A DNA stretch of 63,123 bases, the filler included, from Mycoplasmatota bacterium (GTDB lineage Bacteria > Bacillota_I > Bacilli_A > RF39 > UBA660): NCBI GenBank assembly GCA_012727915.1. It is 12 parts of 12 records of this genome, joined end to end, with 100 filler letters (N's around TTAATTAATTAA, not from the genome) between each part and the next. Parts side by side here need not be neighbours in the genome. Positions count along the whole stretch, not along the records: positions 12,316 to 21,839 come from JAAYGD010000063.1; 11 more parts are not named here. One strand, 5' to 3'. Both the position numbers and the translations under genes were made by a program. Below the pieces are notes generated by a model. The model did no database searches and was not told the DNA's origin. It worked only from the letters and a program-made list of their open reading frames with translations. Positions 1 through 63,123 of this stretch are shown here, one piece after another. Each line of letters starts with the position of its first letter. Positions within the stretch are counted from its first letter, which is position 1.

Positions 1-581
1 AACATATCTTCTTTACTTTCAAAAACACTTGTTTCTTTTGGACCAATTAACCACTTAACACTAACATCAGATCTATTTAAAAAGTCAATTGCTTCTTCCC
101 TAGACATACCTTGATTTATATAGTCATTTAATGCATCATCATAAGTATTATAAAAATTATATATATCATTACCAGGAACTTCGGTTTTAAACTTATATTT
201 AATAACTTCAAATAAATTATTTAAATGAGTTTGTGCAGTTTCTTCATTAGGTATATATAAATTAGCATCTTCACCTTGTTTAATATATTGCATATCCCAT
301 TCTTTTGGATTTAAACCTTCAACAGGTTTAGAATTTGGTTGATAAGCTCTTTTCATTAACTCTTTAAACTCTTCTTCAAACACTAATTCTTCTTGTTCTT
401 GAAGATTAGGTTCTAAATTATTATCCTCATTCTTATCTTTTTCTTTTTTATTAGGATTTAATAATGGTAATCCAATTTTCGCTAATAGAAATAAAATTAT
501 ATACCAATTATTTACTATATATTTATATGTGAATATTCCGGGTGTAGATAAAACAACTCCAAATGATTTTAATACTTCCAT
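1..581 (-). CDS. Hypothetical membrane-anchored protein (runs off window edge)
   Basis: ATG at 581; open frame MEVLKSFGVVLSTPGIFTYKYIVNNWYIILFLLAKIGLPLL... to the window start. Confidence 0.6.
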   Translation of the reverse strand, partial: MEVLKSFGVVLSTPGIFTYKYIVNNWYIILFLLAKIGLPLLNPNKKEKDKNEDNNLEPNLQEQEELVFEEEFKELMKRAYQPNSKPVEGLNPKEWDMQYIKQGEDANLYIPNEETAQTHLNNLFEVIKYKFKTEVPGNDIYNFYNTYDDALNDYINQGMSREEAIDFLNRSDVSVKWLIGPKETSVFESKEDM

Positions 582-634
582 TATTATAGTTTAATTATAA
601 CATAAAAAAGAGATCTCTCTCTTATATTATGTAT

Positions 635-1189
635 CTATTTATTGTCCAAATAATCCGCAAGTTTTTCATATATTTCTAAACTCCAAAACTTCCATCTTTC
701 TTCATTTGGATAACATCCTAAAGTTTTATCTTGTCCATCAGGTATAAATATAAAATCAAAACTCCATCCATAAGTACCCATTTTTTCTTTTGCTATTGTT
801 CCTTTAGTAATACCAACAAAAGTTACTGGTTCTTTTCCATATTCACAATACGCAATTGCTTCTTTAAAATAGGCTTTTCTATTTTCAACTCCATCTAATA
901 ATTTTAATATTCCATCTTCTTTTAGTGTTTCTTCCATAAAGTGTGTATACACACCAGGAAATCCATTTAATGCTTCCACAAATAAACCTGTATCATTTTT
1001 TAATACATCGCATTTTAATTTATCACTAGCCCACTTTGCTGAATATTTAGCAACTTCTTCAACATCATTAGCTTGAATTTCTATTGTATCCATCTTAATA
1101 TTATCAACTTCATATCCTAATGGTTCTAATGCCTGTTTCGCACTCGCAAGCTTTGCCCAGTTACCCGTTACATATGTTATCTTTTTCAT
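635..1189 (-). CDS. rdgB: Non-canonical purine NTP pyrophosphatase (RdgB/HAM1 family)
   Basis: VTGNxxK start, DTGLFVEALNGFPGVY and FDFIFIP motifs; the usual C-terminal SHR motif is diverged. Confidence 0.85.
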   Translation of the reverse strand: MKKITYVTGNWAKLASAKQALEPLGYEVDNIKMDTIEIQANDVEEVAKYSAKWASDKLKCDVLKNDTGLFVEALNGFPGVYTHFMEETLKEDGILKLLDGVENRKAYFKEAIAYCEYGKEPVTFVGITKGTIAKEKMGTYGWSFDFIFIPDGQDKTLGCYPNEERWKFWSLEIYEKLADYLDNK

Positions 1190-1190
1190 C

Positions 1191-1772
1191 TTAACCTCTT
1201 CTTTTATTTAATGAAATAAATGCTTTTTTAACTTCATAATCTCCAGTAGTTTTTAAATTTAAACTATTTAATTTGTTCTTTAATACCTCTTTAACAATTT
1301 CATCATCTTTTTCTTTTAACTCTTCTTCATTTGCTTCCATTTCAATATATAATCCTTTAGGATCAGTTATTTTTTGTATAGTAAATTCAATATTATCTTT
1401 TTTATATACTAAAGAATTATTTTCTATTTCAATCAGTGTATGAAAATCCACTAATTCTAAGATTTTTTTAACTTCCGAAATTGAATCAATATTAATTTTA
1501 ACTTTATTTTGAGATAAAATTTTACCATTATTATCATATTCTTTATTTTTATAAATTAAATATTTATAGGTACTATCTGTTTTAACTTCTCTAATTAATA
1601 AACATTTTTTTAAAATACTATAATTATTTAATCCTAAATCTACACTTTTATGTATCATGTAATAATCTTTTATATAATATTTTTGAATCAATTCATAACC
1701 TTGTTCTTCAACATTTTTTGTTACTTCATCTAATTCATCTAATAATTGTATAGTAAGCTCTACCTCTCTCAT
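1191..1772 (-). CDS. CYTH domain (adenylate cyclase class IV/triphosphate tunnel) protein
   Basis: N-terminal ExE (MREVEL), DYY, LLIRE and YIEMEA; start reassigned to 1772 after GGTGA SD. Confidence 0.65.
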   Translation of the reverse strand: MREVELTIQLLDELDEVTKNVEEQGYELIQKYYIKDYYMIHKSVDLGLNNYSILKKCLLIREVKTDSTYKYLIYKNKEYDNNGKILSQNKVKINIDSISEVKKILELVDFHTLIEIENNSLVYKKDNIEFTIQKITDPKGLYIEMEANEEELKEKDDEIVKEVLKNKLNSLNLKTTGDYEVKKAFISLNKRRG

Positions 1773-1846
1773 GTTATCACCCATAAAAATTATAACATAT
1801 TGTTAACAAATAAATAATAAGTGTTATAATAAATTAAGGTGATAAT

Positions 1847-2530
1847 ATGAATAAAAAACTATTTAAAGATTGGACTTTATATGAAAAATCATTATTCTTT
1901 TTTAGTATTGTTTTAATACTTACTACTGGAATATATTTTAAGAGTAATATTATTACTATGATGGCCGCGATAACAGGTATAACTTGTTCTCTATTACAAG
2001 CTAAAGGTAAAGTAGCTAGTCAATTCGTAGGTTTGTTTTCAGTATCATTTTATTCCATACTTTCATATAATAATAAACTGTATGGAGAAATGTTAGTATA
2101 TTTATTAATAATGTTACCTTTATTTGTAATGGGAATAATTTCTTGGCTAAATAATAAAGATATAGAAACTAAGCTTGTAAAACCACATGAATTAACAAAA
2201 AAAGACTGGATTATATTAATAATTATTAGTATTATCTTGTTTGTTAGTTTATACTTTTTATTAGAATTCTTTAATTCTGCTCAATTATTAGTTTCAGTAT
2301 TATCAATGGTTACAATATTACTAGCAACCTATTTAGTAGCAAGGAGAAGTAAATATGGCTTCTTATTCTATATTGCGAACGATATAACCCTTTTAATATT
2401 ATGGGGTGTTCCAATACTAAATGGAAGTATAGTATTAATACCATTTCTATTTGAACCTATTATTAATTTTATAAATGATAATTATGGTTGGTTTAATTGG
2501 AATAGAAAATTACATAAAAATATTATATAA
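1847..2530 (+). CDS. PnuC-family nicotinamide riboside/vitamin transporter
   Basis: Multi-TM protein with AKGK, LYGE, WLNN and final YGWFNW motifs. Confidence 0.8.
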   Translation: MNKKLFKDWTLYEKSLFFFSIVLILTTGIYFKSNIITMMAAITGITCSLLQAKGKVASQFVGLFSVSFYSILSYNNKLYGEMLVYLLIMLPLFVMGIISWLNNKDIETKLVKPHELTKKDWIILIIISIILFVSLYFLLEFFNSAQLLVSVLSMVTILLATYLVARRSKYGFLFYIANDITLLILWGVPILNGSIVLIPFLFEPIINFINDNYGWFNWNRKLHKNII

Positions 2531-2555
2531 TATAGATATTGAAAGGAATTGTTTT

Positions 2556-2831
2556 ATGAGAGATGAAGTTTTTGGTTTTATAAACACAATAATACATAAT
2601 GCTTTAGAAAAAAAAGAGAATCCTGAATATACTAAAGAAAAGATTGTTGGATTTATAGAGTATTTGAATGAAAAAAAAGTTGCAGATAAAGATGATGTTG
2701 AGATGCTAAATTATATATCTTCAAATATTCCTCAATTCCTAGATTATTGCGCAAATTTAAATAAAATGGGTGCAGGAATTAAAATATATCCGACTGATAA
2801 ACCAAGAAGAGAAATTGGATTTGGTAAATAA
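2556..2831 (+). CDS. Hypothetical protein
   Basis: GAAAGGA SD before ATG 2556; ends RREIGFGK. Confidence 0.6.
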   Translation: MRDEVFGFINTIIHNALEKKENPEYTKEKIVGFIEYLNEKKVADKDDVEMLNYISSNIPQFLDYCANLNKMGAGIKIYPTDKPRREIGFGK

Positions 2832-2855
2832 AAAAAGTTTCATAGAAACTTTTTT

Positions 2856-4466
2856 TTAATACATTATTAATCCGTATAATGTAACAACTAATCCAGCAAC
2901 AAATAACAATGCAGTCATTACTTTAATAAATCCATATGTATAGCATTTTTTCTTTATTCCATCTACTACCATATAATTTAATTCAACATAAGGAACTGGA
3001 GATCTTTTATACCATCCAGTAATAGTAACATTCTTATTAATATAATTCTTTGCTTTAAATATTCCAAAAAATATGTTCATAATTGAAAGAGGTTGTTTAT
3101 AATCAATAAATACTATTCCCGTTTCATCTTTAAGTACAAAGTCTTCTGAAAATATATAACCAGGTGTTCCTCTTCCTATAAATGTTCCAGTTAATGTACA
3201 AGGAACAGATGTTACTTGAGATACTTTTACTTCACCTAATAAATCAGATACCTTAGTTTCTTTATAATTATCATTCTTATATGCTCTTCTTAATTTTATT
3301 AAACTTGAAACTCCTAATAATATTAAACCTATACCTATCACTTCAACAAACGAAGTATTTCCATTATTTATTAAAGAATAAACAAATAAACCAATTACAA
3401 AAATTATTAAATAAGGGAAAAATTTAATAAATAATTCTATTGCAAAATCATCACTATAAGATTCTGGTTTTACTTCATCAAACACTATATATGGACTTTG
3501 ATTATATTGAGGAGCCATTTTAGAAATAGCTTTCAATCTTTTTGATATTCTTGGATGAGTTGAATGTAATTCATACCAAGTTGCCCATGGATTCCATAAT
3601 TCCCATCTAGCAGCCTTTTTAATCTTATCTGTTTCTAACTTGCCATCATTATAACTTGTTACTACTAAAGTCTTTGATGTTTTCTTATCAAATATACCAA
3701 GTGCAGATACAGATGATATATCTATCTTTTTCTTACCAGTATCTTCATTACTAGTAACTAAACCATAACCAACCTTTACCAATGCATTAGACATTGCGAA
3801 TGGATTCTTAGTTTTTTGAACTGAAAATTCATCAGCATAGTATTCTCTTGTTCTAGAAAACCATAATATTACATATTCCGAAATTATATGTAAAATAAAC
3901 GCTATTAAACCAACGATTGCTAAAGAACCACTATCTTTATCATTATTATCTGATGAATTAATAGTAATCTCATATACCCATCTTAATAACAAAGGTATTA
4001 TTTGTGCTACAGTCATAAAAAGCATATCATAATGAATTGCGTGCCCCATTTCATGAGCTACAACTGATTTAACTTCATCAGGTGTTAACAAATCAAATAT
4101 ACCTTTAGTAAGTACTATTCTAGCATCATTCTTTGTTCTACCATATGTAAATGCATTAGGAGCCCCATCATTAATATATCCTATTTTAGGATATTTCATA
4201 TTGTGTTCAGTACATACTTGATTAATAAACTGAACTAAATAATCAGGCATATTAATATTAAAATCAGCTTTATATAAATATCTCATTATTAGATCAGTAA
4301 AGAAAGGCGCTAATAAGAATTGTAATACTAAAAATCCTATTGCTCCTAACATAAAATAATCCATTCTTAAATTAGTAAAATATGCTACAGGTATTAAAAA
4401 TATTATCAACACCCCATATAATCCAATTAAAGTAGACATTGATGTAACAAATAATTTATTTTTCAT
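2856..4466 (-). CDS. htpX: HtpX-like M48 membrane zinc metalloprotease with C-terminal extension
   Basis: PNAF, HEMGH, SRTREYYAD and STHP motifs, followed by extra TM and beta-rich domain. Confidence 0.85.
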   Translation of the reverse strand: MKNKLFVTSMSTLIGLYGVLIIFLIPVAYFTNLRMDYFMLGAIGFLVLQFLLAPFFTDLIMRYLYKADFNINMPDYLVQFINQVCTEHNMKYPKIGYINDGAPNAFTYGRTKNDARIVLTKGIFDLLTPDEVKSVVAHEMGHAIHYDMLFMTVAQIIPLLLRWVYEITINSSDNNDKDSGSLAIVGLIAFILHIISEYVILWFSRTREYYADEFSVQKTKNPFAMSNALVKVGYGLVTSNEDTGKKKIDISSVSALGIFDKKTSKTLVVTSYNDGKLETDKIKKAARWELWNPWATWYELHSTHPRISKRLKAISKMAPQYNQSPYIVFDEVKPESYSDDFAIELFIKFFPYLIIFVIGLFVYSLINNGNTSFVEVIGIGLILLGVSSLIKLRRAYKNDNYKETKVSDLLGEVKVSQVTSVPCTLTGTFIGRGTPGYIFSEDFVLKDETGIVFIDYKQPLSIMNIFFGIFKAKNYINKNVTITGWYKRSPVPYVELNYMVVDGIKKKCYTYGFIKVMTALLFVAGLVVTLYGLIMY

Positions 4467-4537
4467 AGTAACCTCCATTAATTATTATAATATAAATTAA
4501 AATATAAAAAACATATGTATTTTTTATTTACATATGT

Positions 4538-5887
4538 TTACTTGTTGTTACTATTTCTTAATACCATTCTTTTTATATTATCAATATCATTAACTCTCAT
4601 ATCTTCTAATATTTGATTAGATACTCCAAAAGATATTTCTCTTTCACTAGTATTTGTAGTATCAAATAAGTGCAAATTAATATCTTCTTCGTGACATAGA
4701 TCTTCTATATTAAATAATGCTTCATTATATTCATTAACATACTCTTCATATAAATGTTTTCTCTTTTCTAATGATAAGTGAATACCATAATCTCTCTTAA
4801 TTGAAGTTAAACTATCAGTATATGTTCCTATTATTATATCTATATTATCCCTTATTATAGGAACATATAATTCTTTATAATCATAATATTGATCCTTAGT
4901 AATTTCTTTTCTTATATATAGTCTATTTATCCAAACTAATCTATCTAATAATGAACGATCTCCAATTATAATGTCCGGATCTTTACTTATAGCTTCATCT
5001 AATTGTAACTTTACATATTTAGGTATATAAGTATTTTTTTCATACAAGGATTTATCTTTAAGTGATGGATAAATATCATTTTTAAAATAATTAGATGTAG
5101 TAAACTCTTCAAGTACTTTTATATCAAATCCACCTTTTTTAAAAAAATCATTTAAATTATTTATTAAATTAGTTTTACCAGTTCTAGGAGTTCCAGTAAA
5201 CTCTATTACATAAGGTTCTTTATTATCGTTAATACTTCTTAATTTTAATAATTCTTTCTTCTTATAATGAAGTATACTTAGTTCTTTATATTCATAATCA
5301 TTATCTTTAAAAATAACGTTCTTTATATATTCATCATCTTTTTCATTATAAAAAACATGGTCTATTAATTGTTTCAATCTAACAAATAAAGGATGATTCT
5401 TATCTTGTTCATTAATTAAACTATTATATACTCCTTCATAATACCATTTATTAGATTCAAAACCTCTTTTTAATTTACTAAAACATTCCCCATTAATTTC
5501 CGATGAAATCATTAAATCTTCCATATTACTTATTTTATCAGCGCATATTACTGCTTTATGTCTAATATCTAAATCTTTAGTAAAATGAATAGTATGTTGT
5601 TTTCTATCTTCCCAAGATAAACTCTTATCTGGTTCACTAGCACATTTAACTAATGATAAAACATTACTTCCAAATAATCTTTCTATATCTGAATCAACAT
5701 ACTTAGTATCTTCAAGTACATCATGAAGATATCCTGCTGCGATAACTTCTTCATCAAATCCATATTCTTTTAATATATTAGCAACATTAATAGGATGAAC
5801 TACTGCTGGTTTTTCAGTATCAACTTTTCTAACTTGTCCATCATGTGCATTAATTGCAAATATCATTGCTTCTTCTACTAAATTCAT
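4538..5887 (-). CDS. RelA/SpoT-type HD hydrolase fused to a P-loop nucleotide kinase-like domain
   Basis: AHDGQVRK, HPINVA, LHDVLEDT, ADKISN; then VIEFTGTPRTGKT and DRSLLDR. Confidence 0.8.
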   Translation of the reverse strand: MNLVEEAMIFAINAHDGQVRKVDTEKPAVVHPINVANILKEYGFDEEVIAAGYLHDVLEDTKYVDSDIERLFGSNVLSLVKCASEPDKSLSWEDRKQHTIHFTKDLDIRHKAVICADKISNMEDLMISSEINGECFSKLKRGFESNKWYYEGVYNSLINEQDKNHPLFVRLKQLIDHVFYNEKDDEYIKNVIFKDNDYEYKELSILHYKKKELLKLRSINDNKEPYVIEFTGTPRTGKTNLINNLNDFFKKGGFDIKVLEEFTTSNYFKNDIYPSLKDKSLYEKNTYIPKYVKLQLDEAISKDPDIIIGDRSLLDRLVWINRLYIRKEITKDQYYDYKELYVPIIRDNIDIIIGTYTDSLTSIKRDYGIHLSLEKRKHLYEEYVNEYNEALFNIEDLCHEEDINLHLFDTTNTSEREISFGVSNQILEDMRVNDIDNIKRMVLRNSNNK

Positions 5888-5944
5888 ACCCTAAACCTCC
5901 TGAAGCCTTATTATAGCACAAAAATAAAAAAGAGATTTACTCTT

Positions 5945-6097
5945 TTATAAATATTTTTTAAAATAATCTTTAAGATCATTATTTTTATCTTGATACATAT
6001 GTTTAAATTTAATTTTACATCTTATAGGCTTTAATTTTTGATTACGTAACATTCTATATATATTAGACCATTTATATTTTTTAAAATACTTATTCAT
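5945..6097 (-). CDS. Small basic protein (50 aa), not in the ORF track
   Basis: GAGG SD, then MNKYFKKYKWSNIYRMLRNQKLKPIRCKIKFKHMYQDKNNDLKDYFKKYL*. Confidence 0.45.
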   Translation of the reverse strand: MNKYFKKYKWSNIYRMLRNQKLKPIRCKIKFKHMYQDKNNDLKDYFKKYL

Positions 6098-6139
6098 ATA
6101 TCCTCACTTTGTATTCAATATAACTATATATATTTAACC

Positions 6140-6535
6140 TTATAAAAATAAATATAAAATTAACGCTAAAGAAAATATTATTAAAAACATACTAATCATT
6201 AATCCCAATGTTTTAGAATATCCTTTAGGAATAATCTTATTCATTTTATCTAATCTTTTTATAATTGGATGTAATTTCCAAAAATAAGTACTAATAGAAA
6301 TAATCATCACAACTATAGACCAAACTTTTGTTACTTCTGATCCTGTTATTAAAATAACTAATAATAAAAATATAAATATTAATTTTACTCCCGCTACCCA
6401 ATAAACCATATAATGAGAAAACAAATCCAATGATTCATCTTTCTTAACATCTTTCCATGCTTCAAAAGCACCTAATCCATTACCTAATTTTGAATCAGGT
6501 TTAAAATATAATATTAATACATTAAAAGATTCCAT
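6140..6535 (-). CDS. Hypothetical membrane protein
   Basis: Several hydrophobic segments; start uncertain. Confidence 0.65.
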   Translation of the reverse strand: MESFNVLILYFKPDSKLGNGLGAFEAWKDVKKDESLDLFSHYMVYWVAGVKLIFIFLLLVILITGSEVTKVWSIVVMIISISTYFWKLHPIIKRLDKMNKIIPKGYSKTLGLMISMFLIIFSLALILYLFL

Positions 6536-6742
6536 TACACAAAAAAAGATAATTGATATTGATAATATATCCTTATTTAATTCTCCATTAATTAATATTA
6601 TATCATATAAGATTATTATATTATTTACCTATTATAATTAAAAAGATAGTTATACTATCTTAAATATACTATTATATTTCTCCAATTTTATTTTTCTTTT
6701 ATTGTCTTAAATGATTTATTATTAATTTCTAAATCATAAACA

Positions 6743-7150
6743 TTAAAATCTATCATAACCCCACCAATCAGGAATTAACTCTTCTAATCTTATTGTTTCA
6801 AAATTATCATAATCAGTCAATATTTCAATGTTCTTACTATCTTTGTCTAGTTGCATTAAATACTCTCTACAAGCTCCACAAGGTGAGCCAACTTCTCCGT
6901 TTGTATCAATACACACTAATTTAATTATTTTACTTTCTCCATTTGTAATCATATTTGCAATAGCATTTCTTTCAGCACACATACCTAAAGTACAAGCAGT
7001 ATCAATACATACTCCAACATAAATATTTCCTTTTTCAGTTAATATAGATGCTCCAACACCTCCGGCTTCAATAAATGGTGATATCGTTCTAGGATTCGTT
7101 ACAGATTTTGCTTTATTATATAATTCTATCCATATTTCTTTATCTATCAT
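6743..7150 (-). CDS. Cytidine deaminase family protein
   Basis: CAERNA and SPCGACRE zinc motifs. Confidence 0.85.
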   Translation of the reverse strand: MIDKEIWIELYNKAKSVTNPRTISPFIEAGGVGASILTEKGNIYVGVCIDTACTLGMCAERNAIANMITNGESKIIKLVCIDTNGEVGSPCGACREYLMQLDKDSKNIEILTDYDNFETIRLEELIPDWWGYDRF

Positions 7151-7184
7151 TTCTTCCATCTCCTCTTTTAATAACACTTAATAT

Positions 7185-7895
7185 TTATTTTTTAACTCTA
7201 TAACTAATAAGCATTTCTTTATCCTCTATTGATACTCTAAAACTATCTCTACACTTACTAATTCCCTTATTAATAGTAAATTTATTTAACTTATGAGTCT
7301 TTAAAAATTTTAATGTCTCTTCTCTTCTTTTTATAAAACATTCGCAAAACAGCCATGCATTCATCATATTAACATAATAATGTTCTTCATTTTTAAACTT
7401 ATTCATTATACTAAATATTTTATCAATATATTTATCATTATTAATAAATGAAAATAATATTAATAATCCAACACGTCTTACAAATGGCTTATCACTTTTT
7501 ATATATTCTAAAGATAAATTATAAAACTTATCTTCATTATTTTTTACATCAAAAGATAAACTATCACAAGATGCCCAATTTTCAATTTTTAATACATACT
7601 TATCTAAATACTTTTTCATTAAATCAAAGTCTTTTATTTTAGAAATTAAAGATGCATTAATTCCAGTATTCTCAAAATAATCAAATAATTCTAAATCTAA
7701 AAAAGACATATAATTACCTTTACTAATCTTATTAACAATATCTTTTAATACAGAAGTCTTTATAGCAAGTAAATTCATTTCAGTATTTAATATTCTTCTT
7801 GACCATTCAATTCTATCTATATTCTTTAAACTTTCCAAATATTTATTAAAACTTATACCATCTTCTTTATTCCATTTATCTCTTATTAATTCCAT
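7185..7895 (-). CDS. DNA alkylation repair protein (AlkD-like HEAT repeat)
   Basis: NWASCD, FVRRVG, EHYYVNMMNAW and NKGISKCRDSFR motifs. Confidence 0.85.
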   Translation of the reverse strand: MELIRDKWNKEDGISFNKYLESLKNIDRIEWSRRILNTEMNLLAIKTSVLKDIVNKISKGNYMSFLDLELFDYFENTGINASLISKIKDFDLMKKYLDKYVLKIENWASCDSLSFDVKNNEDKFYNLSLEYIKSDKPFVRRVGLLILFSFINNDKYIDKIFSIMNKFKNEEHYYVNMMNAWLFCECFIKRREETLKFLKTHKLNKFTINKGISKCRDSFRVSIEDKEMLISYRVKK

Positions 7896-7934
7896 ATTAT
7901 CACCTATTTAAATTATAACATAAAAAAAGATGTA

Positions 7935-8270
7935 TTAATTACATCCTAATATTGTCTCATTTAATATTAAGTTTATTAAATGTGAGAATGCTATTACTAT
8001 CCATAATGCTAATCCTATTGCAGAACCCTTTGATAAATAATTAGCTTGCCATTTTTTATTTTTATCATCTTTAATAAGAAAATATAATGCAAAACCTACT
8101 ACAAAGTTAATAACTCCAACAAGTATAAAAATAATCTTTTGAATTAATGGTTTATTATCATATAAATCAACATTTTTAGATAAAATATCTTTTTTATATC
8201 CTCCAAACTCTTTTTTTACATTTTCTTCCAATTCTTTTTCCTTTTTCTTTTCTTCTTTAACTTTCCCCAT
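7935..8270 (-). CDS. Small membrane protein
   Basis: GGAGG SD; charged N-terminus followed by two TM helices. Confidence 0.65.
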   Translation of the reverse strand: MGKVKEEKKKEKELEENVKKEFGGYKKDILSKNVDLYDNKPLIQKIIFILVGVINFVVGFALYFLIKDDKNKKWQANYLSKGSAIGLALWIVIAFSHLINLILNETILGCN

Positions 8271-8385
8271 ATTTACCTCCATATTTTTTAATCATATCAC
8301 TTATTTAACAAAAAACATATATTTTATTTATTCCATCTATAAAACAGGTCATTTTTAACCAATATATCAATATTTTCTTAATTTG

Positions 8386-8847
8386 CTAAATATTCCATAC
8401 TTTTTTTGATGCTTCAATTTGTTCACTAAAAGTAATACCTTTACTCCATTTAATATAATTAGGTAAATTTTCTAATCTAACAAATTCTCTTTCATCTACT
8501 TCACATTCTGTATCAAAAGGTAATACTTCTAATACCTTTGCTGTATATCTTAATTGATAGTATGTTTCACCATTTTCAACAACTTCAACAGCTCCTAAAT
8601 ATATAATATCTTTTAATGTAACACAAGCTTCTTCCATCAATTCTCTTTCTAATGTTTGTAATTGTGTTTCACCTGGTTCTGGATGACCTCCTGGAATAGT
8701 CCAATTATCTCCATTTTTTACTATTAATAATTGATTCTTTTCATTATATATATATCCACTCACCTGTGTATATTTTTCTCCATTTAGTTTAAACTTATCA
8801 ATCCAACGAATCTTGCAATTTTCCGAAAGAACTTCATATTTTTCCAT
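8386..8847 (-). CDS. NUDIX hydrolase
   Basis: Nudix box PGGHPEPGETQLQTLERELMEEA. Confidence 0.9.
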   Translation of the reverse strand: MEKYEVLSENCKIRWIDKFKLNGEKYTQVSGYIYNEKNQLLIVKNGDNWTIPGGHPEPGETQLQTLERELMEEACVTLKDIIYLGAVEVVENGETYYQLRYTAKVLEVLPFDTECEVDEREFVRLENLPNYIKWSKGITFSEQIEASKKVWNI

Positions 8848-8936
8848 AAGTTTTCCTCCTTATTTATTTCACTTCAAATCCTTAATTAAAAAAACTTCAT
8901 ACACAAATTATATCAGTTATTAAAATATATTTGCTA

Positions 8937-9701
8937 TTAATCTTCTATATATATACATTTTAAATATCTTCCTTGATCATTATAACTAATAGGTTTTGCA
9001 ACAATTCCTTCCTTAATTAACTCTTCATTTATTAATCCAAATATGATATGCCACATCTCATTTGCACTGTCTTTATTAGGCACTTCATTTATATTAGGTG
9101 TTAAATTAATTTTAAATAAATCTAAAAAAATATTATCTATATCATCATAAATCAGATCCATCATTTCTTTAGAAAACAATAAATGTTCTTTTTTCTTTAT
9201 AATTGGTACATTTATTTTATTATCTTTATAATAAGAAAGTTTATTTAACAAATATATAGCATCATTATCTATATTGTTATTAAGAACAGTATTTTCTAAC
9301 TTTTTTTTAAAAACTAACTCATTTTCATTATTTATTTTATAAAAGTTATCAATATCTTTTGATAATATTATATTCATCTGTCTTAATCTAAAATATCTAA
9401 AGAAATCATTTCTAAATCCATTAGTGTCTCCAAAACTATTAAAAGTAATTCTGCCACAATTATATCTATTATTACTACATAGTAACTTATTACTATAATT
9501 ATCTATAAATTCACTTTTTTCATATCCAATAATAATATAATTTCTATTACCAATATTATTCTTATTATTAGTTAGAATATTTTTCTCTACTAAATAATCA
9601 AATGCATAGTTATCAAATACATCATTACATACTAGATGATATAATGTTTCTTTATCATAATTAAGATTATTTAAGAATGGTTTTAATTTATCTGCATTCA
9701 T
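8937..9701 (-). CDS. Hypothetical protein translationally coupled to abiEi
   Basis: TAATG overlap with the abiEi stop; no KGG/DxD nucleotidyltransferase motif seen. Confidence 0.65.
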   Translation of the reverse strand: MNADKLKPFLNNLNYDKETLYHLVCNDVFDNYAFDYLVEKNILTNNKNNIGNRNYIIIGYEKSEFIDNYSNKLLCSNNRYNCGRITFNSFGDTNGFRNDFFRYFRLRQMNIILSKDIDNFYKINNENELVFKKKLENTVLNNNIDNDAIYLLNKLSYYKDNKINVPIIKKKEHLLFSKEMMDLIYDDIDNIFLDLFKINLTPNINEVPNKDSANEMWHIIFGLINEELIKEGIVAKPISYNDQGRYLKCIYIED

Positions 9702-10294
9702 TAAATTAAAACCTCCATGTACTCTCTTACTTTCTTATCTATCTTTAATTGCTTAGCATATCTCATCAATTTATTTAGATCTTTAGATTTTAATTTAGAA
9801 TATCGTTGTAAAGCTCTAGTAAAAATTTCCAAGTCCATTCTGTTTTTATTTTTAATAATATCACAAATGGTTCTTTCTGCATCATAAACTCTTACTTTCA
9901 TTCCAAATGGAGATTCCATTTCAATTAATCCTAAATCTAATAATTCTTTTTTTACATAATGAAGATTTACCTTTTTTTCATCTTTATAACTATTTCCATA
10001 TCCGTAAGGAATTGTAATATCATAAACAGATGGATTCCTATCTGATAAATCATGCAAGTAAAGAGCGGTTGCATCAGAAAAAACAGATCTTTTACTTTTT
10101 GAAAGCATAATATAAAAGTTATCTGCAAATCCGTTTTTCAAAGAATAATAGCCTCTTGAAATTCTAATAATTTGGCCTTCTTTAAGCAATAACATTAAAT
10201 GATACCTATTGATATTTTTTCTTTCAATTTCCTTGGCAGTAATATACCCTCCGTTATTTTTAATGATATCAATGAGTTTTAAAGCTTTATCCAC
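9701..10294 (-). CDS. abiEi: Type IV toxin-antitoxin AbiEi-family antitoxin
   Basis: N-terminal wHTH (IIRISRGYY), TALYLHDL, YDAERTICD; GTG start at 10294 after GAGGTG. Confidence 0.85.
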   Translation of the reverse strand: MDKALKLIDIIKNNGGYITAKEIERKNINRYHLMLLLKEGQIIRISRGYYSLKNGFADNFYIMLSKSKRSVFSDATALYLHDLSDRNPSVYDITIPYGYGNSYKDEKKVNLHYVKKELLDLGLIEMESPFGMKVRVYDAERTICDIIKNKNRMDLEIFTRALQRYSKLKSKDLNKLMRYAKQLKIDKKVREYMEVLI

Positions 10295-10331
10295 ATTAAT
10301 CACCTCTTTTATTGACTCAATTACATCATCT

Positions 10332-10381
10332 TTTAACAGAAAATGCACAAAAAATTAAAACTTTGTGCATTTTCTGTTAAA
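10332..10381. promoter_or_regulatory. Perfect 20-bp inverted repeat, probable AbiEi autoregulatory operator
   Basis: TTTAACAGAAAATGCACAAA-N10-TTTGTGCATTTTCTGTTAAA, directly downstream of a minus-strand TATAAT -10. Confidence 0.7.
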
Positions 10382-10398
10382 TTATACATTTTTAAAAT

Positions 10399-10497
10399 TT
10401 ATTCCATTATAATACTGCATCTAAATCCCAATACAATTGCTGATTGACCTGGAGTATTACTAAATGCGAATATACCAACACCAGTTGTATTATTAGT
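10399..10497 (-). CDS. C-terminal fragment of a protein with an FGE-sulfatase/C-type-lectin-like ending
   Basis: TNNTTGVGIFAFSNTPGQSAIVLGFRCSIIME*; cut by the contig end. Confidence 0.45.
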   Translation of the reverse strand, partial: TNNTTGVGIFAFSNTPGQSAIVLGFRCSIIME

Positions 10498-10597
10498 NNN
10501 NNNNNNNNNNNNNNNNNNNNNNNNNNNNNNNNNNNNNNNNNTTAATTAATTAANNNNNNNNNNNNNNNNNNNNNNNNNNNNNNNNNNNNNNNNNNNN
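10498..10597. other. Artificial contig linker (also at 12216, 21840, 23585, 28699, 44147, 46356, 48884, 56426, 59487, 61089)
   Basis: Identical 100-nt N44-TTAATTAATTAA-N44 spacer with stops in all six frames. Confidence 0.97.
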
Positions 10598-11068
10598 ATA
10601 ATTAGTAACATTTTTTTGAGAAGCATAAAAGGTTGCGCATTCCTTTTGTCCAGAAATAACTAGCGGCTTTAGTCTTATTGATTTAATTAATTCACCGTCA
10701 ATAGTAACTTTTCTATATCCAGATTGAACTATATCATAACCTTGTTTTGCTACTTCAATTAATCGTTCTATCATATTCTCTTCAATGTAATCATCCGCAT
10801 CGACAAAGGCAATATATTCGCCCTTTGATAGCTTAATGCCATCTTCACGAGCTTTACTTGGACCAGCATTTTCTTTCCGGATAACACTAAACCTTTTATC
10901 ATTACATGCAAAACTATCACATATATAAGCCGACTCGTCTGTTGAGCCATCATCACCCAAAATAACCTCTATATTAGAATATGTTTGCCTGGTAACACTT
11001 TCCAAACAACGAACAAGATATTTCTCCGCATTATAAACTGGTATAATTATGCTAACTAGCGAATCCAT
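10598..11068 (-). CDS. Glycosyltransferase family 2 (3' truncated)
   Basis: VSIIIPVYN, DDGSTD and FVDADD motifs. Confidence 0.9.
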
Positions 11069-11220
11069 CTACTTACCTCTTCTATTGTGCCTTTTCCGCC
11101 AATTGGCTATTTTCGTGCACGTCCAAATTAATTTAAATATTTTAATCGTTTCCCGATACACAGAAAGGAAAAAAATGTATTAATGTAATAAATGTTGTTA
11201 TTTTTATATAGCACAGCAAA

Positions 11221-12215
11221 CTATTCTCCTTTTTCTTTTATAGTCTTTTCATAAACATCGATTAATTTTTTAGAAATCGCATTTGGGGAAAATTTTTTAA
11301 TGGTATCTGTTGAAATTGTCTTTTTATCAAATTTATATTTACCACTATACATGTTTTTCATGGCAGTTACTAAAGCATCCTTATTATCAACTGGAATTAA
11401 CACACCATTTTCCTCGTTAACAAAGCTTTCCGGTCCACCGCATTTTGTGGCAATTACGGGTAAGCCTGAAGCCATTGCTTCTATATATACAACTCCAAAT
11501 GTTTCCGCTTGGGATGCTAATACAAAACAATCACATTTTTTTAGATAATCAGCGATCACTTTTCTGGATTGCATTCCCATTAATTTTATTTGTTTTTCCA
11601 ATTTATTAATCCGAATTAATTCCTCTAACTTTTCTCGTTCAGGACCTTCTCCAAAAACTGTTAGAAAAACTTTATCATTATCATTAAAGGCATCAATAAA
11701 AGCCTCTATTGTTAAGTCCATTCTTTTTCTATATATTAAACAGCCGACAGAAACAAACGAAAATGTATTTTTATTTATTTCACAGGCATATGAAATCAGA
11801 TTAGTATCAACAATATTAGGAATATATATTGCGGTTTTTTCAAATTTTTGTGCAATAATATTTTTCAATTGTGGACTAACTGCTATTAATTTATCTGCTT
11901 TTGAATACGCTATTTTAGCTGTTTTAAATACATCTTTTGTGATTTTTGGTTTTATAATACTAGATAAATGCTCTGTTAATGCAAAAGGAATATTAAATTT
12001 CTTTTTAAGAATTGATGCAACATATCCAACACCTGAGAAATGAGCATGTATTATATCAGGCTTACCTTGCTCGTTAATAATTTTTTTATATAGATAAAGG
12101 AGCCCAAACTTACTAATTGCTCTTAATAATAGTTTTGGAATTCTTCCTAATGGTAAATTTAAAGCATATATCTTAACACCATCAATGGTTTTAGTTTCAA
12201 AACCCCATTTCCTCC
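11221..12215 (-). CDS. Glycosyltransferase family 4 (5' truncated by linker)
   Basis: ETFGVVYIEAMASGLPV; frame extends upstream through PDIIHAH and TEH. Confidence 0.9.
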
Positions 12216-12315
12216 NNNNNNNNNNNNNNNNNNNNNNNNNNNNNNNNNNNNNNNNNNNNTTAATTAATTAANNNNNNNNNNNNNNNNNNNNNNNNNNNNN
12301 NNNNNNNNNNNNNNN

Positions 12316-13399
12316 ATAAGCAAGCAGAGAGACTACCATATTGAGTTAATCCTACTATCATATTAATAATAAATGGTAATAAGAATAATAAAGCGGTTAA
12401 TCCAATTCTTTTCATAAAATCAGAAGTTGCTTTTTTAACTGCTTTTTGATCTTCTGCAGCAACAGCTTTCAATAAATCTAAAGTACCGAACACTAGTGCA
12501 ATTATAGGAGCTAGAATTCTCATCCAAAACCAAATGGGTCCAGTAATTTCTTTAAAAGCATCGCAAGTAACCTCACCACCCGTATCTATCGGATTATTAG
12601 GTTCAGTAGTATTTCCGTTAGTTGGTTTTGTTGGGGTGGTATACTCATCACATTTATAACAATATTGACCTTTTCTTACCCAACCTTCTTGACATACTTT
12701 TCTGCTTTCGTATCCTCCACCAGCCACATATTTATCGTTAAATCCATCCTGTACTGTTTCAATAATAATAACATCACTTGGATCGTTATTCGAAGGATAG
12801 CAACGATTTTGTGGTATAGATTCATATGTCCATGAAATATTGTAACCCAATGGATGAATATAAGTTTTACAAACATCAATTTTTGATGTGTTTGATACCG
12901 AAAAATCGTAAATAACACATTTTCCTCCACCGTTTGCTTGATTAAATGTTTGTTGATTTGGATATGAAGGATTCTCTGGATTCTCTGGATTTTCAGGGGT
13001 TTTTATTTCACATTTATAGCAATAATCATCTTTTCGAATATAACCGGTTTTACAAACTTTTGAACCGACTTGTTTAGGATTAATATCTATAGTTTCCAAG
13101 TAAGAAATAGTAATGTGTTTCCATACATCATCCATACCATTATTTTTTGTATCAATTAACAAAAATATTTGCTCGTTACTTGTACAATAACACCCTGTTT
13201 CAAGTCCTACTTTCTTATAGTCATAAGATAAATTTATATTTAAGCTACTTGTTCCTAAATTTGAACAAACTTTTTCTTTGATTGCTTTAGTAGTATCTTC
13301 AACAAAGCAATTTGGTTCATTAATAATATCGGCATTTACATCATCATTAAAAATAAAAAATAAAACAACTATTAATATAATTTTATATAATTTATTCAT
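12316..13399 (-). CDS. Secreted Cys-repeat protein with C-terminal TrbC/VirB2 pilin-like TM hairpin
   Basis: Signal peptide; two KVCxxGxxRKxxYCYKC repeats; PEN x3; C-terminal RILAPIIALVFGTLDLLKAV...KRIG...LFLLPFII. Confidence 0.6.
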
Positions 13400-13477
13400 A
13401 ATATCACCTTAATTTTATTATAACATCTTTGTTTTCAAATGACATAAATAAATGGTATAATATGTAAAGGTGATGTT

Positions 13478-14452
13478 ATGGGGCTTTTTAATAAAATAAA
13501 AACAATCTTTTCAAAAAAAGAATTAGAATTATATGATAAAGGTTTTGAAAAAACAAGAGATAATTTTGTTTCAAGCTTAAATAATTTATCTAATAAGTAT
13601 AAAACTCCTAATGATTTATATTTTGATGAATTGGAAGAAATATTGATTTCAGCTGATATTGGAGTAAACACAGTATTAGGGTTCATGGACAGAATAAAAA
13701 ATAGAGTAAAAAAAGAAAATATTGATGATTTAGAAGAATTACAAGAAATAATTGTGGATGAATTATTTATTATATATGTGGAAGATGATGTTTTAACTAA
13801 TAAATTAAATGTTAATGATAATGGACCTACAGTATTATTATTTATTGGAGTTAATGGAGTAGGCAAAACTACAACTATTGCTAAGGTTGCAAATTTATTA
13901 AAGAAAGGTAATAGTAAAGTATTATTAGTAGCAGGAGATACTTTTAGAGCGGGTGCTATTGAGCAATTAATAGAGTGGGGTAAGAGAGTTAGTTGTGAAG
14001 TTGTTTCAATGGAAGAGTCTTCTGATCCTTCTGCTGTAATATATAAAGGAATAGATAAAGCAATTAAAGAACAATATGATTATGTATTAATTGATACTGC
14101 GGGAAGACTTCAAAATAAAGTTAATCTTATGAATGAACTTGAAAAGATGAATAAAGTAATAGGTAAATTAATACCAAATGCTCCACAAGAAACATTATTA
14201 GTAATAGACGCTACAACTGGTCAAAATGCAATTAATCAAGTAAAAAGTTTTAAAGAAATTACTAATGTAACTGGAATAGTATTAACTAAATTAGATGGTA
14301 CTGCAAAAGGTGGAATAGTATTAGCAATTAAAGAAGAGTTAAAGGTACCTGTTAAATATATTGGTTTAGGTGAAGGATTAGAAGATTTAAAACCATTTGA
14401 TATAGAAAAATATATATATGGATTATTTAAAGGAATGATAAAAGATGAATAA
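13478..14452 (+). CDS. ftsY: Signal recognition particle receptor
   Basis: GVNGVGKTTT, DTFRAGA, DTAGRLQ, TKLDGTAKGG. Confidence 0.97.
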   Translation: MGLFNKIKTIFSKKELELYDKGFEKTRDNFVSSLNNLSNKYKTPNDLYFDELEEILISADIGVNTVLGFMDRIKNRVKKENIDDLEELQEIIVDELFIIYVEDDVLTNKLNVNDNGPTVLLFIGVNGVGKTTTIAKVANLLKKGNSKVLLVAGDTFRAGAIEQLIEWGKRVSCEVVSMEESSDPSAVIYKGIDKAIKEQYDYVLIDTAGRLQNKVNLMNELEKMNKVIGKLIPNAPQETLLVIDATTGQNAINQVKSFKEITNVTGIVLTKLDGTAKGGIVLAIKEELKVPVKYIGLGEGLEDLKPFDIEKYIYGLFKGMIKDE

Positions 14453-14741
14453 TAAAATAGTGTTATTATATGATATATATGGCAAATTATTAACTGAAAA
14501 GCAAAGATTGTATTTTGAAGAATATTATTTTAAAAATTTGTCATTATCTGAAATAAGTGATACTTATAAAGTAAGTAGAAATGCTATACATAAGCAATTA
14601 AAGGTAGTTGAGGAATTATTAATTAATTATGAAAACATTTTAAAAATAAATAAAAAAACAGAATTATTGAACAAAATAATTGAAAATATAAAAGATGAGG
14701 ATTTAAAAAATATAATAAGTAAATTAAATGATAGGATGTAG
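14445..14741 (+). CDS. ylxM: YlxM SRP-associated HTH protein
   Basis: YGKLLTEKQ and LSLSEIS...VSRNAI; lies between ftsY and ffh. Confidence 0.9.
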   Translation: MNNKIVLLYDIYGKLLTEKQRLYFEEYYFKNLSLSEISDTYKVSRNAIHKQLKVVEELLINYENILKINKKTELLNKIIENIKDEDLKNIISKLNDRM

Positions 14742-14744
14742 ATT

Positions 14745-16043
14745 ATGTTTGAAAATTTAAGCGATAGATTACAAAAAGTAGTAAAAAATATTAAAGGTTA
14801 TGGAAAAATAACTGATGAAAACATTGGTGATATTTTAAGGGAAGTAAGATTAGTTTTACTTGAAGCTGATGTAGATTATACTGTAGTAAAAGAATTTACT
14901 AATAAAGTAAAAGAAAAAGCTTTAGGAGTAGAAGTTCAAACCAGTTTAAAACCTAGTGAAGTTTTTTTAAATATATTAAAAGAAGAATTATTAGAATTAT
15001 TAGGAGAAAATGATTCGAAACTAGTTAATAATAATTTTAATATAGTAATGCTTATTGGATTACAAGGTAGTGGTAAAACTACAACTGTTGGAAAATTAGG
15101 TAAATTAGTTAGAAAAAAATATAATAAAAAACCAATTTTTATAGCGTGTGATATATATAGACCTGCCGCTATTGACCAATTAAAACAAATAGGAAAAGAA
15201 TTAGATATTTATGTATATTCAAAAGAGTCAAAAGATCCAGTTGATATTGCTGTAAGTGGTATTAAATATGCTAAAGATAATGGATATGATTATGTATTTA
15301 TAGATACTGCAGGTAGACTACATATAGATGAAGAACTTATGATAGAACTAAAAAATATTGAATCAAATACTAAACCTGATGAAATATTACTCATTATAGA
15401 TTCAATGATTGGTCAAGATTCTATTAATGTTATAAAAGGTTTTAATGATAATTTGAAAATAAGTGGAGTAATATTAACAAAATTTGATGGAGATACTAAA
15501 GGTGGGGTTGCCTTATCTGTAAGACATATTACTAATATACCTATTAAATATGTAGGTATTAGTGAAAAATTAGATGGAATAATTGAATTTGATCCTTCAA
15601 GAATGATTGGTAGAATATTTAAAGAAGGGGACATTTTAAGTTTAATGGAAAAAGCTGAAGAAGTAATCGATAAGGAAGAAGCTAAGGATTTAGCTAAAAA
15701 AATAAATAAAGGGAATTTTAATCTAGAAGATTTCTTATCTCAATTAAAACAGATAAAAAAATTAGGGCCTCTAGAAAATATTATTAAAATGGTTCCTGGA
15801 ATGTCTAAATATGGATTAGATAAAGCTAATATAGATCCGAAGCAAATGTCTCATATTGAGGCTATAATTCAATCAATGACTCCTAAAGAAAGAAGAAATC
15901 CAGATATAATAAAATCTAGTAGAAAACAAAGAATATCTAAAGGTAGTGGTACATCAGTTCAAGAGGTTAATAAATTATTAGATCAATTTGAACAAATGAA
16001 AAAAATGATGAAAATGTTTAAGAATGGTAATTTAAAATTTTAA
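14745..16043 (+). CDS. ffh: Signal recognition particle protein
   Basis: GLQGSGKTTT, DIYRPAA, DTAGRL, and M domain SMTPKER. Confidence 0.97.
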   Translation: MFENLSDRLQKVVKNIKGYGKITDENIGDILREVRLVLLEADVDYTVVKEFTNKVKEKALGVEVQTSLKPSEVFLNILKEELLELLGENDSKLVNNNFNIVMLIGLQGSGKTTTVGKLGKLVRKKYNKKPIFIACDIYRPAAIDQLKQIGKELDIYVYSKESKDPVDIAVSGIKYAKDNGYDYVFIDTAGRLHIDEELMIELKNIESNTKPDEILLIIDSMIGQDSINVIKGFNDNLKISGVILTKFDGDTKGGVALSVRHITNIPIKYVGISEKLDGIIEFDPSRMIGRIFKEGDILSLMEKAEEVIDKEEAKDLAKKINKGNFNLEDFLSQLKQIKKLGPLENIIKMVPGMSKYGLDKANIDPKQMSHIEAIIQSMTPKERRNPDIIKSSRKQRISKGSGTSVQEVNKLLDQFEQMKKMMKMFKNGNLKF

Positions 16044-16053
16044 AACGAATAAT

Positions 16054-16947
16054 TTAATTTATTCGTTTTTTTATTTCTAGTATTTTACTTTTAGTTCCTA
16101 TGCTTTGTCTATTAAAATCTAATTCTTTTAATATTGAATTAATATTATATTTACTATGAGATAATTCAATCATTTTATATATTTTATTTAAAGAATTTGA
16201 TTTAAGATAGTCTTTGTATAATTCATCAGACAATAAATAAGAATATATATATACCAAATTATATTCAAATTCTTCAGAGTCTTCTTTAAATTTTGATTTT
16301 TTAATATTAGAACTATCATTATAAAGAAACAAATTAACATAATCATCTATTTCATCTAATCCCGAGAAAACCAAATAACAACTCATATTTTCTTCTGATG
16401 AAATATCTAATCTCGGATATTCCTTATTTAAATAATCATTTAACAATCTTGGAATTAATTGTGAAATGGTTTCTGTCTCTATTTTTTCTTTAACAATATA
16501 ATTGTTTGAAAAATGAGCATCTATTGCGTGCCCTACTTCATGAGAAAGCATATGTAATAAACTTTCAATATTATAACTATTAACATAAATATTATGAAAT
16601 TCTTCACCTGCACTAATTAATAATTTATTTAAACTGCTTTTATTTGATAGAGTAAAATCAAAAAAATACATTCCAGATTCATCTTTGTTTAAATCTCTTT
16701 CAATTACTATAGCATCTTTACTAATCAAATTATTAAAAACATTTAACATTTTGGGATCCAAATCATTAAGAAAATTTCTAATTATGTTTATTGCGTCTCT
16801 CACATTATAATCGATATTTTCTTTTTCAGTATCTTCAATTTCAAAACCATTTATATTTTTTACAATTCTTTTAATTTGATCACTATAAAAATCTGGATAT
16901 TTCATCTTTCTTTTTTCAAACAATTTTATTATTTTATCTTCTTTCAC
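16054..16947 (-). CDS. M3 oligoendopeptidase-like zinc metallopeptidase (short form)
   Basis: HEVGH, downstream ETIS third-ligand Glu, and YIYSYLLSDELY helix. Confidence 0.55.
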   Translation of the reverse strand: MKEDKIIKLFEKRKMKYPDFYSDQIKRIVKNINGFEIEDTEKENIDYNVRDAINIIRNFLNDLDPKMLNVFNNLISKDAIVIERDLNKDESGMYFFDFTLSNKSSLNKLLISAGEEFHNIYVNSYNIESLLHMLSHEVGHAIDAHFSNNYIVKEKIETETISQLIPRLLNDYLNKEYPRLDISSEENMSCYLVFSGLDEIDDYVNLFLYNDSSNIKKSKFKEDSEEFEYNLVYIYSYLLSDELYKDYLKSNSLNKIYKMIELSHSKYNINSILKELDFNRQSIGTKSKILEIKKRIN

Positions 16948-17878
16948 TGTTTTCTCTCTTTTTTGCTAATATTAGTTCTTTATAGTGATCTATACCTTCA
17001 ATGTTTCCGTTTGCGATTTCCCACAACTCTCTTCCTCTTGTGCCATGATGATTTTTATTTAAAAATTCATCCACTCTTGTAAAAGAAGGTTCTATTGTAT
17101 TATTTGAAAACATAAATAAAGCACAATAATTTGATGTTATATGTTTTGGTAATTGTTGTCTTTCTTCTTTTGTGTATAAAATGTTAACTCCTGAATCAAT
17201 TTCTTTACTTAAAGCAAATTTTTCTTCTATATGTTTTGTTATAGTGTTTCTTATTTCTTCCTTTGTTTTTCTATCATAAAACTCTAACATTGATAATTCT
17301 AAAAAAGTTGGAAAAGCATCTTTTAATAATATTGAGTCTTCTCCAAATTTTTTATCGCTATTAAAAGTTTTATAAGTATTACTATATTTGTTTTCATCAA
17401 TATGGACTTGATAAGCATAACCAAACTCTCTAATAAGCATGATTTTTTCGTTTTCAAGGCTATTAGAATTTACATATATGAAATATTCGTTTTTTAATTC
17501 ATCTATATAATGAGTACTGTAATTTTCTTTATCATTTCTAGTTAAATATAATCTATTTTTATTAACTAAATCACAAAAAAAATCATAATATTTTTCGTTG
17601 AATTGTTTCAAAAATAAAGAAACACTATCAACGGCATATGAATGATATGCTTCTTCGTCATTCAAATCCATATCAGAATTATTATCAATAAACGCTGATG
17701 AATCGTATTTTAAATCATCTTCTTCTTCAAAGGTGTTACTAAAAACTTTTTTAAGCTTGCTATAAACCACTAAATTAAATATTAAATATATAGCTTCATC
17801 TAAACTTTTTGAATTAAAAAACAAATCATATACTTCATCATACCTTTTTTCTATTTCTTTCTTATTCCATTTATACAT
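16934..17878 (-). CDS. M3-peptidase-like paralog with degenerate active site
   Basis: REFGYAYQ at the HExGH position and DAFPTFLE; overlaps the next gene. Confidence 0.5.
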   Translation of the reverse strand: MYKWNKKEIEKRYDEVYDLFFNSKSLDEAIYLIFNLVVYSKLKKVFSNTFEEEDDLKYDSSAFIDNNSDMDLNDEEAYHSYAVDSVSLFLKQFNEKYYDFFCDLVNKNRLYLTRNDKENYSTHYIDELKNEYFIYVNSNSLENEKIMLIREFGYAYQVHIDENKYSNTYKTFNSDKKFGEDSILLKDAFPTFLELSMLEFYDRKTKEEIRNTITKHIEEKFALSKEIDSGVNILYTKEERQQLPKHITSNYCALFMFSNNTIEPSFTRVDEFLNKNHHGTRGRELWEIANGNIEGIDHYKELILAKKRENSERR

Positions 17879-17929
17879 AAACCCTCATTTCTAAATATAT
17901 AATATATTAATATTTCGTTTTGTCAATAT

Positions 17930-17958
17930 TTTACAAAATATAAAAAATATGTTAATAT
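17930..17958 (+). promoter_or_regulatory. SigA promoter of the OLE RNA
   Basis: TTTACA-17 bp-TAATAT with extended -10 TG; predicted start ~17965. Confidence 0.7.
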
Positions 17959-17965
17959 CTTAATC

Positions 17966-18537
17966 GTGGTGCTGTATCCTAGTAGATTACTTATTTTGAA
18001 AAACGGGGTTCATTTAGACCTGTTTAAAGAGCACAACTGTGAAACTTCTGGTGATTGCCTCTATACGCCCAGTTTGGGGTTTTTGCTGGAAGATTTGAAT
18101 AAAGGGCCATCATAATGGCATATGTAAGAGGACCCTATATTCTCGGAGACTCACGATTGTGTATAGCTTATGAATTTAAGACTATATACGACTTGAGATT
18201 AAACCTATTTTGCGGTGAAAAGCTGTGGATAGTGTAGCTTGCCTTGAGCGAGTATACGGAATTATAGATAGATTTTTTAAGTTTAGGCCAAACTTACTAA
18301 ATTATTACTATATGAAATTATACTTGCAAAATAGACTATAAATAAGTATCTTTGAAGAAAATTCCTAGGCCAGATATCAATTAAAGATTAAAGTGTGTAC
18401 TAAGTGGCAATCAAGTCATATATGTAGTAATACTATATCTATTCTTTTAAAGGGGAACCGCAGTTTGGTAACAAAATGTAAGAATAGGGGAAAACCTACT
18501 TGACCTAAGACGCAATATTTCTTTATTTGATTACCAC
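17966..18537 (+). ncRNA. ole: OLE (ornate large extremophilic) RNA
   Basis: ORF-free, GC-enriched 572 nt carrying OLE-like blocks in order: GTGGTGCTGTATCCTAG, TGAAACTTCTGGTG, AATGGCAT, GTAGCTTGCCTTGAG, AAAGTGTGTACTAAGTGG, GGGAAAACCTACTTGACCTAAG. The 5' GTGGT pairs with the 3' ACCAC, and oapA is on the same contig. Confidence 0.88.
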
Positions 18538-18540
18538 ATA

Positions 18541-18570
18541 AAAATAAGAAGTATAAACTTCTTTTTTTTA
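18541..18570. terminator. Bidirectional intrinsic terminator after ole
   Basis: AAGAAGT-ataa-ACTTCTT followed by a T-run, with an A-run upstream. Confidence 0.7.
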
Positions 18571-18924
18571 TTGTTTATATAAAATTTTATTTTTTGCAGT
18601 GTCTAATAAATTTATTTCTTCTTTTAAATATATACCGTTTGTCTTTAATCTATAAGAATTTGAATATAGAATATTATCAATTAAAACAATAAATGCTCTT
18701 GTTTCTATATTGTGTTTATTTAACATATAATTAGTTAAAGTATTAGCGCCTCCAATACTTCTACATACCCAAATACCACCAAAATCACTTACACCCTCTC
18801 TTATTTGATCTTTTTCTAAATAATACCATTTTTGAGGAATAAATGTTAAAATATTTGGATTTTTTCTTAATCCCAATGATTTTAATTCTTTTGTAAAAAC
18901 CTTATAATATATTTTCTCTTTCAT
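18568..18924 (-). CDS. Hypothetical protein convergent with ole
   Basis: 118-aa ORF; GGTGA SD; TAATG coupling to the upstream frame. Confidence 0.7.
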   Translation of the reverse strand: MKEKIYYKVFTKELKSLGLRKNPNILTFIPQKWYYLEKDQIREGVSDFGGIWVCRSIGGANTLTNYMLNKHNIETRAFIVLIDNILYSNSYRLKTNGIYLKEEINLLDTAKNKILYKQ

Positions 18925-19663
18925 TATCTCACCAATCTTTTTACTAATTCTTCATTTTCATTACAAAAAACATCTTTATTTGTAGAATTAATAAATTGTT
19001 CTAACGTTCTTATTTTACTATTTATTACTAAATTATAATCGATATTATTTTTAACGTTTTTTGTTTTTCTAAAGTAATCTATTGCTTTATATTTTCCTAA
19101 ACAATATAAAGTTGTTTCATGAAAATAAAATAGAGGTCCTGTTTTACTTTGTTCTTTTAATTTTTCTATTTTATAATCATCGCTACTAGAGTTATAGATA
19201 TCAAAATATGTTTTTAATAAAGATAATTCATAATTAATATCTTTGACATATCTTTTTTTAAGAATATTGATCTATTCATAGTTAAATCGCTTACTAAATT
19301 GGGAGTATTATTAAATATTTTTTTAAAAAATAAATCCATTGAATTTATTGCTTGGTTTTCAAAATAATCATGATTAATTGTAATTGAATTATATTTATAT
19401 TTCCTTTCTTGTTGATTTAGTAATTGTTTAAAAATATTGGAATTTATTATATTTGATTTTTTCATGTTTTCTTTTTCTGTTTTTGCAATACTTAGAAAGT
19501 ATTCATCTGATTTATTACAATATTCAATGCGATTAACAGGTTTTCCTTCAATAAAATCATCAATATAATTATAATTATCTAATATTATTTTAGAGTGTTT
19601 ATTATTATTATTTAATAATCTAAATTTATTTTTTTTAATTATATCTTCATCCCAAGAATACAT
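18924..19663 (-). pseudogene. Third M3-like paralog, frameshifted or internally deleted
   Basis: N-terminus MYSWDE resembles MYKWNK of 17878. A second frame open from ~19255 reads ...TTLYCLGKYKAIDYF...LVKRLVR* to TAA at 18924. No HExxH segment. Confidence 0.55.
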
Positions 19664-19708
19664 TTTTACCTCACAAATTGTTTTTTATACTATCATAATA
19701 CATATAAA

Positions 19709-19737
19709 TTTACAATCAGAACAAAATATGTTAATAT
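19709..19737 (+). promoter_or_regulatory. SigA promoter of oapA, near-identical to the ole promoter
   Basis: TTTACAA-N7-AAAATATGTTAATAT. Confidence 0.7.
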
Positions 19738-19752
19738 TTTATCGAGGTTCAT

Positions 19753-20268
19753 ATGAAAAACAATAGATATAGATGGGTTTTATTTGTTACTATTTTATCA
19801 TTTATAATAACAATAGTATTTTCAGTATTATCTGATTTTATTTTATCTAAAACTGGTTTGGTAATAGGAATTGTTATTATACTAACTTTTATATTACTTG
19901 GTGTATTGTTTGATATGATAGGTGTTGCAGTAGCATCCGCAACCGATAGATCATTTCACGCTATGGCATCAAAGAAAGTAAAAAGCACAGGAACTGCAAA
20001 AAATTTAATTAAGAATTCATCTAAAGTATCTTCTATATGTAACGATGTTATTGGAGATGTTTGTAATATAATGAGTGGTACTGCAACAGTAGTAGTATCT
20101 AATAATATATCAACTAATTATGATTTAAATCATACAATTGTGTTATTAATTATTACAAGCATAGTAGCATCCCTTACTATAGGATTAAAAGCTTGGGGAA
20201 AAGATATTGCCTTGAAACAAAAAGATATTATAATAATGAAAACTGCAAAAGTATTAAATAGAAAATAA
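19753..20268 (+). CDS. oapA: OLE-associated membrane protein A
   Basis: GVLFDMIGVA, FHAMASKK, CNDVIGD (DxxxD), SLTIGLKA; multi-TM. Confidence 0.88.
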   Translation: MKNNRYRWVLFVTILSFIITIVFSVLSDFILSKTGLVIGIVIILTFILLGVLFDMIGVAVASATDRSFHAMASKKVKSTGTAKNLIKNSSKVSSICNDVIGDVCNIMSGTATVVVSNNISTNYDLNHTIVLLIITSIVASLTIGLKAWGKDIALKQKDIIIMKTAKVLNRK

Positions 20269-20271
20269 TTC

Positions 20272-20289
20272 TTCATATTTCTATCACAT
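20272..20289 (+). promoter_or_regulatory. Putative OmpR-family response regulator box
   Basis: TTCATATTtcTATCACAT; 16/18 match to the copy at 21575. Confidence 0.55.
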
Positions 20290-20310
20290 TATTGTTATAT
20301 AAATAAGAGG

Positions 20311-20661
20311 GTGATGTTAATGAAATTATTAGTGGTTGATGATGATGCTAATATTAGAAACATAATTAAAGAATATGCATCGGTTGATAATCATAATATT
20401 ATTGAAGCTTATGATGGAATAAGTACTTTTAAAATGCTTAAAGAAAACGAAGTTGACTTAATAATATTAGATATAATGCTTCCTGATATGAGTGGGTATG
20501 AAATTGCTAGAAAGATATTGTTAGAAAGAAATATTCCTATATTAATGTTATCTGCTAAGAGTGAAATTGATGATAAATTAGAAGGTTTTGATTCTGGAGC
20601 TGTCGATTATATTACAAAACCTTTTAGTCCAAAAGAGTTAATAGCGAGATTAAAAGTATAA
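20311..20661 (+). pseudogene. OmpR-type response regulator, receiver domain only
   Basis: VVDDD, LDIMLP, DYITKPFS; stops at ARLKV where the linker to the wHTH should begin. Confidence 0.7.
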
Positions 20662-21571
20662 TCTATATGGTAATAAAATAGATGATTATTTTGTTGTATT
20701 TATTTCTAAATTAGATCCTATAGAATCTACTACGTCTATTATAGGAAGACAATTAATTTATGTTATGATAATATCAATTTTTATTGCGATATTTATATCA
20801 ATAAGATTATCTAAGAAATTATCTAAACCAATTATTTCTATTAATGAAAAATCTAAAGAATTAGGTAAAGGAAATTTTGATATTAAATTTGATGAGAATG
20901 AATATTTAGAATTACAAGAATTATCAAACACTTTAAATGAAACAACAAATAAATTAAAAGAAAAAGATAAACTTCAAAAAGAGATAATTTCTAATGTTAG
21001 TCATGACTTAAAAACACCTTTAACTATTATTAAAGGATATTCAGAAGTAATAAGAGATATAAAAAGTAGTAAAGAAAATAGAAATATAAAATTAAACAAT
21101 ATAATTAATGAAGTTGATAATTTAAATTTAATGATAAATAATTTGTTGGAAACATCTAAATTAGAAGTTGATAATTATTTAAAATTAGAAAAAACTGATA
21201 TATCTAAGGTAGTAGATAAAGTAATAAATAGATTGGATAAGATTATTAAAGATAAGAATATTGTAATAAATTATAGTAGTAATAAATTGATTTCTAATGT
21301 AGATAAAGATAAGATAGAACAAGTTATATATAATTTGTTAATAAACGCTATTAATCATGTAGGAAAAGATAATACTATAATAATTAATATTAATGATAAT
21401 ATATTAGAAATAACAGATCATGGTAAAGGAATAGAGGATACCACACATAATAGTAAAACATCTAATGGATTGGGTCTTTATATAGTAAAAACAATATTGG
21501 AAAAACATAATTTAGAGTATGGAGTAGAGAGCAAAAAAAATATATTTACAAAATTTTGGATAAAGTTTTAA
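20654..21571 (+). pseudogene. Sensor histidine kinase lacking its N-terminus (first ATG at 20765)
   Basis: TM, HAMP, SHDLKTPL, NLLINA, DHGKGI, GLGL; frame is open back to 20654 with no start or SD. Confidence 0.7.
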
Positions 21572-21574
21572 TAT

Positions 21575-21592
21575 TTCATATTCATATCACAT
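21575..21592 (+). promoter_or_regulatory. Second copy of the putative response regulator box
   Basis: TTCATATTcaTATCACAT upstream of a secreted-protein gene. Confidence 0.55.
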
Positions 21593-21629
21593 AGAGAATG
21601 TATTATTAATTTAGAAAGGAGGAAATATT

Positions 21630-21839
21630 ATGAAAAAAGTATACTTAATAGTAGCTGGTGTTCTAATATCTGCGCTTACAATTACAGCAGTTAATGCTGA
21701 GACTACAAGAACTCCTAATAATCCGAATAATACATTAGAGAATAAAGTACAAGTAATAGATCAAATGGTTAAAGATGGAGAACTTGATGCAGTTACAGCA
21801 AAAGAAATTAAAGAAGAATTAGAAAATTGTGATGGTACA
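21630..21839 (+). CDS. Secreted protein, DUF2680-like (3' truncated)
   Basis: Signal peptide ending AVNA; DQMVKDGEL...NCDGT. Confidence 0.6.
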
Positions 21840-21958
21840 NNNNNNNNNNNNNNNNNNNNNNNNNNNNNNNNNNNNNNNNNNNNTTAATTAATTAANNNNN
21901 NNNNNNNNNNNNNNNNNNNNNNNNNNNNNNNNNNNNNNNCATAATAAAGGAGAACTAA

Positions 21959-22471
21959 ATGGATTGGTTAGGAGTTAAAGAATTTATAAAAGATAGTTTT
22001 ATATATATACTTTTATGTTTATTAGTCATATTTATTGTGGTATATGTAGTTAGTTTTGGTCAAGTAATTGGCCCATCTATGAATAATACTTTAAACAATG
22101 GTAATATTATATTAGTATCTAAATTACATTCTAAGATATTAACTATCAAAAGAAATGATATTATTGCGTTTGATTATAGTGGTAATAAGTTTTTAATTAA
22201 AAGAGTAATTGGAATTGAAAATGATATAATATCTTTTAAAGATAATAAATTATATATAAATGATAAATTAGTAGAAGAAGATTATATTATTCCAATTGAA
22301 ATTAAAGATAAAACATATGATGTAGTGCCTAAAGATTCATATTTTGTAATGGGAGATAATAGAGGAGATTCATTAGATAGTAGAAATTTTGGATTTATTA
22401 AAAAGAGTGATATAATTGGAAAAGTATTATTTAGAATATTTCCATTTGATAAAATAGGAACTATTAAGTAG
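21959..22471 (+). CDS. lepB: Signal peptidase I
   Basis: GPSM, IKRVIG and MGDNRGDSLDSR motifs. Confidence 0.92.
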   Translation: MDWLGVKEFIKDSFIYILLCLLVIFIVVYVVSFGQVIGPSMNNTLNNGNIILVSKLHSKILTIKRNDIIAFDYSGNKFLIKRVIGIENDIISFKDNKLYINDKLVEEDYIIPIEIKDKTYDVVPKDSYFVMGDNRGDSLDSRNFGFIKKSDIIGKVLFRIFPFDKIGTIK

Positions 22472-22479
22472 GAGGTAAA

Positions 22480-22875
22480 ATGGCTTATATTAAGTTTAAA
22501 GAATTAACTCATTATTTTAATTTTAATACTAAATTAAGTGAAAAGAAGTTGCCAGAATATGTATATCAATATATATCTGAAGGTGAAAAAATTCTTGCGG
22601 TCTTTTCCACAATGAGAGATAAGGTTGTATTTACTGATAAAAAGTTAATCTTATTTGATTTAAAAGGTGTATTAGGATTTACTAAGAAGATAGAAATATA
22701 TCCTCATAATAGAATTTGTACATCCGCAATAGTATTTAATAAATCTTCTATTTACTTATTGTTTACATTTTTAAGTGGATATCAAACAAGGCTTAATTTT
22801 ATTAGATTAAGTCCAGAAGATAAGAAGGAATTAAGAGAATTGTATTATAAAATATATGAGAATATGGATAATTAA
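22480..22875 (+). CDS. Bacterial PH-domain protein
   Basis: RDKVVFTDKKLILFDLKG motif. Confidence 0.7.
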   Translation: MAYIKFKELTHYFNFNTKLSEKKLPEYVYQYISEGEKILAVFSTMRDKVVFTDKKLILFDLKGVLGFTKKIEIYPHNRICTSAIVFNKSSIYLLFTFLSGYQTRLNFIRLSPEDKKELRELYYKIYENMDN

Positions 22876-22964
22876 GACAATATTTTGTCTTTTTTATTTT
22901 ATATATGATATAATTTAGAGGAAATTTTATTAATTAGTTAAATAAAAATATTTAAGGAGGCTTT

Positions 22965-23584
22965 ATGAAGAAAAACTTAGTAATAGTTGAATCTCCCTCA
23001 AAGTCTAAAACTATAGAAAAATACTTAGGTAATGATTATAAAGTGGTTTCTAGTAAAGGACATATTAGAGATTTATCTACTAAAGGTAAACATGGATTTG
23101 GGGTTGAACTAGAAAATAATTTTAATCCTTTATATGAAATAATAAAGGGTAAGAAAAAAGAAGTATCAATATTAAAAAAAGATGTAGATAGTTCATCAAA
23201 GATATTTCTTGCGACTGACCCAGATAGAGAAGGGGAAGCAATTAGTTGGCATCTTAAAGATGAATTAAAATTAAAAGATGATGATTATGAAAGAGTTATA
23301 TTTAATGAGATTACTAAAGATGCAATTATAGAGGCATTTAAACGCCCTAGAAAGATAGATGATGCTTTGGTACATAGCCAAGAGACAAGAAGAATATTAG
23401 ATAGAATTATAGGCTTTAGATTGAGTAAATTAATGAGATCTAAAACTGGTGGAAAGAGTGCTGGAAGAGTACAAAGTGTAGCTTTAAAATTAATAGTAGA
23501 TAGAGAAGATGAAATAAAGAAATTTAAGAAGGAAGAATATTGGACTATAGATGCTATATTTAGTGATTTTAAAGCTAGATTAGA
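22965..23584 (+). CDS. topA: DNA topoisomerase I (3' truncated)
   Basis: LVIVESP, ATDPDREGEAI, SAGRVQS. Confidence 0.96.
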
Positions 23585-23869
23585 NNNNNNNNNNNNNNNN
23601 NNNNNNNNNNNNNNNNNNNNNNNNNNNNTTAATTAATTAANNNNNNNNNNNNNNNNNNNNNNNNNNNNNNNNNNNNNNNNNNNNATAAAAAAATAGCTAT
23701 TAGAGATTCGGAAAACATTAAAAATTCGGTATCTTGTTATACAATTACTAAGTTAGAACAATATCTTAAAAAAAAATTAAATATTGAAACTATTGATATA
23801 GATAATTATTGTATTAATAATAATCCTTGTATTAATTGTAAAGGAAAACAGGAATAAATCCTGTTTTTA

Positions 23870-24280
23870 TTATGGAATAGTTATTACACATGTTGCAAAG
23901 TTACTACTTACAATTATACTTTCTTGGCCTATATCTTTATAAGCACAAAAATCTTCTTTAAATAATGTAAAAATTACTTCTCCATCTTCAGTTATATGAA
24001 TTGTACCAGAATCAGGCAATTGGCCTTTTACATTTATTGAATCTCCTACAAAAACGTTGCTAACTATTGTGTATGTCTTCCCAGTTGAAGTAACCTCTAT
24101 TAATCCTTTATCATAATCTTTCATCAATTGATCCATAATTGTATTAGCCGAAGTTTTTAAAGCTGCCTTTTTAGATTCATCTATTGAATCTAACATTCTT
24201 GGAGCTGCTATAGTAAATATTATTGCGAGTAATATTAATACTGCAAGAACTTCAACTAGAGTATAACCATTTCTTTTCAT
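23870..24280 (-). CDS. Type IV pilin/pseudopilin-like protein
   Basis: Class III signal G|YTLVEVLAV. Confidence 0.8.
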   Translation of the reverse strand: MKRNGYTLVEVLAVLILLAIIFTIAAPRMLDSIDESKKAALKTSANTIMDQLMKDYDKGLIEVTSTGKTYTIVSNVFVGDSINVKGQLPDSGTIHITEDGEVIFTLFKEDFCAYKDIGQESIIVSSNFATCVITIP

Positions 24281-24283
24281 ATT

Positions 24284-26374
24284 TTACCTCAATTTAACTA
24301 TTAATTTTTTATCAATTAACTTTTGCTCATAAACATAACCTGTTCCAACATATTCTAATTCTAATTTTAACATATTTGATAAAATATTAACATCCTTTAA
24401 TGATAATCCTATTAAATTTGGTATATTTAATTCTTTATAATTAGTTATTAAAAATATAGTATTTAAAGCATTAATTTCAATACCACTATTAGGATATTGA
24501 TTTATTATTTTATCCCCATCACCAATTACATAAATATTTTTAAACTTTTCTTTTAATATATCTATTGATGAAAAACTCTCATTTAATAAATTAGGCATTG
24601 TATAATTTGATATTGTTTGATCTTCAGTTAATTCTTTATACATACCTTTATAATTAGATATATCTTTTATCAATCTTTTTGTTGTTGAAGCCATTCCTGA
24701 ACCTAAAGTAACAGGATCCTTCATAGCAAAATATATTATTATTTCCGGATCATCTTTAGGAAACATTCCAATAAAACTTCTAATATTTCTACCAGTTCCG
24801 TTTTCATACCTTCCTGTCTTTGAATTTATATATTGAGCAGTTCCGGTTTTTCCAATAATGTCATAGCCCTCTATTTTATATGAGGTTCCAGTTGCTCTTT
24901 CAGGTAAATCATTTACTACATTAAACATCAATTCCTTAATTTTTTCTATTGTTTCTTTACTAGCAACTTCTCCTATTTCTTCCCTTTTTCCTTCAAATAC
25001 TACTTTATTTTCATTATTAGTTATTTCTTTAATAATATAAGGTTTTAACATAATTCCATCGTTTGCTATTGAAGAAACTGCTTGAAGCATTTGAATTGGT
25101 GTTGTAGTAATACCTTGACCAAATCCTGCATTTGCTATTTCTATTGGATAGTTAAAATCAATTTCACCACTATATTCATGTGGTAAAGTAATACCAGTTT
25201 TCTTACCAAATCCCAATTTAGAAAAATAATCTCTTAATTCTCCACCAGTTATTTTACTTCTTGTTAAATAAGATACTCCTACATTAGAAGAAAGTGAAAA
25301 TCCTAAATCATAATTAATTGTTCCCCATCCAACATCATTCCAATCCTTTATTTTATCTTTGGTATTGCTAAAACTAATACTACCAGATTTAAAAGTTTCT
25401 TTTCCATTATAATTTCCTTTTTCTAGTACAGACATATATGTAAAAATCTTCATGGTTGAACCAGGTTCAAATGTATAAGAAATTAATGGATTTAAATAAT
25501 TCTTAATATTTTTTGTATTAGGATTAAATGTTGGATATGAAGTGGTTCCTAAAATAGCACCAGTTTTAGCATCCATTACTGCAGTTATTAACCATTCGGG
25601 TTTATTAGTTTCAAAAGACTCTTTAGATATTGTTTCCACAAAATATTGAATATTATTATCTATTGTTAAATTTATATCTACTCCATCAATGCTTGGTTTA
25701 ATTATTTCTTGAGTATTTGGTAACTTATATCCATAAAGATCTTTTTGAAATTCATGAGAACCATCTATTCCCTTTAAATCTTTATTATAGTATTGTTCAA
25801 TTCCCATTTCTCCTACCATTACACCATCTTTATCTTGAACATATCCTAAAACATAAGATAAAAATGTATCATTAGGATAATATCTTTTTCTTGACATAGT
25901 AAAAGATATACCAGGAAGCTTTAATTCTTCTATTTTTTCTTTTGTTACTTCAGTTATTCCTCTTCCTCCTGGGCCCAATTCTACTTGATAAGCTTTTCTA
26001 TTTAATAAAGATAATATGCTTTTTTCAGTCATATTTATTATTGGAGATAATTTTTTTGCAGTATCTTCTTTATCTACAACATGTCTTAATATTTTTTCTG
26101 TACTTCTAGAAGGTTCAAGAAACGCAATTACGGTATATGAATTAACTGTTTGCGCTAAGACATTATTTGAATTATCATAAATATTACCTCTTTTAGCATA
26201 TATAATATTTTTTGTAGTATTTCTATTGTTTGCAAATTTTTCTAAATTCATATCATCTACTTTTACTGATAGCGCTAAATAACTTAATCTAATTATTGCA
26301 ACAATAAAAAAAAGAAATAAACTTATAATTACAATTTTATTAATTATTACCTTATTATCTCTTTCTTTTTTCAT
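24284..26374 (-). CDS. Class B penicillin-binding protein with PASTA domains (PBP2X/FtsI type)
   Basis: EPGSTMK (SxxK), SSN and KTGT motifs; dcw cluster position. Confidence 0.92.
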   Translation of the reverse strand: MKKERDNKVIINKIVIISLFLFFIVAIIRLSYLALSVKVDDMNLEKFANNRNTTKNIIYAKRGNIYDNSNNVLAQTVNSYTVIAFLEPSRSTEKILRHVVDKEDTAKKLSPIINMTEKSILSLLNRKAYQVELGPGGRGITEVTKEKIEELKLPGISFTMSRKRYYPNDTFLSYVLGYVQDKDGVMVGEMGIEQYYNKDLKGIDGSHEFQKDLYGYKLPNTQEIIKPSIDGVDINLTIDNNIQYFVETISKESFETNKPEWLITAVMDAKTGAILGTTSYPTFNPNTKNIKNYLNPLISYTFEPGSTMKIFTYMSVLEKGNYNGKETFKSGSISFSNTKDKIKDWNDVGWGTINYDLGFSLSSNVGVSYLTRSKITGGELRDYFSKLGFGKKTGITLPHEYSGEIDFNYPIEIANAGFGQGITTTPIQMLQAVSSIANDGIMLKPYIIKEITNNENKVVFEGKREEIGEVASKETIEKIKELMFNVVNDLPERATGTSYKIEGYDIIGKTGTAQYINSKTGRYENGTGRNIRSFIGMFPKDDPEIIIYFAMKDPVTLGSGMASTTKRLIKDISNYKGMYKELTEDQTISNYTMPNLLNESFSSIDILKEKFKNIYVIGDGDKIINQYPNSGIEINALNTIFLITNYKELNIPNLIGLSLKDVNILSNMLKLELEYVGTGYVYEQKLIDKKLIVKLR

Positions 26375-26383
26375 TATAACCCT

Positions 26384-26659
26384 CTATTTTTTTGATATTA
26401 CTTTAATATTAGTACTATTATAACCTAATCCTTCATTTTCAATAGCATCCGATATATTTGCTAATGATTTTAATTCATCAATTTTCATAGATAATGATTC
26501 TATCTTATTCTCTTCTTTAGTAATTTCTCTTTTTAAAGCTTCTACTTCTATATTAACATCCGATAAAGAAGATTTCAATAATAAAAATAATATTGGAAAT
26601 ACAATCATAGATATTAAACAAGTTCCAGTTATTAATTTAGAAAATTTTAACTTTTTCAT
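26384..26659 (-). CDS. ftsL: Cell division protein FtsL
   Basis: One TM plus coiled coil; lies between rsmH and pbp. Confidence 0.75.
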   Translation of the reverse strand: MKKLKFSKLITGTCLISMIVFPILFLLLKSSLSDVNIEVEALKREITKEENKIESLSMKIDELKSLANISDAIENEGLGYNSTNIKVISKK

Positions 26660-26663
26660 ATTA

Positions 26664-27569
26664 TTAAAGCCTTTCTATTATTCTTAAAGTAGAACTCTTT
26701 GATCTACTATTATTACTTAATTCTTCTTTACTGGGATAAATTCTATCTATTATTTTTATTATTGGTTTATATTCATCAGGTATTTCAGGTAATCCTTTAA
26801 CTATTTTATTTACTTCACTATATTTTTTAAATATTTTTTTTACTATTTTATCTTCTAAAGAGTGAAAAGTAATAACACATAGTCTTCCATGCGTTTTAAG
26901 CATATTTATTGAATCTTCTATTGCTCTTTCTATTTCATTTAATTCATTATTAACTTCTATCCTAATAGCTTGAAATATTCTTTTTACAGTATCTTTAGAC
27001 TCTTTAGGAATAGATTTATTTATTATTTTAACTAATTCTAATGTCGTTTCTATTGATTTCTTATCTCTATAATCACATATTTTTTTGGCAATATTTTTAG
27101 AGTATCTTTCTTCTCCATAATTGAAAAAAATATCTATTAATTTTTCATATGAATAATTATTTACTACATAGTGAGCATCCAATGATTGATTTTTATCCAT
27201 TCTCATGTCTAATCTATAATCATTCATATAACTGAATCCTCTTTCAACTACATCTATTTGAGGACTAGATACTCCTAAATCAAATATTATTCCATCTACT
27301 TTATCTATATTTCTTTGATACATTTCATCTTTTAACAATGAAAAACTAGTATTAATTAATTCAAAATTATTGCTAATTTTACTCAATCTTTCATTACTAA
27401 ATTTTATAGCATCAATATCTTTATCAAAGGCAAAAAGCCAACCCCTTTTTATTCTTTTTAGTATAGCTTCGCCATGACCACCATAACCTAAAGTACAATC
27501 AATATAAATTCCATCTTCCCTTATGTTTAAATTTTCTATTGTTTCATCAAGTAGTACACTTCTATGCAT
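26664..27569 (-). CDS. rsmH: 16S rRNA m4C1402 methyltransferase
   Basis: [24 protein letters not shown]. Confidence 0.95.
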
Positions 27570-27999
27570 AAGGATTACTTTCAAATAAGTTTTCAGCTAT
27601 ATCTGATAAGTTTTCAATGTTATCTTTTAGGAATTTATCAAAATTATCTTTAGACCATATTTCTATGCGGTCATTTACGCCGATTACAACACATTCTTTT
27701 GTTAAACCGGCGTAACCCGCTAGTGGAGAGGTAATATTGATTCGACCTTGTTTGTCGAATTCACATTCAGTGGCACCTGATAGAAAGAATCTTTGAAATG
27801 ATCTAACATCTTTTTTAGTAAAAGATAGTTCATTCAATTGAGATATAATTTTAGTCCATTCATTTTTAGGATATACAAATAAACATGAATCAATTCCCCT
27901 AGTAATGATGAACTTTTCGCCCAAATCATATCTGAATTTAGATGGGATAATCATGCGTCCTTTTTCATCAATATTATGATGATATTCGCCCATAAACAT
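27562..27999 (-). CDS. mraZ: Division/cell wall cluster repressor MraZ
   Basis: MFMGEY, DEKGR and DKQGR; start set at 27999. Confidence 0.95.
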
Positions 28000-28008
28000 A
28001 TTAATCCC

Positions 28009-28042
28009 CCACTTTCTACCACTATGTTCCACTTACTACCAC
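28009..28042 (-). promoter_or_regulatory. MraZ binding boxes
   Basis: Four GTGG repeats at exact 10-nt period upstream of mraZ. Confidence 0.8.
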
Positions 28043-28126
28043 AATAGTACAACAAAAAAACTATCTTGTAAATAGTTTTTTTAATATTATTATATTTAAT
28101 TTTGTAAACCGTAAATTATTGTATAC

Positions 28127-28698
28127 TTAGTATCTTGTTACCCTATTGCTCCAAGCACTATAATAATTTGATGGAAAATTAATTACTTGTCTAGGGTTAA
28201 TTAATCTTGCTTTATAATCATTATAAGTCCAATAATCTTTATATCTAAGTCCATAAGCTATAGATAAATGTAAGTGAGCTCCTGTTGTACAAGTATCACC
28301 CGTTCCTTTTTGTCCACCCATTTTACCAATTAAAGTATCTTTGGATACAAATTGACCTTCGGACACCAAGATTTGGCTTAAATGTAAGTAAGCTGAAGTA
28401 TATTTTTTCCCATTAATATTATGATGAACATACACTTGATTTCCACCACAATTAGTCCAAAATTTCTTTACCACTACTCCATTAGCTACCGCAAGTACAT
28501 TGGCACCAACTCCAGAAGAATTAGACATATCTATTCCACTATGAAACTTATCTTTTTTATCAATCGGATGATACCTATTACCAAAATTACTAGTAACGTA
28601 ACCATTTGAACAATTAATTCGTCATTGTATTCTGCTATTTGTTCTGTAATAGAAAATCTATATATAAAATCCTCTATAGTTTCAGCACCAAATATATA
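28127..28698 (-). pseudogene. PcsB/CwlO-type coiled coil plus M23 peptidase with out-of-frame junction (~28605), 5' truncated
   Basis: Frame 1 YIFGAETIEDFIYRF...ELIVQM; frame 2 GYVTSNFG...HSGID...YLHL...HLH. Confidence 0.65.
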
Positions 28699-28798
28699 NN
28701 NNNNNNNNNNNNNNNNNNNNNNNNNNNNNNNNNNNNNNNNNNTTAATTAATTAANNNNNNNNNNNNNNNNNNNNNNNNNNNNNNNNNNNNNNNNNNNN

Positions 28799-29305
28799 AT
28801 GCTACAGTAACTAAAGTAACAGAATACCAAAGGAATACATGTACTCTATACTGTGCATCATCAGCTTGTACTTGTGCGGGATACGATAGATAGTGGAGCA
28901 GTAACTTATCCTTCATCTTGTACTGCAGTAGGATCTGGAGGAGCATCATATACAACTTGTAGCGTCAATGCCTATCGATGTGATTGTAGTTGTGCAGTAC
29001 CATCTGACACTTGGACAACAACTTGGTGTGGTACTCAGCCTTGTAATCAAGCTCGCTGTCTTGCGAAAAATGGTTGTACAGCTGGTATTGGTGTCAGTGG
29101 AACTTACAATGTTGTAACGTATAAAAAGACAGTATATAGTTGTACATCGTGGAATAGTTGCTCAGCCTGTGGTACTTGCGAAACTTGGAATACATGTGCA
29201 GCATGTGGATGTGAAACATGGGGAGGATGGACAGGATGGTCTACAACGGTTTGTACAGCAGCAGCAAATCAAGTACAATGTAAAACAAGAGACATTTATA
29301 ATTAA
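28799..29305 (+). CDS. C-terminus of a very Cys-rich extracellular protein with a 4-nt frameshift near 28885
   Basis: Frame A ...TCTLYCASSACTCAGYDR*; frame B SGAVTYPSSC...WGGWTGWSTTVC...CKTRDIYN*. Confidence 0.6.
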
Positions 29306-29360
29306 TAATTAAAAGATAGATTATTCTATCTTTTTTTGTTATAATAAATATGGTGATAAT

Positions 29361-30254
29361 ATGAAGGTCTTATGTATTGGAAATGCTGCTTATGATATAA
29401 CATATTCAATGGATGATTATCCAATTGAAAACTTTAAATATAGAATGAAAAATAAATATGTTGGTGGTGGAGGTCCTTCTTCTAATGCAGCATATTTACT
29501 TGGAAAATGGGGTGCAAAAACTTATTTTGCGGGTGCTGTAGGTGATGATACTTTAGGTAAAAAGATAATAAAGGAATTTAAATCTGTAGGTGTATCTACT
29601 AAATATATTGAAATAGATAGAGGAAGAGATACTACTTTAGCGTTTATTCTTCTTAATGAATCAAAGGGTAGTAGAACAGTATTTACATATAGAGAAGATA
29701 CTTTAGTATTGGATAAAAAAATTAAAGAGAAATTTGATTATATTTTGATGGATGGCCAAGAGTATGAAGCTAGTATGTTTGTACTCGATAAAAATCCAAA
29801 TGCTATTAGTATTATAGATGCTGGAAGAGCTACTGAAAAAGTTATTGAATTATGTAAAAAAGTTACTTATGTAGTTTGTTCTAAGAAATTCGCGGAAGAT
29901 TATACTAAGATGCAAATAGATATAAATAACAATGAATCGATGAATCAAGTATTAGATTTAATGCTTAAAGACTTTAAAAACGTAGTTATAACTTTGGAAG
30001 AATCTGGTTCAATATATAAAAAGGATGGAATATTAAATTATGTTCCAAGTATAAAAGTAGAAGTTAAGGATTCTACTGGAGCCGGTGATTTATTTCATGG
30101 AGCATTTACTTATTTTTTAGTAAATGGTTATCCATTTGAAAGAATAATAAAATTATCCAATATAACTGGTGCTTTATCGGTTACTAAGATTGGAGGAAGG
30201 AATTCTGTACCGTCTTTAGGTGAGGTGCTTTTGGCTGAGAAAGAAAATGTTTAA
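29361..30254 (+). CDS. PfkB/ribokinase-family carbohydrate kinase
   Basis: GGGGPSSNAA and DSTGAGDLF motifs. Confidence 0.9.
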   Translation: MKVLCIGNAAYDITYSMDDYPIENFKYRMKNKYVGGGGPSSNAAYLLGKWGAKTYFAGAVGDDTLGKKIIKEFKSVGVSTKYIEIDRGRDTTLAFILLNESKGSRTVFTYREDTLVLDKKIKEKFDYILMDGQEYEASMFVLDKNPNAISIIDAGRATEKVIELCKKVTYVVCSKKFAEDYTKMQIDINNNESMNQVLDLMLKDFKNVVITLEESGSIYKKDGILNYVPSIKVEVKDSTGAGDLFHGAFTYFLVNGYPFERIIKLSNITGALSVTKIGGRNSVPSLGEVLLAEKENV

Positions 30255-30513
30255 TGATCTAATTACAACTAAAAATATACCTAAAATAGATCTTCATGGA
30301 GAAACTTCGGATATATCTGTGATATATTTAAAGAAGTTTATTTTGGAAAATTATAAGTTAAAAGTTAAATATTTTGTTGTTATTCATGGTATAGGAAAAG
30401 ATATAATAAGAAAAGCTATATATGAAGAATTAAATATAAACAAATTTGTGGAAGAATATAAAATGGATATGTATAATCCTGGATGTACTATTGTAAAATT
30501 AAAGCTACTTTAG
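30247..30513 (+). CDS. Smr/MutS2 C-terminal domain protein
   Basis: IDLHG, IHGIG and NPGCT motifs. Confidence 0.85.
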   Translation: MFNDLITTKNIPKIDLHGETSDISVIYLKKFILENYKLKVKYFVVIHGIGKDIIRKAIYEELNINKFVEEYKMDMYNPGCTIVKLKLL

Positions 30514-30522
30514 GAGGGTTTC

Positions 30523-32718
30523 ATGAAAATTAAATGCACATTAAGAAATATATTTTACAAAAGTGATAATGGATTTATAGTTGGAGTAATAAAAGTAAAA
30601 GAATCTGATAGTGATGAATTAAAGGAATATATAGATAAAACTCTTACTTTTTCTGGGAACTTCATTGAATTAAATGAAGATTTTGATTATGTATTTATTG
30701 GAGAATTAGTTAACCATCCTAAATATGGAATTCAATTAAAGGTTGATAATTATGAAAAAATAATGCCTGAAGATAAAAGTTCTATTATTGCGTATTTATC
30801 TTCTGGTATATTTCCTAAGGTAGGAATAAGGACCGCTAGTAAGATTGTTAATACTTTAGGAGATAATTGTTTAGATATAATATTAAATAATTATCAATCT
30901 TTACTTATGATTCCAAGTATGAGCGAAAAAAGAGCAAACGAAATATATGAAATATTAAAAGAAGAAAAAATGAGTTATAAAGTGATTATATATCTTCAAG
31001 AGTTGGGGTTTTCGTTTAATCAATCTACAAAGATATATAAAAAATATAATAATGATACATATAATATTATAGAAAATAATATGTATTTATTGGTTGAAGA
31101 AATTAGAGATATTGGATTTAATCAAGTTGATTCTATTGCGTTATCAAAAAATATAGAAAAATTAGATGAAAGAAGAATAAATGCTTGTATTTTATATTCA
31201 ATTAATGATATATGTTTTAAAACTGGGAATACTTATACATTAATTGAAGATCTATATTTGACTGTAGTAAATATATTAAAAGCTAATATTGATATAGAAT
31301 CTTTAAAAGAATATTTAAATAATTTAATAAATATAAATAAGATAATTTGTGAAGAAGATAAATATTATTTGGTTAATTATTATGAAATGGAAAACAGAAT
31401 TGCTAGTAAAATAAATTATTTATTAAAAAAGAAAAAAGAAAAAATAAAAAATATATCTAAAACTATTGATATATTAGAAGAATTGTTTGGAATAAAATAT
31501 AATGATTTACAAAAAGAAGCTGTTGTAAGTTCTTTAGAAAATAATATTACTATTATTACAGGAGGACCAGGAACTGGAAAAACAACCATTATAAAAGCTA
31601 TTGTAGAAGCTTATAAAAGTATTAATGAATATACTATGGATGATTTAAACAAAAATCTAGTACTTCTAGCACCCACTGGGAGAGCATCAAAAAGGATTAG
31701 AGAAGCAACTGGTTTTTATGCATCGACTATTCATAAATTTTTAAAATGGAATAAAGAAAATGATGAATTTATGGTTAATGAAAATAATAAAAGTTATGCT
31801 AAATTTATTATTATAGATGAAACTAGTATGATAGATATATTTTTATTGGATAATTTATTTAAAGGGTTATTTGATGATGTTAAATTAATTTTTGTAGGTG
31901 ATTATAATCAATTACCTAGTGTACTTCCTGGTCAAATATTAAAAGATATGGTAGATAGTAAAGTTATAAATACTATTGAATTAAAAGATTTATATAGGCA
32001 AAAAGCGGATTCATATATTATTAATTTAGCGCATGAAATAAATTCTGGAAACTTAAGTAAAGAAGCTTTCATGAAAAAGGGTGATTATAATTTTATAGAA
32101 TGCGATAGATATTCAATTGAAAGATTAATTACTGATATATGTAAAAAATATTTGGAAAAGGGTTATAGTGAAAAGGATATTCAAATATTAGCGCCTATGT
32201 ATAAAGGAATAAATGGTATTGATAATTTAAATTCTAAGTTACAAGATGTATTTAATCCTAAAAAAGATCAATTAGAAATTACTTATTTAAATAATATATA
32301 TAGAGAAAATGATAAGATATTGCAAACAAAAAATATTTCTGATAGTGATATTTCTAATGGAGATATTGGTAAAATAGAAAGTATAGATTTAATAGATAAT
32401 ACATTATTATTTGATTTTGATGGAGAAACATTAGAATGTTCTAAACAAGATTTAGAAAACATTAAGTTGGGTTATTCTATAAGTATTCATAAAGCACAAG
32501 GTAGTGAATTTGATATAGTAATAATTCCTATGGATACATCTTTTTCTAGAATGTTATATAAAAAATTAATATATACCGCTGTTACTAGAGCGAAGAAGTA
32601 TTTGTTATTAGTAGGAGAAAAGGAAGCGTTATTAAGTTCTATTAAAAATAAAGAAGATACAGAGAGATTTACAGGTTTAAAAGACAGACTATTTAAAAAA
32701 GAAAAAATTGATGTATAA
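30523..32718 (+). CDS. recD2: RecD2 (YrrC-type) helicase
   Basis: HPKYG, GGPGTGKTT, APTGRA, DETSM, HKAQGSEF, YTAVTRAK. Confidence 0.92.
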   Translation: MKIKCTLRNIFYKSDNGFIVGVIKVKESDSDELKEYIDKTLTFSGNFIELNEDFDYVFIGELVNHPKYGIQLKVDNYEKIMPEDKSSIIAYLSSGIFPKVGIRTASKIVNTLGDNCLDIILNNYQSLLMIPSMSEKRANEIYEILKEEKMSYKVIIYLQELGFSFNQSTKIYKKYNNDTYNIIENNMYLLVEEIRDIGFNQVDSIALSKNIEKLDERRINACILYSINDICFKTGNTYTLIEDLYLTVVNILKANIDIESLKEYLNNLININKIICEEDKYYLVNYYEMENRIASKINYLLKKKKEKIKNISKTIDILEELFGIKYNDLQKEAVVSSLENNITIITGGPGTGKTTIIKAIVEAYKSINEYTMDDLNKNLVLLAPTGRASKRIREATGFYASTIHKFLKWNKENDEFMVNENNKSYAKFIIIDETSMIDIFLLDNLFKGLFDDVKLIFVGDYNQLPSVLPGQILKDMVDSKVINTIELKDLYRQKADSYIINLAHEINSGNLSKEAFMKKGDYNFIECDRYSIERLITDICKKYLEKGYSEKDIQILAPMYKGINGIDNLNSKLQDVFNPKKDQLEITYLNNIYRENDKILQTKNISDSDISNGDIGKIESIDLIDNTLLFDFDGETLECSKQDLENIKLGYSISIHKAQGSEFDIVIIPMDTSFSRMLYKKLIYTAVTRAKKYLLLVGEKEALLSSIKNKEDTERFTGLKDRLFKKEKIDV

Positions 32719-32733
32719 TTATAATAGGGTAAG

Positions 32734-34158
32734 GTGAGTGAAATGAATAAAACAAAGATAGTAGCAACTGTAGGTCCAATGTCTTCTACAAAGGAAATGG
32801 TAAAAAAAATGATTCTAGCGGGTACGGATGTATTTAGAATCAATTTATCACATTCTTCATATAAGGATGCTGAAAAGGTATGTGCACATATTAGAGCAGT
32901 AAATAGAGAATTAAATACAAATACGGGTATTCTTATTGATACTAAAGGACCCGAAGTAAGAACGGGGACAATTAATGGAGAAGTATTTATAGAAATAGAT
33001 GATACTGTTACATTAACTAGTAAAGAATGTTTTGGAGAATTTGGGAATATTCAAATAAGTTATAAAGATTTGTATAAAGATGTAAATATTGGAGATAGAG
33101 TACTAATCCATGATGGATTAATAGAATTAAAGGTTATTAATATAATAGATGAAGATATTAAATGTATTACTGTTCGTGGTGGTCAACTAAAAAGCCATAA
33201 AGGAATTAATATACCTGATTCACAGCTTAGTATAGACTTTTTATATAAAGAGCACAAGGAAGATATTGAATTTGCTTCTAGAATAAATGCAGATTTTGTT
33301 GCGCTTTCTTTTGTTAGAAACGCTAATGATGTATTAGATGTAAATGATATGTTAATTTCGTTAAAAAATGAACATTTACAAATAATTGCAAAAATAGAAA
33401 GTAGAAGCGCAATAGAAGATATTGATAATATTATAAAAGTAAGTGATGGAATAATGGTAGCAAGAGGAGATTTAGGAATTGAGATATCTTTGGAATCAAT
33501 ACCAAGTGTTCAAAAGAAATTAATAAAGCAAAGTTATTTAAAAGGTAAGGTTTGTATTGTGGCAACTGAGATGTTAACTTCAATGGAATCCACTTCAAGA
33601 CCTACTAGAGCTGAAGTATCAGATGTTGCTAATGCAGTAATAGATGGTGCTGATGCAGTAATGTTATCTGGAGAATCTGCTGTTGGACATTATCCAATTG
33701 AAGCAATAGAAACAATGAATAGAATAATAGATAGTACTGAAAATAATATGGATTATGATGAAATATTAATTAAACATACATCGCATGAAAATAAAGATGT
33801 TACTACTGTAATATCTCATAGTGTAGTAGATGCTGCAAATATGTTAAACGCTAAAGCAATTATTGCTACCACTATATCAGGCTATACAGCTAGAAAGATT
33901 AGTTCACATAGACCGTGTTGTCCAATTATTGCTACTACTCCAAGAAAAGAAACAGCAACTTCTTTATCTCTTCATTGGGGAGTGTTACCAGTAGTAGTAA
34001 AAAAATATACTACAACAGATGAAATAATGAAAAATGCAATAGATATTGTAAATGAAAAGTTTGTATTAGAAAAGGGAGACAAAATAATAATTACTGGAGG
34101 ATTTCCAATGAAACAAAATAGATATACTAACTTTTTAAAAATTGAAGAAATAGAATAA
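32734..34158 (+). CDS. pyk: Pyruvate kinase
   Basis: KTKIVATVGP, MVARGDLG, PTRAEVSD. Confidence 0.96.
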   Translation: MSEMNKTKIVATVGPMSSTKEMVKKMILAGTDVFRINLSHSSYKDAEKVCAHIRAVNRELNTNTGILIDTKGPEVRTGTINGEVFIEIDDTVTLTSKECFGEFGNIQISYKDLYKDVNIGDRVLIHDGLIELKVINIIDEDIKCITVRGGQLKSHKGINIPDSQLSIDFLYKEHKEDIEFASRINADFVALSFVRNANDVLDVNDMLISLKNEHLQIIAKIESRSAIEDIDNIIKVSDGIMVARGDLGIEISLESIPSVQKKLIKQSYLKGKVCIVATEMLTSMESTSRPTRAEVSDVANAVIDGADAVMLSGESAVGHYPIEAIETMNRIIDSTENNMDYDEILIKHTSHENKDVTTVISHSVVDAANMLNAKAIIATTISGYTARKISSHRPCCPIIATTPRKETATSLSLHWGVLPVVVKKYTTTDEIMKNAIDIVNEKFVLEKGDKIIITGGFPMKQNRYTNFLKIEEIE

Positions 34159-34225
34159 TTAATCACCATAAATGGTGATTTTTTATTTTTATTATGTTAA
34201 AATTAAATAGTATATAGGGAGGGTT

Positions 34226-34966
34226 TTGATGGAAAAAGAATATAGAATATTATTGGAGAGTTTTAGAAATTCATATTTTGTTAGAAGTTTAAAGTATCCA
34301 AATTCTTTGGAATATGATAATAAAGAAGACAAATTATCTAATATAAATAAAAAAACACCTGTTACTTTAAATGATATTTCATATAAAGATGGTAAGTATT
34401 ATTTAAGTGGTGTATTTAAAATTGGAGAGCATGTTTTTGATTGTTCTCAATTTTCTGATAGTTTTAATGAAAGTACTAGAATAGGAACTTATGGAAGCTA
34501 TGAATCAACTGCATATTTTCTTAATAATGATTTAAAATTTGAAACTACTTATTCTGCTTATAGAACCTTAGTGGGTTCTAATGAAGAAGTGTCTTCTATT
34601 CATGATAATATATATGATAAAAAAAGTACTATAGTTAAAAACTTTATAGAAAGAGTAAGCGGTACTTTTGAAGAAGAGTTTATTTATGAATCCGATGAAG
34701 ATGTTTATATTCATAAATCAAATAAAACTAGTGAAATAGAAACACTAAAGTTTGAAATAACTGATGAAGAAGTTACTATGATTAAAAATACACCCAAAAA
34801 TGATTTTAATTTAGTTCCTAGAAGGCAATATGCAGAACTAAAAAACGAAAGAGATAGATTGATTAGAATGATTAATCAACAAAAAGGAAGAGAAAAAACA
34901 AAAGAAAAAGGTAATAATAAACCTAAAGAAAAGGATAACTCAGCTCATAAAAAAAGAAGATATTAA
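34226..34966 (+). CDS. Hypothetical protein with basic C-terminal tail
   Basis: GGAGG SD; 246-aa ORF. Confidence 0.65.
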   Translation: MMEKEYRILLESFRNSYFVRSLKYPNSLEYDNKEDKLSNINKKTPVTLNDISYKDGKYYLSGVFKIGEHVFDCSQFSDSFNESTRIGTYGSYESTAYFLNNDLKFETTYSAYRTLVGSNEEVSSIHDNIYDKKSTIVKNFIERVSGTFEEEFIYESDEDVYIHKSNKTSEIETLKFEITDEEVTMIKNTPKNDFNLVPRRQYAELKNERDRLIRMINQQKGREKTKEKGNNKPKEKDNSAHKKRRY

Positions 34967-35002
34967 ATCTATTTATAAAAACACTTATTAGGAAGTGATA
35001 AA

Positions 35003-38000
35003 ATGCATGATAAATTAAAACTATTATTAGATAAAATAGGTATTAAAGAGGAATATTATTCTTTTTTTAATGATGGAGTTTTAGAAAAATTAAAAATATC
35101 TAAAGATAAAAAAGAATGGAATTTCATTATAAAATTAAAAGATACTTTAGATCCAATTGTATTTGATGAAATAAATAAGTCTTTAAATAAATATTATAAA
35201 GATTTAGAAGCATATATAACTTTAAAATATGAAAATGTATTAAATGAGAAAATTATAGATTATTATAAATTCTTTTTGGAAAAGCAAAGAAAATCTTATA
35301 AATCTTTATTGGATAATGATATATATTTAGAAGAAAAAAATATAATTATTGAAGTTACTAATAAAGTTGAAAGTAATAAAATTAATGAAATATTAGATGA
35401 TTTAAAAAAATATTTTAAATTATCTGGATTTGATTATAATTTAAAAGTTGTTTTTAATGAAGATAAAAGTGTTAAGATAAAAAATGAAATAGATAAGGAA
35501 ATTAAAGATAATTCTAAGGTTGAAAATAAACCAAAAGAAATAACATTAATATTTGGAGCAGAATCTAAAAAGAAAAGGAATTATTTAATTAAGGATATTA
35601 TTTCAGAAGATAATGATGTAGTAATAGAAGCATATGTATTTGGAGTAGATGTTAGAGATATTTCAAGTAAAAATTTAAAAATAATAACAATTAAAGTATC
35701 TGATAATACTGATAGTATTTATTGTAAGATTTTTTCTAAAGATGAAAAAGAAGCTGATTTGTTATTGAATAATTTAAAAGAAGGAGATTGGGTTAGAATA
35801 AATGGATATTCTAAAAATGATACTTTTTCTAAAGAGCTTGTATTAAATGTAAGAGGAATTACTAAGATTAAGCATTATAAAGAAGATATAGAAGATAAAT
35901 CTAATAATAAAAGAGTTGAATTGCATGCTCATACTTTTATGAGTCAAATGGATGGAGTAGTCTCTGTTAAGGATTTAATTAAAAGAGCACATAAATATGG
36001 GCATAAAGCTATTGCTATTACTGATAAGAATTGTGTTCAAGCTTTTCCTGATGCTCAAAAGGTAGTTAAAGAAATTAATAAAAGTAGTGATAATAAAATA
36101 AAATTGATATATGGTGCAGAATTAGTTGTTGTAGATGATGAAGTTAATATAGTTTTTGGAAGTTCTAATTTAGATTTAATTGATACTACATATGTAGTAT
36201 TTGATGTAGAAACTACTGGTTTTAATGCTACTAGTGGAGATTCATTAATAGAAATTGGTGCAGTTAAAATTAATAATGGAGAAATAATAGATGCTTTTGA
36301 TGAATTAATTAATCCTGGAAGACCTATACCATCTAACATTACTAAGTTTACTCATATAACTGATATGATGGTTAAAGATTGTAGAAATGAATTAGAAGTA
36401 ACTACTGATTTTAAGAAATGGATAGGAGATTTACCTTTAGTTGCGCATAATGCAAAATTTGATAGATCTTTTTTATCTAGTGTTTATAATAGATATAATT
36501 TAGGAGAATTAAATAACGCAATAATAGATACTATGCAACTTAGTAGAATATTAAATCCTGAGGAACCTAAGCATAATCTTTCAATAGTAACAAAAAGATA
36601 TGAAGTGGAATTTGATGAAGAATCTCATCATAGAGCTGATTATGATGCTAAAGCTACAGCTATAGTATTATCTAAAATGTTATTAAAACTTAGAGCAAGA
36701 GGGGTTCAAAAGATTGATGATTTAAAAAAATTGATGACAGAAGAAGATATATTTAGATTTGGTAATTTTTATCATATTTTAATATTGGTTCAAAAACAAG
36801 AAGGAATAAAAAATTTATATAAGTTGATATCTGATGCTAACACTAAATATTTACAAAAGACACCAAGAATTTTAAAGAGTGCAATAACTAACAATAGAGA
36901 AGGTTTATTATTAGGTAGTGCTTGTTCTGAAGGAGAAATATTTTCAAGAGCTAGAAGTTTAAGTAATGAAGAGATAAAAAATATTATGCAATTTTATGAT
37001 TTTATTGAAGTTCAACCTATAGAAAGTTATAATCATTTAATTCAAATGGGAGAATTTTCTAATGAGTTGGAATTACAAAATCATATTGAAAAAATTATTT
37101 CTTTAGCGTATGAAGAAAATATATTAGTAGTAGCAACTGGAGATGTTCATCATTTAGATAGGAAAGATAAAATATCTAGAGAAATCATAGTTAATCAAAA
37201 AGTACCTGGTGGAGGATTGCATTATTTAAATAAAAAAAATATAAGAGAAATACCTTCATCACATTTTAGAACAACAGATGAAATGTTAGAAAGTTTTGAT
37301 TTTTTAGATAAAAAGATAGTAAATGAAATAGTAATAGAAAATACAAATAAAATTGCTGATTCTATTGAAAATATTAAAATTATTCAAGATGAAAAAGAAC
37401 CGTATACTCCTATATTTGAAGGTTCAAAAGAAGAAGTGGAAAAAATGGTTTATGATAATGCTCATAAATTATATGGTAATAAGCTTCCTAAAATTGTAGA
37501 AGATAGAATAGAACAAGAATTAAAAGGTATAATTGGAAATGGTTATGATATTATTTATTTAATTTCTCAAAAATTAGTAAAGAAATCTAATGAAGATGGT
37601 TATATAGTAGGAAGTAGAGGTTCAGTTGGTTCTTCTTTTGTAGCAACTTTAATGGGTATTACTGAAGTTAATCCTTTGCCTGCTCACTATGTATGTCCTA
37701 AATGTAGTGAATCTATATTTGAAGAAGATGGTGTATTATTAGGATCTATTTATCCTTCTGGTTATGATTTACCGGATAAGATATGTAAATGTGGAAGTAA
37801 GATGAAAAAAGAAGGTCAAGATATGCCTTTTGCAACTTTTTTGGGTTTTGAAGGAGATAAGGTTCCTGATATAGATTTGAATTTCTCTGGAGAATATCAA
37901 TCAAGAGCGCATGATTATACAAAAGAATTGTTTGGAGAAAAATATGTATATAGAGCAGGTACTATAGGTACAGTTGCGGAAAAAACTGCATTTGGATTTG

Positions 38001-39307
38001 TTTTAGGTTATATGGAAAAAAAAGAAAAACACTTGAGAAAAGCTGAAGTAGACAGATTAGCACAAGGATTGATTGGAGTTAAAAGAACAACTGGTCAACA
38101 TCCTGGAGGAATAGTAATAATTCCTAATTATATGGAAGTATTTGACTTTACTCCATATCAATACCCCGCTGATGATCCTAAGTCAAAATGGTATACAACT
38201 CATTTTGATTTTGAAGCTATTCATGATTATGTTTTAAAATTAGATATATTGGGTCATGATGATCCAACTATGTTAAAAATGTTAGAAGATTCTAGTGGAA
38301 TAAAAATAGATGATATTCCGTTTGATGATAAAGATGTTTTCAAATTGTTTTCTTCTACTGAATCTTTAGGTGTTTCAAGTGAAGAAATTGAATGTGAAGT
38401 AGGAACATTAGGAGTGCCTGAATTTGGTACAAACTTTGTAATTGAAATGTTAAAAGATACTAGACCTGAGAACTTTGCGGAATTAGTAAAAATATCAGGG
38501 CTATCTCATGGTACAGATGTATGGCTTAGTAACGCTAAGAATTTAATAGAAAATAATACTGTAGATTTTAAAGATTTAATTGGTTGTAGAGATGATATTA
38601 TGGTTTATTTAATATATCAAGGATTAAAGCCAAAAGAAGCTTTTGATATTATGGAATTTGTTAGAAAAGGCAAAGCTTCTAAGGATAAAGAAACATGGGA
38701 AAAGCATGCTTCAACTATGAGGAAAGCAAATGTTCCTGAATGGTATATAGACTCATGTCAAAGGATTAAGTATATGTTTCCAAAAGCACATGCTACAGCT
38801 TATGTAATGATGGCACTTAGAGTAGCGTGGTTTAAAGTACATTATCCAATTTTCTATTATTCTGCTTACTTTTCAATAAGAGCTACAGATTTTGATATTA
38901 AAACAATGATCAAGGGTTATTCATCAATTAAAGAAAAAATAAGTATATTAAAAGAAAAAGGATTTGAAGCAACAAATAAAGAAGTTGCAATATTAGATGT
39001 ATTAAAGAGTGCTTTAGAAATGACTGCAAGAGGTTTTAAATTTGGAAATGTAGATATATACAAATCTGATTCAACTAAGTTTTTAATAGATGAAGATAAA
39101 AAGACACTTATTCCTCCTTTTATTTCTATAGATGGATTAGGAGATATAGTAGCAAAAAAAATTGTGGAAGAAAGAAATATAAAAGCCTTTACAAGTATTG
39201 ATGATTTTCAAAATAGAGGTAAGGTATCTCAAACAATTATCAATAATATGAGATTGATGGGTATATTAGATCAAATGCCTGAAACAAGTCAATTAAGTTT
39301 ATTTTAG
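35003..39307 (+). CDS. polC: DNA polymerase III alpha subunit, PolC type
   Basis: PHP (ELHAHT), exonuclease DVETTG, VPDIDLNFSG, YMFPKAHA. Confidence 0.97.
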   Translation: MHDKLKLLLDKIGIKEEYYSFFNDGVLEKLKISKDKKEWNFIIKLKDTLDPIVFDEINKSLNKYYKDLEAYITLKYENVLNEKIIDYYKFFLEKQRKSYKSLLDNDIYLEEKNIIIEVTNKVESNKINEILDDLKKYFKLSGFDYNLKVVFNEDKSVKIKNEIDKEIKDNSKVENKPKEITLIFGAESKKKRNYLIKDIISEDNDVVIEAYVFGVDVRDISSKNLKIITIKVSDNTDSIYCKIFSKDEKEADLLLNNLKEGDWVRINGYSKNDTFSKELVLNVRGITKIKHYKEDIEDKSNNKRVELHAHTFMSQMDGVVSVKDLIKRAHKYGHKAIAITDKNCVQAFPDAQKVVKEINKSSDNKIKLIYGAELVVVDDEVNIVFGSSNLDLIDTTYVVFDVETTGFNATSGDSLIEIGAVKINNGEIIDAFDELINPGRPIPSNITKFTHITDMMVKDCRNELEVTTDFKKWIGDLPLVAHNAKFDRSFLSSVYNRYNLGELNNAIIDTMQLSRILNPEEPKHNLSIVTKRYEVEFDEESHHRADYDAKATAIVLSKMLLKLRARGVQKIDDLKKLMTEEDIFRFGNFYHILILVQKQEGIKNLYKLISDANTKYLQKTPRILKSAITNNREGLLLGSACSEGEIFSRARSLSNEEIKNIMQFYDFIEVQPIESYNHLIQMGEFSNELELQNHIEKIISLAYEENILVVATGDVHHLDRKDKISREIIVNQKVPGGGLHYLNKKNIREIPSSHFRTTDEMLESFDFLDKKIVNEIVIENTNKIADSIENIKIIQDEKEPYTPIFEGSKEEVEKMVYDNAHKLYGNKLPKIVEDRIEQELKGIIGNGYDIIYLISQKLVKKSNEDGYIVGSRGSVGSSFVATLMGITEVNPLPAHYVCPKCSESIFEEDGVLLGSIYPSGYDLPDKICKCGSKMKKEGQDMPFATFLGFEGDKVPDIDLNFSGEYQSRAHDYTKELFGEKYVYRAGTIGTVAEKTAFGFVLGYMEKKEKHLRKAEVDRLAQGLIGVKRTTGQHPGGIVIIPNYMEVFDFTPYQYPADDPKSKWYTTHFDFEAIHDYVLKLDILGHDDPTMLKMLEDSSGIKIDDIPFDDKDVFKLFSSTESLGVSSEEIECEVGTLGVPEFGTNFVIEMLKDTRPENFAELVKISGLSHGTDVWLSNAKNLIENNTVDFKDLIGCRDDIMVYLIYQGLKPKEAFDIMEFVRKGKASKDKETWEKHASTMRKANVPEWYIDSCQRIKYMFPKAHATAYVMMALRVAWFKVHYPIFYYSAYFSIRATDFDIKTMIKGYSSIKEKISILKEKGFEATNKEVAILDVLKSALEMTARGFKFGNVDIYKSDSTKFLIDEDKKTLIPPFISIDGLGDIVAKKIVEERNIKAFTSIDDFQNRGKVSQTIINNMRLMGILDQMPETSQLSLF

Positions 39308-39357
39308 ATAAGATTATTCTTATCTTTTTATTATGATATAATTTAGGTGGTGATATT

Positions 39358-39993
39358 ATGTATTTCAATTTAGATGAAAACAAATATGAAATTGTTATTG
39401 AAAGAAAAAATAATAAAAATACTTATATAAGAGTTAAAGAAGATTTAAAAATATATGTCTATACTAATAAAAGAACTAAAGAAAAAGATATAATTAAAAT
39501 GATTGATGATAATTATGGTTCTATAACTAAAATGATTGAAAAAATAGAAAAAAAGAATAAACATAAAGATAAAAATTATCTATTAGGTAAGGAAATAGAT
39601 ATAGTAGTATTATCTAATCAAATACATCCTGAAATTTATAATAATAAGTTATATATTAAAGATAGAAATAAAATAGATAAATATTATAAAGAAATAGCGC
39701 TTTCTATATTTAGTGAAAGATTAAAAGAAGTATATAATTTATTTGAAGAAAAGATTCCATATCCTATTTTAAAAATAAGAAAGATGACAAGTAGATGGGG
39801 AGTATGTAATAGAAAAAATATAAGTATAACTTTAAATTTAGAATTAGTAAAAAAGGATGTAAAATATATAGATTATGTTATAATACACGAATTGTGTCAT
39901 TTTTTAGAGTTTAATCATTCTATAAAGTTTTGGAAATATGTCGAAAAATATTGTCCCGATTATAAATTTATTAGAAAAGAGATGAAAGAATAA
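39358..39993 (+). CDS. YgjP/SprT-like M48 metalloprotein
   Basis: SRWGVC, IHELCH and NHS..FW motifs. Confidence 0.85.
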   Translation: MYFNLDENKYEIVIERKNNKNTYIRVKEDLKIYVYTNKRTKEKDIIKMIDDNYGSITKMIEKIEKKNKHKDKNYLLGKEIDIVVLSNQIHPEIYNNKLYIKDRNKIDKYYKEIALSIFSERLKEVYNLFEEKIPYPILKIRKMTSRWGVCNRKNISITLNLELVKKDVKYIDYVIIHELCHFLEFNHSIKFWKYVEKYCPDYKFIRKEMKE

Positions 39994-40724
39994 TGGTAAT
40001 AAGTTCTACTGATAATTTTAAGATAAAAGAAATAAAAAAGTTACATAATAAGAAATATAGAGATATATTAGGTTTATTTATTGTTGAAGGAGAACATTTG
40101 GTTGATGAAGCCTTTAAAAATGGATACTTAAAAGAAGTGTTATTAGTAGAAGAAAGTAATATAAATATAGATATTAATAAAACATATATTTCTAAAAAAG
40201 TAATGAAAAGTATTAGTTTGTTAGAAAGTCCATCAAATGTTATTGGGATTTGTAACAAAATAAATGAAGATAAAAAATTGGGTAATAATATATTGATTTT
40301 AGATAATATACAAGATCCTGGTAATTTAGGAACTATAATTAGAAGTTCAACAGCATTTAATGTATCTTCTATTATTATAAGTGAAGATACGGTAGATATT
40401 TATAATGAAAAAGTAATAAGAAGTTCTCAAGGAATGATATTTAATATTAATATTATAAGAACTAATTTAATAGAAAAAATAAAAGAATTAAAAGAAGAGG
40501 GTTACTATATATATGGTACTGATGTAGTTGAAGGAATAGAACTTAAATCTATTGAAAAGAAAGATAAAAGTGTTATAATAATCGGAAATGAAGGACAAGG
40601 TATTAATGAAGAAACTAAGAAATTATGTAATGAATTTATTTATATTAATATGAGTAATAAATGTGAAAGTCTCAATGCTTCTGTTGCGGCTTCTATAATA
40701 CTTTATTTATTCAATAAGGATTAA
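39993..40724 (+). CDS. TrmH/SpoU-family RNA methyltransferase
   Basis: QDPGNLGTIIR, GNEGQG, ESLNASVA. Confidence 0.9.
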   Translation: MVISSTDNFKIKEIKKLHNKKYRDILGLFIVEGEHLVDEAFKNGYLKEVLLVEESNINIDINKTYISKKVMKSISLLESPSNVIGICNKINEDKKLGNNILILDNIQDPGNLGTIIRSSTAFNVSSIIISEDTVDIYNEKVIRSSQGMIFNINIIRTNLIEKIKELKEEGYYIYGTDVVEGIELKSIEKKDKSVIIIGNEGQGINEETKKLCNEFIYINMSNKCESLNASVAASIILYLFNKD

Positions 40725-40726
40725 AA

Positions 40727-41176
40727 ATGATATATATAGGTAAATATGTAAATACTCATGGTTTAAAAGGTGAAATTAGAATACTAAGTAATTTTTCTAG
40801 GAAAGATTTAGTATTTAAAAAAGGTAACATATTAATAATAGAAAATATAAATTTTGAAATAAATTCTTATAGAGTACATAAAAACTATGATATGGTTACA
40901 TTTAAAAACATTTCTAACATAAATGAAATTGAATATTTGAAAGGTAAAAATGTATATATAGATAATATTGATGTAGATTATTTAATAGAAGATTTAATTA
41001 ATTATAAAGTTTTATTAAATAATGAAGAACACTTTATTAAAGAAATTATAGAAAATAAGAAATATAAAATAATTGTGCTTAGTAATAATGTGATGATTCC
41101 ATTAATAGATAACTTTATAGAAAACATAGATAATGATAAAAAACTAATAATAGTAAGGGATGGTGTTGGTATATGA
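40727..41176 (+). CDS. rimM: Ribosome maturation factor RimM
   Basis: THGLKGE motif; upstream of trmD. Confidence 0.88.
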   Translation: MIYIGKYVNTHGLKGEIRILSNFSRKDLVFKKGNILIIENINFEINSYRVHKNYDMVTFKNISNINEIEYLKGKNVYIDNIDVDYLIEDLINYKVLLNNEEHFIKEIIENKKYKIIVLSNNVMIPLIDNFIENIDNDKKLIIVRDGVGI

Positions 41177-42270
41177 AAATTGATATTTTAACTTTATTTC
41201 CAAATATGTTTGAAGGTTTTTTAACTGAATCAATTATTAAAAGAGCTATTAAATCTAATAAAGTAAATATTGAAATAAATAATATTAGAGATTTTTCTAA
41301 AGATTCTCATAAAAAAGTTGATGATATTCCTTATGGTGGAGGATCGGGAATGGTTCTTATGTGCCAACCTATATTTGATGCTGTAAAAAGTTTAGCAAAA
41401 GATAATACAAAAGTAGTTTTATTGACTCCTCAAGGAATTCCTTTTAATCAAAAAATGGCTGAAAATTTATCTAAGGAAGAACATTTAATATTTATATGTG
41501 GTCATTATGAAGGTTTTGATGAGAGAATATTATCTATTTGTGATATGGAAATAAGTATAGGAGATTATGTTTTAACTGGTGGAGAATTACCTTGTATGGT
41601 AGTAACTGATGCTGTAGTTAGATTAGTAGATGATGTAATTGAAAAAGAATCTATTGAAAAAGAATCTTTTGTTGATGGTTTGTTGGATTACCCAACTTAT
41701 ACTAAACCAAGAGTATTTGAAGATTTAGAAGTACCAGATGTATTGCTATCTGGAAATCATAAAAATATAGAATCTTGGAGAGAAGAAGAAAGAGTAAAGA
41801 AAACTGAAGTAAAAAGACCAGATTTACTTGATAAAGGAAAATTCAAATTATATAAAAATTCGGAAAATGTAAAGATAATTGATTTAAAGGATTTGAAAGG
41901 ATATTCTTTTCATCCTAAGAACAATGCTAAGAGAACAGATTTAATTCCTGTTACTAATATGGAATTAATGTTTCAAAAATTTAAAAAAAATGTTGCAAAA
42001 ACTAATATTGATAAAAAAATATTAACTTTAATAAAAAGCTCTATATTGTTTTTTGAAGAAGACTCTAGTGAAGATAATGCCATAATTGTATTAGGAGAGG
42101 CAGAAAGATTAAAAGCATTAATTAAAAATTATGAAAAGATATTAGAAAAAGAATATAGAGAAGAAATAGAAGCAAAGATTGATTTGTTAATTCAAGAAAT
42201 AAAGATAGAGATGATTTCAAGTAAAAATAAAGAAGAAGAAATAGAAGAAAAGCAATCAAGAAGTAGATAA
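41173..42270 (+). CDS. trmD: tRNA m1G37 methyltransferase with ~140-aa C-terminal extension
   Basis: LTLFP, GHYEGFDER, SIGDYVLTGGE, SGNH, RPDLL, followed by an extra domain. Confidence 0.93.
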   Translation: MKIDILTLFPNMFEGFLTESIIKRAIKSNKVNIEINNIRDFSKDSHKKVDDIPYGGGSGMVLMCQPIFDAVKSLAKDNTKVVLLTPQGIPFNQKMAENLSKEEHLIFICGHYEGFDERILSICDMEISIGDYVLTGGELPCMVVTDAVVRLVDDVIEKESIEKESFVDGLLDYPTYTKPRVFEDLEVPDVLLSGNHKNIESWREEERVKKTEVKRPDLLDKGKFKLYKNSENVKIIDLKDLKGYSFHPKNNAKRTDLIPVTNMELMFQKFKKNVAKTNIDKKILTLIKSSILFFEEDSSEDNAIIVLGEAERLKALIKNYEKILEKEYREEIEAKIDLLIQEIKIEMISSKNKEEEIEEKQSRSR

Positions 42271-42320
42271 TTATACTTGCAAATAATTTGTTAATATGTT
42301 AAAATCAAAATCGTGAAAAA

Positions 42321-42348
42321 CACTGATCCGCTCAGAAGAAGATCAATG
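42321..42348 (+). promoter_or_regulatory. Ribosomal protein L19 leader
   Basis: TGATC-CGCT-N8-GATCA stem just before the rplS SD. Confidence 0.6.
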
Positions 42349-42367
42349 TAAAGAAAAGGAGAAACGT

Positions 42368-42706
42368 ATGAATGTAGTTGATTTAGTGTCTAAAAAGCAA
42401 ATAAATCCAAATGTTCCAGAATTTAGAGTAGGTGATACTGTTAAGGTAAACTATACTATAATTGAAGGGGAAAAAGAAAGAATTCAAGCTTTTGAAGGAG
42501 AAGTAATTGCTAAAAAAGGAAGAGCTGCTGAAGAAACTTTTACTGTAAGAAAAATGTCTTATGGTGTTGGAGTAGAAAGAGTGTTTCCTGTTAATTCTCC
42601 AAGAATAGCAAGTCTTGAAGTCGTTAAAAAAGGAAAAGTTAGAAGAGCAAAATTGAACTTTCTTAGAAACAAAAAAGGCGAATATAAAATTAAAGAAAGA
42701 AACTGA
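42368..42706 (+). CDS. rplS: 50S ribosomal protein L19
   Basis: [24 protein letters not shown]. Confidence 0.97.
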
Positions 42707-42736
42707 TAAGGCTAAGCCTTATTTTTTGGTATTTGT

Positions 42737-43234
42737 ATGAAAAAAAATATAAAGAAAGAATTAATAGAATATTTAATTATAATATTAGTAGTTTTATTTA
42801 TAAGATTTTTTATAATTACTCCAATTAAAGTTCAACAAAAATCAATGTTTCCTACATTAAATCCCAATGATATTATGATTTTAGATAAAATTGGTTTAAA
42901 GTTAGGTAATATTGAAAGATTTGATATAGTAGTAATTAAACATGAAAAAGAATATTTAATAAAAAGAGTAATTGGTTTACCAGGAGAAATAATAGAATAT
43001 AAAGAAGGTAAATTATATGTTAATGGTAAGCAAATACCAGAAACATTTATAAGAGTTAATACAGCTGATTTTAAACTTGAAGAAAAAATAAAAGATGATA
43101 ATTATTTTTTAGTAGGAGATAATAGAAATAATTCTACAGATAGTAGAACTTTTGGTTCAATAAATAAAAAAGATATTGTCGGTAAAACTAGTCTAATAGT
43201 ATTTCCATTTAATAGATTTGGATTAATAAATTAA
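42737..43234 (+). CDS. lepB: Signal peptidase I (second paralog)
   Basis: SMFPTL, IKRVIGLPG, GDNRNNSTDSR. Confidence 0.92.
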   Translation: MKKNIKKELIEYLIIILVVLFIRFFIITPIKVQQKSMFPTLNPNDIMILDKIGLKLGNIERFDIVVIKHEKEYLIKRVIGLPGEIIEYKEGKLYVNGKQIPETFIRVNTADFKLEEKIKDDNYFLVGDNRNNSTDSRTFGSINKKDIVGKTSLIVFPFNRFGLIN

Positions 43235-43330
43235 AAATCAATTTAAATTGATTTTTTTTATTATATATTTAATTATTTTTATATTAACAAATATATAAAC
43301 TATGATATAATATTAATAATAGAGGTGTAT

Positions 43331-44146
43331 ATGAATAAAAAAGGATTTACTTTAGTTGAATTGCTAGCGGTAATAATAATTTTAGGAACCATATTAGTTA
43401 TTGCAGTACCAAGATTTACAGGGGTTGCAGATGCATCAAGAAAGAAAACATTAGAAATTTCGGCAAAATCATTTTCTTCTGAATTAAAAAAAGCATATGT
43501 ACAAGATAATTTTGAAATTTCAGAAGCAGGGAAAACTTTTACTATAGAAGGTAATTCATTTTTAGGGGACTCATTAGATGTTACAGGGGAACTTCCTGAT
43601 ACAGGGAAGTTGTATGTAGATCCAGAAGGTAATGTTGCTTTAACTTTAACCAAAGGAAACTATTGTGCAGTAATGACTCTTAATGGTGAAGTAGAGGTTT
43701 TTGAAGATTTATTAATGTGTGAATTAGGGTTTTCTCAAATTACTTTAATAGGAGATAACCCTCTTTATTTGAGACAAAATACTGTTTATGTACCAACTTC
43801 ATATGTAGAACCGGGTTTTGTTGCAATAGATGAATATGGCGGAAATAGACCTGACAAAGTAACAGTAACAAGTGATATAGATATAAATACAGTAGGTACT
43901 TATACAGTTACCTATGTTTTAAAGAGTAATTTGGGGGATACAATAGATACAGAAACAAGAACAGTAATAGTATATGACGGAATACCACCAATGGTAACAA
44001 CAGCAGTAGCAATAAGTATTAATACAACAAATAATAAGTACGCAATAAATGGAAATACAGTAACATTAAATTTAACATTCACTAAGAGTGTAACAGATCC
44101 AACAGTAACAATAGGAGGAAGAACAGCAACAGTAACAGGAAGTGGA
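43331..44146 (+). CDS. Type IV pilin-like protein with Ig-like (DUF5011-type) repeats, 3' truncated
   Basis: G|FTLVELLAV; ITLIGDNP...EPGF.A.D...GTYTVTY. Confidence 0.8.
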
Positions 44147-44246
44147 NNNNNNNNNNNNNNNNNNNNNNNNNNNNNNNNNNNNNNNNNNNNTTAATTAATT
44201 AANNNNNNNNNNNNNNNNNNNNNNNNNNNNNNNNNNNNNNNNNNNN

Positions 44247-44981
44247 ATTTTGTTTTCTCCAGAATTCTTGAGAGAAGGAAGAGCTTTATATGATAATTTA
44301 TATCCTTCAAGAATTATTGTTGGGGAAAAAACAGAAATAGCTAAAACTTTTGCAAGATTACTAAAAGAAGGAGCAATAAAGGAAGATGTTCCAGTATTGT
44401 TAACTACTCCAACTGAAGCAGAAGCAATAAAATTATATTCTAATACTTATTTAGCGATGAGAGTGTCATTCTTTAACGAACTTGATTCTTATGCGGAGTT
44501 AAAAGGTTTAAATACTGAAGATATTATAAAGGGTGTTTCAATGGATCCAAGAATTGGTAATTATTATAACAATCCTTCTTTTGGATATGGTGGTTATTGC
44601 CTTCCTAAAGATACAAAACAATTATTAGCTAATTATAAAGATGTCCCTCAAAAATTAATTACTGCTATAGTAGAATCAAATGAAATTAGAAAAGATCACA
44701 TTGCTGAAATGATAATAAGAAAAGATCCAAAAGTTGTCGGTGTATATAGATTAACAATGAAAGCAGATTCTGACAATTTCAGACAATCCGCAATACAGGG
44801 TATTATGAGTAGATTAAGAGATAGAAATATAGGTGTGGTTTTATATGAACCTCAAATTTACGATTTAACATTTGATGGATATGAAGTTATAAAGGATTTT
44901 TCTCAATTTCTTGATAGTTCCGATGTTATAATTGCAAATAGAATTACTCCTGAGATTGAAAGAGTTAAAAAGAAAAAATAA
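44247..44981 (+). CDS. ugd: UDP-glucose 6-dehydrogenase (5' truncated)
   Basis: [25 protein letters not shown]. Confidence 0.9.
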
Positions 44982-45052
44982 CATATAGAAATATATGTTT
45001 TTTTTATATTAATTTTATGTTTTTATGTTAAAATATATAATAGAGTCTAGAG

Positions 45053-46114
45053 GTGATATGGATGAAATATATGATAAATGGTTATAGTATATATGTAATT
45101 ATCTTATTAACATTTATTATAAGCGCTATATTGATTCCTATTGTTAAAAGAATAGCTTTTCATGTCAATGCTATTGATTATCCAAATGAAAGAAAAGTAC
45201 ATACTAAACCTATGCCCAGAATGGGTGGACTTGCTATTTTTCTTGCTTTTTTATCTGGGTATATTTTGTTTGCACAAGAATATAAGGAAATGTTAGGAAT
45301 ATTAATGGGGGGTATAGTTTTAATACTTGTGGGTATATTTGATGATATTAAACCAATACCTGCTAAGTATAAATTAATTGGACAAATAATTGCTGCTTCA
45401 ATTGCAGTTTTTTATGGAAATGTAATTTTAAGTGAAATCTCTGCATTTGGTTTATATATTGATTTTGGATGGTTTTCTCCTTATGTAACGGTTGTTTTTA
45501 TAATTTCAATAATTAATGCTATTAATTTGATAGATGGGTTGGATGGTTTGTCTGGGGGATTAACTGCTATTTATTTTACTACTATTATTACTATTGCTAT
45601 TTTAATGAATAAGTATTCTGGATTAGATATGATGATTTGTTTGTTAATGTTAGGTTCTATATTAGGATATTTACCATATAATTTTCATCCTGCTAAGATA
45701 TTTATGGGAGATACTGGAAGTATGTTCATTGGATATATGATTGCAATTGTTGCTTTATTGGGATTTAAAAACGTTACTTTGACTTCATTTATAACTCCAT
45801 TATTAATTTTAGCAATTCCTATATTAGATACTATTTTAGCTATTATTAGAAGGATTATTGCGGGTAAACCAATTGGAGAAGCTGATAAAGATCATATTCA
45901 TCATCAATTTCTTAAAATGAAATTAAGTACAAGAAAAACAGTTTTAATAATATATGTAATTAATATTGCTTTCTCAGCTGTTTCTGTATTTTATGTAACT
46001 GGTAATAATGAACAAGCTATTATTATATATAGTATTTTATTAGTTTTACTTATAATATTTGTTTTAAAAACTAATATATTATTTGATCATAGTAAGAGAA
46101 ATGGAACTAAGTAA
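45053..46114 (+). CDS. tagO: Undecaprenyl-phosphate GlcNAc-1-P transferase (TagO/WecA)
   Basis: RKVH, DD, NLIDGLDGL, FMGDTGS, DKDHIHH. Confidence 0.88.
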   Translation: MIWMKYMINGYSIYVIILLTFIISAILIPIVKRIAFHVNAIDYPNERKVHTKPMPRMGGLAIFLAFLSGYILFAQEYKEMLGILMGGIVLILVGIFDDIKPIPAKYKLIGQIIAASIAVFYGNVILSEISAFGLYIDFGWFSPYVTVVFIISIINAINLIDGLDGLSGGLTAIYFTTIITIAILMNKYSGLDMMICLLMLGSILGYLPYNFHPAKIFMGDTGSMFIGYMIAIVALLGFKNVTLTSFITPLLILAIPILDTILAIIRRIIAGKPIGEADKDHIHHQFLKMKLSTRKTVLIIYVINIAFSAVSVFYVTGNNEQAIIIYSILLVLLIIFVLKTNILFDHSKRNGTK

Positions 46115-46156
46115 TTAGTTCTTTTTATATGTTATAATTTAGTTATGAGGTAAATA

Positions 46157-46355
46157 ATGAAGAGAAAGCTATATATGGATGTAATTAGAATAGTAGCAAT
46201 TTTTGCAGTAGTATTATTACATGTTGCAGCAGATAATTTTTATGTATTTAAATATACTAGTTTTGAATGGCAAGTATTAAATGTTTATGATTCATTAGTT
46301 AGATTTTGTGTACCATTATTTTTTATGATTAGTGGAGTACTTTTTTTAAGAGATG
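46157..46355 (+). CDS. Acyltransferase-3 family membrane protein (3' truncated)
   Basis: DVIRIVAIFAVVLLH and VPLFFMISG. Confidence 0.8.
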
Positions 46356-46455
46356 NNNNNNNNNNNNNNNNNNNNNNNNNNNNNNNNNNNNNNNNNNNNT
46401 TAATTAATTAANNNNNNNNNNNNNNNNNNNNNNNNNNNNNNNNNNNNNNNNNNNN

Positions 46456-47703
46456 ATGAAGAAATTATTTAAAAAGTCATCTTTATTTTTTACACTTTTA
46501 TTAGCAACAGTTTTTTTAACTACTAATGTTTATGCTTGGTATACTCCTAATAAAACATCATTTGCTTTGGGTGGAGTGTATGATGATGGATTGGATACGA
46601 CTGCAGATGCAAATAATGCTCATAGTGCTTACTCTACGATGGGTTTAAGTTATACAAAAAAATTAAATAACACTAATAAAACTGCAGTTATGGGAAGCCA
46701 TGGCAATGGAACAAGTTACTTAAATAGTGGTATAGTATTTATGAGTGGACATGGTAATAGTTCTTTAATGTCTTTTATGAACAATGGAACAAATAAGTTT
46801 TATATTCAAGGCAATACAAATACTACGGGAAGCTATATAGGTATTGGTAATTATATTAATTCTTCAAATGCATTAGTTGTTTTAGGCGGATGTAAGACTG
46901 CAGAAGGAAACTCTAATATTTCTAAATATGTTGTTGATCAAGGCGCAAAATCTTCTATTGGTTGGACAACAACAATTAATAATGCTGGTTCACATACTAA
47001 TTGGTTAAAAAGATTTAATAACAAAATTAAAGATAAGTCTACAACTGTTAGTGCAGCAAAATCTTCTGCAGATGGGCATATTTACTTGGACAATACAGTT
47101 AAAAATGGAAAAATTTATGGATTTGGAAATTATAATCCATGGTATTTTATGAATGGTGGTAGTTATTCTAAGTCTTCATCAGATGAAAACTATTATAATT
47201 CTATTTTTAATTTAAATGAAAATGAATATTTAGTAACAACTAAAATTGATTCTAAAAATATAGAAAAAATAATAGTTGATTTTATTACAAAAGAATTAGA
47301 TAAAGATTTTAATATTCAAGATTATAAATTAGAAATTAATGGTAATGATACTATTTATTATGATTATGTATTATATATTAATGATGTTAGAACTTCATTT
47401 GGATATACTGTTGCTTTAATTGATAATAGTATCGTTAAACTTTATGATAATATGGATAGTAAGTCTGCTGCTGAAATTAAAAGAGCAGTTAAGGAGATTT
47501 ATCCTGAAAGCAAAAAAATAGAGAGTATTTCTTTAAAGATTGATGAAAAAATAAATAGTAAATATAAAAATGAAAAAATCAGCAAATATATGATTACGCC
47601 ATATTATGATGTTGAAACTAATAAAATATTTGTTGTTGGAATGTATAGTGTTGAATTTTCAGATGGAACATTTGGAAGTGCTTCCTATAGTGAAGAAGTG
47701 TAA
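46456..47703 (+). CDS. Secreted protein with caspase/gingipain-like His-Cys dyad (DUF6345-like)
   Basis: Signal peptide ending VYA; VFMSGHG and LVVLGGCKT. Confidence 0.55.
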   Translation: MKKLFKKSSLFFTLLLATVFLTTNVYAWYTPNKTSFALGGVYDDGLDTTADANNAHSAYSTMGLSYTKKLNNTNKTAVMGSHGNGTSYLNSGIVFMSGHGNSSLMSFMNNGTNKFYIQGNTNTTGSYIGIGNYINSSNALVVLGGCKTAEGNSNISKYVVDQGAKSSIGWTTTINNAGSHTNWLKRFNNKIKDKSTTVSAAKSSADGHIYLDNTVKNGKIYGFGNYNPWYFMNGGSYSKSSSDENYYNSIFNLNENEYLVTTKIDSKNIEKIIVDFITKELDKDFNIQDYKLEINGNDTIYYDYVLYINDVRTSFGYTVALIDNSIVKLYDNMDSKSAAEIKRAVKEIYPESKKIESISLKIDEKINSKYKNEKISKYMITPYYDVETNKIFVVGMYSVEFSDGTFGSASYSEEV

Positions 47704-48029
47704 TATTTTTTAATATTAATTAGAATTATTAAGACTCATATTTGAGTCTTTTTTTAGTTGTAAAAAATAATCTATTTGAATATATTAGATTACAAATTTT
47801 TGTCTTTTTTTATCTTGTAACTTTGAGTATCATATAATGATATTGTGAAAAAAGAGTGAAATGAAATTGTTAATGTTGAATCTAATAATATAGGAACAAA
47901 ATTTATTATTAAATAGTTTAGATTTATAGTTCGGAAAATTTCATCTTTTACGAACATCGTAAAATAGTAATATTACGAACTCTTTTAAAGCTTAATAATT
48001 ACTATTTGATGATATAATAAATATATATA

Positions 48030-48060
48030 TTGACTCTCCTCTTAGGGGATACTGTATAAA
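48030..48060 (+). promoter_or_regulatory. MerR-type promoter with 19-bp spacer and dyad
   Basis: TTGACT-ctcctcttaggggatactg-TATAAA. Confidence 0.75.
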
Positions 48061-48079
48061 TAATTTAGGAGGCGATATT

Positions 48080-48883
48080 ATGTTAAGAATAGGAGATTTT
48101 TCTAAATTATCTAAAGTAACTATTAAGGCATTGAGGTATTATGAAAAAGAAGGATTATTGATTCCAAAACATGTTGATGTTTTTAATGGATATAGATATT
48201 ATGAGAGTAATCAATTATTAGATGTAGCAAGGATTATTTCTTTAAAACAAATTGGATTATCAATAGATGAAATAAAGAAAATAATAATAGATAATGAATC
48301 ACTAGAAAAAATTCTTAAGTCAAGGAAAAAAGAATTAGAAAAAACTATTTTTAAATATAGTAATCAGCTTTCAAGACTAAATTATTTATTGGAGGAGAAA
48401 GATATGAAAGAAGAAATATTTGAAAAAATAGTACCTGCTTATTATGTATATTACAAAGAAGGGGTATTAAAAGATTATAGTGAAGCTTCTATGTTTATTT
48501 TAGAATCAGGACAAGAATGTATGGAGTTGAATCCAAACATTAAATGCATTGAACCAGATTATTGTTATGTTAATTATTTAGATGGAGAATATAAAGATAA
48601 GAATATCAAAATAAGATATTCTCAGGCAGTTATCAAAGCGGACAAACCATTTAATGAAAATAATAATATTAAATTTATGGATATTCCAGAAACAAAATGT
48701 ATATGTATTTATCATAAAGGATCATACGATACATTAGGAAAATCATATGCAAAAATTATGAAATATATAGAAGATAATAAATTAGAAATTAAAGATTATC
48801 CAAGAGAATGTTATATTGATGGAATTTGGAATAAGGATAATGTAGAAGAATGGTTAACTGAAATACAAGTACCTATTAAATAG
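48080..48883 (+). CDS. MerR-family regulator with GyrI-like effector domain (BmrR-like)
   Basis: IGDFSKL..VTIKALRYYE, GYRYY, HKGSY, TEIQVP. Confidence 0.92.
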   Translation: MLRIGDFSKLSKVTIKALRYYEKEGLLIPKHVDVFNGYRYYESNQLLDVARIISLKQIGLSIDEIKKIIIDNESLEKILKSRKKELEKTIFKYSNQLSRLNYLLEEKDMKEEIFEKIVPAYYVYYKEGVLKDYSEASMFILESGQECMELNPNIKCIEPDYCYVNYLDGEYKDKNIKIRYSQAVIKADKPFNENNNIKFMDIPETKCICIYHKGSYDTLGKSYAKIMKYIEDNKLEIKDYPRECYIDGIWNKDNVEEWLTEIQVPIK

Positions 48884-48983
48884 NNNNNNNNNNNNNNNNN
48901 NNNNNNNNNNNNNNNNNNNNNNNNNNNTTAATTAATTAANNNNNNNNNNNNNNNNNNNNNNNNNNNNNNNNNNNNNNNNNNNN

Positions 48984-49588
48984 ATTTCAGTCATTTCATG
49001 AGTAAAAAACACTCCATTATTTCTAGTATAGTCATATGCTACAAACATTATTAATACAACTAATACCATCAATACTAAATTTGCAAACATACTTTTAGTA
49101 GGTGTATTTTTATTTTTAACAACAACTTCTTTATATATAACTTTTTCATGTTGTGGTTGTTCTTCTAACTTATTAAGTAATATTCCACAAGATAAACATA
49201 TATAAGCATCTTTATCAACTACATTACCACAGTTAGGACAAGTAGCTTGTCTTTCTTTTGGTATTGGAGGTTCTTCTTTTGTTTCAACTTTTTGAACACT
49301 AGGAATTACCTCATCATGTTGATATTCTTCTGGTATATATTTTTCCAATACAACTTGTTTTTGTTTTTTTTCTTTGTAAAAGAAATAATCAAATACTTTT
49401 AATAAAACAAAAATTCCAAAAGATATTATTGCTATAATTAAATATGTATTTATATTACCTCTTAATTTATCATCTAAGTTTTCCCAATTATTTTTATATT
49501 TAAAGAATGCATAAATATATAGAATCAAAGACCCTATAAGTATAGATTGAAAAATAATTGTAACCCATTTAATAATTTTTCTTACCAT
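48984..49588 (-). CDS. Membrane protein with zinc ribbon (3' truncated)
   Basis: TM helices and CPNCG...CLSCG. Confidence 0.7.
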
Positions 49589-49633
49589 AATTCCCCTCTT
49601 TGGTCGAATATTATACACATTAAATATAATTTG

Positions 49634-50242
49634 TCAACTTTTGTCTATAATATCTTTCACAGGTTTGAAACTTTTTCTATACAAATTCATTATACCATAA
49701 TTATTTATAATTTCTATATGTTTTTTTGTAGGATATCCTTTATTGCTTTTATAATCATAAATAGGATATTCCTTATCTAACTTATACATTATATTATCTC
49801 TTGTAACCTTTGCTATTATTGATGCTGCAGCAATAGATTTTGATTTAGAATCCCCTTTAATAATAGAAGTACTTGGTATATCAAGTTTTAATTTAACTGC
49901 GTCTATTAATATATGTTCTATCTTGGTTTTTTTTAAACATTTATTAATTGCAATAAGCATGGATTCCTTAGTAGCTTCTAATATATTAATTTCATCTATT
50001 CTATTATTATCTACTATACCGATTCCAATTCCTAATGCATCTTTTTTTATTATTTTATAAAATTCATTTCTTTTTTTTCCGCATAATTTTTTAGAATCAT
50101 TTAATCCTTCTAATTCATAGTTAATTGGTAATACTACACATGCACTTACTACTGGACCCACTAAAGGACCCCTTCCAACTTCATCTATACCCGCGATTAA
50201 AAATATATTATTATTGTTTAATTCTTTTTCATATTGATCCAT
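49634..50242 (-). CDS. rnhB: Ribonuclease HII
   Basis: GIDEVGRG, DSKKL, AASIIAKVTRD. Confidence 0.95.
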   Translation of the reverse strand: MDQYEKELNNNNIFLIAGIDEVGRGPLVGPVVSACVVLPINYELEGLNDSKKLCGKKRNEFYKIIKKDALGIGIGIVDNNRIDEINILEATKESMLIAINKCLKKTKIEHILIDAVKLKLDIPSTSIIKGDSKSKSIAAASIIAKVTRDNIMYKLDKEYPIYDYKSNKGYPTKKHIEIINNYGIMNLYRKSFKPVKDIIDKS

Positions 50243-50318
50243 TTTATCACCAGAATAATTATATCAACATATTAAATATTAGTAAATTTAAATATGTTAT
50301 AATTTATATGGTGATATT

Positions 50319-50873
50319 ATGTTATCAATTAAAAGTAAGTCTAATACAATTATAATTAAAAAATCTAAATTTATAGTTAATACTTATTGTGTTTTTAATG
50401 AATTGGATGCTTTATCTATAATTAATGATACTAAACTAAAATATAAAGACGCTAATCATAATTGTTATGCTTATATAATTGATAATATTAAAAGATTTAA
50501 TGATGATGGAGAACCCAGTGGTACAGCAGGTATTCCAATTCTTGATATATTAGAAAAAAACAATTTAAATTATTCTTTAGTAATTATTACAAGATACTTT
50601 GGTGGAATTAAGTTGGGTGCAAACGGTTTAATTAGAGCTTATTCAAAGTGTACAAAAGAAACTCTAGATATAATTGAATTAATTAAAGGTAAAACTATTG
50701 AAATAGAATTTGATTATAAAGATGAGAAATATATAAATAATATTATAAAAAAAGAAGATATTATTGAATCTTCTTATAAAGAAAAAGTAAAGTATATTGC
50801 TAATGTTAAAGATATAGATTTAGATAAATTAAACAATTATAAAATAATTAAAGATATATTTATAAAAGTTTAA
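50319..50873 (+). CDS. YigZ/IMPACT family protein
   Basis: DDGEPSGTAG and RYFGGIKLG. Confidence 0.92.
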   Translation: MLSIKSKSNTIIIKKSKFIVNTYCVFNELDALSIINDTKLKYKDANHNCYAYIIDNIKRFNDDGEPSGTAGIPILDILEKNNLNYSLVIITRYFGGIKLGANGLIRAYSKCTKETLDIIELIKGKTIEIEFDYKDEKYINNIIKKEDIIESSYKEKVKYIANVKDIDLDKLNNYKIIKDIFIKV

Positions 50874-51742
50874 TCTATTTTGCTTCTTGGATGAAAATCA
50901 TCATAATTTTTTCTAATTAAATCAGTTCTAACGTGTGTATATATTTGAGTAGTAGATATATTTTCATGACCTAATAGTTCTTGAATAATTCTTAAGTCAG
51001 CTCCATTTTCTAATATATGAGTTGCAAAACTATGTCTAAGCATATGGGGATGAATCTTTTTCTTTATATTTTTTTCTAATGCTATTTTTTTTATTATTTT
51101 AAAAAAACCTTGTCTAGTCATATTTTTACCATGATTATTTAAAAACAATGAATCAGTAAGATATCCTTTAAGCATCCCATTTCTATATAACTCAACATAT
51201 TCCTTAACTAAATTTAAAGCATAATCAACTATTGGAATAATTCTTTCTTTATTACCTTTCCCAAAACATCTAACTGTAGCATTTTCAAAATCAATATCAT
51301 TAATATTTAAATTAACTAATTCAGATACTCTAAGTCCTGTTGCATACATTAATTCTAACATCGTTTTATTTCTAAAACTAAAAGCATCAGTTACTTCAAT
51401 ATTTAATAAATTATCGACTTCTTCTTTGCTTAATACTTCTGGCAATCTAATTGATTGTTTCGGTCTTATTATAGATTCACTAGGATCATTATAATCATAC
51501 ATTCTAGAAATATATTTGTGATATGACTTTATACTTACTATATTTCTTGATATTGTTGAACTTTTAACTTTATTGTTATTTAAATATTCTATATATTTTT
51601 CAATATCTATTTTTGTAATATTTTCTTTGTTTATATAACATAAGTATTTATCTATATCATTTTTATAAGAATAACAAGTATTTTTTGATAAACCTTTTTC
51701 TATTAAAATATAATTTATATACTCATCTAAATACTTATTCAT
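50870..51742 (-). CDS. xerD: Tyrosine recombinase XerD
   Basis: YATGLRVSE, GKGNKER, HMLRHSFATH, LGH, TTQIY. Confidence 0.88.
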   Translation of the reverse strand: MNKYLDEYINYILIEKGLSKNTCYSYKNDIDKYLCYINKENITKIDIEKYIEYLNNNKVKSSTISRNIVSIKSYHKYISRMYDYNDPSESIIRPKQSIRLPEVLSKEEVDNLLNIEVTDAFSFRNKTMLELMYATGLRVSELVNLNINDIDFENATVRCFGKGNKERIIPIVDYALNLVKEYVELYRNGMLKGYLTDSLFLNNHGKNMTRQGFFKIIKKIALEKNIKKKIHPHMLRHSFATHILENGADLRIIQELLGHENISTTQIYTHVRTDLIRKNYDDFHPRSKID

Positions 51743-51807
51743 ATAATCACCTATTTAAATTATAGCACTTATCATTTACTTATAGTATAATTATATTGGT
51801 GATAAAT

Positions 51808-53022
51808 ATGAATGAACCTTTAGCATATAAATTAAGACCAACATCTATTAATAATGTTATTGGGCAAAAACATTTAGTTAGTAAAGATAAAGTTATATAT
51901 AATATGGTAAAAAATAAAAAAATATTTTCCATGATTTTATATGGTAAACCTGGTATTGGTAAAACATCTATTGCAAACGCAATAATTACTGAATTAAATC
52001 AAAAAACTAGATTTTTAAATGCTGTAATTAATAATAAAAAAGATTTTGATATAGTAGTAGAAGAAGCTAAAATGTATAAAGGAATTATACTTGTAATGGA
52101 TGAAATACATAGAATGAATAAAGATAAACAAGATTTATTGCTGCCTTATATAGAAAGTGGATTAGTAACTATAATAGGGTTAACTGCATCAAATCCATAT
52201 CACACTATTAATCCCGCAATAAGAAGTAGATGTCAATTGTTTGAACTTAAAGAATTAACAGATGATGATATTAAAGAAGGTATTAAGAAAGCATGCAAAA
52301 GTGAATATTTAGAAGGTATTAGTATTGATAAAACATCAATAGATTATATAGTAAAATTATCTGGTGGTGATTTAAGATATGCATATAATATTCTTGAATT
52401 AGCGTATTATGGTACTAAAGATAAAGTAATAAATATTGATATATTAAAATCTATTAATAATAAACCAGTATTTTTACATGATAAAAACCAAGATGGTTAT
52501 TATGATGTTTTAAGTGCTTTTCAAAAAAGTATTAGAGGATCTGATGTGGATGCATCATTACACTATTTAGCAAGATTAATTGAAGGTGGAGATTTTGATT
52601 CAATATATAGAAGAATGTCTGCTTTAGTATATGAAGATATAGGGCTTGCAAATCCAAGTATGGGGCCTAAAGTAATGGCTTGTATTAATGCCTGTGAAAG
52701 ATTAGGAATGCCAGAATTAATATTACCATTAGGTTTAACTGTTATTGAGTTAGCACTATCTCCTAAATCAAATAGCGCTTATCTTGCAATAAATAGTGCT
52801 TTAAAAGATATAGAAGAAGGTAATATTGGAGAAATTCCTAAACATATAAATAGTAGTGCATTTGGATATAAATATCCACACGACTATCCGGATGCTTTTG
52901 TAGAGCAAGATTATTTGCCAGATAAATTAAAAGATAATAAATATTACATTCCTAAAACAAATAGCAAATATGAACAAGCTTTAAAACAAATGTATGATAA
53001 ATATAAAAAAAATAGTAATTAA
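51808..53022 (+). CDS. rarA: Replication-associated recombination protein A
   Basis: GKPGIGKT, DEIHR, QKSIRGSD, YKYPHDY. Confidence 0.93.
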   Translation: MNEPLAYKLRPTSINNVIGQKHLVSKDKVIYNMVKNKKIFSMILYGKPGIGKTSIANAIITELNQKTRFLNAVINNKKDFDIVVEEAKMYKGIILVMDEIHRMNKDKQDLLLPYIESGLVTIIGLTASNPYHTINPAIRSRCQLFELKELTDDDIKEGIKKACKSEYLEGISIDKTSIDYIVKLSGGDLRYAYNILELAYYGTKDKVINIDILKSINNKPVFLHDKNQDGYYDVLSAFQKSIRGSDVDASLHYLARLIEGGDFDSIYRRMSALVYEDIGLANPSMGPKVMACINACERLGMPELILPLGLTVIELALSPKSNSAYLAINSALKDIEEGNIGEIPKHINSSAFGYKYPHDYPDAFVEQDYLPDKLKDNKYYIPKTNSKYEQALKQMYDKYKKNSN

Positions 53023-53032
53023 ATTACTATTT

Positions 53033-53263
53033 TTAATAAATAATTATTAAATTATTAAATATATAAAATATCATTGGTAAAATTACTAATAAAACAAATA
53101 AAATTAAAGAAACAATAAAAAAACCTATAAATATATTTAATCCACTTAATAAAGCTTTTGCTTTATCAGTATTTTTATTATCTTCCATCAAATATAAAAA
53201 CAAAGCAATTTGAGGGAACAAAACAGATAACCAAATAATTAATCCATATTTATTTTTTTTCAC
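53033..53263 (-). CDS. Small two-TM membrane protein
   Basis: GGGAG SD, GTG start, hydrophobic sequence. Confidence 0.6.
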   Translation of the reverse strand: MKKNKYGLIIWLSVLFPQIALFLYLMEDNKNTDKAKALLSGLNIFIGFFIVSLILFVLLVILPMIFYIFNNLIIIY

Positions 53264-53325
53264 TTAATACTCTCCCTTCTATATTATATTAATATTATAA
53301 AAAAGAAGTCTAAAAAAAACAATAT

Positions 53326-54015
53326 TTATTTCTTTTTAATTTTTTCTTTTACTAATACTGATTCTAATCTTAAAGAATCAGAAATATTTGGTTCTTCAAA
53401 TTTCTTTTCTATTAAAGAATATGCAACATCTTTTAAATAAGGAAAGTTTTTAAACTCAATTGACAATTCTGGCCCATTTAATAAAGAATGTCTATCATCA
53501 GATTCTACACATATATATTTTTTATCATTTAAACATTCTAAATATTCATCAATATCTTCAGTATCCCAATCACCATAAAGTGATTTTAAATTTTTTATTT
53601 TTTCTATATTATCATTAGTTGAAATTATATTATAATAATTATCAAATATATTAAAATCAAAAAAACGAGTTATATTGGATAATGGATATAAATATTCATT
53701 TATTCCTCTAATTAATGAATATTCTTGATTTTCTTTTTTTGTTAAATATTTAATTAAAAATGGATATAATAAATTAACATCAAATGTTGTTAAATCTGAA
53801 AACATATTAAAATATCTTTCCTTTATATATTTAGCTTGATTTATTTCATTTCTTTTTTCATATGCTAAATTCCTAATTTTTTTTCTTTTGGAGGATAAAA
53901 TAGAAGAATAATCTAATTCATTTAATAATTGTTCTTCTTCTTTAATTAAATCTTTTTCTTCTTTTGTATATTTTACAATTACACTTTTTAAATCATCAAT
54001 AGTTTTTAATTCCAT
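53326..54015 (-). CDS. Hypothetical protein
   Basis: 229-aa ORF with AAGGA SD. Confidence 0.65.
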   Translation of the reverse strand: MELKTIDDLKSVIVKYTKEEKDLIKEEEQLLNELDYSSILSSKRKKIRNLAYEKRNEINQAKYIKERYFNMFSDLTTFDVNLLYPFLIKYLTKKENQEYSLIRGINEYLYPLSNITRFFDFNIFDNYYNIISTNDNIEKIKNLKSLYGDWDTEDIDEYLECLNDKKYICVESDDRHSLLNGPELSIEFKNFPYLKDVAYSLIEKKFEEPNISDSLRLESVLVKEKIKKK

Positions 54016-54026
54016 AATATTATCCT

Positions 54027-55184
54027 TTATTTATTAATAAGTCTTATATATTCATCATAAACTTCTTTAGCAATAGTATCCCATGTTTTATATAAATCTT
54101 TATGTGCATTTTCACTAACTTCATTATAATGTTTTTCATCATTAAGAATATCTATAATTTTTTTAGCGAATTTTTTAGGATTATTTTTTCCAAAAAATCC
54201 ATTTACTTCACTAGTAACTAAAAAAGCTGTTGGTGCATTTTCAATAAATATTGTTGGAGTTTTTTGACTAGAAGCTTCAATTTGAACTAGTGAATTTGTA
54301 TCAAATAAAGATGGGAAAACGAACAATTTTGCTCTTCGATAAATCTTAGCAAGTAGCTCTCTGTCAGTTATTTTACCACACATAATAACATCATTATTCA
54401 AATCAAATCTATTAACCTTTTTAATTAATTTATTTTTGTCTGGACCTTCACCAACAAAAAGCATCTTGAATTTTTTCTTTTTATCTTTTAATATCTTTAG
54501 GACATCAACTATAAACATAATGTTTTTTACTGAAGTAATTCTTCCAACAAACAAGAAGACAATATCATCTTGTTTAATATGATATAACTTATTAATTTCT
54601 ATATCGGACTTTTTCTTGTTCTCAATTAATTTTAAATCTGTAGCATTTTGAAATATTTTTACTTCTTTACTATAACCATATTCTTTATATATTTCTCCAA
54701 TTTTTTTATTAACTGAAAAACACTGATCACACTGTTCATAAACTTTTATAGCTTGATTAGTTATTAAATCAGTTATTGCGTGTGATTTAGTATATTTATA
54801 TAATTCAAATTTCATTAGTGTGTGCATTGTTCCAATTACAGGTATATTTAATAATTTAGCAACATCTATTCCTAATTTGCCAAGACTAAATGGAGAATGA
54901 ATATGAATAATATCAAATTTTTCATTGACTAATCTTTTTAGTATTTTAATATCCATTTTAGGTATTCCATATGTATAAGTAGTTAAAGGTATTTTTATAC
55001 TTTTAACTCTAATTACTTTATAGTCAAACTTAATACCTCTATCTTTTAATCCATAAGAAGGACATACTACTACAACTTCACACTTTTTAGATAATTTTTT
55101 AGCATAATTATCTACAACCATTACAACTCCGTCTATCATTGGAAAGTAACTATCTATAAACAAACCTACTTTAATTTTTTTCAT
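54027..55184 (-). CDS. GT4 glycosyltransferase (diacylglycerol glucosyltransferase-like)
   Basis: DSYFPMIDGV, IIHIHSPF, TMHT, FVFPS. Confidence 0.85.
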   Translation of the reverse strand: MKKIKVGLFIDSYFPMIDGVVMVVDNYAKKLSKKCEVVVVCPSYGLKDRGIKFDYKVIRVKSIKIPLTTYTYGIPKMDIKILKRLVNEKFDIIHIHSPFSLGKLGIDVAKLLNIPVIGTMHTLMKFELYKYTKSHAITDLITNQAIKVYEQCDQCFSVNKKIGEIYKEYGYSKEVKIFQNATDLKLIENKKKSDIEINKLYHIKQDDIVFLFVGRITSVKNIMFIVDVLKILKDKKKKFKMLFVGEGPDKNKLIKKVNRFDLNNDVIMCGKITDRELLAKIYRRAKLFVFPSLFDTNSLVQIEASSQKTPTIFIENAPTAFLVTSEVNGFFGKNNPKKFAKKIIDILNDEKHYNEVSENAHKDLYKTWDTIAKEVYDEYIRLINK

Positions 55185-55858
55185 AACTCACCTACTATAT
55201 CATTAATAACATAACTTGAACATAATAAACCAGCGGTTAAAGGGACAATACTATTTGAACCTACTGGTTTACTTATTTTTAAAGGTTGCTCTGTTGAAGA
55301 AACTACATTAACATGATTAATACCAATATGTTTTAATTCTTTTCTAATAATTCTTGCTAATGGATCGTATTTTGTTTTACTTATATCTGTTATTTCTAGT
55401 TTTGAAGGATCAAATTTATTCCCTGTTCCCATTGAACTTATTATATTTATATTTCTTTTAATACAATTTTGAATTAATAATAATTTAGTATCAACAGTAT
55501 CACAAGCATCAATAACATAATCTATCTTATATTTAAATAATTCATTAATATTATCTTTATCTAAAAATAAGTCTAATATTATTACATTACATTCATTATT
55601 AATTTTTTTAATTCTTTTTTCTGCCACATATACTTTTTTTTGATTAATATTGTCATTTAGAGATAATATTTGTCTATTTAAATTAGATACATCAACAATA
55701 TCATAATCTACTATTATAATATTCGATATACCACTTCTAACTATAGATTCTAAAGCCATACCACCTACTCCACCTAAACCTATAATGGCAACTGTAGTAT
55801 TCTTTAATTTATATATATTTTCTTTACCAATCATTATTTCTAATCTATTTAACCACAT
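55181..55858 (-). CDS. tcdA: tRNA threonylcarbamoyladenosine dehydratase (ThiF family)
   Basis: GLGGVG, SNLNRQ, SSMGTG, DPLAR; true start is 55858 because the longer ORF overlaps 6S RNA. Confidence 0.88.
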   Translation of the reverse strand: MWLNRLEIMIGKENIYKLKNTTVAIIGLGGVGGMALESIVRSGISNIIIVDYDIVDVSNLNRQILSLNDNINQKKVYVAEKRIKKINNECNVIILDLFLDKDNINELFKYKIDYVIDACDTVDTKLLLIQNCIKRNINIISSMGTGNKFDPSKLEITDISKTKYDPLARIIRKELKHIGINHVNVVSSTEQPLKISKPVGSNSIVPLTAGLLCSSYVINDIVGEL

Positions 55859-55871
55859 ATAACCACCAAAA

Positions 55872-56054
55872 ATCCCATAGATACGAGAATCAATTGCGAT
55901 AAACCCCTGCATATTACAGGTGGGCACCACGATGTAACTTTTAGGATTCCTACAACACTTAATGGATAGGCATTCACAAACACCAGCTATATCTTTCGGT
56001 TCCCTAATTATCGACTTAGTCGGATTTATGATTGATCCTCAAAATCTATAGGAT
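55872..56054 (-). ncRNA. ssrS: 6S RNA
   Basis: Terminal stem ATCCTATAGAT/ATCTATGGGAT; GGGAACC and GGTGCCCACCTG...CAGG motifs; TG-n-TACAAT -10; upstream of tcdA/yrvM as in Bacillus. Confidence 0.85.
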
Positions 56055-56129
56055 AAACTAATTGTAGCATACGTTATAAATAATTTATAGTTTATAAAAG
56101 TTTACATAATGGTTTTTTACTAATATAAT

Positions 56130-56425
56130 TTAATCTTCATTTTTATTTTTTATATATCCATTAATAGTATTTAAATTTACATTTTCTAAACTTCTAAAAA
56201 TATTAATATCAATATTTTTATTATCTATTTTTAAATTCTTTATTAGTTCTTTAATTTCTCTTCTTTTACTTGAATATTTTAAACTTGTAACAGAACATGC
56301 ACAATCTAAAAACTTTAAATTATTAGAATTTGCCCAGTACTTTATATCTTCTTCTTTAATATAATACATAGGTCTTATTAATTCCATACCTTCAAAATTA
56401 TCACTATTTAATTTGGGAGGCATTC
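56130..56425 (-). CDS. TtcA-like tRNA 2-thiocytidine protein, C-terminal part
   Basis: LIRPMYYIKE, CAC and KRREIKELI motifs. Confidence 0.7.
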
Positions 56426-56525
56426 NNNNNNNNNNNNNNNNNNNNNNNNNNNNNNNNNNNNNNNNNNNNTTAATTAATTAANNNNNNNNNNNNNNNNNNN
56501 NNNNNNNNNNNNNNNNNNNNNNNNN

Positions 56526-58025
56526 GTACCAGCACCAGAAGTAGCGGATATAAATAGAGGAGAAATAAGAGCAGAAGAAGCAACATCAGAAGTAAATGTA
56601 ACAGGAGAAACAACAAAACCAACAATGGAACAACCATATAGAGGACCAGTAGAAGTAATTATACCTTCTAAGCCTTCACCAGATGGGGTTGTTATTAATA
56701 CGCCTACTCAAAATACAGATGTTATAATACCAAATACAGATGGAGTTGGAATGACTCAACCATATAGAGGACCAGTAGATGTAATTATACCTCCAGAACC
56801 TCCATCAGATGGAGTTGTTATTCCTGTACCTCCTGGAATTATTCCGGATGATAATATTCTTATTCCAGGAAGAGATCCATTTTTAAGAGATTTTGTTCCT
56901 ATTGTTCCACCTCCATTTGTTGATTTACCTGATGATATTGATTTACCCGATTTCCCAGGAGGTAATCCGGATCCTGATATACCAGTAATTAAACCAGAAA
57001 AAGAAATTGTTGTTCCACCACCAATTAAAAAGAAAAAATATAATTTAATTGATGAAGCTATTTTATGTACAATTGTTGTTAGAGGAATAGATAATGCTAT
57101 GAATGCATTAGATAATTTATTTGAAAATGGAAGTTATGATGGATTTAGTGTTCGTAGACCAACTGAAGGATTTGATATTAATTATATTAGAATACTAGCG
57201 TCATTTACTCCTGATGAAATATTTAATTATTTATATAAAAGAGTTAAGTTTTATTACGGAGTAGATTACTCTAAAGAAGATGTAGAATTTATAATTTTTA
57301 AATATATTATAATGTTAATAAATGAAAGAACTGCATATAGTGGTAATATATTAGGAATAGATTCTTCAAGTGAAATAAAATCAGCATCTAATTCAGTAGT
57401 AAGTCATACTATAAATAATTATCCACAAGTTGGAGAAAATGGAGAATTAAACTATTATTTAAAAGGGCCTATAATAGGTAATATTTTATCTAATGTAAAA
57501 TCTATTGAAGAAGTTAATTTTAGTGGTAATAAATTTGAAATAGGACAATCATTAAATTTCTCAGGATTAGCTAGGGAAAAATTCTCTGCATTTACAAGAG
57601 AATTAACTGCAAATGTTGATTATACTAGATTAAATGATAATACTAAACTCCCTAATCATGAAGAAATTGGAAACATAAAAAATTCAAAATTATTATTTCC
57701 AAAAATTAGTAATGATTATTCATTGAATTATAATGAAAGTACGAGTACAAGTACTAAAGTAGTAAGAGTAACTCTTGATACCGGAGAACAAGTTTATATA
57801 GAAGATCCAAGAGACTTACTATGTAGAGAATATAATGAATATATTAATAATATGGGTACTGAAAATGATATATTAAGAGATGAAAAAGATGTATTCTCAC
57901 TTTATAATGGATTATCAGAATTATATGGAAGTGAAGAATTAGATAATTATGTAAAATCATCTTTAAGTTCAGATATTCAAGTTGGAAAAAGAGATATTAT
58001 AGAATTTAGAAGTACATTAAAATAA
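56526..58025 (+). CDS. Pro-rich repeat hypothetical protein (5' truncated)
   Basis: Repeat MxQPYRGPVxVIIPxxPxxDGVVI x2, followed by a globular region. Confidence 0.7.
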   Translation, partial: VPAPEVADINRGEIRAEEATSEVNVTGETTKPTMEQPYRGPVEVIIPSKPSPDGVVINTPTQNTDVIIPNTDGVGMTQPYRGPVDVIIPPEPPSDGVVIPVPPGIIPDDNILIPGRDPFLRDFVPIVPPPFVDLPDDIDLPDFPGGNPDPDIPVIKPEKEIVVPPPIKKKKYNLIDEAILCTIVVRGIDNAMNALDNLFENGSYDGFSVRRPTEGFDINYIRILASFTPDEIFNYLYKRVKFYYGVDYSKEDVEFIIFKYIIMLINERTAYSGNILGIDSSSEIKSASNSVVSHTINNYPQVGENGELNYYLKGPIIGNILSNVKSIEEVNFSGNKFEIGQSLNFSGLAREKFSAFTRELTANVDYTRLNDNTKLPNHEEIGNIKNSKLLFPKISNDYSLNYNESTSTSTKVVRVTLDTGEQVYIEDPRDLLCREYNEYINNMGTENDILRDEKDVFSLYNGLSELYGSEELDNYVKSSLSSDIQVGKRDIIEFRSTLK

Positions 58026-58173
58026 TAAAAGAATTAAACTATTAATTAATTAATAGTTTTTTATTTTGATATGGAATAAAAATATTAATCTAAAATAACA
58101 ATAAGCAAATAGGGGTAATCAGGTTATTTAATATAAAACATGCTATAATTTTTGTAAGTGAAAGGAGAAATAA

Positions 58174-59286
58174 ATGAAAGTAATATATCCAAATTACAAT
58201 AAATGTTTAGTGAATCTTAGTAATTCTATTTTAAAGTATTTTGAAGCTGATTGTTATCATAGTTCTTTGGAAGAAGTAGATAAAATTTTAAAAAACCATC
58301 AATATAAAAATGTTGTACTTATATTGAATGATGGGTTAGGTTCAAAAATATTAGAAAGAAACTTATCTAATGAATCTTTTTTAATTAAACATAAAATAAA
58401 GGATATTACTTCAGTTTTTCCCGCTACAACTATTGCTTCTACTACAAGTGTTACTACAGGATTAAATCCTATTGAACATGGATGGTTGGGTTGGTATTTA
58501 TATGTAAAAGATATTGATAAAACAATAGTAACATATTTAAACACTATAAAAGATACAGATACTCCTGCTGCTGATTATAATGTTGCTAGAACCTTTCTTC
58601 CTTATAAATCAGTTTTTGAAAATATTAATGAAAAAGGTAAATATAAAGCATATGGAGTTTCACCATATGAAGATGTAAAATATGAATTTGAAAAACCAGA
58701 TGAAATGTATAAAAGGATTATTGAGTTATGTCAATTAGAAGGTAAAAAGTTTATATATTGTTATTATAATGAACCAGATCATTTAATGCATGATTTTGGT
58801 GTAAGTGATGATAAAGTAAAAAACAATATTGAATATATAAATAATAAAATAGAAGAAATGTGTTCTTCATTAAAAGATACTTTAGTAATTGTTACAGCTG
58901 ATCATGGTTTGATTGATGTTGAGCATACATATTTAGTTGATTATCCTTCAATACAAGAAACTCTTATAAGAGAGACTTCAATTGAACCAAGAGCAACAAC
59001 TTTTTTTGTGAAGCCAAATCAAAAGAATACTTTTGTTAATGAATTTAATAAATATTTTAAAAATGATTTTATTTTATTAACTAAAGAAGAAGTAATAGAT
59101 AAACATTTATTTGGAGATGGTAAAGAGAATATAAGATTTAATTCTAGTTTAGGAGATTATTTAGCGATTGCAATATCTAATAAATGTATTGATGATAAAG
59201 TAACTTCAAATCCACTTAAAGCAATGCATGCTGGTATTACAGAAGATGAGGTATTAGTTCCATTAATTATTATTGAAAAAAAATAA
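58174..59286 (+). CDS. Alkaline phosphatase superfamily (nucleotide pyrophosphatase/phosphodiesterase type)
   Basis: LILNDGLG, SVFPATT, EPDHLMH, TADHG, MHAG. Confidence 0.88.
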   Translation: MKVIYPNYNKCLVNLSNSILKYFEADCYHSSLEEVDKILKNHQYKNVVLILNDGLGSKILERNLSNESFLIKHKIKDITSVFPATTIASTTSVTTGLNPIEHGWLGWYLYVKDIDKTIVTYLNTIKDTDTPAADYNVARTFLPYKSVFENINEKGKYKAYGVSPYEDVKYEFEKPDEMYKRIIELCQLEGKKFIYCYYNEPDHLMHDFGVSDDKVKNNIEYINNKIEEMCSSLKDTLVIVTADHGLIDVEHTYLVDYPSIQETLIRETSIEPRATTFFVKPNQKNTFVNEFNKYFKNDFILLTKEEVIDKHLFGDGKENIRFNSSLGDYLAIAISNKCIDDKVTSNPLKAMHAGITEDEVLVPLIIIEKK

Positions 59287-59353
59287 TAATAACTTATACT
59301 ATTTGTTTTATTTATTGAAAAATATTATGATATAATTTTTATGGAGTACACTA

Positions 59354-59486
59354 ATGAATAATGAATTAATGGAATATTATAATATATTATGTAATGGAAA
59401 TTATCCTATTTTTATTGATGAGTATTTTAATACTAATGAATTAAATAGGTTAAAGAATATTGGTCAGTTTTGTGGTTATGATTATA
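59354..59486 (+). CDS. Probable HD-domain phosphohydrolase N-terminus (truncated)
   Basis: ELNRLKNIGQFCG resembles the RLxxIxQ of HD/dNTPase proteins. Confidence 0.45.
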
Positions 59487-59644
59487 NNNNNNNNNNNNNN
59501 NNNNNNNNNNNNNNNNNNNNNNNNNNNNNNTTAATTAATTAANNNNNNNNNNNNNNNNNNNNNNNNNNNNNNNNNNNNNNNNNNNNGTAATAATATATAT
59601 AGAAACAGCCAAGTAAAAAGACCATAAGTTAAAATGGTCTTTTT

Positions 59645-60733
59645 TTATTTTTCTTCATATAGTTTAACTGGTATATCCATTTCTTTACCGTTTCTATTAA
59701 TTTTAAATACCGGTGAATCTCCAACTTTATTTTTATATAGATAATACTTTAACGATGGCATTGTTTCAATGACATTATCATCAATTTTTATTATTACATC
59801 GCCAATTTCAAGACCTGCTTTTTTAGCATTTGAACCTTCATTTACCGCACTTATAACAATGCCTGTTCGAAGATTCGGATCTACTTTTATATCACCTGAG
59901 TAAAATCTTAATTTGTTGACTTCAAATCCACCAATTCCAAGTGAAGGTCGTACTAACTTTCCGTCTTTTTCAATTATATTGGCAAATTCAATCGCGTCTT
60001 CAATAGGAATGGCAAAACCCATGCCTTCAACGCCTGTTGCCATTAATTTTGATGATGTTATACCTATTACTTCGCCATTAGAGTTAGATAGTGGTCCACC
60101 ACTATTTCCAGAATTTATTGATGCATCTGTTTGGATAACACGCATTATATAATCAGAGCCCCAGAAACTACCTGTTGTATTTACCTCGATCATACGATCT
60201 TTGCCTGAAATTATTCCTCTTGTCACAGAACCAGAATAAATATTATTAAGCGGTGCTCCTACAGTAAATACTGTATCACCTAATCTTACTTTTTCGCTAT
60301 TACCAATTTCCGCTACTTTTTCTGCATATTTAGCATCAGTTGTTAAAACTGCAACATCATTATATTGATCACTACCTAAAACTTTCGCATCAACAGTTTC
60401 CCCATTGGTTAAAATAATTCTAATTTTGTCACCTTTACTAACAACATGGTAGTTTGTTAATAAAAATGCTTTATCTTTTGTTTTTTTATAAAAGAATCCT
60501 GTTCCAAAACCGATAACTCTTTCTTGAAGATGAACTTCAACGACTACAACAGCATCATATATTTTTTCAACTGAGTCTGCTATACCTAAATCAGTTACTG
60601 TTACTTCTTTTTCTTGTTTATTTATTATTGTTTGGGGTTCTTTTTCTGAAGTAAAGTAAACAATTAAATAAGTGCCTATTACTCCTACAAAGAACATTAC
60701 TATACCAACAATTATTGTTTTTCCTTTTTCCAT
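59645..60733 (-). CDS. htrA: HtrA/DegP serine protease with PDZ domain
   Basis: TNYHVV, DVAVL, QTDASINSGNSGGPL, and PDZ domain. Confidence 0.94.
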   Translation of the reverse strand: MEKGKTIIVGIVMFFVGVIGTYLIVYFTSEKEPQTIINKQEKEVTVTDLGIADSVEKIYDAVVVVEVHLQERVIGFGTGFFYKKTKDKAFLLTNYHVVSKGDKIRIILTNGETVDAKVLGSDQYNDVAVLTTDAKYAEKVAEIGNSEKVRLGDTVFTVGAPLNNIYSGSVTRGIISGKDRMIEVNTTGSFWGSDYIMRVIQTDASINSGNSGGPLSNSNGEVIGITSSKLMATGVEGMGFAIPIEDAIEFANIIEKDGKLVRPSLGIGGFEVNKLRFYSGDIKVDPNLRTGIVISAVNEGSNAKKAGLEIGDVIIKIDDNVIETMPSLKYYLYKNKVGDSPVFKINRNGKEMDIPVKLYEEK

Positions 60734-60742
60734 AATTTCCTC

Positions 60743-61088
60743 CTATTCCATATTTAATATATCTTTATAATTAATTGGAAAACCTATTTTATCAAATACC
60801 TTTGAGATAGTAATTGAATTTAATTTTCCAGATAAGATATCTGCTTCATAAGATATTTCTCTAACTAATAATCTAAATTCCTCTTCTCTAAGCATCATTT
60901 TCATGATTATTATTACAGCAAACAAATCATTTTTACCATAAATATATTCACCATCCATTAAAGGAATATTTAATGCATAATGATATTTGTTATCTAATAT
61001 TTTTCTTTGAGTACGATGATTATATAAAATATCTTCATGTGCGCATAAATTTCTAAAATTAGATAATATTGGTAAAAATATTAATAAA
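60743..61088 (-). CDS. Abi_2/AbiF-family HEPN protein, C-terminal part
   Basis: Frame extends to the contig edge: LPILSNFRNLCAHEDILY (RxxxxH)... ending IGFPINY. Confidence 0.7.
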
Positions 61089-61236
61089 NNNNNNNNNNNN
61101 NNNNNNNNNNNNNNNNNNNNNNNNNNNNNNNNTTAATTAATTAANNNNNNNNNNNNNNNNNNNNNNNNNNNNNNNNNNNNNNNNNNNNAATACTCCTCAA
61201 TGTTTATTATTTTTATTATAGCACAATAGAATCTAT

Positions 61237-61578
61237 TTACTTCTCCATATAGCTATCTGTAATACTTTTATTTGTAGTACCATCTTCATTCTTATAATCC
61301 CAATTACGATTAAGTATATTAGTTATATTATAATCTTCTACACTCCAATATTTATGATTATTAACAAATATTACTTTATATTCTTTATTCCAAAATATTT
61401 CTATCTCATCATAGTGTTCTTCTATATATCTATTTAAAGCTCTTATTTCGTCTAAATACTCTGAAGTATATTCTACTATTACATATTCATGAGGAGCTCT
61501 ATTTGAGTATGTTTTAGCGTATCTAAATGTATATTTACTAACTATATCTTCAAATTCTTTTTTATTATTTATTATCAT
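61237..61578 (-). CDS. Hypothetical protein
   Basis: FRYAKTY...APHEY motif; AAGGA SD. Confidence 0.65.
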   Translation of the reverse strand: MIINNKKEFEDIVSKYTFRYAKTYSNRAPHEYVIVEYTSEYLDEIRALNRYIEEHYDEIEIFWNKEYKVIFVNNHKYWSVEDYNITNILNRNWDYKNEDGTTNKSITDSYMEK

Positions 61579-61590
61579 ATTTATCCTTTT

Positions 61591-62154
61591 TTATAATTTA
61601 TTAAATTCTTCTATTAGTAATCCATAATCATAAAAATCTCTATATTCATTTGATTCAGCAACAAATGCTTGTTTTCTTCTGGTTCCTTCTAATATAAAGC
61701 CTAATTTTTCTAACACCCTCTTTGATGAATCGTTTCCTTCAATTGTATCAGCATAGATTTTATTCAAATTTAATTTTTTAAAACCTACTTCAATTAATTT
61801 TTTACATGCCTCGGTACAATAACCTTTATTACAATAGTCATAATCAAATAAATATGATATTTCTGCATTTTTATTTATTTCATCAATTTTTAAACCCGCA
61901 AACCCTATTGGTACATTATCTTTTAAATAAATAGTCAAAGAACCAGCATATCCATTTTTAAACTTACTAGCTTTTTTTTCTAAAAAATCAATTCTCTCTT
62001 CCCTTGTTTTGTTCTTAATTCCCCCTAAATATTTTTGGGTTGTTTCTTGTTTATCTAGTTTTAACATTAATTCAATATCTTCTACTGATGTGGGTTTAAT
62101 TATTAATCTTTCGGTTTCTAAAGGAAGTAAATTTATAAATTTTTCATTCTTCAT
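61591..62154 (-). CDS. RimJ/RimL-family GNAT acetyltransferase
   Basis: LETERL, NKGYCTEA, NDSSKRVLEKLGF. Confidence 0.88.
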   Translation of the reverse strand: MKNEKFINLLPLETERLIIKPTSVEDIELMLKLDKQETTQKYLGGIKNKTREERIDFLEKKASKFKNGYAGSLTIYLKDNVPIGFAGLKIDEINKNAEISYLFDYDYCNKGYCTEACKKLIEVGFKKLNLNKIYADTIEGNDSSKRVLEKLGFILEGTRRKQAFVAESNEYRDFYDYGLLIEEFNKL

Positions 62155-62348
62155 TTTTTTCCTCCAATATATTAATCACTGACTCATAAACCTCTTTTGG
62201 TTTAATTGTATTGATACAATTATAGCTGTTGCCAAATGGTTTATAAATTTCTTTACATTTATAATTTGTTTTTTTCACTCATTTAAATTATAGCATAAAA
62301 AAACAGACTAAATTAAGCCAAAAGTTAATATTTATTCTTTTATTATTT

Positions 62349-62690
62349 TTAATAAAATATTTTTATTGCTACTTCTTTTCCAATACCTTTATTCTTATAT
62401 GCATTTAATATAAACATTTCTAAAAAATTATAATTACCTTTTTCCTTATTTAAAACCATAAAATTATCGTCAATTAATACAAATCCAGCATACTTTCCAT
62501 CTACTTTAACAAAAAAAGCATGATGATTTTCATCTCCATTAAAGTAAAAATCAATTTCATTATATTCAAATAATCCATGTTCATTTAAATCCATAGGTAA
62601 AGATGCAGTGATATCATGCAAATATAATTGAAACATATTATTTAATACACTTTTATCTTTCTTATCTATTTTTTATAAATCAATTTTCAT
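62349..62690 (-). pseudogene. GNAT acetyltransferase pseudogene
   Basis: AGGAGG-ATG at 62690, in-frame TAA at codon 6, and ends right after KGIGKEVA. Confidence 0.65.
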
Positions 62691-62798
62691 TATTCCTCCT
62701 ATCTTTTTTAATGTCTTTCTTTTATTTGGTTTTTAAAACTTCATAGCATTCTCCATGAATTATCATTACTATAATATATTTCTTTCATAAATTTATCC

Positions 62799-63123
62799 TT
62801 ATAAATCCCTTATTATTTCTACATTTGTATAATTCTTAAGTTCTATTGCAAAAGAAGATGCTTTAGATTTAGGAACTAGCATATATATCTTATTCTTAGT
62901 TCTAGTTAAAGCCACATAGAATAGTCTTCTTTCTTCTGGATAATCTACTGGTTCATCTATCTTTGGCTTAATTAATTTCATAACTGGTTCGTCTTCTATT
63001 TTAGAAGGAAATCCATATATACCATCTTCCAAATCTAAAAGAACACAATAATCATATCCTAATCCCTTTGCTTTATGAATAGTAAGAAAATCTATATGCA
63101 TATCTTTATGATTTAAAGAGATT
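62799..63123 (-). CDS. UvrD/HelD-family helicase C-terminus
   Basis: TIHKAKGLG and EERRLFYVALTRTK. Confidence 0.88.
   Translation of the reverse strand, partial: ISLNHKDMHIDFLTIHKAKGLGYDYCVLLDLEDGIYGFPSKIEDEPVMKLIKPKIDEPVDYPEERRLFYVALTRTKNKIYMLVPKSKASSFAIELKNYTNVEIIRDL

Follow-up and report, generated by a model that had tools for sequence, protein, structure and literature searches.

A full-length OLE RNA with a rewritten L4 loop and a separately promoted oapA gene in a reduced-genome Mycoplasmatota bacterium

OLE is a known large RNA of bacteria, located at the cell membrane. The closest described systems are the full-length OLE RNAs (Rfam RF01071) of Halalkalibacterium halodurans and of Clostridium acetobutylicum and C. 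botulinum (cryo-EM 9MCW, 9LCR). According to a table in PMC12990946, the two cryo-EM OLE RNAs are 577 nt and 578 nt long, and the particle is described as a dimer with three bridges (PMC12286853, PMC12191101, PMC12265935). Bridge B1 consists of four A-A pairs between the L4 loops, described as highly conserved, B2 joins L5 with L6, and B3 is formed by the palindromic L9.3 (PMC12286853). As for protein partners, OapB needs the GNRA loop and one-base bulge of P13 (PMC7936274), G-C pairs matter most in the contact between P6 and bS21 (PMC12054373), and the k-turn and OapC are treated in PMC9723947. In bacteria of the TANB77 and RF39 clades, which have reduced genomes and are largely without OapB and OapC, Fernando and Breaker (2024; PMC11332333) described shortened OLEs. 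According to this source, variant 2 (RF39 clade) has neither P7 nor P8; the source also already puts forward the idea that reduced genomes point to a minimal core.

Here we describe an OLE RNA found in a stretch of 63,123 nucleotides (the window) from a Mycoplasmatota bacterium. The window is a series of contigs, each joint being a 12-base linker with 44 N on either side (e.g. 10498-10597), and ORFs across these joints are artefacts. The OLE locus lies well within the contig spanning positions 12316-21839. The RNA has the class features and structure of OLE, occurs in RNA libraries, and is followed 1.2 kb downstream by an oapA gene with its own promoter; the inventory of its other known partners is given below. 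Our explanation is that this is a functional full-length OLE RNA, transcribed alone, with its start at a SigA promoter and its end at an intrinsic terminator. We hold this explanation, taken jointly and with its function argued by analogy, to be probable.

Identity, structure and size of the OLE RNA

Positions 17950-18553 (+) match RF01071 over model positions 1-616, scoring 333.7 bits against a cut-off of 50 (E 2.3e-94). This full-model match bears out the assignment to the OLE family made in an earlier note on this DNA, and it is the only OLE copy in the genome. From GTGGT (17966) to ACCAC (18537) the RNA counts 572 nt, no ORF of at least 60 aa overlaps it, and its GC content is above that of its flanks (0.343 vs 0.216 and 0.207). 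The motifs named in that note were all found in place, and its descriptions of an AU-rich RNA (GC 0.34 vs 0.42-0.52 in 14 named isolates) and of a reduced-genome host (873 kb, 25% GC, 93.8% complete, 76 contigs) hold. The 572-nt RNA has the size (~600 nt) and the covarying P1-P15 architecture of the class. It is more stable than shuffled sequences (z -3.1; 0/100 shuffles equally stable) and retains 115 of the 125 columns conserved at >=95% elsewhere.

Table 1. Features of the ole-oapA locus, in window coordinates
Feature	Coordinates	Strand	Basis or remark
314-aa gene diverging from ole	16934..17878	-	promoter TTGACA-16-TATTAT at 17926-17899
SigA-type ole promoter, TTTACA-N17-TAATAT, extended TG	17930..17958	+	kept in 7/7 genus loci; 7 nt before OLE 5' end
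OLE RNA core, P1 to P1	17966..18537	+	RF01071 match with flanks 17950-18553; RNA-library contigs tile 17975-18537
P2 triplet CUG, 5' side, pairs with CAG 18371-18373	17972..17974	+	central pair A-U to U-A in genus
P4 hairpin, 7-bp stem, 11-nt loop 18008-18018 (GUUCAUUUAGA) replacing A-rich L4 (bridge B1)	18001..18025	+	genus/family loop comparison
L5 loop GCCCA (bridge B2, with L6)	18067..18071	+	RF01071 alignment; bridge from PMC12286853
L6 loop AAUGGC (bridge B2)	18114..18119	+	RF01071 alignment
P7 hairpin, present (absent from published variant 2)	18150..18197	+	RF01071 alignment
P8 hairpin, present (absent from published variant 2)	18205..18232	+	RF01071 alignment; covariation
P9.3 hairpin, palindromic GGCC loop (dimer bridge B3)	18279..18295	+	RF01071 alignment; bridge from PMC12286853
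P13, one-base bulge U18423, GNRA loop GUAA = OapB site	18418..18438	+	RF01071 alignment; site features from PMC7936274
P14 (CUAUUCUU/AAGAAUAG)	18439..18487	+	RF01071 alignment; 142/152 cells paired in 19 homologues; covaries
Intrinsic-terminator-like hairpin and U run	18546..18569	+	sequence; similar hairpin in 7/7 genus loci
118-aa gene, no known family, between ole and oapA	18568..18924	-	~74-86% identical in 3 genus relatives
Broken HEXXH-family gene between ole and oapA	18927..19663	-	~76 codons missing and frame change; intact 326-334 aa in relatives
oapA promoter, matches ole promoter	19709..19737	+	promoter comparison; 28/41 bases identical
oapA, 171 aa, four-helix membrane protein, CNNM/CorB-related (weak predicted-fold match)	19753..20268	+	homologue loci, motifs, predicted model

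The closing stem GTGGT/ACCAC (P1), the pair CTATTCTT/AAGAATAG (P14) and AAGTTT-AGGCC-AAACTT (P9.3), all proposed earlier, are genuine OLE helices. The proposed helix CTATTTTGC/GCAAAATAG (18205/18326) found no support. Its complementarity is real in this sequence, and some perfect 9-bp pair arises in 64% of 500 shuffles. Among 19 homologues 76.9% of its cells are paired, with 1/9 pairs changed on both sides, and 130 of 500 shuffles score as high. The rival consensus helices P8 and P9.1, which use the same bases, reach 96.4% of cells paired with 13/19 pairs changed on both sides, a level seen in 0/500 shuffles. Covariation thus favours P8 and P9.1, and the competing helix was dropped; with a plain-fold probability of ~0.44 it may act as a folding trap in vitro. 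Furthermore, the central base of P2 is A in 74/74 near-full-length OLEs outside the genus and U in all seven genus rows, where the partner has changed too.

In terms of size, the earlier description of this RNA as compact or shortened is not borne out. The 572-nt core falls inside the range of the 14 named isolates (555-600 nt, median 583), three of which are shorter, as are 39 of 83 distinct non-genus OLEs (a set from which four loci repeating genus genomes had been removed). In the suggested check for lost stems, the main stems proved to be all kept, including P7, P8 and a long P9, and only a small hairpin around model positions 423-434 is reduced. The same hairpin is likewise reduced in six aligned relatives.

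Seven relatives from the family (L020-L026) do carry variant 2-like OLEs, of 357-471 nt, with 11-22 nt in the P7-P8 region vs 87 nt here. The published minimal-core idea applies to these relatives and not to the 572-nt OLE, because the latter matches the full model and keeps P7 and P8.

Very short OLE matches (378-389 nt, 134-159 bits) were observed at L026 (G027:C2:10798-11186), L223 (G184:C5:12168-12545) and L224 (G078:C2:57162-57542). The L026 RNA has lost P7, P8 and most of P9, and its L5 and L6 are unrecognisable in the alignment; L4 and an adjacent oapA are kept. As candidates for a minimal OLE core, these three surpass the 572-nt RNA.

As for distribution, OLE is present in 7/7 genomes of the genus, in 104 of 151 family genomes and in none of 24 sampled genomes of other families. 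The family comprises over 200 genera, with genome sizes of ~0.4-1.7 Mb. Some records titled "uncultured Muribaculaceae" (L027-L031, L070, L082, L104) carry Bacillota-type ole and oapA and are probably mislabelled.

Transcription, oapA and the other partners

The SigA promoter claimed earlier stands on its conservation, the site being kept in 7/7 genus loci; a plain scan, with 19 sites vs 14.6 +/- 4.3 expected, does not rise above chance. The terminator fared similarly. A hairpin followed by a U run is found after OLE in 7/7 genus loci, and the scanner, whose rule demands 3 G-C pairs, makes no call on the + strand. This hairpin probably also terminates the convergent 118-aa gene.

Parts of 17700-18800 are contained in 19 RNA runs. 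Four runs from four studies were compared over 16900-20500: near-identical contigs lie on OLE in 4/4, none on 16900-17867, and only short pieces are found elsewhere. Run X1 tiles 17975-18537 with one differing letter, and its short pieces at 18562-18595 are T-run matches. The RNA-library contigs thus indicate that OLE is transcribed as a stable RNA. In relation to the ~570-nt transcript suggested as a check, they cover OLE, and as assembled contigs they do not give strand, level or true ends. The oapA gene is almost uncovered; this gap, on oapA as on the flanking genes, says nothing on the expression of those genes.

The oapA gene lies 1.2 kb downstream of ole, behind two genes on the opposite strand. 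In the five genus genomes that have both on one contig the distance is 1.1-2.4 kb, again with opposite-strand genes between. Of 101 other family loci, 90 have the oapA start no more than 226 nt from ole, nine show no oapA within ~900 bases, and two end too early. With these nine loci, the idea that the separation is unique to the genus was rejected.

The gene is identified as oapA from its company and its motifs. OLE was found upstream of OapA homologues at 17/17 loci by Rfam search (17 of the 80 fetched) and at 76 of 80 by nhmmer, and OapA occurs in 24 of 25 other OLE-positive family genomes vs 0/11 OLE-negative ones. The motifs FHAMAS and CNDVIGD are invariant across 10 aligned OapA proteins. 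For a model predicted from a 10-row alignment (pLDDT 82.5), CorB/CNNM chains are the top-ranked structures, though the match is weak (best E 4e-3, none <=1e-3; TM 0.50-0.57, 0.55 for the best E). The Pfam and NCBIfam searches gave no family name for OapA or the four flanking ORFs, and a solved OapA sequence was looked for and not found.

OapA is the only CNNM-like match of the genome, with a PF01595 score under the cut-off, and the PF01595 search found no full MpfA. A strong CNNM/MpfA match is present in only one of 36 other family genomes (G011, OLE-negative). Of the 11 OLE-negative genomes, the remaining 10 have no OapA and no MpfA match, so the family can manage without either device.

The ole and oapA promoters are alike, and they are the only two sites of the genome with the pattern TTTACA-N13-15-TGnTAATAT. 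The 314-aa gene, which lies upstream of ole, and the broken HEXXH gene diverge from one of these promoters each and are related as paralogues (hhalign 96.1%, E 3e-9). Both features would follow from a duplication of the HEXXH gene together with a two-way promoter. We consider that such a duplication probably separated ole from oapA and left the matching promoters. The locus also suggests that the two need co-regulation rather than co-transcription. A separated ole and oapA with matching promoters was not found described in the OLE literature searched.

Several observations concern the neighbouring genes. The 118-aa gene has no Pfam or NCBIfam match, and the ESM Atlas clusters closest to it (0.96) consist of hypothetical proteins from viruses. 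The broken junction of the HEXXH gene is also seen in an independent contig (L135). At 16054-17878 (-) there are two ORFs of ~300 aa without family match; the 297-aa ORF has HEXXH, and both resemble the 326-aa family in a profile comparison. At 20311-21571 (+) a response regulator (residues 1-116 of 218) is fused into a histidine kinase (118-433), ~650 nt shorter than in relatives, which is a deletion or a misassembly. Broken neighbouring genes on the contig are a sign of local decay. Directly upstream of the OLE locus, 13478-16043 (+) holds the signal recognition particle genes ftsY-ylxM-ffh, and ffh is also upstream of OLE in L028 and L012. The genus member L030 has an additional gene of 278 aa after ole (L030:1714-2550, +), which may be KilA-N-like. 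Lastly, elsewhere in the window, a 6S RNA (RF00013, 57 bits) at 55868-56057 (-) overlaps the start of the ORF 55181-55930.

OapB and OapC are likely absent, the suggested searches of the genome for oapB and oapC having found neither. With a genome 93.8% complete in 76 contigs, these absences, like that of MpfA, are read as "not found". For OapC (YbxF, L7Ae family) no PF01248 match was obtained in this genome or in 36 other family genomes, nor any before rpsL; the five reference OLE genomes all have it. For OapB (YbzG), a profile of five reference proteins gave a best E of 1.8 in the genome and 0/61 in relatives, a set without a known OapB-positive genome. In the host, map and infA overlap; ybzG stands before infA in 5/5 reference genomes. 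P13 retains its GNRA loop and one-base bulge although oapB was not found. The bS21 gene is present, and P6 keeps its G-C pairs without the exact CCUCCU anti-SD mimic.

The L4 loop and the dimer bridges

The sequence of L4 has been rewritten in this genus. An 8-nt L4 with UAAA is found in 83/83 distinct non-genus OLEs from Bacilli and Clostridia. UAAA is likewise present in 100/100 intact family loci outside the genus, shortest variants included (97 by pattern and three by reading, one of 101 loci being 5'-truncated; this count overlaps the 83-OLE set). The variant 2-like relatives, too, retain the A-rich L4. The genus L4 (7/7 members) has 10-14 nt, begins with an invariant GUUC and contains no UAAA. 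Runs of A reach at most two in six members, and one member keeps a shifted A5 run. In terms of the cryo-EM dimer model, the A-rich L4 of bridge B1 is thus missing, with UAAA in 0/7 genus rows. The sequences of B2 (L5 GCCCA, L6 AAUGGC) and B3 (palindromic L9.3) are intact in 7/7 rows.

The genus L4 pattern occurs in four of 401 family genomes, all belonging to the genus. The seven genus genomes form one lineage, so the L4 change counts as one event. An assembly error was ruled out: over all 572 nt there is 100% identity to L135, a contig obtained independently from a metagenome, and the RNA contigs of four studies show either this loop or the genus allele 18013A.

A scan of metagenomes for the genus L4 returned six stretches, only one of them an OLE. 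Searching for the canonical L4 pattern with two mismatches was uninformative, since nearly every genome matched and so did the reversed control. For the genus, a P4 longer by 2 bp was also considered and set aside; it does not correspond to the minimum-energy fold. No report of the L4 variant was found in the OLE literature searched, though the OLE alignments in the supplement of PMC12054373, the largest published, or a supplement of PMC12286853 may already hold it.

With L4 rewritten, the dimer would rest on B2 and B3 or on an altered B1. It is possible, on balance doubtful, that a functional OLE-OapA complex without OapB and OapC, its B1 removed or rebuilt, forms a natural test of the OLE dimer in which the A-A helix is not needed. 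With loop cores of AAUA, AAUU and AUUU, a symmetric contact of four pairs could arise in which Watson-Crick and U-U pairs replace A-A. Such a rebuilt contact possibly acts together with genus-specific changes in OapA. In three genus rows, OapA has L where 148 of 158 other proteins have G, and N where 144 of 158 have G and 12 others also have N; linking these changes to L4 is speculation.

The locus offers a natural variant at one of the three cryo-EM dimer contacts, in an RNA otherwise selected and expressed. If the A-A helix is indeed not needed, a contact near-invariant in the other OLEs examined would be dispensable, and B2 and B3 with OapA would be the core of the dimeric membrane particle. 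The chemistry of OLE is a long-standing open question, to which the 572-nt copy brings no minimal core. It makes a narrower question testable, namely whether the L4 A-A bridge is necessary for dimerisation and function.

Proposed function and comparison with known systems

By analogy with the OLEs of other Bacillota, the RNA most likely folds and dimerises through the kissing loops L5/L6 (B2) and L9.3 (B3). It would bind the CNNM-like membrane protein OapA, the membrane binding being taken from cited work. At the membrane, the OLE-OapA complex may then control the flux of divalent cations (Mg2+) as well as stress responses, and may stand in for the MpfA-type transporter missing from the genome, as PMC11332333 and PMC12265935 lead us to infer. 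The complex would be reduced to RNA and OapA, probably with bS21, without OapB or OapC. A minimal OLE-OapA membrane complex for Mg2+ and stress homeostasis is, on this analogy, the likely outcome.

The earlier note read the locus as a compact OLE revealing the minimal essential core. Such a reading could draw on the reduced AT-rich genome, on OapB and OapC not being found and on the one small hairpin that is reduced. It is extremely improbable, and is already refuted for the 572-nt OLE by its full-model match: the length is ordinary among named isolates, P7, P8 and P9 are present and covary, and shorter OLEs exist in relatives, those of 357-471 nt in the same family corresponding to the published variant 2 (PMC11332333). 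A decaying OLE is another reading, in which relaxed selection accounts for both the rewritten L4 and the distance between ole and oapA, and the dimer or complex is malformed. Five of the 10 deviating conserved columns do fall within P4/L4, the score (334 bits) is low among full-length family members, genus OapA shows the G-to-L change described above, and broken genes lie nearby. Against this, OLE is retained throughout the genus and present in the RNA libraries of four studies, its new loop start GUUC is invariant in 7/7, the B2 and B3 loops are unchanged, compensatory changes are found, and oapA is intact behind its own matching promoter. The OLE is not simply decaying, as 115 of 125 conserved columns are kept and the two bases of the P2 pair are exchanged in 7/7, and we regard decay as improbable.

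A further reading concerns function. PMC11332333 and PMC12265935 propose for OLE itself the role of a catalyst (a ribozyme) or of a hub for stress signalling ("bTOR"), which would leave OapA as a mere anchor and ion transport as secondary. The conserved 3' domain, P13 loop and bulge included, is kept here without the known protein OapB, which speaks for this view. On the other side, the consulted portions of both accounts show no activity, OapA has a predicted CNNM-like fold, and OapA strictly co-occurs with OLE. We find the catalyst or hub reading rather unlikely, and prefer the complex of OLE with OapA acting on Mg2+ and stress homeostasis.

The locus holds a genuine OLE RNA whose size is ordinary, and its host is of a type already known to have OLE without OapB and OapC. 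Like full-length OLE, it matches the whole model (572 vs 577/578 nt), has P3-P9 and P12-P15, the L5/L6 and GGCC L9.3 dimer loops and the P13 GNRA loop with its bulge, and is accompanied by oapA nearby and bS21 in the genome. Unlike full-length OLE, it is AU-rich, has an L4 without the A-rich B1 loop, a swapped P2 pair and a P6 without the exact CCUCCU mimic, and is transcribed alone, apart from oapA, with oapB and oapC not found.

With variants 1 (TANB77) and 2 (RF39) of PMC11332333 it shares a reduced-genome uncultured host and the missing OapB and OapC. Since the variant classes of that source are bit-score bins of another model, the comparison here is by structure: unlike variant 2, the RNA keeps P7 and P8, and unlike variant 1, described there with shortened P7-P9 and an OapB site at P13 that is often missing, it keeps a long P9 and the P13 site. 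Finally, OapA resembles the MpfA/CorB/CNNM Mg2+ transporters in its predicted fold, and differs from them in consisting of the membrane domain only.
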